This document shows, piece after piece, positions 1 through 64,000 of a stretch of DNA of 64,000 nucleotides. Below the pieces are notes generated by a model, which saw only the letters and a list, made by a program, of their open reading frames with translations, was not told the DNA's origin and ran no database searches. The stretch covers positions 1-64,000 of the forward strand of contig JAADVB010000066.1 of NCBI GenBank assembly GCA_023334545.1. The letters are read 5' to 3'. The position numbers were made by a program, and so were the translations under genes. The DNA comes from Salisapilia sapeloensis CBS 127946. Its lineage: Eukaryota; Protista; Oomycota. Within the stretch, counting starts at the first letter, position 1, and each line of letters begins with the position of its first letter.

Positions 1-302
1 AGACAGTCTGATATTGATTTGTGGGTATAGTCAGTGAAAGCTAGCTTGAGGCTAGATTTCCTTGATGGTGCGAGCGATCCGCTCGCGATGGTAACCGATG
101 AACTTTCGATCATCGCAATATCTGTCTTGCTAAGTAGTATTAAAACTCACGTTTTCTTTTGGATCCATTGATAAAAGCACAAAACTTTTTCTCGTTGGCC
201 GCGCATATCTAGTAAGACTCCACGGATGAAAGCTTTTATAACATTTTAACCCTGATCCTGTCCAAAATACTATGAAAGAAAACAGGACTAGATAAAAGTG
301 AT

Positions 303-375
303 CGCCCACCGTGGGGCTCGAACCCACGACCACAAGATTAAGAGTCTTGCGCTCTACCGACTGAGCTAGACGGGC
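303..375 (-). tRNA. tRNA-Lys (anticodon CTT)
   Basis: Reverse complement reads GCCCGTCTAGCTCAGTCGGTAGAGCGCAAGACT-CTT-AATCTTGTGGTCGTGGGTTCGAGCCCCACGGTGGGCG: 73 nt, canonical cloverleaf, A and B boxes, no intron. A T4 run (Pol III terminator) follows at ~295-298. Confidence 0.97.
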
Positions 376-1669
376 TGTGTTAACTGAATGACATGTTACA
401 TATAAAAATAGACAAAAGTATTTACTAATTTTCATTTTGTTGGGTAGAGTGTGATTGAAAGTGGTTAAGTAAAGATTTCAAGTAGGATGGTTGTGATGTC
501 CTTCCAGTCATTGTGGTCTACATCATACGAGAATTGGTATTTTGTAGTTAAGAAGACTATCGTACGCCCAGCGCCGCGCACAGCACCGGCACCGATTATA
601 TGACGACAAAAGCTATTCTACGATAGCATCCCTTTGCTATATCAATACATCGTATATTCATGTCGAAAAGACTTGCTCTAGTGCTTAACGTAAGACTGCG
701 CATCGGCAAATGTAGAAACTTCCGTTTTGAATTATATAATTGATAGGGCATTTTACTTTCTTCTAGCCTAATTTCGATATCGAATTTACTTTTACTTGCT
801 GCTTCTTGCCGCTTCAACCTACATAATACCTCCGCTGACAGCAACCAGTCGCTGGACTTGATAACGTTCTAATACCTTTAGCCTGCATAAAGTCGATCTA
901 GTATGTTTCATAGATGGCAAGATCGAATCCGCTTCCACTTGTAGTGTCACCTTCCCTATTAAAACTTGGTGCACAACACTTGAATGAAAGGAAGCTAGCA
1001 AACACCTACATCGTTAAGATGAGCAGCACAAGGCAATGCACGTCAATGCTCGCTTTAAGAGAACATTACCCTTTTGGCTGCACGAGTCGGTACAAGAGAT
1101 CTCATTTGACAAAGTAATTTGTTTATGACTCGTTTGATAACAATTTGCTCACGAAGATAGTGAACGCTTGATCTATATGCGTGAGCGCGGAAGGATGCGT
1201 TCAACGAGAATGTTCTGATCTGTCTGAACACCTTCCCACGGACACTACATCGAGACAAAACTGTCTTTTGATGCCCTGTACCTTCAAGCTGGGAAGATCA
1301 GTACGTCCCTTGTACTCGACGAGCACTTGTTCACGTTGACACTTTGTATCTGAACATGTGTGTACTTCCCATGCAAATGAAAAATTGCTGGAACAAGTTC
1401 GCACGCAGACTGTCTCGATGTTGGATAACGCGTGTGGAATAGAACCATCTGAGCATCGAGATGGGTGCACAAGGAAGAAGAAGAAGGATGAGGTAGAATG
1501 TGCAAATGAAAGTTTTATTCTCGAAAACAAGTCACTACTCGTACAAGCATCATCATCTTTCCTTGTATCCAGAACAGTATCGCCTAACTATGATATCTGG
1601 AACCATTATCGCGATCAGTGTTACAGCTGAATGCTTGCATATCGAAGGGACGTCGTATGATTAACAGAC

Positions 1670-2250
1670 TGAAGTCTATGCCACTCCAGCAATCGTCGAA
1701 ATTGCTTCCATAGATCATGTACAGCGTGTGCCGCGACTCGTTCTAACTCGCTCAAAAGATATCTATTCACGAATTGATCCTTTTACGACTCATTGAGGTT
1801 TTTCGAGTGCGCATATTTGGGTTGAAACCCAGATTACGATGCTGGGTACACTTGCGAATGGTCACCTGTCGATGATAAGATACTACCTGCGACATGGCAT
1901 TAACGTAGCGAGCAGGCACTGCGCCTCGCTCCTGGACAAGCATACTTTGCTCAAGGGCGCTTTTCCTCTCGCTTGAGATCTTACACCCACGCCGATCAGT
2001 CCTGCCTCGTGCAATCGAAGCTGCGCAGTATAAAACAGCCATGAACTTGATGGAGGGAGATGAAGCGGATGTGAGGCATCACATCAACTTGCAAAGCGTG
2101 GTACAAAGTCGTCTTGTACCGTTGTGCACACAGAAGCATGCTATAGAGCTCCTGGTGCCTCATATGAAAGGACTCTTCCACAAGCATCCATTGCGACATT
2201 TGATGTTCTTGTGCTGGAAACCGAAGAATCTTTGCATGCACATATGATCC
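1670..2250 (+). pseudogene. Decayed ankyrin-repeat gene remnant
   Basis: Ankyrin-like fragments occur in different frames, separated by stops and frameshifts: 'TPAIVEIASIDHVQRVPRLVLTRSKDIYSR' (~1680-1770), 'LGTLANGHLSMIRYYLRHGINV' (~1840-1910) and 'LPRAIEAAQYKTAMNLMEGDEADVRH' (~2000-2075). No intact ORF. Confidence 0.5.
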
Positions 2251-2843
2251 GCTCGCTATATCACTAGTCAAAAAAGATGCCTATCGATGCGCATTGGAAA
2301 AACTCTTCCGTCTATATCTGTTACACTCTCTGCAGTGGACATGCATTCGAGTCTAACATCGCTGCTTGTCAAGCCTAACTATCAAGCTACACGTCAACAA
2401 GAGTAGCCGACTTGAGTCGTTGAAGCTCAGAAGTGTCCAACGTTTCTACCCCGTCAAGAGAAAGCGAGATCTATTTCATACAGCGCGAGCATTGCACTTG
2501 CTGATAAGGGCTTCGTCCTCCCCTACAAAACCTGTTCCTGCATCTAATCGTGCTCCTTTCTGTGGTTTTGGCTTCCGCCGTTACTCTCGTATGGAAACAC
2601 CAACACAAAGGCAAAGGCAGGGTTCAGCAATTACTCACTTTCCTCGAGTGTCATTCGTGACATGCTCCTCTTCCCTGTACCTGTGACTTCGCCTGTCAGC
2701 TGATCCGATACTCAACCAGAGTCAAAAGGAAAAAAAACCTCAATTCAACGATGGTTGGCCTCGAAATGCAAATCACTTCATCTTTTTCCATCGAAGAGAG
2801 ACACACCCAGTCGACCGACGCGTTCCGGACGAATTAAAGAACC

Positions 2844-3947
2844 ATGAAGCTCTCTACTATGCTCACCTTTGGTGTCGGTGCCCTCGCCCTCGCACTGCCT
2901 GTGGATGCCAGATCCGCTCGACGCGAGCCGGGATACTGTAAGAACACCAAAGACTGCACGGAGGAATCGCCAGACTACACGTGCGTCTCCGTCCAGACCA
3001 CACGCGCCGGCGTGGAAGACGTCAAGCAGTGCTTGCCGTCCAAGACGCCGGGTGACATCTGCTCTGGTCAGCAGCCGGGCCTCTGCCCTATGTTCTCCAC
3101 TTGGAAGAGCGAGTACAAGTCCATTAGCAGCGTTTGCGCGTTCATTATCCCGGACGCAGACTGCATCCCTGAGGGTGAGACTGGCGATTCATCCAAGAAA
3201 AACCAGGTCGCTTGCCTTAACGTCACGGAGTCCTCTTCGGACTCTGGTTCGGACGACCCCGAGAAGATCGGTGTCATCTACGGATGCGTCGACTTTGACG
3301 GCCAAACGCTGCTTTACGAGAAGGACTCGGACAACATGGACCTCGTGAAGAAGTTCAACTACACTGCTATTATCAAGGACAACTGTGTGAACCCGGACAA
3401 CGAAGATGGCAGTGACATCGTTTGCTCTGGCCGCGGTACGTGTGCCCCGCAGACTGCTGGCCAGATGAACTACGAGTGCGATTGCAACGTCGGCTACAAC
3501 GGCACGTACTGCGAAGGCATCGAGTCGAACAAGTGCACGACCAAGGTGCAGTGCCAAGCTGGTGTGTGCAACCTCAAGACGCAGGAGTGTGAATGCCCCA
3601 AGGGCACCACCGGTGACCAGTGCGCCGAGTGCGACCCCGAATATAAGGACGCTTGCAACGGCCACGGAACGTGCAAGAAGGGAAACCCGGCTGTCGGCAT
3701 GGGCAATGGCAGTGGCAGCACTAGTGGCAGCACGATCAAGGCTCCTGCCGAGGTTGGTGACTCGGACAAGAACATGTGCGAGTGTGAAGAAGGGTACGCT
3801 GGTGCCCAATGTGACCGCAAGGTGAAGAAGCCGAAGAGCTCGAGTGACGGGGATGCCGACGAGGGCTCCGGTTCTGACGGTGCTGCCACCGTCCTCGCAT
3901 CGTCCTTTGCTGCTGTGCTCTCGGCTGCTGCGCTTATCATGGCTTAA
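2844..3947 (+). CDS. Secreted Cys-rich EGF-like domain protein, probably GPI-anchored (367 aa)
   Basis: Signal peptide MKLSTMLTFGVGALALALPVDA; EGF-like units (CSGRGTC...YECDCNVGYNGTYC, CECEEGYAGAQC); Ser/Gly linker followed by a hydrophobic C-terminal tail typical of a GPI signal. Confidence 0.85.
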   Translation: MKLSTMLTFGVGALALALPVDARSARREPGYCKNTKDCTEESPDYTCVSVQTTRAGVEDVKQCLPSKTPGDICSGQQPGLCPMFSTWKSEYKSISSVCAFIIPDADCIPEGETGDSSKKNQVACLNVTESSSDSGSDDPEKIGVIYGCVDFDGQTLLYEKDSDNMDLVKKFNYTAIIKDNCVNPDNEDGSDIVCSGRGTCAPQTAGQMNYECDCNVGYNGTYCEGIESNKCTTKVQCQAGVCNLKTQECECPKGTTGDQCAECDPEYKDACNGHGTCKKGNPAVGMGNGSGSTSGSTIKAPAEVGDSDKNMCECEEGYAGAQCDRKVKKPKSSSDGDADEGSGSDGAATVLASSFAAVLSAAALIMA

Positions 3948-4014
3948 ATCTGCATGAATTGATTTTGAAGAGGATGGTTGACATGATAACCTAAATGCAG
4001 CTATTTTCGTTTTT

Positions 4015-5193
4015 TTACTCTTGCACGTACTTGTACGTATCATCATGATACACTGGATCTCCTTTCGCATCATAGTGCGAGGTCTGGTAGCACCTAGGAC
4101 AGTAGAGCATCGGCTCTGCTGTTGCCAATGGATCGTTATACGTGACGTACTTAGCTGTAAAGTGATTGCAAATGTAGCACAATCGGAGCTTGGATGGTTC
4201 CATCGGGAGCAAGAGTGGGAAGTCTTGCTTTCGTCCTGAATCATGCTCGTGCGGTAGACGAACGTTATGTAGTCGAACGACGTGCTCACATTCACCCAAG
4301 TGGATGAAGACGCCTGGCATGTCTGCTTGCAGTCCTAGGTCTTGGAACGACGTTCGTTCCATTCGCTTCGCTTCGTCCTCGCCGCCAAAGACACGTCGAT
4401 GTGGCTTGGCTTTAATCCATTCCTGGACCGCAGGTGCATAGTCCAGTCGAGCAGGTGGCCTCTTATCCGTGTAGAAGTGACCATCCCAAAAGAATAAACT
4501 CGACTCTTTCTTTACATGCTGTAGACGTTCTTCATTAGCACAAGCGATACGATCGAAAAGTTCATGCAAATGCTGAGAATTTCGGACAATGAAATGCTGG
4601 GACTTGGACGGCTCTTTCGATGGATGGAGCACCTCGAAATGTAGTAGCAAATCGCGTTGGAAAGAGGAGGCATTGTCATTGAACATCGGGTGCTTGCGAG
4701 CAAATGAAAAGCTTCGGAAAGTCGATGTGGATGCGACGGAGCGTTTCATCGATTGCGTGCGCAAATCTGGTGGGTGGTCCTGTACTACCTTGGCTACTCG
4801 TTCCGTAGGTCTCGTCGCCTTTCGGACGTCACAGATTGGCCGCAAGTGCTGGAAGACTTGCGCGATTTTGATCTGCTGTTGCTTGTCATGCCTCCGCTCG
4901 ACTTTCGAGCGCTTGCTGCGCCGAGCGACGGCGGCAGAGTGAACGTTCGGGTGGTCTGCATACAACGTCTCTTGTGCAATGCCTCGATAGAAATCCAGTC
5001 GATCCATGTAGACCCGATCGGCCTCCTCGTCGGCGGATGAGATGGCATTCCAAGCATGCAACGCCTGTTTCACATCTGCATCTACAGCTTGCTCTGGCGT
5101 AGGCACTTGTAGATCGTTTGTGCTAATGTCTACATCGTCACAAGAAACTTCCGTCGGCACAAGCGTTGCAAAAGCAGCGCTCAAGCCACTCAT
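4015..5193 (-). CDS. SNAPC3: snRNA-activating protein complex subunit 3 (SNAP50)
   Basis: C-terminal zf-SNAP50 pattern: 'FIHLGECEH', 'CYICNHFTAKYVT..DPLA', 'YCPRCY..SHYD'; intronless 392 aa. Confidence 0.85.
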   Translation of the reverse strand: MSGLSAAFATLVPTEVSCDDVDISTNDLQVPTPEQAVDADVKQALHAWNAISSADEEADRVYMDRLDFYRGIAQETLYADHPNVHSAAVARRSKRSKVERRHDKQQQIKIAQVFQHLRPICDVRKATRPTERVAKVVQDHPPDLRTQSMKRSVASTSTFRSFSFARKHPMFNDNASSFQRDLLLHFEVLHPSKEPSKSQHFIVRNSQHLHELFDRIACANEERLQHVKKESSLFFWDGHFYTDKRPPARLDYAPAVQEWIKAKPHRRVFGGEDEAKRMERTSFQDLGLQADMPGVFIHLGECEHVVRLHNVRLPHEHDSGRKQDFPLLLPMEPSKLRLCYICNHFTAKYVTYNDPLATAEPMLYCPRCYQTSHYDAKGDPVYHDDTYKYVQE

Positions 5194-5381
5194 CTCGGCC
5201 TAATGTTGCCTGTGATGTGTGAGGTTGCTGCATGCGCAATCTGACCAACTTCAGCCCAAACCACTATCATATGACTGGTCTGCACGAATTTGTTTCAATA
5301 GAAAAGTATATGATTGGATCGTTTAAATAAAAGGACGCCACCCTTGCGCGTCACGTCTCAGAGCCGTATCTGTCCTCAGCT

Positions 5382-5399
5382 TCATTTCACGATTTTGCG
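5382..5399 (+). promoter_or_regulatory. Oomycete INR+FPR core promoter (malic enzyme)
   Basis: TCATTTCACGATTTTGCG lies ~50 nt upstream of ATG 5435. Confidence 0.55.
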
Positions 5400-5434
5400 T
5401 GTCTAAACCACTCGACGACCTTTTTCCTCCTACG

Positions 5435-7278
5435 ATGGTACTTGCTCTCGTTTTATTTTCTCTGATTTGTACCTAACTTGTATGGAAAGTCTCAAGAAAG
5501 TCAGAACGTCTCTGGATACTGGGCAATCCGCCGTCCAAATGTCAACAAGGTATGTACCTGATTTCAGATATATATGGCACGTGTGACCAACGATACAATG
5601 CAGGGGCTCGCCTTTTCCGAGGAAGAGCGTCAGAAACTTGGTCTCCGTGGTCTCGTCCCGGACGCCGTGACGTCCATCGAGTTGGAAGCCGAGCGTGCGC
5701 TCATCCAGCTTCGTCAAAAGTCCTCTCCACTGGAAAAGTACCTCTTCCTCCAATCCATGCAGGTACTTAATCCGTCTCCAGTCGATCTCTCTCCTTATTT
5801 AACCTCTCATCTAGGACACGAACGAAGATGTGTACTACCGTATGCTCATCGACCACACGCACGAGCTCATGCCGCTCGTTTATACCCCGACGGTCGGCGA
5901 GGCGTGCCAAAAGTTCAGCCACATCTTCCGTCAAACGCCTCGTGGCCTGTACGTGTCCATCAAGGACAAGGGTCACATTGAAGAGATCCTAGACGCTTGG
6001 CCAGAGAAGGACATTCGCGCTATTGTCTTCACGGACGGTGAGCGTATCCTCGGTCTCGGTGACCTCGGTGTCAACGGTCTCGGTATTCCCATCGGTAAGC
6101 TCGCGCTTTACACTGCTTGTGCCGGTGTCCCGCCATCCATGTGTCTCCCTGTCGTCCTCGACGTCGGTACGAACAACCAGGGGAACTTGGACGACAAGTT
6201 CTACATGGGTCTTCGTCAGAAGCGTGTGCGTGGTCAAGAGTTTGAGGATCTCGTGGACGAATTCATGAACGCCGCTCGTAACAAGTACGGCCAGAACGTC
6301 CTGCTCCAGTTCGAGGACTTTGGTAATTCGACGGCTTTCCACCTCCTACGCAAGTATGAGGACACCCACGCCTGCTTTAATGATGACATCCAAGGCACTG
6401 CTTCTGTCGTCGTTGGCGGTCTCTTGGCGTCCTCCCCCTTGACTGGCAAGTCCATGGCCGACCACACGTTCCTCTTCCTTGGCGCAGGTGAAGCCGGTAC
6501 CGGTATTGCCGACCTCATCGCACGCTCCGTCGCGAAGGAGACGGGCAAGTCGTTGGAAGAAGCTCGTAAGCGCATCTTCCTCGTCGACTCTCGTGGTCTC
6601 GTCGTGAACTCCCGTAAGGAGAGTCTGCAGCACCACAAGCTCTTGTACGCACACGACGCTCCGTCCTGTCCGGACTTGATGACGTCCATTGAGCAAGTAA
6701 AGCCGACTGCTCTCATCGGTGTCTGCACGATCCCCAAGACGTTCAACAAGGAAGTGTGTGAGAAGATGTGTGAGCTTAACGAGAACCCGATCATCTTCGC
6801 TTTAAGTAACCCGACGTCGCAAGCCGAGTGCACCGCCGAAGAGGCATACAAGTTCACTAATGGCAAGTGTGTCTTCGCTTCCGGCAGTCCATTCGACCCG
6901 GTCGAGTTTAATGGAAAGAAGTATGTGCCTGGCCAAGGCAACAACTCTTACATCTTCCCTGGTGTCGGCCTCGCCTGCGTTGCCGTCGGCTTGACCCACG
7001 TCGGTGACGAGATCATGCTCATCGCTGCCGAGGCATTGGCAAGCATCGTGACCCAGAAGGACCTGGACACTGGATGCGTCTACCCTCCTCTCTCGGATAT
7101 CCGTAACGTCTCCCTCGACATTGCCGTCAAGGTCGCGGAATACGTACGTATCTCCTTGTTCTCTTGTTTCTATATGATACTTATAAGTGTACTCTAGGGC
7201 TATGAACGTGGATATGCGACGGTGGAACGCCCGTCAGACCTCCGAAAGTACTTGAGTGACTTCATGTACAACCCATAA
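5435..7278 (+). CDS. NAD(P)-dependent malic enzyme; introns 5438-5489, 5550-5603, 5763-5814 and ~7144-7198
   Basis: Spliced N-terminus MSQESQNVSGYWAIRRPNVNK|GLAFSEEERQKLGLRGL; motifs VYTPTVGEAC, TDGERILGLGDLG, QFEDF, FNDDIQGT, FLGAGEAG, LSNPT, GQGNNSYIFPG. Confidence 0.95.
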
Positions 7279-7316
7279 GACGAATGCAAATCAATTTCCG
7301 TTCTCGGTTTTTCATC

Positions 7317-8661
7317 TTAATCCAACAGGTTGGATAGAAACTCTTTGTCTTGATCTGAAATCCATTTTGGAAATTGAATATGATGTTGGATGTGAAGGAC
7401 ACCTCGCTCAGACGGAACGCTGTGCTTTGGCATGCCTTCGTCCATGATCTGTCGCACTTCAAACGGACCGGTGATGTCCTCTCGACTGAGCGTAATGTAT
7501 CGATCGTCTAGATGACGCATCTTCTTCTGATACCCGAGCAACGCTTCCTCCAGCGATATGTTGATCTCGTAGTGTAAATCATCTCCAGAACGTCTACTAG
7601 CACATTAGAGATGGACTAGATAAGAGATGGAAGACACATACCGGAAGCGAGAATGAGGTGTCTGGTGGATACGGATGATGATGTCTCCTGGAATCATCCC
7701 TGGCTCTTGGTTACTCTCCCTCTCAAAGACAATGGCATGAGACGATGGCATCCCACGCTCAATATCCACAGTCAACGTCTTTTCCTCTCGAGTGACTTTG
7801 GAGCCACCACAGAATGGACACTTGTGCGCAAACGTCTTGCCTTTGCCGCCACACTTTGGACATGGTTGTTGCATCTGGACGTTAAATCCTGGTCCCATGC
7901 GCTGCTGGACGAGGACGACACCACTGCCACCACATTTCTTACACTTGGATGTCTACATGCACTTATATGAATTGGAGTGGACGTGTAAACTAGTCGGAGG
8001 AACGTACTTTGCCATCCTTGGCGCCAGTGCCTCGACATTTACGACAAATAACGTTCCGAGCGAAACGGAATTCCTTCTGAGCTCCATTATACAGCTCTTC
8101 TAACGTCACAGGCATGTCGACAGATCCGTCTGGACCTCGAGGTTTGCCTCCACCGCCACCAAAGAAGGCTGCAAAGGGGTCGGACGGTTGACCGCCACCT
8201 CGTTCCTCTCGTTCCAGACCTTCGAACCCTTCCAAGTCATACACTTGGCGTTGCTGCGGATCTGACAGGACTTCATACGCATAGGAAATTTCGTGAAATT
8301 TGGTATGAGCATCCTCATCCCCTGGATTCTTGTCTAATGCACAGACTTTAGATGATAAAGCTCTAGAGGATGATCTATATGGCATATACCTGGATGATAC
8401 TTGAGACTGAGCTTCCGATATGCACGCTTGATCTCACTCTCAGTAGCCTCCATTGTCAACCCCAACGCTATGAAGCATAAGTACGACATGCTCACTAAAA
8501 TCAAATCAAATAGCCATACTTTCATACAGATCCTGGTGCTCATGCTCGTGCTCGTGCTCATGCACTTGATTATCTCCAAAGCCACCAAAGCCAAAGTTGA
8601 AAGCAAAGGCTGGGACAATGCTTGCCACCAAGACACAGAGGAAAAGACCCAGGACACGCAT
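7317..8661 (-). CDS. ER-lumenal type-I Hsp40/DnaJ (Scj1/ERdj3-like), multi-exon
   Basis: Signal peptide MRVLGLFLCVLVASIVPAFA; J-domain with HPD split by an intron (KYHP|DKNPG); G/F region; four CxxCxGx repeats (CRKCRGTG, CKKCGGSG, CPKCGGKG, CPFCGGSK); DnaJ C-terminal domain. Confidence 0.9.
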
Positions 8662-8838
8662 GTGATCGATCGAGTGCGAAAATGTGGCGATCCGAGGTCC
8701 GAGAGGTGTCCGACCGGTACGATTCTGGTACACGATTCACTTTGATTTCCATCATCGTCAGATGGGTTCATAATACGATTTCACACTTTCTTCGTAATGG
8801 TCGGACGACGCGATAGCAGTTTGTCCATTCGTGGGCCC

Positions 8839-10203
8839 ATGGCGAAGCCACGCAATGACTCGATCCTTTATGTCTCTGTCCTCAGTGCTAGGGAGCTGAA
8901 GAAGACCCAAGTCCTTGGAGAACAGGACCCGTACACTGGTCTATACTTGTGCACGGCTGGGAATGAGCTGCCCGATCCATCATTCAAGACGTCCACTATT
9001 GACAATGGAGGTAGATTTTCGTGTCTTTTCACTGCTCCAAATCGGTCGATAATGTATGCTTATCACTAGGTACGCACCCGCGATGGAATGAAAAAGGTAC
9101 TATCCTCGTCCCGGACGTCACTGCTGGTGTTCTCAAAATGAAAGTCATGAACGAAAACTGGGTCGGAAGGTACTCTCCATTATCCCATTATCCATACATG
9201 CATCTACTAACATGTATTTGATATACTAGCAACGTCATTGGCGAAGCTGCCATTGCCCTTAAAGACTTGTCTCGAGGACGGTCCATGAAAAAGGAATTTG
9301 CGCTGACTCCTCAAGGCTTTCTATCCCTCCAGCTCTACTTGTCCATCGGTCACGGTACGTCTCGATCACCACTAATAATGCAAACATGTCCTGATGCTCT
9401 ATTGAATAGAAAATCCAAGTGCTATGGGAGAGAATCGGATTGCTGAAGGAGAGTATCCACAGCATTTCATCGCCGGCCGGTCGAAATTATATGTTGGCTT
9501 GATCGGTGGCGACAAACTGCGAGACGTCCAGTCATTCGGAACTCAAGATCCATTTTGTAAAGTATTTCTAAGCAAAGGTCCAAAGCCGAGTTCCGAGGAC
9601 TTGGTCTATCGTGGCAAGACGCATGATAATGGTGGAAAGCATCCGAACTGGACGGAAGGTGTCGCCATTCCAGTTCGTTGTATTGAACATGACTACTTGA
9701 CTGTCCGAGTAAAGAACGACAATACGTTCCAAAAGTACAATGCATGCACTGCTGTATTTGCAGGAGAATACTAATCGTCTTTGTGTAGCAAATTGATCGG
9801 CGAAATGTGTGTGAAAGTGGAAGCTTTGGTCGGATTGGGCTTTGAAGATAAGCAGTTCCCGGTGGAAGCCGAAGGGACGATCGTCGGACAAATTCGACTG
9901 CAGCTAGCCTTGTTTAATGACGAGGTCTTGGAGGAAGAAGAAGCCCATGATGAGTCAGCCGATTTGGAAGGATGTACTTGTGCGACTGTGCCTCGTCATC
10001 GTGGTACTCATGTGGGCAATGTTCTCTTAGACGGTATAAGCCCAGACGGTATACACTACCTCGAGCCTGGCTCTGTCGTCACGACTGGATCTGAACTAGC
10101 TGGAGAATATGTCTTGCAAAAGGACTGCGTCGATAATGATGATGGGATTAGTTGGTCCGGAGCAAGTGGCTCAGAAGACGAATGGGAAGGGGATGAGTTC
10201 TAA
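8839..10203 (+). CDS. Tandem C2-domain protein, multi-exon (~4 introns)
   Basis: Two C2 patterns: 'LYVSVLSARELKKTQVLGEQDPY...KTSTIDNGG|THPRWNE' and 'LYVGLIGGDKLRDVQSFGTQDPFCKV...GKTHDNGGKHPNWTE'; acidic tail. Confidence 0.85.
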
Positions 10204-10234
10204 AGACTTTACAAAGACAACTTGTTTTTTCATT

Positions 10235-10636
10235 TTAAGTTGCGGTGGCCACTACTGGCTTCTCTTCTTCTTTCACTTCCTCTAGCATACTACGCTTAAC
10301 TCCTTCCGGTGGAGGCACAGACGTGGCTGCAGCTTGTAAAGCGACGAGCGTGTATCGCAAATGCTGCGTGATAATGATTTCGTGCTGTTGCGTCCGAAGA
10401 CGCAGCCACTCGACTTCATTTTCAGCTGGATCTGGCACCAGCTTTTGTATATGCTGCTTCGTACGTCGCATGAGCGACAGCACGTGGTATGCGTACATGA
10501 TCGCTTCCTGATATTCCAGGTGTTCATGCTTCACGACGATCCCATCGTTGTTCATTATAATGTAGGACTCAAAGCCCGGTCGGCTCTTTAGCAGTTTGAT
10601 GGTCTCCTCGACCTCGTTCGGTGCATTCGCTGCCAT
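10235..10636 (-). CDS. Dynein light chain, roadblock/LC7 type
   Basis: 'EVEETIKLLKSRPGFESYIIMNNDGIVVK...EVEWLRLRTQQHEIII' fits the Roadblock/LC7 fold; likely start MAANAP at 10636. Confidence 0.85.
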   Translation of the reverse strand: MAANAPNEVEETIKLLKSRPGFESYIIMNNDGIVVKHEHLEYQEAIMYAYHVLSLMRRTKQHIQKLVPDPAENEVEWLRLRTQQHEIIITQHLRYTLVALQAAATSVPPPEGVKRSMLEEVKEEEKPVVATAT

Positions 10637-10800
10637 TGTCCGTCTAAAGTCCTTGAATACGACCTTTCGGGATCTCGTTTGAAACGCCTTCAACAACACG
10701 ATATATTCTGATATATTCACTAATAAAATAGGACACGAAAAGAGTGTTGGAGACGAAACACGACAACAATGGGCAAGATGGAAAAATAAGTTTTGGTTGT

Positions 10801-11295
<495 letters not shown>

Positions 11296-11473
11296 CTAAG
11301 ATCCAGACAGCCACGTGGGTGCACACCATACTGGGCACAAGAGAAAATTCGATCCGACGCTTGGAACATGTCTCTCCTTCGAGCAACATTGCACAATTCC
11401 TTCGCGCAACGTGAAAGACTCGTCTCAGAATGTACAACATTACATGAAAACTACGGTTGTACGAGAAAACAAG

Positions 11474-12261
11474 ATGAAAATGACGGAACGGACTGTTCTA
11501 CTTGTCGGCCTCGGTGTGTCTCTCCCGCTTGCATCGAAGCTATTTATTGATGCGCATACTGCGGCGACAACTGTCTGCGGGTTGTACCCGAGCTTTTCTT
11601 TCTATGAAACGTTCCAGGAAGAACTCTGGCAGCACCACACTTGGCTGCCAGGCGCACGCGTGCATATCCCGACGATGATGTTATTGTCTTCAATTCTGAC
11701 AGCATTGCTGCTGATCTACTTCCACGTCCTGCAAACCATCTATCTAGGTCTGTCGGAGATTACGATAGGTCGTTATCTCCATGAACTACTCGTCATCCAA
11801 CTTCCTGCCTTGTACATCTCTCCTCCTATTTTCGTACCGCTTGCCGTCTAATTGTATGGAATAGCTTTACTGGAAACTATGGAGACGTACCAGAGTTAGT
11901 CTCTGATGGTGAAACGGATGATGATGTATCATGTGCTTCGTTCAACCAGACTTTACCAGAGAGTGGCAGTAACAATAACCATGAAGACAAGCAAGACTGT
12001 GCGGGAAGCGAGAAGCCGGTGGATAAAAAAGAGTGTGATGAGGCGATAGCCAAGCTAGTCCAAGTGAAACAACGTTTTGCACATACAGAGATCCGTCGTC
12101 CAGATGACTGGCTCGTCTTCGATCCCGCTCATGGTCTCGTGCTTCAGAAGCAGCAACAATCCACACCAAGCTCCATCTATACGAACGGATCTTCTCCAGT
12201 AGATATACACACAAGACAACGAACACGAGAGCGACCGTTGCCCACTGCGCTCCACACTTAA
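11474..12261 (+). CDS. Hypothetical membrane protein (about 2 TM segments), intron 11812-11864
   Basis: A 53-nt GT-AG intron with a CTAAT branch joins two ORFs in frame (…QLPAF|FTGNYGDVPEL…); hydrophobic segments; no family recognised. Confidence 0.6.
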
Positions 12262-12278
12262 TACGAAAAACTACTTTA

Positions 12279-14025
12279 TCAATTGAAAAGTTTTGTCTCT
12301 TCTACCGGTAGCTTTAGCTGTTGGAACTGCTTCCACACCCGGTTAGAGCCTCCGACGGCAAAGAGCATGATGCGTTTCATGATCCGACTGCTTGAAGATG
12401 GCCGCATGCCACGAGCACAGCATTCTTGGATCGCTTCCAAGTATGTGTTGACACTATGTCGCCCCTGGCTCTTGACTGTCCATTGACGCAAAGCTTCTAG
12501 TAGCCAACGTAAGCATCCGACTGGCAGCACGAGGAGCTGGTCCTTCTTTACACCTATGATATCTCCATTGCTCTGGATGTACATAAAGTGATGATCGTCC
12601 CACACCGTCATGCTCTGCTTTGCGTCGATGCATGCTAGTCGTAGGTGCTCGAGACAGCCATCGAAGCCTCTATTACCAGGTGCGGGATGCATACGACTGC
12701 ACACGCGAGAGTTGAGGACGTGCATGGGGAAGAACGGACGAAGGTGGTGCATGACAACTTCGTTGTGTCCACAAACTTTTCCGTACGACCCGCCCCACGC
12801 GTCCATGTCATCTGGATAAGGGTTTGGCTGCCATTGCTTCATCCACTTTTCACGCGACTGTTTGTATGCAGACTGGAGGGAGAGGGAAGTAGCATCTTTC
12901 GATGCGCCGTGACGAATGGAACCATCCCAATCGCCATCGAATGTCGCTCCAGACGCATTATCCAGCCAACATGTAGTAGCTGACAGACGTTGGGCAGTGA
13001 TGGAAGTGCCGACGGTAGCGTTGAGTGACGTCATGTGCAGTAACTCTAGCTTGTCTTTCAAATGCTCCTTATCGGCTTTGTTGTGGGATGTTTGAGCAGA
13101 TTGGGAGAGAAGGAGAGTAAGTTTTTGACTGAGAGACTGCAGTTTCTGTTGCTCTGGCGTCTGCTTTGCTGGTTTCGAGTCTTCGTCGTCAGATAGGTCT
13201 GCCTGTTTGGCCATCTTTTTAGCGTAGCTAGAGACAGCATCTCGACTGGAAGCAGACAGATCTACAATTTGGCCAGCAACTGTGACACGTTTCTGGAGTT
13301 GTTGACGCAGAGCTGGTGTCCACTGCATATCAGACGCTTTTGCATCGACAAGTGCCTTGGAGGTTGCTGTGTGGCATACGACCGTAATGCTGCTGAATGC
13401 TTCAAAGACCTTTTCAGCACGCTGGATAACTTGGTCAGGGTTATCTGAGAAGAGGATACAATCCTTAGAACCTGCTATGACCGCCTTGGAGAGGAAGTGG
13501 TCTGGGAGTGTGAGGATGGCATTTGCTTCAGTGTGAGCTCGTTGGATGACTTCCTTCTTCTGGTTGGAGCTCAATTTATGATGAAGGGATAAAGATGGAA
13601 GACCCAGAGTCTTTAAAGTATTTCCTACTTTTGTCGGAGTATGAGGACAGTCTTTCGGAAGCACGATGATAGTCTTCTTGGTAGCATTTTGGACGAGATG
13701 GTATGCTGCTGTTAGCTGTTGAGAGGCATGATCCACTGCAAATACACTGTACGAAATAGTGTTTTTGGATGCATTCTGAGGGATCTTGCTCTTCTTTGAA
13801 GCTGTCTTTGACTGCTTGGGTTGCTTGGACGCTTTGGTACTGCATATCATGGACAGTAAGCTACGATGTGGTAGCATAGATCAAATCATACTACATTTAC
13901 CTCGTTGTTGCTGCACTCTGTGCAAAAGCAGGGTTCACGACAACAAGGGATGATCCAGATGATCCATTTCCTCGCTGCTTCTTCACACTAGGACTGCCTC
14001 GAGTCTTCTGCTTCCGCTTGCCCAT
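12279..14025 (-). CDS. Degenerate helicase-C (DDX24/Mak5-like) region fused to an unknown C-terminal domain; intron 13861-13900
   Basis: Exon 1 MGKRKQKTRGSPSVKKQR… splices in frame to the 532-aa ORF. 'QKRVTVAGQIVD…YAKKMAKQADL…LQSLSQKLTLLLSQ' resembles the DDX24 C-terminal helix. No DEAD or HRxGR motifs. Confidence 0.7.
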
Positions 14026-14135
14026 CGTCGTGTCCACTTATCTGTCCGATTCTTGAAGTTCGTGACATCACCTATTCACTATGCCTTCTATAACATATCC
14101 AATACACAATCTGATTACGATGCAAATGGTGATAT

Positions 14136-17100
14136 TCATTTCTTCCCTACAACTCTCGAACTCCGCTTCAATATCTGCTTTTCCAGTGCGATATCACGTA
14201 CTGTCATCGAATATGTCTTCTTCTTCCCGTTTTTGTCCACGATATTCGTGTCAATCTCGTCAATCAGTTGCTGGACACTTTCGACCGTCGCGTCTTCCCC
14301 GACTGCTGTGCCATCTACTTGCAACACGGCATGTCGCCCAGCTACGATTGCTTTACTCTTTTCGGCTGGTCCAGGACTTGACTTGAATTGACGAATGTAC
14401 ACTGCTTCATCTTCCAAGTTACCAAACCAGATACCAAGCGGTGGTCTCGGAAACAACAATCGCTTCTCTGATACGATCGGATTAGTCGGTCTCGATGACG
14501 TCGGTCCTTGGTCATTCCGTTCTTTTTCACCATTTTCCTGTCTCTGCTTCCATTGATTGTATTCGTCTTTGGAGATAAAGACCGCAGCCATCGGTTCCTT
14601 GGTATTCGCGACAGACTGCAAGACAGTCATGATCTCATTAAACGAGTGGTACGTCGGAGCTGTCATGGGTTCATCATTCAGTTTAAACAACACGTCACCC
14701 ACCTCCACTTTACCCGATTGTTGGGCAAAAGACGGGAGACGAGTGAAACCTGCAATAGTTACAAGTGGATGAAGTGTCATCTCCTTATTCTCTTCCTCAT
14801 CGCTTTCGTCGTCTGATCCATAACAGTCGACATCAACCGAATCCAGCGATACCATAGGTGGCCAGCTGCGCATCTTTAGAACAGAATCAGGACTAGCCAC
14901 GAGTTTCAGATGTGCAGGCCGTTGCGTCGTGTGCTTCATCTCGAGAAGGATCTCCGGCAGTGTCTTAAACCTCAAATCCACGTCGTTCAGCCCCACAACG
15001 AGCATACCAGGCTCAATGACACCGAGTGCCTCAGCAGGGTTCTTTCGACCGTCACGTAGTTGGCTAAAACCCAGGACGACGGCACCAAAGGGTGCTGCCG
15101 GTCGACGTCGCAAGCGCAGTCCGAACGCTCCTTCCTGCTTAAATGTCGCCGTGACGTATCTCGGTCGTGGTGGAGCTTTGGCCTGTCGGTTCGCAACTGG
15201 ATCCTCTGGTGCTAATGTAAACCGAATGGAAAACGGAGCTTGAAGTTGGTTTTTGAGTATCATCTGCAGCTCTTCTAGCGTTAGTTTCGCACAGCTAAGA
15301 CCGTTGATAGCCAACACACTTGCTCCCATCGGTATAGCTGCTAACTGATCACTTAGAGCATAGGCATCTTCCAGCACATGACTGACAACGACGTAGTTAT
15401 TAAACACTCCTTTCGCAAAAGCGAACGGGACGTCGTCTTTGTTATTGAACGTAATGTCCGTCGCAAGCGTCGGATCTAACTCGCATGGTTCCGCTCCTCG
15501 CCAAGCACTCGCCTCTGGTAAATCCATGACATTGATATGCATGAGCTGGAACATGAGCGGCCAGTACTTGTCCATCTGCGTATTCAACTGTCCAAGTAAC
15601 CTCATCATATGCCTTAACAACCTCTTCTCCATACTACGTGCCAAGTATTCTCGAATGAGCTCAGCAAAGACACTTGCCAAGAGATTATACACCGAACTGA
15701 ACCAACTACCTTGGATACTCAGTTTCAATTCATCTTGGATCGCAATCTCCAACGAATGGAGAGCTAATGTCGGCTTCCAACTGCCGTCTTTCAGCGTTCG
15801 CTCAGCCTTGAACCCGAGCGTGATGAGACCTCCACTCAACTCGGCATTCGCGACACCTCCACCATTCAAGAAAGGAAAGTGCTTCTGACTAAACGTCCAC
15901 TTGAACCCTTTCAACATCGCTGTCAACTGCGTCGCTCGAACACGTAGCAGTTCATCTTGGACGGAGCGACCCATACGGACTTTTACTCGATCCTTGCGCA
16001 CCCTAAACGACGACAGATCGAGCTCCGAGACTGCATACTCGACATTCTCCTCCACGCCATTAATCGTATCGACGTGGATGGCTGGTAAGACGGACGTGAA
16101 AAAGTCTAGACACCTGTCTTTCACTTGATCCAGCACTGCCTGTCGCTTCATCCGGTCATTCGACAGCTCTGCACCCCATGCAGCGAGTTTATCAACTCGA
16201 ACGTCTGCTAGTGCTTTGGTCATATGTGCGTACAATTGGTCTGGTTCTTCATCCACTGCCTGCAGCCATTTCTGAGCTCGACTGACAAGACGGCGACCTT
16301 GTGTCGACTGCTGCAGACGACTCCAGTACTGCTGTCCAGAGACTCGCCAAGCATCTGCTGCAGCAGTTGCAATCGGCAGCAGATCTTCCGCTTTCTTCAT
16401 CAAAGCGTTCGGATCCAGTTGCGATAGAGATGTGACGCCTAGGTGGGTACTAGCAGCTCTCTCCACCTGTGCAATGACTTGCTGAGCATGTTGTATCTGT
16501 TTATCATGTTGTTGGAGCTGAAGTAAAAGCCGTTGTTTAAATGCTTCCGGGTCTTTCGGCATCTGCTCCACCACCGAACTGCTCTGTACGCGTTGGTATT
16601 GACTCTCCAGTGCTTCTAGTACCTGCGATACAGCCACACGTTGATTTTCAAGGTTTCCACCATCCACACTCTCCGTCGATTGCTCCAGCACTTGTCCACC
16701 TGACTCTAGCTGGCGATGGAGGAAGGCATCTAGCTCTGTGGACGCACTTGACTTGAGACTAGATCCAAGCTCCTGAGCTTCGTCACTTGCAGATACTTGC
16801 TGGAGGACACGAGCTGTTTGTGCTAAGAACGCAGATGTCTCTTTGCCACCTAGGAGCTGTGTCTCAAGTGTCTCCTTGGCATTAGCAGCCATCGATCGAA
16901 GTTTTAACAATTCGCTTTGACCGGCAGCTCGTAGGCGATTGGAGGAAGCTGTGAGAGACGGATCTAAGAGAGACATAATGGCACGAGCATACTGGTCTCC
17001 ATAGCTTGCATTCATAGAAATGAGCGATAAGGTTTCCGCATGCTGTTCACAAAAGTTTCGAAGTAACAAATATGTTCGTTCAGCGCGATTGCTTAGGACC

Positions 17101-17700
17101 TGTGCGTCTTCGAGTGAGAGATTTCCTTGGAACTCTTGCTGGAGTTTCTCAGGAGTTACAGGAGACGGCAGTAAGGAGAGGACACGCAAGTCCAATGGAG
17201 TCACGTCTGAAGTCTAGGACAGGCGTTAGATGAATTCGGCTTTTACTGGAATAGAAATGAGGATACAGTGAAATATCCAGTGGCATGGATGTCCAGCGAA
17301 AGGATGTAGGTATCTTGAGCAGGTTGGTACGTCTGGACCGTGGCTAGGGAGTATGGCGTACGAACACGCGTACCAGTCGCTAGTCTTAGCTCAGTTTTCT
17401 AAGCAGTAAATGAGCTATAGAAATTCCTGTGGACATGATACATGTACCGTGAAAGTGAGTGCTTCATCCTGGTCTCCAATGATCCGGTACTTGTTTTCAC
17501 GCACTCTGGTGCAAATCTTATCAGACGAGCCTATCAGTATACAATCGACATGGTGACATACAAGAACGTTTGGACGGTGCCAGTGTGGTCAAATGTCGGA
17601 TGCGGGTACAACACACTCGTTCCTTTCGGTAGTTCTCCACTCTTTAGCATCCTTAGTGCTGGCATCAAATCGCTCCTCTATCAACCTAGTGAACACCATG
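14136..17700 (-). CDS. Large BPI/TULIP-like lipid-binding plus multi-PDZ protein; main exon 14136-17213, further short 5' exons (5' end uncertain)
   Basis: PDZ patterns ('VTATFKQEGAFGLRL…AEALGVIEPGMLVVGLND', 'FPRPPLGIWF…GPAEKSKAI') and a BPI-like segment ('LPAIHVDTINGVEENVEYAVSELDLSSF…FKWTFSQKHFPFLNGGGVANAEL'). An upstream exon 'GTRVRTPYSLATVQTY' joins through intron 17214-17266. Confidence 0.75.
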
Positions 17701-18300
17701 ACCATCCATAAATGAGTTCATAGCTTACGGAAGTATAGAGCTCTGCATTCATGTCGTACAAATGCACTTGTACAGTATCGTATTTTCTATTGCTATCATG
17801 CCATTATGTTAGTCTACGAATATTGATAATATCGAATGCTAGTCGAACCTCATCCGGACGATGCCAGCGCCATAAGGCGTTTTCACTTCATCACCCTCTC
17901 CATATCGTATCGCATTGGAAAACAATGCTGGCATCTTGCGTACGTCCATTTTTGTCGTGTAAACGGACGAAACGGAAGTAGTGCGACAGGCCTAGAAGAG
18001 ATGGCGATCGAGGATTCGTCTTCGCGTTAGGTCGTGTATGGTGTGCCAGAACGGTACCGATTACGCATCATGGATCTTGAAAGGTAGTATCAGGTGTGTC
18101 ATAACAAGAGGAAGTCGGTACAGGAGACTTTCGAGAATGTGAAGGCGTCTACTCATGCATTAAAGTTGGACTAAGAAAATGTGCGGATGTGGGATTGTGT
18201 TGGTTTCTACATAAGTAAGGTTGCTGTGCATGGACTGTAAGACTGTGTGGAAACTGAGGTATCCGCTTCGACTTGGTCTACTTGTCGGATCCGCTCATAG

Positions 18301-18316
18301 ACACTTTCCAATTTGC
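18301..18316 (+). promoter_or_regulatory. INR+FPR core promoter
   Basis: ACACTTTCCAATTTGC begins 67 nt upstream of ATG 18368, which supports that ATG over the longer ORF start. Confidence 0.6.
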
Positions 18317-18367
18317 TCTGCAACGACAACCATCAAGCTCTACAAACCAAACAACAGCAATTCAACT

Positions 18368-19210
18368 ATGCGCCAAGTAATTCGTTTCGTGCTCGCAGCA
18401 TTCATTGCCACAAACTGCATCACGACGACGACAGGATCTCGAGCATTGCGTGCTCTGGGCATAGACGATGATCCAACTCCTTGTCCAGCATCCATGTCCG
18501 GATCAGCAGCCTCTTCGATGCAAGATATTGACTTTTCTACGAATGACTGTGGCAAGCCTTTTGAAGACATTCCTGAAGAATGTCCAGAGGAACCTGAATA
18601 CACCACAGTGGCAGTCCTGGGGGCACCCACGTATTGCATCCGTGGCACTCCATGTGGTCGTAATGGAGGAAGCACTTGTCCAGGACCTCGAAACGATGGT
18701 GAGCTACTTTATGGCGCTACCTGTGAGATATTAGAAGGCACTGGTGGTGCTAGAGGCTGTATAAAGAAAACCAAGTGCTCTGCTTCGGACGATTCTCAGT
18801 CAGGTAGTGGCTCTTTAACAAGCGACAGCAGCGGTGACCCTTCTTCAACTCCAAATTATGACGACGGTCATGATACAATTTCATCAATGTCTCTTTCATC
18901 GCCGTCCATGACAGCATCCGATGGAAATAATGAATCTAATGAAGACATCGAAGAGCCACTAGAGATAGATTGCTCTGGATCAGATGCAGATACTTCGATG
19001 TCCGAGGTCTCTGCAGAGTCTACAGAACAGGATGGCAAATCTGATGAAGCAAGCGAGAGTCGGTCTGTGAGTCAAACTGGTGATGAAGTCACACTAACCG
19101 ACGACTCTGCAAGTTGCTCACAAGTGGAGGACGAAGACGATGGTAAACCGGATGCAGGTGACGTATCAGATAAAGTGGATCATACACATGAACCGCATGA
19201 AGTAGAGTAA
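18368..19210 (+). CDS. Secreted mucin-like protein with an oomycete Cys-rich module and an acidic Ser/Asp-rich tail
   Basis: Signal peptide MRQVIRFVLAAFIATNCITTTTG; 'TVAVLGAPTYCIRGTPCGRNGGSTCPG' resembles the TYCIxGxxC module of oomycete cyst/mucin-like proteins; low-complexity acidic tail. Confidence 0.75.
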   Translation: MRQVIRFVLAAFIATNCITTTTGSRALRALGIDDDPTPCPASMSGSAASSMQDIDFSTNDCGKPFEDIPEECPEEPEYTTVAVLGAPTYCIRGTPCGRNGGSTCPGPRNDGELLYGATCEILEGTGGARGCIKKTKCSASDDSQSGSGSLTSDSSGDPSSTPNYDDGHDTISSMSLSSPSMTASDGNNESNEDIEEPLEIDCSGSDADTSMSEVSAESTEQDGKSDEASESRSVSQTGDEVTLTDDSASCSQVEDEDDGKPDAGDVSDKVDHTHEPHEVE

Positions 19211-21739
19211 AGGTCAACGATGACACTCAACGCAGAGAGATCGACGAAGAAGTCAATTAGCTTGAAGACATGCTTGTGATCTTAAGAGAATCACTAGCAA
19301 GTTAATATCTTTTACACGTTAATTGGGGAGTACGATTCGAGACGCCCGTACAATCGCACCATCAACTTCTTCTCCCCCAAAGCTGCTGTTGTAGTGCTAT
19401 GAAAAATACTTTGGAAGCCTTATCAATTTTCAACACAAGCGATTTTAACTTTGAAATAAACATTTTCTACCACCAGCTTTCTCTTCATCAGCACCTTTAT
19501 TTAAATCGACATTACTATCCACGGCATCAAATAGATAGTCTGCAAGCTTGCATTTTACTTGGAATTATACTCAGGCCGTATCCGCGCTGAATCGGTTTTG
19601 AGAGAAATTGGTGATTTGTCTTTTGTCGGTCGATTCTTGATAATCGAATCAGCAAACTCTGCGGTCGTTGAGAATTGCAGATTTTACTTTGCCACTTACC
19701 ATTGGAAACCTAACTTAACACTTTAATATAACTTTCCCGCCGAACGAGGAGTACAAAGACAAGTGGTCCGTAGTGCCAATGAACACGCTGCCTCATATTC
19801 TTGATCTAACTTGCCTCTCTAGCTCCATCCTCTGTTGTAATTGATGTTTCCATTGTCATACTCGCTGTAGCACGATCTATGTCAAAGCTGCAACATATAG
19901 ATGACGTTCTTGGAGCGAATTAGGCCTGAATCGATATACCCTTCGACATCATCTAGCTTTTCGTCGATTTCAATCAAGCCGATTTAAGAGGCACAGTACC
20001 GATCACAGCTCGCACATGCTTGTTCTCATATTGTATATTTCACCTCACATCATCCACTATATTCATTTCAGCGAACGCGATCTTACTTGCTTTTGGTATA
20101 TCTCCATCTACGTCTTTGATGCAATCAGGAGAAAACGATCTTCGAGGAGACTTCAAGTCAGGCCTAGTCCTCGAAATGTGCACATTTGTAAAAGCTAGCG
20201 AAAGACTCGGTGAGCTCTTCGCTTTACTTGCGCTATTGATCTCTTCGCTATTATTTCGGAGCAAACATAATACAGTGATAGATAGAATAATTAGAAGATA
20301 TTTTTGACTTGCACTGTACGCCGTCCCAATGAAATGGCGAAGAGTTCAATAGCGCAAGTAAATCGATTTCAACTTCAACCAGAATGACTTCCGACAATGC
20401 AGCACGATATGCTTGACACGGTTCCCCGATAAAGCATGATAAAGGAACGGACGCTATACGTAGATAGGAATGAAAAGTAGATAGAGACATACGGCGAACC
20501 GCGAAAGACTTGGGTATTGTTTCCTATTACCAATCATCCATGTTTGTTTTTAAAATGCCTATAGTTCTTTGCTCAATATCCGATTATCCACTCGACGAAC
20601 ACTGCTTTAATATGCAACTGAGTCTAGTTTACGAATGTAGTGGACCCTGTGTGGTTCACGAACTAAAAGACATTTCAAAACACGATGCATTCATGCAAAC
20701 TTTTTTTATTTTTGCCTTCTTTTGATGATACTGCCAAGCCGACTTTAAGACACAGTGACAATTTGCCCTCAAACAATACCCTGATTTCTTAGCTCCTTCC
20801 GTTATAAGCATGCTACATGAAGGTTAAAGAAAATCTACCGGAAATTCCAAATTCTGCATACAAGAGCCTAGCGATGCGGGATTAATTTCTCTGGTGAAGA
20901 TATGAAAATCGATTGACAAAGTTACCATCAAGCTTATGACAATGACTTGTACAACATCTCAGTCTTCAATGCTAATCCCAGATCTTATGGATTCGGTTGT
21001 ATAGATCTGCTTGCTTAATAAGTACACATTTACTGTCATGACAGTTCCAGCACAAAAGTCCAATACCCAGGTGATTTCTGCGTGTTGACTTCATATATTC
21101 ACGGAGATCACCATTTCCCTTTTAATGCTAAGATCTGCACTGAGATACGATGGTGTAAAGGATGTCAATTGTTTAATGGTAAAATGGAAGAAATGTGATA
21201 GTAAACTCGATACGCGTACGAACCTCACTGGACATATGAAAGCCCTTGTACCCAAGTGCCCCTAAGAGCTAAGACGAGCAACCCTCTTGCATGAAGTTTG
21301 ATCGACAGGGTGAAAGTAGTAAGCAATTTATTTGTTTAAAGTACATTCGATATAAATATGCGTAAAATTGACACAAATGGCTAGCCCATTTCTAAAATCG
21401 ATAACAATGATGCGCCAAGGTCAGGTAATAAGTGGTTTAGTCAGTACCTGATTGTCTTGCCCTACCACATTAATGTGCATTTAGAGCACAAACATCGTTT
21501 GCTTTCTACCTTGAGGTCTGAATAAAGTATTTTTCTGTCATTCTGCTACCTGAACGATTTTACGGGTGATCTGTCATTGCTACTATAGCCACAGAAGAAC
21601 TTACTTTACATGATCCATTATTCTGAAGTTTCCCACATAAAGCACTGACTGCTGCTCCTACTATCAAACCTCACTCACATTCAAGTCACAACTCTAACGT
21701 CAGTCTCACTTTCCGTCAAATAAAACGTGTTCAAACTCG

Positions 21740-32775: not shown

Positions 32776-33564
32776 TCACTTCTTCAGAGGGAACGTAAAG
32801 TCATACGGGCAAATGTGGAGTAAGGCATTCTCAGCCGACGGGTACATTGGATACATGCAGTCGTCATCATCGTATGTTAGTCGATCGCAACTCGCTCCGA
32901 CGTATGTATTCGGATAAGAGGTCAAGAGACCTCTGAAGTCACTGTCACCAGCAGTCATTTCGAGGACCGAGGCCGTCCACTTTGAGTTGACAGTAAGTCT
33001 GTAATTTCCATACGGGGCATGCAGACCGTTGCAAGCATAAGGGGATCGCGTATCTGGAAGTGTGCTCACCACTTCAGCTTTTGCCTCCTCGAATGACATC
33101 GGGTAACGACCGACAGCGAGCTTATAGACACCTGGTTCAAGTGAAACCGAGAGGTAAGAGTCCAAGCCTGAAACAGATCCGTCCGCTCCACCATTCTCTG
33201 TCTCCTCTAAATCCACATCATCGTTCCAATCCACGAGAATGAGCTCATCGTTCGCTCCTTTACGCATGAGATAGATTTGCGTGTCAATGTAGGACGAATC
33301 GCAGTCTTCGTTGACATCAGTAAAGGTCAATTTGCCTTGCTCTTCCGCAGAAAGGAGATCAAATTCCACATCGAGCTTCCCTTCCGGTTCACTATAAACA
33401 GACCATGGAACGAAGAGCGTGTACGTGTCCACACTTATGCTATCCTCTTTCCTGTAAATGGATCCACTCACAACTTCTTTGACTAGTTGTCGGCTTTCAC
33501 TGGAAGCTTGAGCCATGGCTGAAATCGCCGCAAGTAAGGCGCAGATAATCTTGGAGTTGAGCAT
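32776..33564 (-). CDS. Secreted protein with a PPC/DVUA0089-like beta-sandwich domain
   Basis: Signal peptide MLNSKIICALLAAISAMAQA; 'IDTQIYL…LVDWNDD…LDSYLSVSLEPGVYKLAVG' matches the bacterial pre-peptidase C-terminal (PPC) pattern. Confidence 0.7.
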   Translation of the reverse strand: MLNSKIICALLAAISAMAQASSESRQLVKEVVSGSIYRKEDSISVDTYTLFVPWSVYSEPEGKLDVEFDLLSAEEQGKLTFTDVNEDCDSSYIDTQIYLMRKGANDELILVDWNDDVDLEETENGGADGSVSGLDSYLSVSLEPGVYKLAVGRYPMSFEEAKAEVVSTLPDTRSPYACNGLHAPYGNYRLTVNSKWTASVLEMTAGDSDFRGLLTSYPNTYVGASCDRLTYDDDDCMYPMYPSAENALLHICPYDFTFPLKK

Positions 33565-34269
33565 CTTGCCGCTGTGCTCGCTTGAGATAAATTTGATTGT
33601 GGCAACTGTAGGTTTCCGAAAGATTGTCAAGTAGTTGGATGAAATCCAAGTACAGTCGTTATAAAAATCTGGAAACCTTGGGACAATGCAGACTTCAGCA
33701 CATTCTGCGTTTCAATGTATTTTAGTTCTGTATGCCCAACATGGGATAGAGAGGTTTGATCGTCCGTTTCGTGAAAATGATAAGGAAAGAAGTACAAGTC
33801 GTTTCTTGCATGAGTATCAATCAGACGTTGGAGTATCTAGCTTCTTTCATTCCTACCATTCGATCGTATTTACTACAAAGGTCGGAAATGTACAATGATC
33901 TACCCTCTTGCTTCGATCTTTTTCATAGTCGCTTTACCTCTCCTCAGCGCTAGCTATAAACTATGGTGACACCACCTATCGACTCGACAGTCTAATCCAA
34001 CGTGCATTTATCCTTCTTTGACTGGCATTGACGACGCCAAACCTGAATACTTTGACGTGTACTTGGCATAGTAGCTATATTGGGTGAAATGATCTTTAAT
34101 CAAGCTTTTTTAATGGTGCTCACAAGTACACTAGAGCATTTCAACGAACCCTCAAGCATTAAACGCATCCTCTGATTTTTCCTGTCTTGCATGGTAACCT
34201 CTGCAGTAGAAGGTAAGATGATCAAAGTCTAGAGTAGCCATGAAATAGAGGTATGTGTATTCCTGATCC

Positions 34270-34821
34270 TTAATTGCCTAGCAAGTCGAAATCGTCCAGC
34301 TTATCGTTATAGCGCATGATCGTGCGCTTGATCTTAGAGCTATCGACCCACGTGACAAAGTCTTCCATACTACGAGTGACTAGAAAGGCAGGGTCCGACA
34401 CTGCCGTCGGGCCAACACGGACATGCCCCTGTTCCACAAACGTCGTCGCTTCCTTGATCGTCTCGGCCATTTTGCAGCGCACCATGACCACTGGCAAACG
34501 GCGTCGGCAGAACGCTGCGACACTGAGCTGTTCAGCCTTGAGCAGACTTTTGCTCGTGTTAATGAGACCCATATTATAAAGCTTTGTCAGCAGCGCCTCT
34601 GTAGTCTTTATCCGGTACGGATCATCCGCTGGACGCTTCTTGAGACGCGCCACGACCTTCATGACGGAACCTACGAGTCGACTATACTTTTGATACTCCT
34701 CTCGATCCGGCAGTCGATAGCGCCGGATGATCTTAATCTCCCGTATATTCCGTTCATTCTTCCAATCGAGAAAGTCTACTTTCTTGAGTAACTTCTTCTC
34801 GTGGTACTTTAACTGGCGCAT
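34270..34821 (-). CDS. IMP3: U3 snoRNP protein IMP3 (S4 RNA-binding domain)
   Basis: MRQLKYHEKKLLKKVDF…FCRRRLPVVM…FVEQGHVRVGP…DPAFLVTRSMEDFVTWVDSSKIK…DDFDLL. Confidence 0.96.
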   Translation of the reverse strand: MRQLKYHEKKLLKKVDFLDWKNERNIREIKIIRRYRLPDREEYQKYSRLVGSVMKVVARLKKRPADDPYRIKTTEALLTKLYNMGLINTSKSLLKAEQLSVAAFCRRRLPVVMVRCKMAETIKEATTFVEQGHVRVGPTAVSDPAFLVTRSMEDFVTWVDSSKIKRTIMRYNDKLDDFDLLGN

Positions 34822-34980
34822 GCTCCTTTAGACACCTAGAAGAGTACGCCGAAATGCGCCTGCTCCACTCCTTCATCTAGCAACCTTTCCATCTGTTACA
34901 CATACAACGTTGCAACATCAAGGTATCCACGACAGCCACCAAAGGTCCATTCGCCCATTTTCGTGGAGTACAAGTCGAGT

Positions 34981-36363
34981 ATGGCCGGAGGCGAAGGTTT
35001 AAAGAAGAAGAAGCGCAAGGTCGAAAGTCAGTCGGATGACGGACGTGACCTCATTGCTCCTCAAGATGCGACACCAAAGTTGGACGCGTCCAAGTGGCCG
35101 CTATTGCTACGTAATTATCACCTTTTGAATGTCCGAACGGGTCATTACACGCCAATTGCATGCTCCTCTTCGCCATTGAAGCGCAACATCTCGGACTATG
35201 TCCGATACGGTGTCATCAACCTTGACAAACCTGCCAATCCGTCTTCCCACGAAGTCGTGGCATGGATCCGTCGCATGCTTCGCGTCGATAAGACTGGTCA
35301 CTCGGGTACGTTGGACCCGAAAGTCACTGGCTGCCTCATCGTCTGCATCGATCGTGCCACGAGACTCGTGAAGGCGCAGCAAGGAGCTGGTAAGGAGTAC
35401 GTGGCTGTCGTCCGTCTCCACGGTGCGTTGGAATCGCAGCAGCAGCTCGCGCGGTCGATTGAAACTCTGACCGGCGCGCTGTTCCAGCGTCCTCCTCTGA
35501 TCTCGGCTGTCAAACGTCAGCTACGTATTCGTACGATCTACGAAAGCAAGCTTCTTGAATTCGATCAGGAACGCAATCTCGGTATCTTCTGGGTCTCGTG
35601 CGAAGCTGGTACGTACATTCGTACCTTGTGCGTCCACTTGGGCCTCGTCGCGGGCGTTGGTGGCCACATGCAAGAACTCCGTCGTGTCCGATCGGGTGTC
35701 TTGGGCGAATCAGACTCTCTCGTGACCATGCACGACGTCCTCGATGCACAGTACCAGTACGACACGTACAAGGACGAATCGTACCTCCGTCGTGTCATTC
35801 GACCGCTAGAAGTCCTCTTGACGACCTACAAGCGTGTCGTCGTCAAGGACAGTAGTGTCAACGCCATCTGCTACGGTGCTAAGTTCATGGTGCCAGGTCT
35901 CTTGCGCTTTGCCGACGACATTGACATTGGCGAAGAAGTCGTCTTGATGACGACGAAGGGCGAAGCTGTGGCCATTGGTATCGCTCAGATGACCACGAGT
36001 GTCATGGCGACGTGCGACCATGGCGTCGTGGCCAAGATCAAACGTGTCATTATGGAGCGAGACACGTACCCTCGCCGATGGGGCCTAGGCCCGATGGCAC
36101 AACGCGTCAAGGGTCTTGTGAAGGACGGCAAGATCGGCAAGTACGGCCAAGTGAACGACAGCACGCCGTCTGACGTGGCCAACTTGTACTCTGACGCTCC
36201 CTCCAAGCCGCTTGTGGAGGAAGTGCAGGTGACGGAGACGATTGAGACGACGGAAGAGCCGGATGAGGATGAGGACGAGAAGCCCAAGAAGAAGAAGAAA
36301 CATAAACGTGATAAAGGTGACTCGCCGAAGAAGAAGAAGAAGAAGAAGAGTAAGAGCGATTAA
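34981..36363 (+). CDS. CBF5: H/ACA RNP pseudouridine synthase CBF5/dyskerin
   Basis: '[16 protein letters not shown]', '[12 protein letters not shown]', '[15 protein letters not shown]', PUA domain and Lys-rich tail. Confidence 0.97.
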
Positions 36364-36423
36364 TTTCCATCCATTTGATCGAAACCATGTTTTTTGCTTG
36401 TTTTTTCTTTCTATTGCTGCCAC

Positions 36424-37650
36424 TTATTCGTAGTCAAAGTCATCATCCATGTCGAAATCATCCTCTTCTTCCACGCCATCGTTCGCAGCAATCTCCGCTT
36501 CCGTGCGTGCAATCTCTTCATCCATAATCGCACGCCATTGCGTCGGCGTCGGCTCCGGGTATCGAGACAAGTACGGCAGCAAAGCCATTTGACGACTGAT
36601 CTTGATCGCTCGCGTCACCTCTCGCTGCTCTTTCGCGGAGAGACCAGTGAAGCGACGAGGTTTAATACGACCAGTGGGTCCAAGGAAGAGACGGAGGAGC
36701 TCGACGTCCATGGCGAGCTCGACAACATCCGAATGCGTGGAGCGAGCGTAGTACTTGCCAGGCTTGCCCTTGGTCGGACGCATCGGTTCGCGCTGGTCCT
36801 TTGGTCGCATCCAGTTGAGCATCTCTGGCGTCACGCCCATGCCGCCGTCGATGTTACTGAACGGATCCGGGATGTTGCCATTCTCATTCGCGCTTTCGTC
36901 CGATGCCATGCCCAGGGAAGCATCGTATCCAGGCATTTCCTACTTGATATAAGTATAGGACCATGAAAGAGATGAGGGTGATGCGTACAATGTAGAGACG
37001 GTCGTCTTCCACGCTCTCCGCTCGTCGAGGAGCGTCGACTCCATCGGTAGACAACTCTTCTTCCCACTTGGCAAACTCTGCTTCAAAGTCTTCTTCATCA
37101 AAAACAGCATCTTCATCGGAATCCGAGTCGGAGGAGTCGCTTGTGAGAGCCTCTAGGACCTCTTCCTCCACTTCACTGATCTCACCATCTTCCTCCAACG
37201 TGTCTGGGAAGGCTTCTTGGCTCAAGTACTCGACTTCAGGAGAAAGTTCCAACATGTCTTCTTCATATGGCTCCACTCGATCATGGATCGTCTTCTTCTT
37301 ATCGTCATCTAGTGCCTGGGATTAAGCTATGAGCGATCTAAAGGACGATGAGCATCGTACCTTTGCCAGCCTTTTTCGAGAAGTGGGCTTTCGAGATAGA
37401 CAATAACTGCTGCTCTTTTGTCGAAGATGCCTTGGCTACGATTGCAGGAACATTCGTAGTATGCAAGGCAGCTCTTCGGACTGCTGCAGCCGCTTGTACG
37501 CGACCTAGTCGATTGCCAATTAATATCGATCCAAAGCATATTGAGATACATTCAAAAGGCCAATTGACGTTGCAACACAATTGACTTATAGATGAAGACT
37601 GTACCTGCATTTGAAAGCATGGCCATCGGCCGAATCCATACGCGCACCAT
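36424..37650 (-). CDS. Mitochondrial ribosomal protein S18 (bS18m) with a long acidic N-terminal extension, multi-exon
   Basis: bS18 motif '[46 protein letters not shown]'; Arg/Ala-rich presequence-like first exons; about 3 introns. Confidence 0.8.
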
Positions 37651-37835
37651 GTCTGCTACACCACACTAACGTCGTCCCCTACTTTGTGGTGAGAACCACT
37701 GGCGCAGAATCAGTTCACTTGATGCTTGTATGTGTGACTTGAAACGAGTATAGACCCCACAAAAAGAAAAGAAAAGAGTGTTTTACGAAAGAAAAAGAGA
37801 AATATACGATGCTCCAAGTGGAATGCACTGTCCAG

Positions 37836-39469
37836 TCAATTCGCTGTCACGGCCGACTTGGCCGCCGCCAAGCTCTCTAGTTTCCGCCACTTTTCCTGCT
37901 CCTTCTCCCGCTTCTCCGTCTCCGATTGCTCCTTGGCCGCATACTCCTTGGCGCATTGATCGTACAAGGCCATGTCATAGTCCATGTATAGCTTGAGCAC
38001 ATTCTACCACATACAAAACACACATGAGATCTTCCAAACCTACAACCACATCCAGATACAATGAAAACCTACCTGGGCAAGACCTTCCACCGTCGAATTC
38101 CAATGCCCCAACGAATTGCGGTGCAACGGACCGTAGATCACCGGTAGAATCAGATGCGCGTGCTGTTTACTCAGACATCCGCTATTGACCAAGTGTTCAT
38201 TGTTCCACAAGAACAGTGTCCGTTCGGACACTTGGAAGTGTTCGCTCCCGAGCCACTTGGCGACGCTCTGGAACAAGGGCTTGTGGATCTTGACCAATTG
38301 CTCGTTCCCCATGAGCTCAAGAATCTCTTCTAGCTCGTTCAAAAAGATCACTTGCTTACTCGAACAGCTCCATGGCCAGAACTTGAGCATGTTTTTCAAG
38401 ATCGGCACGGCCGTCTCCTGATCCTTCTCCACGTACTGCGTGATACAGTAAGATAATTGCTGATGGTACATGGCAACGCTTTTCGGTTTATGGAGAGGAA
38501 CGAGCGCACGGACGAGGAACTGCAAGTGCTCTTGCTTGAGCGGAATGGCAAAGCCGTTGATGATACTGCCGAGGATCTCGAGCAGCTCGCCAATGCCATT
38601 GTGACGCTCCGTCTCGTAGACGAAGCGGTAGAAGACGTTGCCGACGGCCTTCCGGATGAATGACCGGTGAGACATGAACTTGCCGTAGATACGGTGCATG
38701 ATCGTCTTCAAGTAGTCTCGCTCGCGTGGATCTTCACTGTCAAAGAGGTCGATGACGGCGAGACAAAACTTTTGATCGACATATTTTTTCGCGACTTTGG
38801 CGTTCACTTCGCTCGAAACGATGAAGCGGAGGAAGAATTCGTACACGACTTGCAGGTGCGGCCATGCAGGTTCCAACACGGGTTCATCTTCTTCCGGATC
38901 AAAATCCTCCGTCTGTGGTGGAAGTGCTCGACAGATATTCGTAGACTACAGACACATAAGTCTTCCTAACAGCTAGAAAACGATATCAGATATACGTACC
39001 ACCATGTTCATAATGTCCGGCATGAGCGCTTCCGTGAAGATTTTCTGTCCACCAGGGTTGTTCACATAATCCACGAGCTCCAGCAACGTCTGACGCTTTA
39101 AGTCTTTCCCACTATGCACTTGGCTTAGGAGGTGACGAGGTAGATGTAGAGTTAGACGAGGTACCGTTTATCGGATGTCGGGTCGTCGAAATTAAAAATG
39201 ACCGAGCACAGTTCGAGCTTTTGTTGGAAGAGAGCCTATGCAAATGTGAATCATCTCGGCTAGAAATAGATAGTCGCATCAGAGTATACTTCACGACGTT
39301 GCATGGGCGTATCTTTCAAGTGCGGCAAGTCTTTGAGAGCCTGCACCTTTTGGTTACGTGCTAGAAAGGAGCGACGGCGTTCACGCTTCGGGAGGGAAAC
39401 GTCAGATCGCGCGACTTCGTTCATTGGAGACGAGCTCCCGCTTTTCCCACTCGAAGTGTTATTCTCCAT
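37836..39469 (-). CDS. PP2A regulatory subunit B' (B56), multi-exon
   Basis: 'LEPAWPHLQVVYEFFLRF', 'LFDSEDPRERDYLKT..HRIYGKF', 'GIGELLEILGSIINGFA', 'LKFWP', 'HFQVSERTL', 'HWN'. Confidence 0.96.
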
Positions 39470-40206
39470 GTCTGCAATCATTTGTATTAGTTTCCGGTAC
39501 GTTACCTAGAATTTCTATCCTATGAAAGAATGAACATACTAGTCTTAGTACCTTTTCTTTTTGTTTAGGTAGTGAACAAGCTATGTGTGTGTTGGAGGTC
39601 GCTGTTGGCAAAAGTCCAGCAAAAATGATCCGGTCTAGAGCAAATCGAATAATGAGTACAATGTACATTTGCATTTAAAGGTTGATGAATTCATTATAAA
39701 ATGCATCAACAATGGCGTCATGTTCGAGCCATGTAGTCGCCTTCCTGTCGTTCATGGTGCTTTCTTTCGTAGCACCAAATTCAACCTTCTCCCGCGAATA
39801 GACGGGAGAAAAAAGCAACGGAAAGGAAATGCAGCAATGAAAAGGTAATGTACCTATGTGATGAGGATCAGAAGACTGCAGTTGAGGGGGCGCCGTGCAC
39901 TATATGACCGATTCGGCGTCGAGTTTCGGACTCCTTCTCCTCCCCTTTTTACCTGGCACAAAAATATCTGGCTTACCTGTGCCGACGTTTTATGAAATAG
40001 TTAGGGACGTTTTATGTTCGGATGGCGCAGGTTTTACTCAACGTTTTTCTCTTCTTCTTTTATAAACTAGTTTTTGATTGGGTAGATAGATTGCGATTTT
40101 CATTGCTTTATGGAGGAATTAGAGACTCATGGTCTGTTTTTATGTTTGAGGGTAGAAACTTCAAGGACGCGTGATTGGTTACATGAAATGGATTAGGAGG
40201 GAATTA

Positions 40207-41692
40207 CAGAGGCAAAGGAGGTGTTTTTGAATATGGGATGGAGATGCTGCGGTGCACACGCGACGGTAAAACGATAACGATGAATTGCTTCGGGTCTTGG
40301 CGAGCACTCTTGTGTCTAAACTTGCCGAAGCTGTTGAACGTACAAAGTCTATTCAATGTCTGATCGGGGCAAATATCCATTCCTTCGGTGAAGGTAATCT
40401 TTAGACGCAAGTGTCGACGCCTGATAAATGGAGGATACTTGAAGGTAAGTAATACAGTTGCATACAACTTCCTTTTCGCGCAAGTGTTCTAAAGGCAGTG
40501 ATCGAGTGCTACTCGAGTGCGCCAGCGAGAGCGAACGCCAGATTTACGCGCTTCCGTATTCCTCCTGCATGGTGTACAGTTCAAACTGACTCGACGAGGG
40601 ACCTCGCGTAGTACAGGCAAAACCGCCGTACTTTCTTTATGCTCAAAGTAGTCTGTCTACATATTTATATAAGATTATAGCCAAATCATGCAAGATCAGA
40701 TGTACCCGATTTCAATATAAATCGAATCCTCTTTTCGTCCTGCTTCCTGACGACGTACCATGCATTCGAGATTGAAATATGACAGAGCTTAAAGCAAGGC
40801 CGATGGATTCTGTTTCAAATGGCGTGCATTGGTTCAACCGAGAAACGATGCGCAAATTGAAACGGTCAACGCTGTTGAGCAGTCTTCTTGACAATGCAAA
40901 GGTCGCATGCAAAGCCTGCATTGCACACATATCTACGAATTGTTTTTGTTCCAGTGATGGCTCGTAATGATTGTAGTTATTTGGATTTGGGCATTGCACG
41001 ATCTTCATGTTGGACGGTATTGCTCGCGCTGTTCCTAGTCTTCAAATATGTGGAAAATTAGCCCAATATCGCTGATTGTGTTGGCCAAAGTGCCATTATT
41101 CCAATTCTCAGCATCCACATGTTTCCATTTCATTATATCGGGGCTGCATTAACTGCAGGGCTGCAACTGCTACATCATCATTTAATTTACGAATGCTTCT
41201 ATACAAATAATGCTTCAATCACTGAGGCTACAAGCTTTCAGCGCGCAACTATATTACAACACTTTTATTAACCTGTCGAATGCAGACAATAACACTCCAT
41301 GATGCCTATTTTGGAAACAATCGTCGATATGCGTCCTGCCGTCGAAAAACATTCCAAGCTACTCCATCGTAAAGCAACTTCAGAATAGAAATATACTTAA
41401 GTGATTACCATTTAAAGCTATCCGGCGATCTGTTTTGGTAGCTGAAAGTGGGATCTTTTTGCACTATGAAAGCATGACGGGATTGAGGTGAGTGGAGGAG
41501 ATTACATGCTCTACAGTGCGTCCATTGCATGTGAAAACGCAATGCTGACATAGAGCACAAGCTCCATATCCTACATGCCCATATGAAACGCAAGTATTCA
41601 ATCTTTTGGATACATTCGATGCTACTATTTTGCTTGCTGACGTCTTTTAGCGCTACGTCAACACTGCTCTTTCCGAAATGGATGGTAATCAT
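40207..41692 (-). CDS. Probable multi-exon hypothetical gene (structure unresolved)
   Basis: Several protein-like open segments (41405-41692, ~41050-41210, 40712-41040, 40204-40467) flanked by GT/AG and CTAAT-like signals; no family recognised. Confidence 0.35.
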
Positions 41693-42004
41693 CCATGTTC
41701 ACCTAACGAATGCCACTACAACTGCCTCAGTCAACTGGTGAAATCTCCAATATGACGACGTCTACTACCCGGATCCACAGAGCGAGTTGTACGGTCGATC
41801 GATCTAAATCTGACTCAACTTCTTGTCAACATCAACGTAGCCATATGTACACAATCGCACTTGATCGGACTGACCGTGCAGCGAAAAATTCTGGACCACA
41901 TCTTCAGAAATAGGAAATTTTGGTGTTTATTCGGATAGCTACAGTCGCTATAGCGGCTAAAAACTAATTAAATGGAAAACATTTCTGCTTCTAGACGTCG
42001 ATTG

Positions 42005-42595
42005 TTACGCTTCATGTTCTTCGAATCGACCGCGCTTTTGCATATAGTCGTGGAAACCCATTGCGCCGAGCAAGAGCACAACGACGGCACCTTGGCCGTA
42101 AATACGAGTGTGCATGATCTTTTGAGAGGTGTTGATTCCCTTGTTCATAGTCTGGTAGGAGAAAATGCCACCGACGAGCGGGACACCGACGTACGCCAAT
42201 GCACGGAACGGGTAGTCGTAGACGTAGTTCGCAGCACGCTCATGCAGCTTGAGGCTGGACTTGACTTTCGTGGAGTCGCCATCGCGGATGGACGCTAGGT
42301 ATTTCTCAGGGTCACGAGCACCGTGCAAAATCCGCTGTTCGGATACGACGGTAAATCCAGCGAGCGCAGCAGACACAACCAATGCGGTTTTGCCACTGAT
42401 GCCAAGGCGTTGACGGAAGGCAGGCCAGTAGTTGTGCGAAGCGAGGACGAATGTGCCCATGATACCACCGCACGTTGCACCCGCCTTGACAGCAGACACA
42501 AGGGCATGGCGCTGGATAATGTCCTTGACTTCCTGGGAGTGCGGGTCCTTGGCAGCCGTTTCGACGACGTCATTGGTAACAATAGTGCTGTTCAT
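42005..42595 (-). CDS. HIG1-domain protein, RCF2-like (mitochondrial respiratory supercomplex factor)
   Basis: C-terminal HIG1 pattern 'SQKIMHTRIYGQGAVVVLL' and an N-terminal TM pair 'LGISGKTALVVSAALAGF..VSEQ'. Confidence 0.85.
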   Translation of the reverse strand: MNSTIVTNDVVETAAKDPHSQEVKDIIQRHALVSAVKAGATCGGIMGTFVLASHNYWPAFRQRLGISGKTALVVSAALAGFTVVSEQRILHGARDPEKYLASIRDGDSTKVKSSLKLHERAANYVYDYPFRALAYVGVPLVGGIFSYQTMNKGINTSQKIMHTRIYGQGAVVVLLLGAMGFHDYMQKRGRFEEHEA

Positions 42596-43406
42596 GGTCT
42601 TCTTGGTATTCGAGTTCTGTCCTTTAGAGCGATTTCGATAATGGCGCTCGAAGGATGATAGCAAAGTATTCGATAAGGTTCGAAGCTCCCGACTAAGAAC
42701 GGATGGAGAATGATAGACACGTGAATTGCAAACAAAGCTGTGATTCGTCTCATGTGCCTGATAGTAAGTTGCGTCGATACATGCAAACGCAATGATTCGA
42801 AAGTAGATGCAGAAGGTCAGACATGGTGGTGATGGGTGGCCATGCCGATCAAGTTCGTGGTCCGCGTTTCCTTGTAACTTGCCATCTTATTTCGCCACAA
42901 ATAGACTGAACGGACGATTGGTTGATAACATTGCAACGAAATGCTGCTACGACGACCCCTTTAACGACTACTTCAACGATTCTTTGTGGGTTTTATATTT
43001 CTAATCTTCACTTTTTTCGGACGAAAAATCTATTTTTTCACGCCAGATACGTTCGTGGGCGCATCATCCTAGATTTCCGCTTACGTGTCCAGATAGAAAG
43101 CCACTGTGACTGTTGTGGCCGGAGTTAACATGTCACGACGTTACATGCGCATGATTTCATATAGACGGTAGACGGAAACTTTGCCTGTCCGAGTGGCCGT
43201 CACCAACTCGTACGCGAGGCTACTTGAAGCCAGTGGAAGTGCCGCCAGAAACCAGGCGTGCGTTCAGCTCCACACGACAGCGCGGTACAGCCAATCATGA
43301 CTATGCGTTTGCTGCGACACCCTCCGAGCACACATCCTGTGCATCAGACCAGCTTCAATCCGGAAATTTCTCTCCGGCGACCACTTACGGACTGCCGGAC
43401 AGCTTC

Positions 43407-46400
43407 ATGACGGAACCAGGCAGCGGCAAGAGCGACTCGAGCGAGTTCATGCCACCAACTCGCGTCTCCAGCTTCACGCTCGATGATGCAATGCCAGACT
43501 CGGAATCCTTTGAAGGCTCCACGTCCGAGGGCACTGAAGAGATATATCTTCATGGAGGACTCTACCCGGTCTCCGAGACTGGTCAAGACAATGAGCTGTT
43601 TAATGATTACTACACACCACTTCGATCACCGGCATCATCACTCCCAAACTCTCCCTCGGTGCGATTGCGATTGCATAAACAACAGAGCTCTGGAAGCAGT
43701 CCTGGAAGCAATGGAAATCGAGGTCGTCTGCACAAGACGATGCGAAAGGCTCGGAACGCAGTCTCCCACATCAAACGTCGTATGCGATTCGACAAGGCAC
43801 GTGCGTCGTTTAAATGGAACGTGAATCTAGCGATGCGCATCGCCATCGGAGTCGTCATCGCAGGCTTTGCACAAACAAAGGACACGACGAACCCAGGCAA
43901 GAGATATGTGTTCATGCCCGAAGAATACTACATCGGAGGTCTTTCATATGCAGCCAATATGCTCGTCTTCGCAGCATCTCGAAACGTCGGAGGTGCACTT
44001 GAAAACATCTTCCAGATCGTCCTCGGTGTCAACGCTGCTCTCGTCTACAACCTCCTCTTCTCTTACGTCATCGGCGATATCAAGGACAACAATTTACTCG
44101 AAGTCGCTACGAGTTGGGGAACCGGGAGGTACTTTGTTAGTTTACACGATTGGGGTATCGCCATGCCCTTCTTCTTCCTCTTCACGCTCATCGTTTACAT
44201 CCTTCCGTTACAGAACAACGTTAAGATCTACGCTGTCAGTAGTAACGTCTACTTCATGCTTACGATCGTCAGTCCGATGAATCCCATAGATCCATCGCAG
44301 AAGAGAAATGAAGACAACCCTCTGCTTAACAATTCGAACTTGATGGTCAATTTCGCATTGTACAGTCTCGTTGGTGCGATCGGTACCTTTATTGCCCTCT
44401 GTACCGTCCTCTTCCCGACTCCACTTCTCGCCATCAAGCAACTAAATGCCGAGATGGAAGAAGCGCAGTATGACATTCGAGAGACACTCAACCTCATCGT
44501 CGACTCATACTGCTTCCGAGCGAAAGATATCAAAGAGATGGACTTCTTCCACATCCGACTCGATCGACAGCTAGCTGCAGCACAAACGAGGCGGATGACG
44601 ATGAAGAGGTTGCTAGCGAATTGCTGGTGGGAAGAAGTTGTGGGCATCGGCTACTGCACCAAATTCAACAAGACGGTAGCGAAGCAGTTTGTCGGTCTGT
44701 ATGCTCGACTGCTCAAGGACTTGTACTCGATGAAGAGTGCTATTGAGAAGGAGACGTGCCATTGGACGCACATCACGCTCATGCAAAAGATGCAAAAGAA
44801 AATCTACGTCCTCCAGGTCGAAACAAACGATTTGTTAGAAGAAATTTCACGTCGAGTGCTACTCGATACGCGTGAAATGCCGACAGACCAGTTCCAGCAT
44901 CTCGAACGACGTGTTGAAAGGCTCATTGCAAAGTACGCTGAGCACTACGAGACGCTCTTATCGGCACAAGTACGCTCGCCAACCGATGTAGGTACATCTA
45001 TGCCGATGAATCTCTTTCTATACTCGTTCTTGGCTCTCGTACGAACGTTGAACGACTTTGAAACCGTGTACAACCGCAAGAACTTTTCCTCTCGACATCG
45101 CATCGGTCACTTTTTCAAAGCTTGCGGTCGTGGTCTCTTTCGTACGGACACCTACTCGAAGCATCTGATGAATTTCGCTTGTCGAACGACACTCGCGACG
45201 TGGATTGGTGTCGTCTGCTCGACATTCCTCTTCTCCTTCCGTTCGAACGTGCCGACGGCTATTATCATGATCGCACAGTACAATCGCGGAGGGACGTACA
45301 GCAGTACGGTGAATCGACTTGCAGGTCTCTTCGCTGGAAATGTCGTTCCTTCCATCTGCAACTTTTTCCTGTGTAAGCTCGACAACATATATACGTTCAT
45401 GGTGTTGAATAACGTGACGATCTTCATCTGGACCGTCCTGTGCATGTACGTCTTTTACAGCGAAGGGTACATGCAGACGGGGGGGATGGTGGCAGCTTTC
45501 ATGGCCATCACAGTCTTGCTAGATTCTAGTTGTAGCTCTAATTGGGACGAAGACAGGGCAAATTCCAAATTTGACCCTAATGGGGACGGAACCATGGCAA
45601 ATTCCAATTCTGGCTCTGGTTTGGACGAAGCAGCGACGTGTTCTTCGCCGTACTCGTCTCTCACGGAGAATTCACTTGGCGTCTTGATCCTATTGGCAGT
45701 AGAGCTCTTGTGGAGTCCACAGAGTGCTACTTCAATCTTACGTGAGAACATCCAACGTGTCTTCCGCAGTGGACGTGAAATCTTCTCCGTGACCTTCCAA
45801 CATCATCTCGCGTCCTTTGCCATCCATCATAGTGACAAAGAGAGTGGAGAGAACGAAGATCAGCTGGGTCTCCTGTACGACAAGCATCGCCGTGAAGAGC
45901 TACGAATGCAGATCTATAACGAGCTTTCGGTACTCGTGGAACAACAAGAGAAGTTACTTCGAGACGCATCGATGGAACCGACGCTATGGCGAGCTCCGTT
46001 CTCTGAAACCAAGTATGCTCAAGTGTTGCAGGCTAGTCAGTCGATGCTCATCCACTTGCGTCTGCTCTTGGATCTAGCGGATTGGCATGAAAAACGAAAG
46101 AAGTCGCGACAGAAAGCAGCCTTCGGGTCCCAAAGGAGCACTTTAAATGTCCATCAGCATAATCATGAACACACGGATGAGTCGGAAACACCTTTGGCGA
46201 TGCTCAAGGAAGCATGGATTACTAGTCACAATGTCTTCAAAGTCAGCGTCGAGGAGAGTTTAGAGACACTAGAAGAGTTATTCGGAGATGAATTCGCCTA
46301 TGCTAATGGACAAGACAGTGCTATCTTCATGCAAGTGCGAGAAGCCTTCCGTGTGGCGGATGTCCATCGTCGAGGTGTTGTCGATGCAAGTGAACTGGCG

Positions 46401-47108
46401 CTGCTGCTTGAAAAGCTATTGCCGTATGGAGCGCACGGTAATGCTGGACAATTGGAGCAGTATGTAGATGAGTTCATGGCAGCAGTGGATGGAGATAAAG
46501 ACGGCAAGGTGTCTCTGAACGACATTATGCGAGCACTCAACCGCGGATTCCGACTGGAGCTCGAGATCTACGACACTGTCCAGCCACTCAGTACCTCTGC
46601 AGTACCGATCTCAGCACCCAGTAGTATCTCTAGGAATATGGAAAGAATGAGCAGTAACATTAGTGCTACTGGCGATGGTGGCGCTGGACCTGCCTCCTTC
46701 ACTGCGGCGAGACTAGCCGAGTTGACAGAGAACGACGAGGTCCCGAAGAATCGTCCGAGACGCACGTCGTCAGTGCTCTCGTCACCTCTGCTTGGAGCCA
46801 ACTGGTTTGGAAAGGGAAACAAGGTGAACCGCTCCAAGATGCCACCTCGAGGTGGTGCGAGAGGAGAGCGAAGGCCTGGCGTGGAGGCGAACGATGCGCT
46901 TTTGAATGTCGAGTCGTTCAATATCAAGAGCGCTGCGGCGAAATTAAAGAGTGACTACAGCTCCTTCTTACTACGACAGAGCTGTGCTAATTGTTCGGAT
47001 CGGAATGCCGTCGACATGGAAGAGTTTATCGTCATGAGTTGCGTCATTTGCGTCGCGGATGAGCTTGCGAGTGTCTTGACGACGTTGAATGGTCTTGCAG
47101 CAACCTAA
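43407..47108 (+). CDS. ALMT/FUSC (aromatic acid exporter)-superfamily membrane protein with an EF-hand pair
   Basis: Two TM blocks ('AMRIAIGVVIAG', 'GTYSSTVNRLAGLFAGNV') each followed by a helical domain; EF loops DVHRRGVVDASE and DGDKDGKVSLND. First ATG at 43407; intronless. Confidence 0.75.
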   Translation: MTEPGSGKSDSSEFMPPTRVSSFTLDDAMPDSESFEGSTSEGTEEIYLHGGLYPVSETGQDNELFNDYYTPLRSPASSLPNSPSVRLRLHKQQSSGSSPGSNGNRGRLHKTMRKARNAVSHIKRRMRFDKARASFKWNVNLAMRIAIGVVIAGFAQTKDTTNPGKRYVFMPEEYYIGGLSYAANMLVFAASRNVGGALENIFQIVLGVNAALVYNLLFSYVIGDIKDNNLLEVATSWGTGRYFVSLHDWGIAMPFFFLFTLIVYILPLQNNVKIYAVSSNVYFMLTIVSPMNPIDPSQKRNEDNPLLNNSNLMVNFALYSLVGAIGTFIALCTVLFPTPLLAIKQLNAEMEEAQYDIRETLNLIVDSYCFRAKDIKEMDFFHIRLDRQLAAAQTRRMTMKRLLANCWWEEVVGIGYCTKFNKTVAKQFVGLYARLLKDLYSMKSAIEKETCHWTHITLMQKMQKKIYVLQVETNDLLEEISRRVLLDTREMPTDQFQHLERRVERLIAKYAEHYETLLSAQVRSPTDVGTSMPMNLFLYSFLALVRTLNDFETVYNRKNFSSRHRIGHFFKACGRGLFRTDTYSKHLMNFACRTTLATWIGVVCSTFLFSFRSNVPTAIIMIAQYNRGGTYSSTVNRLAGLFAGNVVPSICNFFLCKLDNIYTFMVLNNVTIFIWTVLCMYVFYSEGYMQTGGMVAAFMAITVLLDSSCSSNWDEDRANSKFDPNGDGTMANSNSGSGLDEAATCSSPYSSLTENSLGVLILLAVELLWSPQSATSILRENIQRVFRSGREIFSVTFQHHLASFAIHHSDKESGENEDQLGLLYDKHRREELRMQIYNELSVLVEQQEKLLRDASMEPTLWRAPFSETKYAQVLQASQSMLIHLRLLLDLADWHEKRKKSRQKAAFGSQRSTLNVHQHNHEHTDESETPLAMLKEAWITSHNVFKVSVEESLETLEELFGDEFAYANGQDSAIFMQVREAFRVADVHRRGVVDASELALLLEKLLPYGAHGNAGQLEQYVDEFMAAVDGDKDGKVSLNDIMRALNRGFRLELEIYDTVQPLSTSAVPISAPSSISRNMERMSSNISATGDGGAGPASFTAARLAELTENDEVPKNRPRRTSSVLSSPLLGANWFGKGNKVNRSKMPPRGGARGERRPGVEANDALLNVESFNIKSAAAKLKSDYSSFLLRQSCANCSDRNAVDMEEFIVMSCVICVADELASVLTTLNGLAAT

Positions 47109-47205
47109 TGCAGAAAACGTAGTGTACAATTTGTAGAAAAGAGCAAGTGGAGGAGTGACGATCAAATGTCAGGAACTGTCGAAAGACGCTTGTACGAGAA
47201 GCAGA

Positions 47206-48788
47206 TTAATCATGAATAAACATTCTTTCGTGTGAAGTTGGGAGGACGATGGGAGCATCCATTTGCTGGATGTAGCTTGCAATTGCTTCTCGAATCATCT
47301 TGTCTTGAGAGATCTCTTGTCCTCTGGAAAAGAACTTTTTCCAGACGGACCAAGACTGACGATAGGGAAGCGCTACCGTCACGAGTTGATTGTCATCTAA
47401 TTCTTCGGTGGACTTGTCAAGTCGACAAGACGTGAGCTGCTTTTTGGATGTATTATAATGAATAACAAGCCCAGAGAGATGTGGGAATGCAGAGTGCATT
47501 GCTGGAACATTTCGAAGAGCAAAGGTTAGCGCTGCTTTTAAAAGAGATGCGGGAAGAGAGAGTTTAATAACAGAATGTTCTAACGGGAAGATATTCTGAA
47601 GCCAACGCATGGTCACTTGGATCGGACCTTCAAATAGTTCATCGCACTTGATGTGAGCAGCATTCACCAAGCCAATGTCGCTGTCCATTTGCCATCTCAA
47701 GGCATCAGCAGCTAGTTTACCAAGGTTCGTCTCCCTCGTTCGACACGAAAGTCTCGTGCCATCTAGTGTCGAGTTTATGGTTGCCAAGTGTTCCAGCTTT
47801 CCTGCTGCTTTATCTTCTTCATAAATACGATTCGAGTACTTCTGGAGGATGGAAGCGACCTTATCATCTGGATCAAAGCCACGATTCGATATCATTTGCC
47901 ACTGATAATCAACATGTACAACTCCACTCAAAATGTTTCGAGTGATATCGAGATCGAAAATTCCTAACCAAAGAGCGTCTTGACCAGACTTGTGGATGAC
48001 AGTCATGCCTTCTGTCATGGTCATCGGCGTGTGGTCATGTCCACCCAAGATCAGATGAATACCAGGCACTTTACGAGCCACTTTCCGATCATCTTTTAGG
48101 TCTAGATGGGTAAGCGCAATAATAACATCAACGCTTTGGACCTCGTATAGGTGCTCGACACACCGTTTGGCATGCACAACTTCCTTCTCAAAGACGACAC
48201 TGTCACCAGCGTATGGATCATCTCCTGTCTCTCTCGTCACGAGTCCGAATAAACCCACACGAATATCTTCTGAGGTTGTATAAACACTAGTATCTGTCAC
48301 AGGTGAAAAGAGTTCTTTGTCACGATCACCTCCGGCGTACCGGACGTTGGAACCGAAGCAAGTAAAGTTCATAGCAGAAGGAGATAGCAACTTTTCCGCA
48401 GTCCCTGCCCCATAGTCGAATTCATGGTTACCTAACACGACGTAATCGATTTCCCACGCATTCAAGACATCGATCATGACCTCGCCTTTGTCACGTCGAT
48501 CCAATGCGGACTGCCATAAGAAGTCTCCATTAAGCGTCGTAAAAGTATTCGCTGTAGGATGAGCTGACGCTCGAGTTTGTCGTAATAAAGCCCCCATCTC
48601 TGCCATACCTATACATAAAGCCCGAATGAGCAAAAGCTGTGGCTTTATCATGTAAATCACAGCATTGACCAAGTACCTCCTTGACCTGAAGCTTTTGGAT
48701 ATAACCTGTACACGTCATTCAGTGTCAAAATCTTTAGTTTAGAGTGCACTACACTCGTGTCATGGCTCTTATCATCCACACTAGCCAT
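47206..48788 (-). CDS. 5'-nucleotidase/apyrase (calcineurin-like metallophosphoesterase), one intron ~48611-48677
   Basis: Spliced start MASVDDK…LKILTLNDVY…GG|MAEM; motifs NGDFL, GNHEFD, ALTH, GGHDH; C-terminal 'RETNLGKLAADA'; no signal peptide. Confidence 0.9.
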
Positions 48789-49095
48789 ACGTAGTCCTCT
48801 ACAAGTAATCTCGTGCGCCTAGTACTGGGAGTCTGAAGAGGTACTAGCGATCGAATACTTCAGCTAAAAATATCTTCCTTCAAAAAAAGTATCTTCTATA
48901 AAAGAATATCTTTTGAAATATAACACATAGCTTGTACATAATTCTTCTTTCTATGCAAAGCATAAATGAATCGGATATCAATTCTAGCCAACTTACAACC
49001 AAGCGAAACGACCCGATTGAGAACGTGTCGGACTGGCAGGTAGAGAGGTACGATTCACTTCCACAGTGCTTGAGCATTCAACTAGCAAGATTGCA

Positions 49096-51266
49096 ATGGG
49101 CTGGCAACGACCTTTGGCAGCCATCTTGGCGCTCATGGCCGGCATGCACGACGCAGATGGCTTCGCCATGCCTGGCGTGCAAATGACATCGTACAAGCGT
49201 GGAGACAACATCCCCCTCTTCGTGAACAGTCTTACATCTTCTGAAACTCTACTTCCAATGGACTACTACAAGCTACCTTTCTGTCAGGTCCGTATGCTAT
49301 GCGTCTGTTGATATACTATTCCGTGTAGATTATAACAGCTATGACCACTTTTAGCCAGAGACGATCGAGTACAAGTCGGAGAACTTGGGCGAGTACTTGA
49401 CAGCCAACCGAATCCAGAACTCTCCTTATGATGTACACATTTAATTCGTACGATAATATACATGCATGTATTGACATGATGTCGATAGATCCAATTTCTC
49501 GAGAATAAACAATGTGCTGTCTTGTGCCACAAGAACTACAAATCCAAGAGCATCAGGGCACTCGAACGAAAAGTCAAGAACGGCTACCACATCAACTGGT
49601 ACGAACAAGTATACGACAACTTTGTCAATCAATATTTATCCGATAAATAGGATTCTAGATAATCTTCCCGTCACGTCTGTTTCTCCAGACGATACACTAG
49701 CCGTTGGATTCCCTCTCGGTTCATTCAACTCTGAAGTCGAGGTCGTCCCACAGCTTAATAATCACGTCCGTATTCGTATCGGATACAACAGTGAGAACGT
49801 TGCCAAGTCGAAAGAAGGCACATCCCAGTCATCTGCATCTGAAGGCGAAGGTCGTATTGTCGACTTTACCGTCGTTCCGTATAGTTTCGAATACCAGGAT
49901 AAGAATTACATTGAAGCTGAGAACCGAATGGCTTCCTGTGAGCCATCGCAAGATCTACGTCGACCAATGTACTTGCGATCGAAGAAAGGCGAGACTACGA
50001 GCGTCTACTGGACGTACAGTGTGGAGTGGATTGAAGACAACGACCGGACATGGCGTACTCGTTGGGACATCTACTTTGAAGCTGGCTCTGGCAGTGACGA
50101 AGTCCACTGGTTTTCTATTGTTAATGCGTTGCTTATCGTCCTCTTCCTCTCTGGTATGGTCGGTATGATCCTCGTCCGCAGTCTCCATCGCGATATCAAT
50201 CGGTACAATCGTGTTCCAACAGATGAAGAGCGTGCGGAAGAGCGTGAGGAGAGTGGATGGAAACTTGTGCATGCAGACGTCTTCCGAGCACCTAATACCT
50301 ATCCCATGCTACTATGCGTTCTTGTCGGCACAGGCAATCAGCTCTTGGGCATGGCACTTGTCACACTTATCTTTGCCGCTGCAGGCACTTTGGCACCTGC
50401 GAATCGTGGCAAGCTGACGATTGCTTTGCTAGTGGTGTTTGTGCTGCTCGGTACAGTCGCTGGGTACTCTTCTGCGAGGATGTACAAGATGTTCCGTGGC
50501 AAGCGATGGCAAAAGTGCACAGTCTTGACTGCAGTCTTGTTCCCTGGTATCGTCTTCAGCCTCTTCTTCCTTCTCAATCTATTTGCATGGGGAGCTGGAT
50601 CCGATGCAGCCGTACCTTTCGGATCGATCTTGCTCGTCTTCTTCCTCTGGACCTGTGTCTCCGTTCCACTTGTCTTTGCCGGCGCGTTCGTCGGCTTTAA
50701 AGCTGCAGCTCCATCTTTCCCTGTCGCTACGAGTAACATCCCACGTCCAGTCCCTCCACAGCCTCAATACATGTCCACATGGGTGATGGCGGCTGTGGGT
50801 GGTGTCCTTCCGTTTGGCGCCATCTTCGTCGAACTATTCTTTGTCCTGTCGTCGCTATGGACAGACAAGTATTACTACGTGTTTGGCTTCCTCTTGCTAG
50901 CATTCCTCATTCTAATCGGCACGTGTGCCGAGATCACGATCGTACTGACCTACTTCCAGCTATGTGCCGAAGACTATCATTGGTATGTAGTGTATTTATA
51001 CGAGCGTGAAGATGTAGGCTGACTTGTGTTTGAATAGGTGGTGGCGATCGTTTATTGTTGGAGGTGCTTGTGGTGCGTATGTGTTTCTATATGCTGCGTA
51101 CTACTTTTGGTCACGACTGGATGTGGGCAATGTGATCGGTGCTATGTTTTACTTTGGCTATATGGCCATGATCTCGGAAGCATTGGCTTTGCTCACGGGC
51201 GCAGTCGGACTTGGCGCGTCTCTCTGGTTTACTCGTAAGATCTACGCATCTATCAAGGTCGACTAA
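49096..51266 (+). CDS. Transmembrane 9 superfamily (EMP70/TM9SF) protein, multi-exon
   Basis: Signal peptide; 'LLPMDYYKLPFC', 'ENLGEYLT', 'VHWFSIVNA', 'EESGWKLVHADVFR', 'GGVLPFGAIFVEL', 'YASIKVD'. Confidence 0.96.
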
Positions 51267-51544
51267 ATAGACGATATTTGGAAGAAAGGATCTTGCATAA
51301 AAGATAAGTACAGAATAGAAAGTTGTTCTGGAATACAACCGTGCTTTGATACTTAAGTTCATGATGACTTCAACAAAGTTGATTGGTAACTTTGTCCTTG
51401 TAAAGGTGCAGTCTGAAGGTATAGACTAGATGGAATGAACTACCATCGGTTTCGTGGACAAGGATGGACGATATGAATAGTCACGAGGAGTTGAAACACC
51501 AAGAAAAGGTCAGCTTATAACTAAACGACAATTCGTGTACTTCG

Positions 51545-54500
51545 ATGGCGTTTGCCTTAAATTCTCGAGTCGATGCCTTGTATGATCGAAATGCTGATGA
51601 TGTGTGGTATCCTGGTCGTATTACAAAAGTTCATCTAGGTGACAGGACTGGTGGTGGGCAGAGCTATGACATTCATTACGACGATGGCGAAATGGAATTC
51701 AACATAGAGCCCGAGTTTATTCGGCAACATGTAAAAGGAACGATTAGTGCTGGTACTCGAGTATTAGGAAATTATTGCGGTGACGGTGAATGGTATCCAG
51801 GGCAGATTGCAGAAGTGCTGGATAATGGTTGTTTTACGATATACTATGATGACGCAGAGGTTGAAACAAACGTACCATTCGAATACGTGAAGGAAGAGAT
51901 ATATGCAAACTCTGAGCATGAAGTCTTTGCGCAAAGAGAGCAGGAGACCGTTAAGCTATCTGACCAAGAAATAATAAATATGGAATTACCAATCGAGGAT
52001 GCTGGGCAAAGCCACAATAGTATGAAAGATGCTGGTCTAGATGAACCAGTAAATAGAACTACTGGCAACAAAACTGCAGATGGACAAACTCAACAAAGCT
52101 TCACGACTCACAGTCAAAGAAAAATTGAACAAGAAGTTATAACGAGTGATAGTACAGAAGGGAAACTACTGGGAATTGTAGGACAGAGTCAAAACGAGAC
52201 ACGACAGGATGCGCTAATGAGCGATGCTAGCAATCAAATGCTAGTGGAACCCACAACGTCACAGAACGAAGTACCGGATACATTAATGAGCCATCTTATG
52301 AGTCAGCAGACAGACAAGAGTGCAATACATCATCGAGAGGAAGCTTTAGAGAAGTCAGCACCCAACAATGATAAGAAGATTCTGCTATCAGATGCTGGTA
52401 CAATCCATAGAGAATCACCAAAAGATTCAACAATTGGTAATCCGACAACACGAGAACGTGTTGAATCTACTACTACAGAGCATTGTCTACAAGAGACATT
52501 TGTGAATACGATTGCAGGCTTATCCGAGAAGGTGTCTGTGAAGCCACGAGACATAAGACAAAGTGCTCAATATGACAAAGACAACAATGACACATACAAC
52601 TTCGCTCCCGGTGATAATAAAAGATCAACAACAGTGAAGGAGGTCCAAGAACAGTCTTGTACGGCAAATATGTCTACTTCTTTAGCCACTCCGAAAGCTC
52701 AATCTAGCTCTCAACAGTTCCTGGAGAAGGCATGCTTACTTCCAAATTTCCAACGTCAGTATAGCCATCCGAACCAAAATGAAGCACCTACAATAGAATC
52801 TATGGCTCCACTAGACAAAACAAATGTAATGCTAGCCTCAGCAACGAACGTGGTGTCCAATGACACCAAAATCGGCGCTTCGGCAACATTGGAAGATTAT
52901 TCTGTAGACGAGAACAAAGCAAAAGAGCTATTAGCTTCCTTAGTAAAGTACACAAGGAGTAACTTAGCTCGCATTGCCAGTGTTTTCGTAGCACAAGATG
53001 GCATTGGTACTATTTTAGGTCTGCTTAGGCAGCACTCGCGAAATGCTGTCATTCAGTCCTACATCTTTGTACTCACACGACGGCTTGGATTCGTTTCAAC
53101 TGAAATCGTTCATTTGCTTCTATCAGGAGGTATCGTTGGTGGCATCGTTCAGGCGATGCAACTATTTACTGATGATGCGATCTTACAAGCGTCGGCTTGT
53201 GGAGCTTTAACTGCGCTAGTACAGACAAGTGATGATGCGCTACCTTTATTTTATGACTGGCATGTAACGCCTTTGGTTTTTACGACACTCGTGACGCACA
53301 AACGATACAGTGTCTATACGCGTCAAGTACAATGCTACATACCGGAGCTTTTCCTCAAGTTATGTGAGCTTGGAGACTACGAATGCCGAGCACTGCTTAC
53401 TGGAAACTCGTTGGAAACACAAGACATTGAGCGATGTCCAATCGCAGTATGTGCTTTGCTTCTTAATCAAGCTCTGTTTCATGAGGATAGAAAAGTATGC
53501 TGTGCTGTTGCTGCGCTGCTTTTGTATCTAGCCCATGCAGACAAAGCATTTGGTCTCATCTTAATTCGATTAAACGCCATTTCAGATCTATCAGCAGTGA
53601 TAACAAAGTACCCGAAGGAGCCTGTTATAGAACGCTACGCTTCTGCTGGGTACAAAGCCATAGGCTTATGCAGCCAGATGATGACTCCACAGCATCTTGA
53701 AGAAGATGAGCTCGATCACTTTTGGACATACGAGAAAGCGCCTAAGAATCGACAGGAGACATGGACATCTTCATGCACAAACGATTCATATCGAATTAAG
53801 TCTTCATCAAAGTTGCGCATGAATCATCAACCTCAGCCTACGCATTCAGCTTCCACAAAAAGAACTACTCCGAGGACCTCGCAATCATACTACGACGACA
53901 CTCATCCTATTGAAAGGCAAACTCAGAAGTTTATCTCTTCACCCTATGGAAAGTATATTACCTCAGGCGATACAAGCTCTCGTGGTCGGCCTGTTCGCAA
54001 TACAAAAGCTAAAACCATTTCATCACGACCCGTAAGTCCGTACCAAGAATTAAGTTCTACAATGGATGCAAATGATGGACAAAGACGGAGAGAGCAAGAA
54101 ATTTTACAACAAAACGTCTTGATTAAGAGTCACAGTGCTAGCGCAGAAAGCTCCAGACACCACAATCATCAAATGATGCAAGCTGCATCACACAATACCA
54201 TGGATAGGAGAACGCCCAGGGATTCAAACATGAAAAATAGCGCACCACCATCTAGAAAGCTTGAGCAGTCTCGAGACGTTACTAAGCGTAGTGCATGGTC
54301 TGCAGAAACTAGATTCAAGGAGCGAAGATCGCCACCAACTCTCTCCAAAGAAAGCTACGATACAAGAGGACTGAGAAATACATGGGAGAAAGAGTATCAA
54401 GTGAATGTAAAGCCAACGAAATACAGCTCTCCTGAGAAGACAATCAAGAAGGCTACTGCTCAAGCGAAATCGTTGACCTCATTTGCCTCTGAGTTGTTCA

Positions 54501-54628
54501 GTGAAGAGTTGACTGGAGTAGATGGAATCGATAAAGCCAGTAGTGTATCTAGAGGCGAGGAAAAGAAGCGACTAGCCTTTGCTGATAAGCTACACAAAAT
54601 GATCGAGGAGACTAAATCGATGGGATGA
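51545..54628 (+). CDS. Tandem Tudor/Agenet-like plus armadillo-repeat protein (1027 aa)
   Basis: Two 'WYPGxI…Y.I.YDD' Tudor-like repeats, a long polar linker, an ARM-like block ('IVQAMQLFTDDAILQASACGAL') and a disordered C-terminus. Confidence 0.75.
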   Translation: MAFALNSRVDALYDRNADDVWYPGRITKVHLGDRTGGGQSYDIHYDDGEMEFNIEPEFIRQHVKGTISAGTRVLGNYCGDGEWYPGQIAEVLDNGCFTIYYDDAEVETNVPFEYVKEEIYANSEHEVFAQREQETVKLSDQEIINMELPIEDAGQSHNSMKDAGLDEPVNRTTGNKTADGQTQQSFTTHSQRKIEQEVITSDSTEGKLLGIVGQSQNETRQDALMSDASNQMLVEPTTSQNEVPDTLMSHLMSQQTDKSAIHHREEALEKSAPNNDKKILLSDAGTIHRESPKDSTIGNPTTRERVESTTTEHCLQETFVNTIAGLSEKVSVKPRDIRQSAQYDKDNNDTYNFAPGDNKRSTTVKEVQEQSCTANMSTSLATPKAQSSSQQFLEKACLLPNFQRQYSHPNQNEAPTIESMAPLDKTNVMLASATNVVSNDTKIGASATLEDYSVDENKAKELLASLVKYTRSNLARIASVFVAQDGIGTILGLLRQHSRNAVIQSYIFVLTRRLGFVSTEIVHLLLSGGIVGGIVQAMQLFTDDAILQASACGALTALVQTSDDALPLFYDWHVTPLVFTTLVTHKRYSVYTRQVQCYIPELFLKLCELGDYECRALLTGNSLETQDIERCPIAVCALLLNQALFHEDRKVCCAVAALLLYLAHADKAFGLILIRLNAISDLSAVITKYPKEPVIERYASAGYKAIGLCSQMMTPQHLEEDELDHFWTYEKAPKNRQETWTSSCTNDSYRIKSSSKLRMNHQPQPTHSASTKRTTPRTSQSYYDDTHPIERQTQKFISSPYGKYITSGDTSSRGRPVRNTKAKTISSRPVSPYQELSSTMDANDGQRRREQEILQQNVLIKSHSASAESSRHHNHQMMQAASHNTMDRRTPRDSNMKNSAPPSRKLEQSRDVTKRSAWSAETRFKERRSPPTLSKESYDTRGLRNTWEKEYQVNVKPTKYSSPEKTIKKATAQAKSLTSFASELFSEELTGVDGIDKASSVSRGEEKKRLAFADKLHKMIEETKSMG

Positions 54629-54783
54629 AGTACACTAAGTGTACAGTGCTAAGGCCATAAACTCAGTTCAGACTTAATATTATTTATATGAATAAATTAA
54701 ACATAACACGAATCTAGTATTCGCATAGATCAATACATGAGTCTATTTAAGGACAGTCTGGTTACCACAACCGTCTATCCGAA

Positions 54784-54963
54784 CTAGTAACTTACCAACG
54801 TCTCAATGGAATTTGACGGCGTCAAGTGATTGGAACGGATACCAAGAGAGATCAATAATGCTACGACTAGCGCAACCACAGCTCCGACGTAAATAGAAAG
54901 ATGATAGAAATCTAATTCTGACAATGCCAACGATGACAGAGTCTTTTGTACTAGTGCATTCAT
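54784..54963 (-). CDS. Possible single-pass microprotein (~59 aa)
   Basis: MNALVQKTL…IYVGAVVALVVALLISLGIRS has a clean TM helix; a GTAAGT donor at 54795 suggests a second exon. Confidence 0.4.
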   Translation of the reverse strand: MNALVQKTLSSLALSELDFYHLSIYVGAVVALVVALLISLGIRSNHLTPSNSIETLVSY

Positions 54964-55019
54964 CTTAGACAACACAAGAACAAATTATAAACTACGTGTT
55001 GCAAAATCCTTCTACTTGC

Positions 55020-55598
55020 TTACTTCTTGTCCGTATCTACTTTCCAATCGCCACCTTTTGTTCCTCCAGTTTTTTCCAGTACTCGAGTCGATTCAATGAC
55101 GATATCTTTCGACAGTGCTTTACACATGTCATAAACACACAAAGCCGCAGTAGATGCACCCGTCAATGCCTCCATCTCGACACCCGTTTTATGAGTCGTA
55201 CGCACAATACAGTCGATCACAAGAGATCCTTGATCATTTGATGGCAGATGGATATCAATTTTACAATCCTCAATCGGAACTGGATGGCAAAATGGGATCA
55301 AGCTACTAGTCTGTTTCGCAGCTTGGACACCCGCGACAATTGCAGTCGCTACAACTGGGCCTTTCGTGCCCACGAGCTCATGGACAGAATCGGACTCGGA
55401 CTGTCTCAGCTCGGAGAGCACATTCAGAGGCAGTCGAACGATCGATTGTGCCCACGCTGATCGACGCGTACTCGGTTTCTCTCCAACATCCACCATCTGC
55501 GGTCGATTTCCATCCTCACTTACATGCGTGAAAGATGAGCTGCTTCGCCATCGAGTGCCTCGAAAGCGCTGGAGCTTCCATCGACTAATCCGGAGCAT
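55020..55598 (-). CDS. moaC: Cyclic pyranopterin monophosphate synthase MoaC (MOCS1B/CNX3-like) with a mitochondrial presequence
   Basis: 'MVDVGEK', 'AAKQTSSLIPFCHP', 'KTGVEMEALT', 'YDMCKA', 'KTGG'; Arg-rich N-terminus. Confidence 0.95.
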   Translation of the reverse strand: MLRISRWKLQRFRGTRWRSSSSFTHVSEDGNRPQMVDVGEKPSTRRSAWAQSIVRLPLNVLSELRQSESDSVHELVGTKGPVVATAIVAGVQAAKQTSSLIPFCHPVPIEDCKIDIHLPSNDQGSLVIDCIVRTTHKTGVEMEALTGASTAALCVYDMCKALSKDIVIESTRVLEKTGGTKGGDWKVDTDKK

Positions 55599-55722
55599 CG
55601 TGTCTTATCGAGTGGCATTTTGTAAATAAGAACTGACTGGTTCGTTGTATGGGTCGTGGGTGGAGCTCAGTTCGGAATTTCAGAAAGGAAGGACGTACGT
55701 CTCCCTCTTAGCACTCGACTGC

Positions 55723-58220
55723 ATGGCGACGACAACGCAATCGGATACGATGTCGACACGAACTACGAATGTCCGTATGAACAACTCGGACGGACATCAA
55801 GTGCAGCATATTCTCGGCCAATTTGATGCAAAAATAAACAAAATGATGGATTATCCGGCGAAAGACATTATCAATTCCTTGACGATGCTTGCGGAACGGC
55901 GTGAATTTGCGCCGCAGATTGTCCAGTTTCTCGAGACCAAGATCCATCGGGTACTTATATCTACTTTATGCTATCCATGTATGTCGAGGGAGTGTGTCCT
56001 AGGATGAAAAATTAGTCGACATCCAGTCATGACTTGTACTCTTTTCTTTCTCTTTAAAGATCGTGAGAAGATGAAAAGTAAGGACGGAGGAGGCGTGGAA
56101 GAATGGGAGAAGATCGGCTTGTGGACGGAAGTGCATGGCTCGAACGACCTTCAGGATAGTCGGGACTAGACATGCGGTCCCTGCACGAGACGTATAGAAA
56201 TGGCACGATACCATTCGTCCTGTCCGTGTGGACGTACGATACGGGACTCATCATGACCGATAAGCCGGTCTTCTCCCGAGACTCTACACGCATGAATCCT
56301 GTCGATACACAATAAAAAAATCGTTTCTAGTGATAGCTCTCCCCGTCGATGATGTTTTATCTAAACTGCAGTCTTTCACTAACATACATGCTTGCTCGGT
56401 TCCACGTAGGTCCTGCCGCAGTACAAGCTTCCGATCTTTTACTTGACGGACTCGATCCTCAAGAACGTACGCGACCCATATCCCAAACTCTTTACCAAGA
56501 GTATCGTCCCTCTCTATTGCAATTGTGTCCGACAGGTAGCTCTGCCTCCTTCCACCTTTTTCAGTCGTGGTTCTAAATCCTCTTTCTATTAGGTCTCTGA
56601 AAAAGATTTAAAGCGCTTTATGCATGTCTTGAATACGTGGGAATCCACGCGTATATTCCCTCCGGATGCTCTCGCGCAAATGCGTGAAGCTGCGACTCAA
56701 GCACAGCAAGACGCTGGATCGTCACGTCGATCGGCAGCCCCACGTGATCTTCCAGTTACCCAAGCACCATCTCGAGAGCAATCGAAAGACCAAGAGCTGA
56801 GATCTCTCCTTACACAGGTAAGATACAATCTCTCTTCATTATAATTTGCACTTATTAATGACATGCATAGCTACAAAACGATATGGGCATTCATCCGATG
56901 GAACACATGAGTCTGGAGGAAGTGCGGACAAACAACCCGGCGTACTATAGCCAACTCTTGGCATTCCACTCCGGTCAGCCGGTGGAACAAGTCGTTGAGC
57001 CTCCTCGTCAGGCTCCAGAACCCATTGCAGAGACTGGCGGCATTTTGGGTACGCCTCCCGGTCCGTCCCAGGCGATTAAGAGACGTCCAGCACCTCGTCG
57101 ATCATCTCCACCAAAGGATCCGAGAGCAGCCCGGAAGGCAGCGAGTGAGCCCAAGGACCGGTCGGATGCCCCTGTACGCCATGAACGTCCTTCAGACAAA
57201 AAACAAGAGAGTAGTAAATCAGGAAATGTATCGCATCTCATGGAGCTGTTAAAGAAAAAGAAGCAAACGCCAGACTCGACGCCTCCGTCGGAGCCGGAAG
57301 TCGTGACGAACGACCCGCCCCGCGCTCCGGATCCGCATGCTGTCATGTCCATTTTGCAAAAGCTGAAGGGGTTAAACCAGTCGAATGCTTCCAATATGAC
57401 TTCTGCGGCGTCGTCTTCGCCACCAACGAATGTAGATGACTCGGAATCGACAAAGATGTGGTTCAGTGATAAGATCGTAGCTCATAAAGACCGTGTTGAG
57501 TCGAACGTGCACAAGTTGTATGCTGCACTGCCTTTAGTCTGCCGTGAAAGCGGTCTGCGTTTCTCTGATCAGAAGAAGCTCGATGCGCACTTGGATTTCT
57601 TATTCCAGTACAATCGAGCGAAGAAGGAGCGAGGGCGAGGCGGCATCTCTCGTTCGTGGTATCCGGACGAAAGTCAATGGATTTCGGACGTCGTGTCGGA
57701 AAGTGTGCCGAGGGAAACCACTAGTAGTAGTGCCTTTGCCCTGAAAGAGATTGAAGAAGAGTCGAAAGAGTCTTGGGAGAATGCTCGCGTCCCAGTCGAT
57801 GAATCCGTCACTCGATGCCGTATCTGCGGGTATGTTGTCGCTACTGAAGTTTGCTGTTACAAAGTCCTAACAATTTTGTTTGTAGTGAAAACTTTGCCAA
57901 GAGCTGGGACGAAGAAGAGGAAGATTGGATGTACACGAATGCTGTCGTCGGTACGATCCATGATCCGAAGACTGGCAACCCGATGGAACAGACGATCTTC
58001 CACAAGTACTGTCACGACGCAGTGATCTCTAATTCGAAACGATTGACGCCAGATCTACTCATCCCGTTGTCTCCGAGAAAGTCGGACGAAAAGGCAAACA
58101 AGAGATCTTTCGAGGTATGTAGCATTTGTATTGTTATGATATATCTGATACTAATCGGAGTGGATACGATAGGCGGATGTTGACAGTGATGAAGATGTGA
58201 AACGTGCTCGGACGAATTAG
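55723..58220 (+). CDS. PCF11: Cleavage/polyadenylation and termination factor PCF11, multi-exon (intron 1 at 55951-56409)
   Basis: CID 'KDIINSLTMLA…|…KLPIFYLTDSILKNV'; C-terminal zinc-finger region 'CRESGLRF…HLDF…SRSWY' and 'CRICG|ENF…DWMYTNAV…HKYC'. Confidence 0.9.
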
Positions 58221-58450
58221 AAAGCGAATGATTTGTACAGTATGCCAGAGACCGCATGGCACGGGATATGGAAAATGACATGGAGTTCTTTTTTTGCGTT
58301 CCGTGTCCATCTTACACCATTGGCTCCTCCAAATCGCTTCGACTTAATCTATCACGCATTGCTATCCATTTACATCTTCCTCTTTCGACATGACACGGAT
58401 AGAAGGACAGGAAGATGATCAATAAAAATACTTTGACGATCAATATCGCG

Positions 58451-60635
58451 TTAAATTTCGTTCTCATCATAAAAGTTCGAGCATAATGCATCCGGTAATA
58501 TTGTGGTGGAAAACTCCATCGAGTAGTAACATCGTTCGTGAAACTCAGTGCTATCATCCAACTCGCAATTTGTCATTAAACGGGTTTTCCTTCCACTTTC
58601 CTCGTACAGTTGGAGCAGGGAAATGGAGTCTAGTAGCCACCTAGGGACTGAATGAACTGTCGGTGAAGCGGAGTAGTGAGCAGTGAGCAAGTGTTTGGCT
58701 CTCTGTAAAGTTGTCAAACCTAAAGACTCCACTTCCAACTTTTGCTCTTTGCCATCTTCGATTAATCCCTTCCTTTCCTCAGGTAGCGAAATTAAGGCAC
58801 ATATTGCTGATGCGCTCACCTCCAATAAAACAGCATGATCTGCATCGTTGCAAATGGAGAATAGTACTAATTGACCATCGATCTTTAATACTTCTTGCCG
58901 ATTTGCCCTTGACCGAGATGTGACTGCAATACAATCACATAGCGCAATTATACTTTCCAGAACGATTCTGGAGTTGTCATCACGGAGCTTTTTCTTCGCT
59001 ACTGATAGAGCATAGACGATGGCTGCAAGTCCATTCTGAGCAGCTATCCTCGTCTTATTCAACGGGTTACCATGACAGATTGCTGCTAGTGCCAATGCGG
59101 ATGATTTGACGGCACACGAGTCGGATACTTCCACAAGCGTCTTCAAAAGGTTGGACATTCCTTCTCCATATCCGATTGATAATTGGTTGACGGAAGTATA
59201 TGCAAGATTTCCCAGTGCGCCTGCACAAACTGAAATAAGTGGTCCAACTTTATCGATTCGACCATCCTGTAGCGCCATAGCGAGTGCACCGTCACCCTCG
59301 GCAGCCATGACTTCACTGTGGTTGACAACATGATTAAACGTCAAGTTACACAGCAACTTGGCTGCTTCTGTTCGTACTCTGATATCACCACTTTTACGAA
59401 CGAAGTCTACGCATGTTGGAAGGAAATGAAAGTTGGCAATTTGAGATCGCACAATTTCAGAATCTATTGAATACCAGTAAATAAACAATTACACCTTGCA
59501 TATATACCAGAAATTAAATGTACCGTGTGAAAGGTTCACAAGAGCTGAAAGCGCATAAAGCTGAATGTCGTATCTGGATGGTATGAGTGGATCCGAAGTT
59601 TCAAGTGGATTCGTTTGCTGGGAATTCGATACAGGCTGGAGAAGTGCTATTAGAAACCTCACAGCACTCTTTGCAGACAGCACTCGTTTATTTACGGAAG
59701 ACATGGCTAATGCTGCACATAAGCGAGATGCTTCAACGATCACGCGAGAGTTTGACGCTGACTCGAGTATCTGGACAAGCGGTGCAGCAACTCCACTTCC
59801 TATAATCTCTTCTCTTGTCTTAACTGCTGTTGCTAATGAGATTGGCTTATCTTCCAATCGAACATTGTACATTGCATCTTGTTCCTTTTGAATCCGCTTC
59901 AAGTCATATATAGCTATATGGGTTAGTGCTATTAACACTGACCCGGATACCAAGCTGCTCATATTCTCTCGTAAAAGATGAGCGAGGAATGGAAGGACAC
60001 CGGCCTTGACCACTTGTGGTGCCATGTAAGCTGGTAGTAGAGCCAAGCTTTGAGCAAATTTTGCAAAAGCTTCATGATCGAGTGGTATGTGCGTCGGACA
60101 TTGATTATCTGGCAGTGTTGCAGAGCCCTGACATATATTTGTCTGCAGAAAAGAAAGCTGCCACAGTCTTTGAGCCTCCTTATCATGCTTCTCTTGCTTT
60201 AGTTCATCGTGAAGCTCTTTCATCAGCGTCTCCCAATGTCTACGTTCCTTCGTGACAGAATGTTGCTCACTGGCGATTAATTGGCGCTTGGTTGCTTCTA
60301 AGAGTTTTGCCTGACTGTCAGCTTGCACCTGAAGTCTATCCATTTGGCAAGAACAATCGCATTAGATTGAAAAAAATAACATATCTTTATAATTTTATGT
60401 CATGCTCGACCTACTCGTGAATTTGCGATTCCAAGTCTCTAATTTGATGCAGTAGCTTTTGCTCGATTACATCCTTTTCCTGCTGGAGTTGTAGCACTTG
60501 TCTTGACAGCTCTAGTTCTTTGGGCGTTGGTACGTCCGGGTATGTCTACACGTAATTGCTGGTTACCATTAAATTCAACTTTAAATGACATGTAAGTCTA
60601 GAAGTTAATCACTCTACCGCTTCTTCAGGTCTCAT
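58451..60635 (-). CDS. Coiled-coil plus armadillo-repeat protein, multi-exon
   Basis: Exons MRPEEA|TYPDVPTPKEL…HE|LQVQAD…; ARM repeats ('EAAKLLCNLTFNH', 'VCAGALGNLA', 'ALALAAICHGN'); intron near 59490-59525. Confidence 0.75.
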
Positions 60636-60741
60636 GTCCTAGTTTGTGCTTAATGTTGGAACAAACATGTTCGTATTACTCTATTTATATCTGCACTCTA
60701 GATCACTCCATCTTTGATATCAATCCCAACCTCAGCTAACA

Positions 60742-63182
60742 TGCAATCAAACCAGAAGGAACGCCGAGGTATTAGGTCGGATACTATGAGTGTCGATGGT
60801 GGATATTGGGACAATAGGGCTTCTTATGGACACTTCAGTCGACTGAAGCAAAAGCTTCCATCGTTGAACGACTACAAGCGACTTCCAACCAAATACGATG
60901 CTGCTTGTGTTCCACCTGCACAAAGAATGACTCGGCCTAGCCGAAAGCATCGTGAGCGACCCAAAACGTTGCATCCAATTCCTCTTGTTCGAAGTCAATC
61001 TACTGGTGAAAGCGTTATGTCAAACGAGGCGATACGTGCTCATGTATGTAAAAGCACCACAGCGCACAAGAAACTGACGGAACAGAATCTTTACGATGCT
61101 AGACTAAAAGAGGCAAGATTAGCGAAGTCAATGGACGATAAAGAAGAACATGATCTGAAGAAATGGCTAGTGCAATCAAGACACTTACTGGAAACGCTCA
61201 TGGTACCTTCATTGTTAGTGTTCCAAATGTGAGTGATCTAATTTGTTGATTGCAGGCAATGAAAAAGGCTATAGAGGTATTTGAAATACAGGTAAGCCTG
61301 CACTGTTGCTATATACTTACAATCTGTCCTCACCAGTGTCTGTCCTATCTAGCGAGCGCGCTCGCTCAACGAAGTCGCAAAGCAGTACTCTGTTCGAAGT
61401 CTAGAGTTAAAGCTTGTCGGTCTAAAGAATTTGTACGTCATAGATATATAAGCAAAATTGGTCTTTTAAATTTATGTTGTGGCGTCGACGTTGTGAAGGG
61501 AGACCAATATCCGAGGGAAGTGTCATCGTATACTGACACAAATCCAGATCTTGCACAATGAAACTTCTGAACAACTGAAATTAATTGGGTCTCCAAACAG
61601 AAATCAATGTGCTAGACGCAAGATCTCAGACGCTGAAGTTGTAGTTCATGATCTTTGTGGCCGAAAGCTATACTTTCGTGGAGTGCATGGAAAAGCAGTG
61701 GAATGTACAGCTACGTATAGTCACGAGCATACAGAACAATCTATGGAAGAGATTGATGAAAGAGATGATTTTATCTCAAGTTATATGGGCCGACAGAAGC
61801 TCTCGAACAAGATCAGAGTGAAGTTTACCTCTACCAGACCCGCCAAGCTTCATGTTTGCTCAATAGAAATGAAGAGTTGTCTATTTGGCATTGATAACTT
61901 AGAAGCTAGTGATGGAATAATTGTTTCCATCTATGAACCGCAAACTTCCACCTTTGCGCAGATTCATATCGAGAGAACGCAACTTCTGTTGATTTCACCA
62001 CGAGTAGCTACATGGAATAAACTCGCAAAGGTGGGAAATGTACAAACTTGCACAGTCTGATTTCTAATTAAAGTGCGGGCTTTTTACGTTTATAGATTCA
62101 TCGAACCGGTGCTGGTAGCGGAAATGACCATCTTGGAATAAAGCAAATAGCAAAATGCTTATCATGGACCAGAAGTAGCGATAAAACATCTTTACGGCTG
62201 CACTTTCCAGTAATCTATCGATCGTCAAAGATTTTTACGTATCGAAGCTACACATCTCTGTACGGATTTCTATCCGTACGCCCTATAGATGATGGTTACA
62301 GTCTGAAGATTATCTTCCATGATATCCGAACAAGGATATCGATGAAGCTAGAACTCTCTCGTTCCTGGATTGAGAAACAGAATGTTAATTATGCGAGCAC
62401 CATGGCGGAACCAGTGCGTTCACCTCTATCTATTATCTACTGTAGTTACAATTCACCTTTTGACGGCATGCTCATAGGCTGATCGACAGAAGTTTATCAA
62501 GGATCTTACGTCCAAACTTTACGCCGAATACACGACGCTTGGGTTTGAATTATGCTATCCCAGCATGAAACCTAAAGGGAAGCCAGCCCAGCATCCAAAA
62601 GAGAAGTCGGTCATGGAGCGGCATCAGAAAGTTTTAACAGATGAGCGACAGCGTCTGGAACTCGTGCGCAAAACTTGCGTTCAGGAGGCTGCCAGCTTGG
62701 GCATACGACGAGTCGAGAAAGCTTACGAGTACTATCGACTTCAACAGCTACAGATGCAAGAACAAAAGCGACAGCAAGAACTATGTCTTCGCAAAAACGC
62801 TGCTATTATTCGAATCCAATCCGTTCTACGTGGATGGCTTGCTGCTAAACGATTTCGAGCGGTGCTTGCAAAGAGAGCACACGATTTGCGAGGAAATCAT
62901 TTTCAGTACGCATGTCAAATTAATGGCACACACTTGCTTTTAAGTATTCGATTCAACCATGGCAATGGCAATGTATCAATTGCAGCATGCCATCCGACTG
63001 CGAACGCATCTGCTCGATTAGACATCCCCAAACATCAAATCAGCCAACCCTTGACGAACGCAAGTCGACGAGCAATATGCGATAACCTGGTGCATCACCA
63101 TCTCGATGTCTTTCGCTCGGACGAGAACAATATCCTTGTGCTCGGCTTCATTGACCCGTTCAAGAAGCTACAGCTATCCTAG
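60742..63182 (+). CDS. Multi-exon IQ-motif protein of unknown function
   Basis: ORFs 60742-61200, 61551-62030 and 62565-63182 have GT/AG boundaries; IQ motif 'IIRIQSVLRGWLAAKRF' at ~62805-62860. Confidence 0.55.
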
Positions 63183-63288
63183 ATCGTACTTATACCCGCC
63201 ACTTTTATAGCTTCTAGAAAAAGAAATATTACCTTAACGTGCGCATTTGATTGGATAATAAAACCACGTCATAAATTCTTCAGAGAAA

Positions 63289-64000
63289 ATGATGGAAGGA
63301 GGTACGGATGATGTCGTCGCTAGAATCCTACGCGTGCCCATCCACACGCGCGTTCTCATCGTCAGCAGCCTCATTCTAGCCGTTGGATTGACCCTCGGTC
63401 TTGCTTTAAATGCAAATGCTCACATTCCTCAGCCATGGAACCGTCTGTCCAGTATCATCGGATGGATCTACTTTTGCTGCTGGAGTGTCTCCTTCTACCC
63501 ACAGATCTTCCTCAATTACGCTCGTAAAAGCGTAGCTGGGTTCTCACTGGACTATGCGATGCTCAACTTCCTCGGATTCCTTTGTTACTCCATTTTCAAT
63601 TGTGCATTCTACTTTAGCGAAACCGTCCAGAAGGAGTACATGCGCCATCATGGTGGCAATCCGAACGCAGTCGAAGCGAATGACGTTGTCTTCTCTCTTC
63701 ATGCCGCATTGTTAATCGCACTTACACTCTTCCAATGTGCCATCTACCCACGAAATGGACAAACGATCAGTCGAGCGACAAAATTTTGGAGTATTGGCTC
63801 CATCGTCGTCGGTGTCATCTTCGGACTGATCGTAGCTTTTACCCCAGCACCGGATAATCTGGAAGATCGTGACAAAGATGCTATCTTTACGACGCTCAAT
63901 TTGCTTTATTACCTTAGCTACATCAAATTGCTCACGACTCTGGTGAAGTGTCTTCCGCAAATCGCACTCAACTACCATCGCAAGTCGACTGTCGGATGGA
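63289..64000 (+). CDS. CTNS: Cystinosin (PQ-loop lysosomal cystine transporter), truncated by the window end
   Basis: 'IGWIYFCCWSVSFYPQIFLNYARKSVAGFSLDY', 'VEANDVVFSLHA', 'VKCLPQIALNYHRKSTVGW'. Not in the ORF track because it has no stop within the window. Confidence 0.93.
   Translation, partial: MMEGGTDDVVARILRVPIHTRVLIVSSLILAVGLTLGLALNANAHIPQPWNRLSSIIGWIYFCCWSVSFYPQIFLNYARKSVAGFSLDYAMLNFLGFLCYSIFNCAFYFSETVQKEYMRHHGGNPNAVEANDVVFSLHAALLIALTLFQCAIYPRNGQTISRATKFWSIGSIVVGVIFGLIVAFTPAPDNLEDRDKDAIFTTLNLLYYLSYIKLLTTLVKCLPQIALNYHRKSTVGW

Follow-up and report, generated by a model that had tools for sequence, protein, structure and literature searches.

The plus strand of the window (the whole 64-kb stretch of DNA that was analysed) contains a PCF11 gene interrupted by five introns, and all coordinates given here refer to this strand unless stated otherwise. 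Exon 1 spans 55637–55950, with a 5′ UTR from ~55637 and an ATG at 55723, and its coding part (55723–55950) comprises 76 codons for the N-terminal half of the CID and ends with ATC CAT CGG in phase 0. This exon is covered by an RNA contig (55637–55952), and its translation aligned with exon 1 of other oomycete PCF11 genes at 75–79% identity. Exon 2 (56410–56535), which was present in a spliced RNA contig, encodes VLPQYKLPIFYLTDSILKNV, the core of the N-terminal CID that characterises a PCF11 orthologue, and contains the motif KLPIFYLTDSILKNV. The exon pieces matched the Pfam CID at E = 5.8e-4 (the 42-aa piece of exon 2) and 0.036, both under the cut-off because the CID is split across three exons, and PF04818 is present in full-length orthologues that share 55% identity with the query from exon 4 across its length. 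Further downstream, the gene encodes a C-terminal PCF11-type zinc finger (zf_PCFS4, 37.1 bits against a cut-off of 27) and the Clp1-interaction domain (Pcf11 Clp1-ID, marginal with 21 bits against a cut-off of 24) that are characteristic of PCF11 orthologues, and one of the matches, P0044, is annotated at its source as subunit Pcf11. The terminal poly(A) signal and the end of the mRNA lie at 58420–58437, where contig 4 of run X1 ends at 58437 and the signal CAATAAAAA is located 17 nt upstream of this real end of the mRNA. A related sequence, CAATAAATACGAC, is conserved in the 3′ UTRs of Phytophthora.

A long first intron with a weak donor splits the CID

The CID is split after codon 76, between CID helices, by intron 1 (55951–56409), a phase 0 intron of the GT..AG type running from GTACTT to CACGTAG. 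Because RNA contigs from three runs (X1, X5, and X7) have a joint skipping exactly these 459 nt, the intron is real, and the 55950/56410 junction was confirmed in both of the organisms from which RNA was available. The original prediction had called this intron long for the window, which was borne out, as introns 2–5 of PCF11 are 57, 53, 56, and 58 nt and intron 1 is eight times their length (459 versus 53–58 nt). The donor, GTACTT (55951–55956), is weak, with no G at +5. The branch-point consensus CTAAC (56379–56383) is located 27 nt before the acceptor, and CTGAT or CTGAC was found at the matching distance from the acceptor in four orthologues. The normal branch and true acceptor predicted beyond the AATAAA are both present. 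When intron 1 is retained, the reading frame stays open for another 18 codons before a TAG, so that the product would stop 18 codons past exon 1 with half a CID. A protein search with the product of exon 1 plus this read-through gave no match from the organism itself. Since the intron lies within the CID-coding region, as does the first intron of vertebrate PCF11, a short isoform would encode a part of the CID.

A long intron was found at the same PCF11 codon boundary in eight other taxa of Peronosporales and Pythiales. Its length is 201–436 nt in the six annotated taxa, compared with 51–107 nt for the credible other introns, and is >296 nt and >415 nt in L001 and L007, respectively. The orthologous intron is only 85 nt in one taxon (L011) and is absent in Aphanomyces. 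The intron-1 donor has no +5G in any of the nine taxa, whereas 16 of the 19 other PCF11 introns have it; the Fisher test gave p = 7e-5 on 0/8 versus 16/19, for a simple criterion picked after inspection of the data and for taxa that are not independent. The donor positions +4 to +6 vary among the taxa (ATG, AAT, CAT, CTT, and CAT), and because the donor is weak in all nine despite this variation, selection on inefficiency can be argued. In the weakness of its 5′ splice site and in its size relative to the genome, intron 1 resembles the first intron of vertebrate PCF11. Beyond the splice and branch sites, no alignable core was detected in the orthologous introns, where the shared features are limited to a tract rich in CT and a loosely defined GA-rich motif (in Phytophthora, AGAGATGGAGAG), and no conservation of the intron sequence was found across genera. 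The earlier expectation of conservation therefore holds for the long intron at the same codon boundary and fails for the hexamer, which is missing in six other taxa.

Among the public gene models for oomycete PCF11, several have no CID or are divided into two, and the break is at intron 1 in both of the split loci. Intron 1 is probably also behind the CID-less models.

Intron 1 is retained in much of the PCF11 RNA

The RNA contigs came from two related organisms, represented by runs X1–X4 and X5–X7, the latter from other studies on a relative that is ~95% identical. The depth is one mean per contig, and the method cautions against ranking gene parts by it; with this reservation, the depths in X1 were 169.1 for the exon 1 contig, 120.6 for the unspliced contig (55923–56438), 63.1 for the spliced junction, and 89.5 for exons 2–6. 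The corresponding depths of exon 1, intron, junction, and downstream exons in X5 were 12.7, 7.18, 3.7, and 6.4. The RNA containing intron 1 was therefore nearly twice the spliced junction in both organisms (120.6 versus 63.1 and 7.18 versus 3.7). Introns 2–5 left no trace in the RNA, and the depth bins of X1 fitted zero retention exactly. Of the three runs covering exon 1, X1 and X5 showed it at about twice the depth of the exons downstream, and no such excess was seen in X7. The depth in X5 declines generally from 5′ to 3′ (12.7, then 6.4–7.9, 4.8, and ~3), which could account for a part of the exon 1 excess. When the junction depth was subtracted from the exon 1 depth, the remainder was close to the intron depth in X1 and X5, and therefore most of the intron RNA is joined to exon 1.

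Within the intron, the coverage in X5, X6, and X7 drops after ~56270–56300, just upstream of the intronic copy of CAATAAAAA. The X5 intron contig breaks at 56299, and the depth falls from 7.18 to ~2.1–3.4 beyond this point, as derived by arithmetic. The one discrete end, in X5 at ~56299–56301, which lies upstream of the hexamer and runs into adapter and not into A's, could be a PCR duplicate. The unspliced contig of X1 spans intron 1 completely and extends into exon 2. None of the RNA contigs showed a poly(A) junction in intron 1.

A candidate poly(A) signal in intron 1

The AATAAA of the original prediction was confirmed at 56311–56316. It is a part of CAATAAAAAA (56310–56319), a putative poly(A) signal of the intron that would direct cleavage to ~56325–56335 and that shares the 9-mer CAATAAAAA with the 3′ end of the gene. 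The 9-mer has only two plus-strand copies in the 64-kb window, one in intron 1 and the other at the PCF11 3′ end. Such an occurrence was estimated to have a chance of ~0.003–0.01, judged post hoc, and a lone AATAAA is expected ~0.15–0.2 times by chance in an intron of such length. AATAAA was not enriched downstream of the long ORFs in the window, being found in 6/28 cases and in 6/28 of the antisense control. When the introns orthologous to intron 1 in P. nicotianae, P. sojae, P. ramorum, Plasmopara, Py. oligandrum, and Py. insidiosum were scanned for 11 A-rich hexamers, none was found. With AATAAA-like hexamers missing in these six, conservation of a poly(A) signal within the intron is not supported. 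AATAAA was also found in the AT-rich partial orthologous intron of L007. Similarly, the search for k-mers common to the intron and the 3′ UTR of each orthologue returned nothing poly(A)-like outside the species of the window. Thus, an evolutionarily conserved intronic poly(A) signal of the vertebrate type was not found in these oomycetes. Of the premature-polyadenylation switch put forward in the original prediction, the abundant intron-1 RNA that does not code for PCF11 is supported, and a conserved intronic signal is not. A poly(A) site within the intron would be consistent with the depth drop after ~56300 and with CAATAAAAA being identical to the terminal signal, and a vertebrate-like early poly(A) site in intron 1 is a plausible candidate at roughly even odds.

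The same RNA could also arise by passive inefficiency, where an over-long intron is merely spliced slowly, and the unspliced full-length by-products are cleared by NMD or stay in the nucleus, with neither a poly(A) site nor feedback. The passage of the X1 unspliced contig through the intron into exon 2, the 5′-to-3′ depth gradient of X5, and the missing canonical poly(A) hexamers in the orthologous introns would all agree with such passive splicing. However, a donor that is weak in 9/9 taxa though its +4 to +6 positions vary, a depth drop at ~56300 inside the intron in three runs, and an intronic 9-mer identical to the terminal signal speak against it, and we consider it rather unlikely.

A predicted long-range stem bounds the intron core

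Zipper stems are known from yeast in the long introns of organisms whose introns are otherwise short. A 19-bp long-range stem was detected in intron 1 by RNAfold and self-match, with its 5′ arm at 56104–56122 and its 3′ arm at 56260–56278, looping out 137 nt, and the arms have no substitutions in the relative. None of 150 dinucleotide shuffles reached 19 bp in RNAfold. Weaker long-range stems of 12 bp (p ~0.05) and 13 bp (p ~0.03) were found in the orthologues of P. sojae and Pythium insidiosum, respectively; overall, the stem is above chance in only 3/7 orthologues and not above chance in the four other taxa. As in zipper stems, the predicted pairing would probably exclude the central part of an intron that is unusually long. 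Unlike them, it leaves the structural donor-to-branch distance no shorter than in shuffles, and this distance is still ~255 nt with the stem closed. The fold of the whole intron was not significant (z = -1.3 to -1.8), and the inner fold is not preserved in the relative, where substitutions disrupt four of its pairs without compensation.

The contigs of the relative mainly cover the core bounded by this stem. Those of X6 and X7 (56108–56270 and 56115–56294) cover the core but leave out the initial 155 nt of intron 1, a pattern more in keeping with a stable fragment than with RNA linked to exon 1. The modelled stem may thus protect a core decay fragment. Taken further, a stem-closed RNA of ~56104–56300, left over from splicing or from the decay of unspliced RNA, might resist exonucleases and accumulate, either as an inert intermediate or as a functional RNA. 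The discrete X5 end at ~56299–56301, 20 nt beyond the 3′ arm, and the significance of the stem and its unchanged state in the relative would be expected from such an RNA. Its weight is reduced by the X1 and X5 depths that tie most of the intron RNA to exon 1, by the low depths of the X6 and X7 contigs (only 2.5–3.1), by the uncompensated loss of inner-fold pairs, and by the lack of cross-genus sequence conservation. In addition, an Rfam scan of 55000–59000 at E ≤ 10 gave chance matches only, including Whalefall-1, and ARAGORN found no tRNA within or near intron 1. A minus-strand box C/D snoRNA with ATGATGA at 56248–56254 and CTGA ~95 nt further on was considered and rejected, as it has no terminal stem and its box C candidate, the sole RUGAUGA and located on the minus strand, is destroyed by substitutions of the relative at 56249–56251. 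The architecture, conservation, and Rfam match of an intron-hosted snoRNA were thus not found, and a stable intron-derived RNA as the source of the signal is improbable.

Coding potential of the intron was also rejected, as its four ORFs on both strands had no Pfam match, and the substitutions in the relative showed no 3-nt periodicity. Of the further copies expected for a transposon or MITE insertion, none was found in the 64-kb window or at 11 loci, and a 20-nt stem arm scanned against metagenomes matched five contigs, unrelated and GC-rich, by chance over only 20–23 nt.

The original prediction had also pointed to a splice of exon 1 to an internal acceptor ending at 56059. The strong, acceptor-like pyrimidine tract ending in AAAG (56040–56059) and the following ATC GTG AGA AGA TGA are indeed present in the sequence, and they would allow a hypothetical poison micro-exon of 18 nt (ATC GTG AGA AGA TGA AAA, 56060–56077) with an in-frame TGA, joined to exon 2 through the near-consensus donor-like GTAAGG (56078–56083) or serving as a terminal exon. 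The relative has the same sequence in this segment, but at 95% identity this is not significant. Against such an exon, no contig uses the 55950–56060 junction, and four runs showing all five canonical joints have none that enters at 56060 or leaves at 56077, although contigs drop rare isoforms and these missing joints are weak evidence. There is also no good branch-point motif upstream of 56059 and no comparable flanked exon evident in the orthologues, which makes the micro-exon very improbable. An origin of the intron signal from genomic DNA or nascent pre-mRNA is hardly credible, although the RNA nature of the runs is a guess and their records give no library type, given that the contigs are spliced at all five introns, that introns 2–5 have zero residual depth in X1 whereas intron 1 is deeper than the downstream exons, and that the same pattern recurs in the second organism in other studies.

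Discussion

These findings suggested a reading to which we assign about an even chance: intron 1 is a conserved intron whose splicing is slow by design, so that much of the gene's transcript output ends up in RNAs unable to make PCF11. The intron is long, its donor is weak and conserved, and it is kept in most of the RNA, and therefore it probably acts as a dosage valve for PCF11. The weak and distant splice-site pair would make its splicing slow, and we infer that most of the intron-bearing RNAs would end inside the intron near CAATAAAAA at 56310, short of exon 2. How much full-length mRNA is made would then depend on whether splicing outpaces cleavage/polyadenylation or decay. By analogy with PAS1 of vertebrate PCF11, more PCF11 or a higher 3′-processing activity would favour the short form and create a negative feedback.

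In vertebrates, PCF11 is a limiting and dosage-sensitive component of cleavage/polyadenylation and termination, and it is kept scarce by a poly(A) site in intron 1. The autoregulation of PCF11 by polyadenylation at PAS1 in intron 1 (Kamieniarz-Gdula et al, 2019, PMC6458999; Wang et al, 2019, PMC6428223) and the attenuation of yeast PCF11 by Nrd1-Nab3 (Creamer et al, 2011, PMC3197677) agree with the precedents named in the original prediction. Like the vertebrate gene, the oomycete gene has its first intron inside the CID with a short RNA for a partial CID, a weak donor, an intron large relative to the genome with AATAAA inside, and a large share of transcripts that never become full-length mRNA. 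The two differ in the size of the intron (459 nt versus ~3 kb) and in the signal, which is a single hexamer here and is not conserved in other oomycete genera, compared with the conserved tandem AATAAA of vertebrates. Furthermore, vertebrate PAS1 has mapped poly(A) ends, PCF11 binding, and depletion data, whereas the oomycete case is built on sequence and RNA contigs. The yeast system is alike in that PCF11 expression is held down by termination that comes too early, close to the 5′ end of the gene, but there the 5′ UTR is the site of action, the Nrd1 pathway used is a non-poly(A) one, and no intron takes part.

SR proteins are known to control their own levels through unproductive splicing. 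Among other processing factors, CstF-77 and RBBP6 have autoregulatory intronic poly(A) sites or retained introns (cited in PMC6428223). In these cases as in oomycete PCF11, the pre-mRNA of a processing factor contains a suboptimal intron whose splicing, cleavage, or retention sets, or in the oomycete would set, the dosage, whereas the dependence of oomycete intron 1 on a trans-factor is only hypothetical.

That a weak-donor first intron splitting the CID, together with premature polyadenylation, controls PCF11 dosage in both oomycetes and vertebrates is a tentative proposition. A stramenopile PCF11 with a long, weak-donored first intron inside the CID, kept in most of the steady-state transcripts, would suggest that this homeostatic control is much older, or arises more repeatably, than has been known. 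If true, the shared control of PCF11 would be either ancestral to eukaryotes, provided that the positions of the introns are homologous, or a remarkable case of convergence, and the self-limitation of PCF11 would be a near-universal design principle of the 3′-end machinery. The 459-nt intron would also offer a compact and genetically tractable oomycete system for the competition between splicing and polyadenylation.

PCF11 gene and its long first intron

PCF11 is encoded on the plus strand by six exons (55723–55950, 56410–56535, 56593–56817, 56871–57829, 57886–58114, and 58173–58220) giving a protein of 604 aa. The exon pieces matched the Pfam CID, Pcf11 Clp1-interaction domain and zf_PCFS4, and oomycete CID-domain/Pcf11 proteins were the best relatives, with 55% identity over the exon-4 query. 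Intron 1 (55951–56409, plus strand; GTACTT...CACGTAG, phase 0) lies inside the CID, the N-terminal domain, between ..ETKIHR and VLPQYKLPIFYLTDSILKNV, and the remaining introns are of 57, 53, 56, and 58 nt. The original prediction, which had read this intron as a premature-polyadenylation switch, was exact in placing a 459-nt intron that splits the CID, and the motifs noted there are present: a pyrimidine tract with AAAG ending at 56059 (internal acceptor), the in-frame ATC GTG AGA AGA TGA following it, AATAAA at 56311–56316 and CTAAC at 56379–56383. The GC content of the interior (56060–56300) is exon-like (0.51–0.54) and that of the flanks is 0.38–0.40. No Rfam family or tRNA was found in intron 1, its ORFs on both strands had no Pfam match, and the 64-kb window holds no further copy of it.

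The moaC gene (minus strand, 55020–55598) and PCF11 are transcribed divergently (55003–55637), and their RNA contigs (55604 and 55637) are separated by just ~32 nt, implying that the bidirectional promoter is extremely compact. Tudor, MoaC, and PCF11 follow one another in the same order in Phytophthora nicotianae, P. ramorum, and Plasmopara (loci L002, L010, and L005), and the opposite-strand ARM-repeat gene downstream of PCF11 in Pythium, Aphanomyces, and the Logan contig L001. A tRNA-Lys (CTT) gene is located at 303–375 on the minus strand.

Splicing and retention of intron 1

RNA evidence came from assembled contigs of four runs, with depth given as one mean per contig. The X1 contigs were 100% identical to the window, and X5, X6, and X7, from three other studies, represent a relative ~95% identical to it; because the contigs were spliced at GT..AG, these runs are evidently RNA. 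All five introns were removed in X1 and X5 contigs and the 55950/56410 joint was found in X1, X5, and X7, thus confirming the gene model and the predicted intron 1 junction. Depths in X1 were 169.1 for exon 1, 120.6 for unspliced intron 1 (contig 55923–56438), 63.1 for the spliced junction, and 89.5 for exons 2–6; the corresponding values in X5 were 12.7, 7.18 (contig 55923–56299), 3.7, and 6.4 (downstream exons). In both runs exon 1 depth was close to the sum of junction and intron, and therefore most intron 1 RNA is still attached to exon 1; RNA unspliced at intron 1 makes up roughly two thirds of all RNA that contains exon 1. When junction depth was subtracted from that of the downstream exons, only ~26 (X1) and 2.7 (X5) were left for RNA carrying intron 1 into exon 2. 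X5 depth declines generally 5′-to-3′ along PCF11, and the exon 1 excess is absent in X7. Plain retention of intron 1 with no regulatory role is a rather unlikely reading.

Stem and coverage drop inside intron 1

The 19-bp long-range stem formed by 56104–56122 and 56260–56278 (plus strand) is the only statistically solid feature within intron 1, as this length was reached in 0 of 150 dinucleotide shuffles (mean 9.2 bp). The relative has no substitution in either arm, whereas 4 of 10 loop substitutions break predicted inner pairs with no compensation, and conservation of a folded RNA thus stops at the stem. Stems were above chance in three of the seven orthologous introns, and a structure-shortened donor-to-branch-point distance was no better than in shuffles; the idea of a zipper stem was borne out only partly. 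A minus-strand box C candidate in intron 1 was rejected, being destroyed in the relative.

In X5 the intron contig breaks off at 56299, with the rest of intron 1 at ~2.1–3.4 by arithmetic on depth bins, and the intron contigs of X6 and X7 end at 56270 and 56294, respectively, X6 coverage being zero over 56271–56385. This fall from ~56270–56300 is where coverage would fade ahead of a predicted cleavage at ~56325–56335. In the relative's runs, PCF11 coverage also fades ~190 nt short of the 3′ end in X1. The X5 contig runs at 56299–56301 into Illumina adapter letters (AGAGATCGGAAG) and not a poly(A) run, and therefore several identical fragments end there, as expected of PCR duplicates or of an RNA with a discrete end. 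In X6 and X7 the contigs start at 56108 and 56115, cover the stem-bounded core, and leave the first 155 nt of intron 1 uncovered. The stem may protect a decay fragment, which would explain these core-only contigs and the X5 end ~20 nt beyond the 3′ arm; that such a stable fragment is the main signal is improbable.

Use of the internal acceptor at 56059 noted in the original prediction, or of a poison exon, is very improbable; no joint into this site was listed in the RNA contigs. An artefact as the source of intron 1 RNA is hardly credible because X1 bins over introns 2–5 equal exon depth multiplied by exonic fraction exactly, with zero residue, which ruled out contamination by DNA or nascent RNA.

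Candidate intronic poly(A) signal

AATAAA is expected by chance ~0.15–0.2 times per intron of this kind and after long ORFs in the window it was no more frequent than in the antisense control (6/28 in each); by itself it is weak evidence of a poly(A) site. The 9-mer CAATAAAAA occurs on the plus strand of the window only at 56310 and 58420, the latter 17 nt before the PCF11 mRNA contig end (58437), and a third copy, on the minus strand, follows a long ORF by 181 nt. The motif being common to intron 1 and the PCF11 3′ end, the intronic copy appears usable as a poly(A) signal of the terminal kind. The terminal signal is kept in Phytophthora PCF11 3′ UTRs as CAATAAATACGAC, and AAUAAA and AAAAUA predominate among the upstream hexamers of P. 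infestans (PMC4360255).

In Phytophthora and Plasmopara, conserved 3′ UTR blocks were also seen ~40 nt past the PCF11 stop (L002 about 6355–6380, L005, L009, and L010). The first, (G/A)ATGTAA(T/C)GAT(T/A)AATGAGT, includes a UGUA and is similar to a PUF or CFIm site; the second is CTGCTTCAG.TCT(C)GTCT; they are possible post-transcriptional control elements, with only a loose counterpart in the window (TTGTACAGTATG at about 58233). A weak SNORD59-like match at 58430–58476, between the PCF11 and ARM-repeat genes where these converge, is almost certainly chance (17.3 bits, E = 9.3, far under the gathering score).

Comparison of intron 1 across oomycetes

Intron 1 was compared using public gene models and our own mapping, and in the taxa having it the position is exactly the codon boundary seen in the window. 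Its length is 249 nt in P. nicotianae, 309 nt in P. sojae, 231 nt in P. ramorum, 234 nt in Plasmopara halstedii, 201 nt in Pythium oligandrum, 436 nt in Pythium insidiosum, more than 296 nt in L001 (GC-rich), more than 415 nt in L007 (AT-rich Logan contig), and 85 nt in L011; it is absent from Aphanomyces invadans. Other credible PCF11 introns in six annotated models are of 51–107 nt. The intron 1 donors are GTAATG, GTAAAT, GTACAT, GTACTT, and GTTCAT, with G at +5 in 0/9 versus 16/19 other introns of these genes (Fisher p = 7e-5 for 0/8 versus 16/19, a criterion chosen post hoc among taxa of shared ancestry). Between genera the intron is unalignable except for splice and branch sites, a CT-rich tract, and a loose GA-rich motif. 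AATAAA and ten related hexamers occur in 0/6 complete orthologous introns, and judged by sequence a recognisable poly(A) signal in intron 1 is not conserved. Therefore, of the conservation looked for, position, excess length, and weak donor are kept and the AATAAA is not.

In L011 (4334–4418; Logan ERR1992530), the 85-nt intron stands at the CID position and intron 2 is missing; its donor GTTCAT also lacks +5G despite the short intron, making this locus a natural comparison for whether length matters.

In many public oomycete PCF11 models the CID is missing, or an exon-1 mini-protein is separated from the rest (P0002, P0011, P0013, P0016, and P0022; P0049 with P0010; L011 4001–6308). Both split loci are broken at the long first intron, which thus probably defeats gene predictors and may also explain the CID-less models. 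The P. sojae model P0036 (L009) has two additional apparent introns, of 330 nt (1743–2072) and 360 nt (3261–3620), both with a GTGCGT donor and neither present in any other taxon, so these are probably annotation artefacts removing low-complexity coding sequence.

Relation to known PCF11 control

Vertebrate PCF11 self-limits through PAS1, a conserved tandem AATAAA in a 3-kb first intron (PMC6458999). In mouse, the 5′ splice site of intron 1 is very weak, the intron is larger than average, and the CID is encoded only in part by the short isoform; through these features the intronic site senses how active intronic polyadenylation is (PMC6428223). In yeast, Nrd1 attenuates PCF11 by binding in the 5′ region of the gene (PMC3197677). 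The oomycete intron resembles that of vertebrates in its place inside the CID, weak donor, relative size, and much non-productive RNA, whereas PAS1 is conserved and the oomycete intron carries no conserved intronic signal. Our literature search found no paper tying PCF11 regulation to oomycetes.

We give about an even chance to the reading in which intron 1 is a conserved, slow-splicing dosage valve and, in S. sapeloensis, part of the transcripts is lost to a probable poly(A) site within it, at CAATAAAAA. The slow splicing of the first intron would set PCF11 dosage, and the intronic site would divert its share of PCF11 transcripts. PCF11 intron 1 belongs with a known type, the unproductive processing of a 3′-end factor's own first intron, and early polyadenylation with feedback, if borne out by 3′-end data, would raise its importance.
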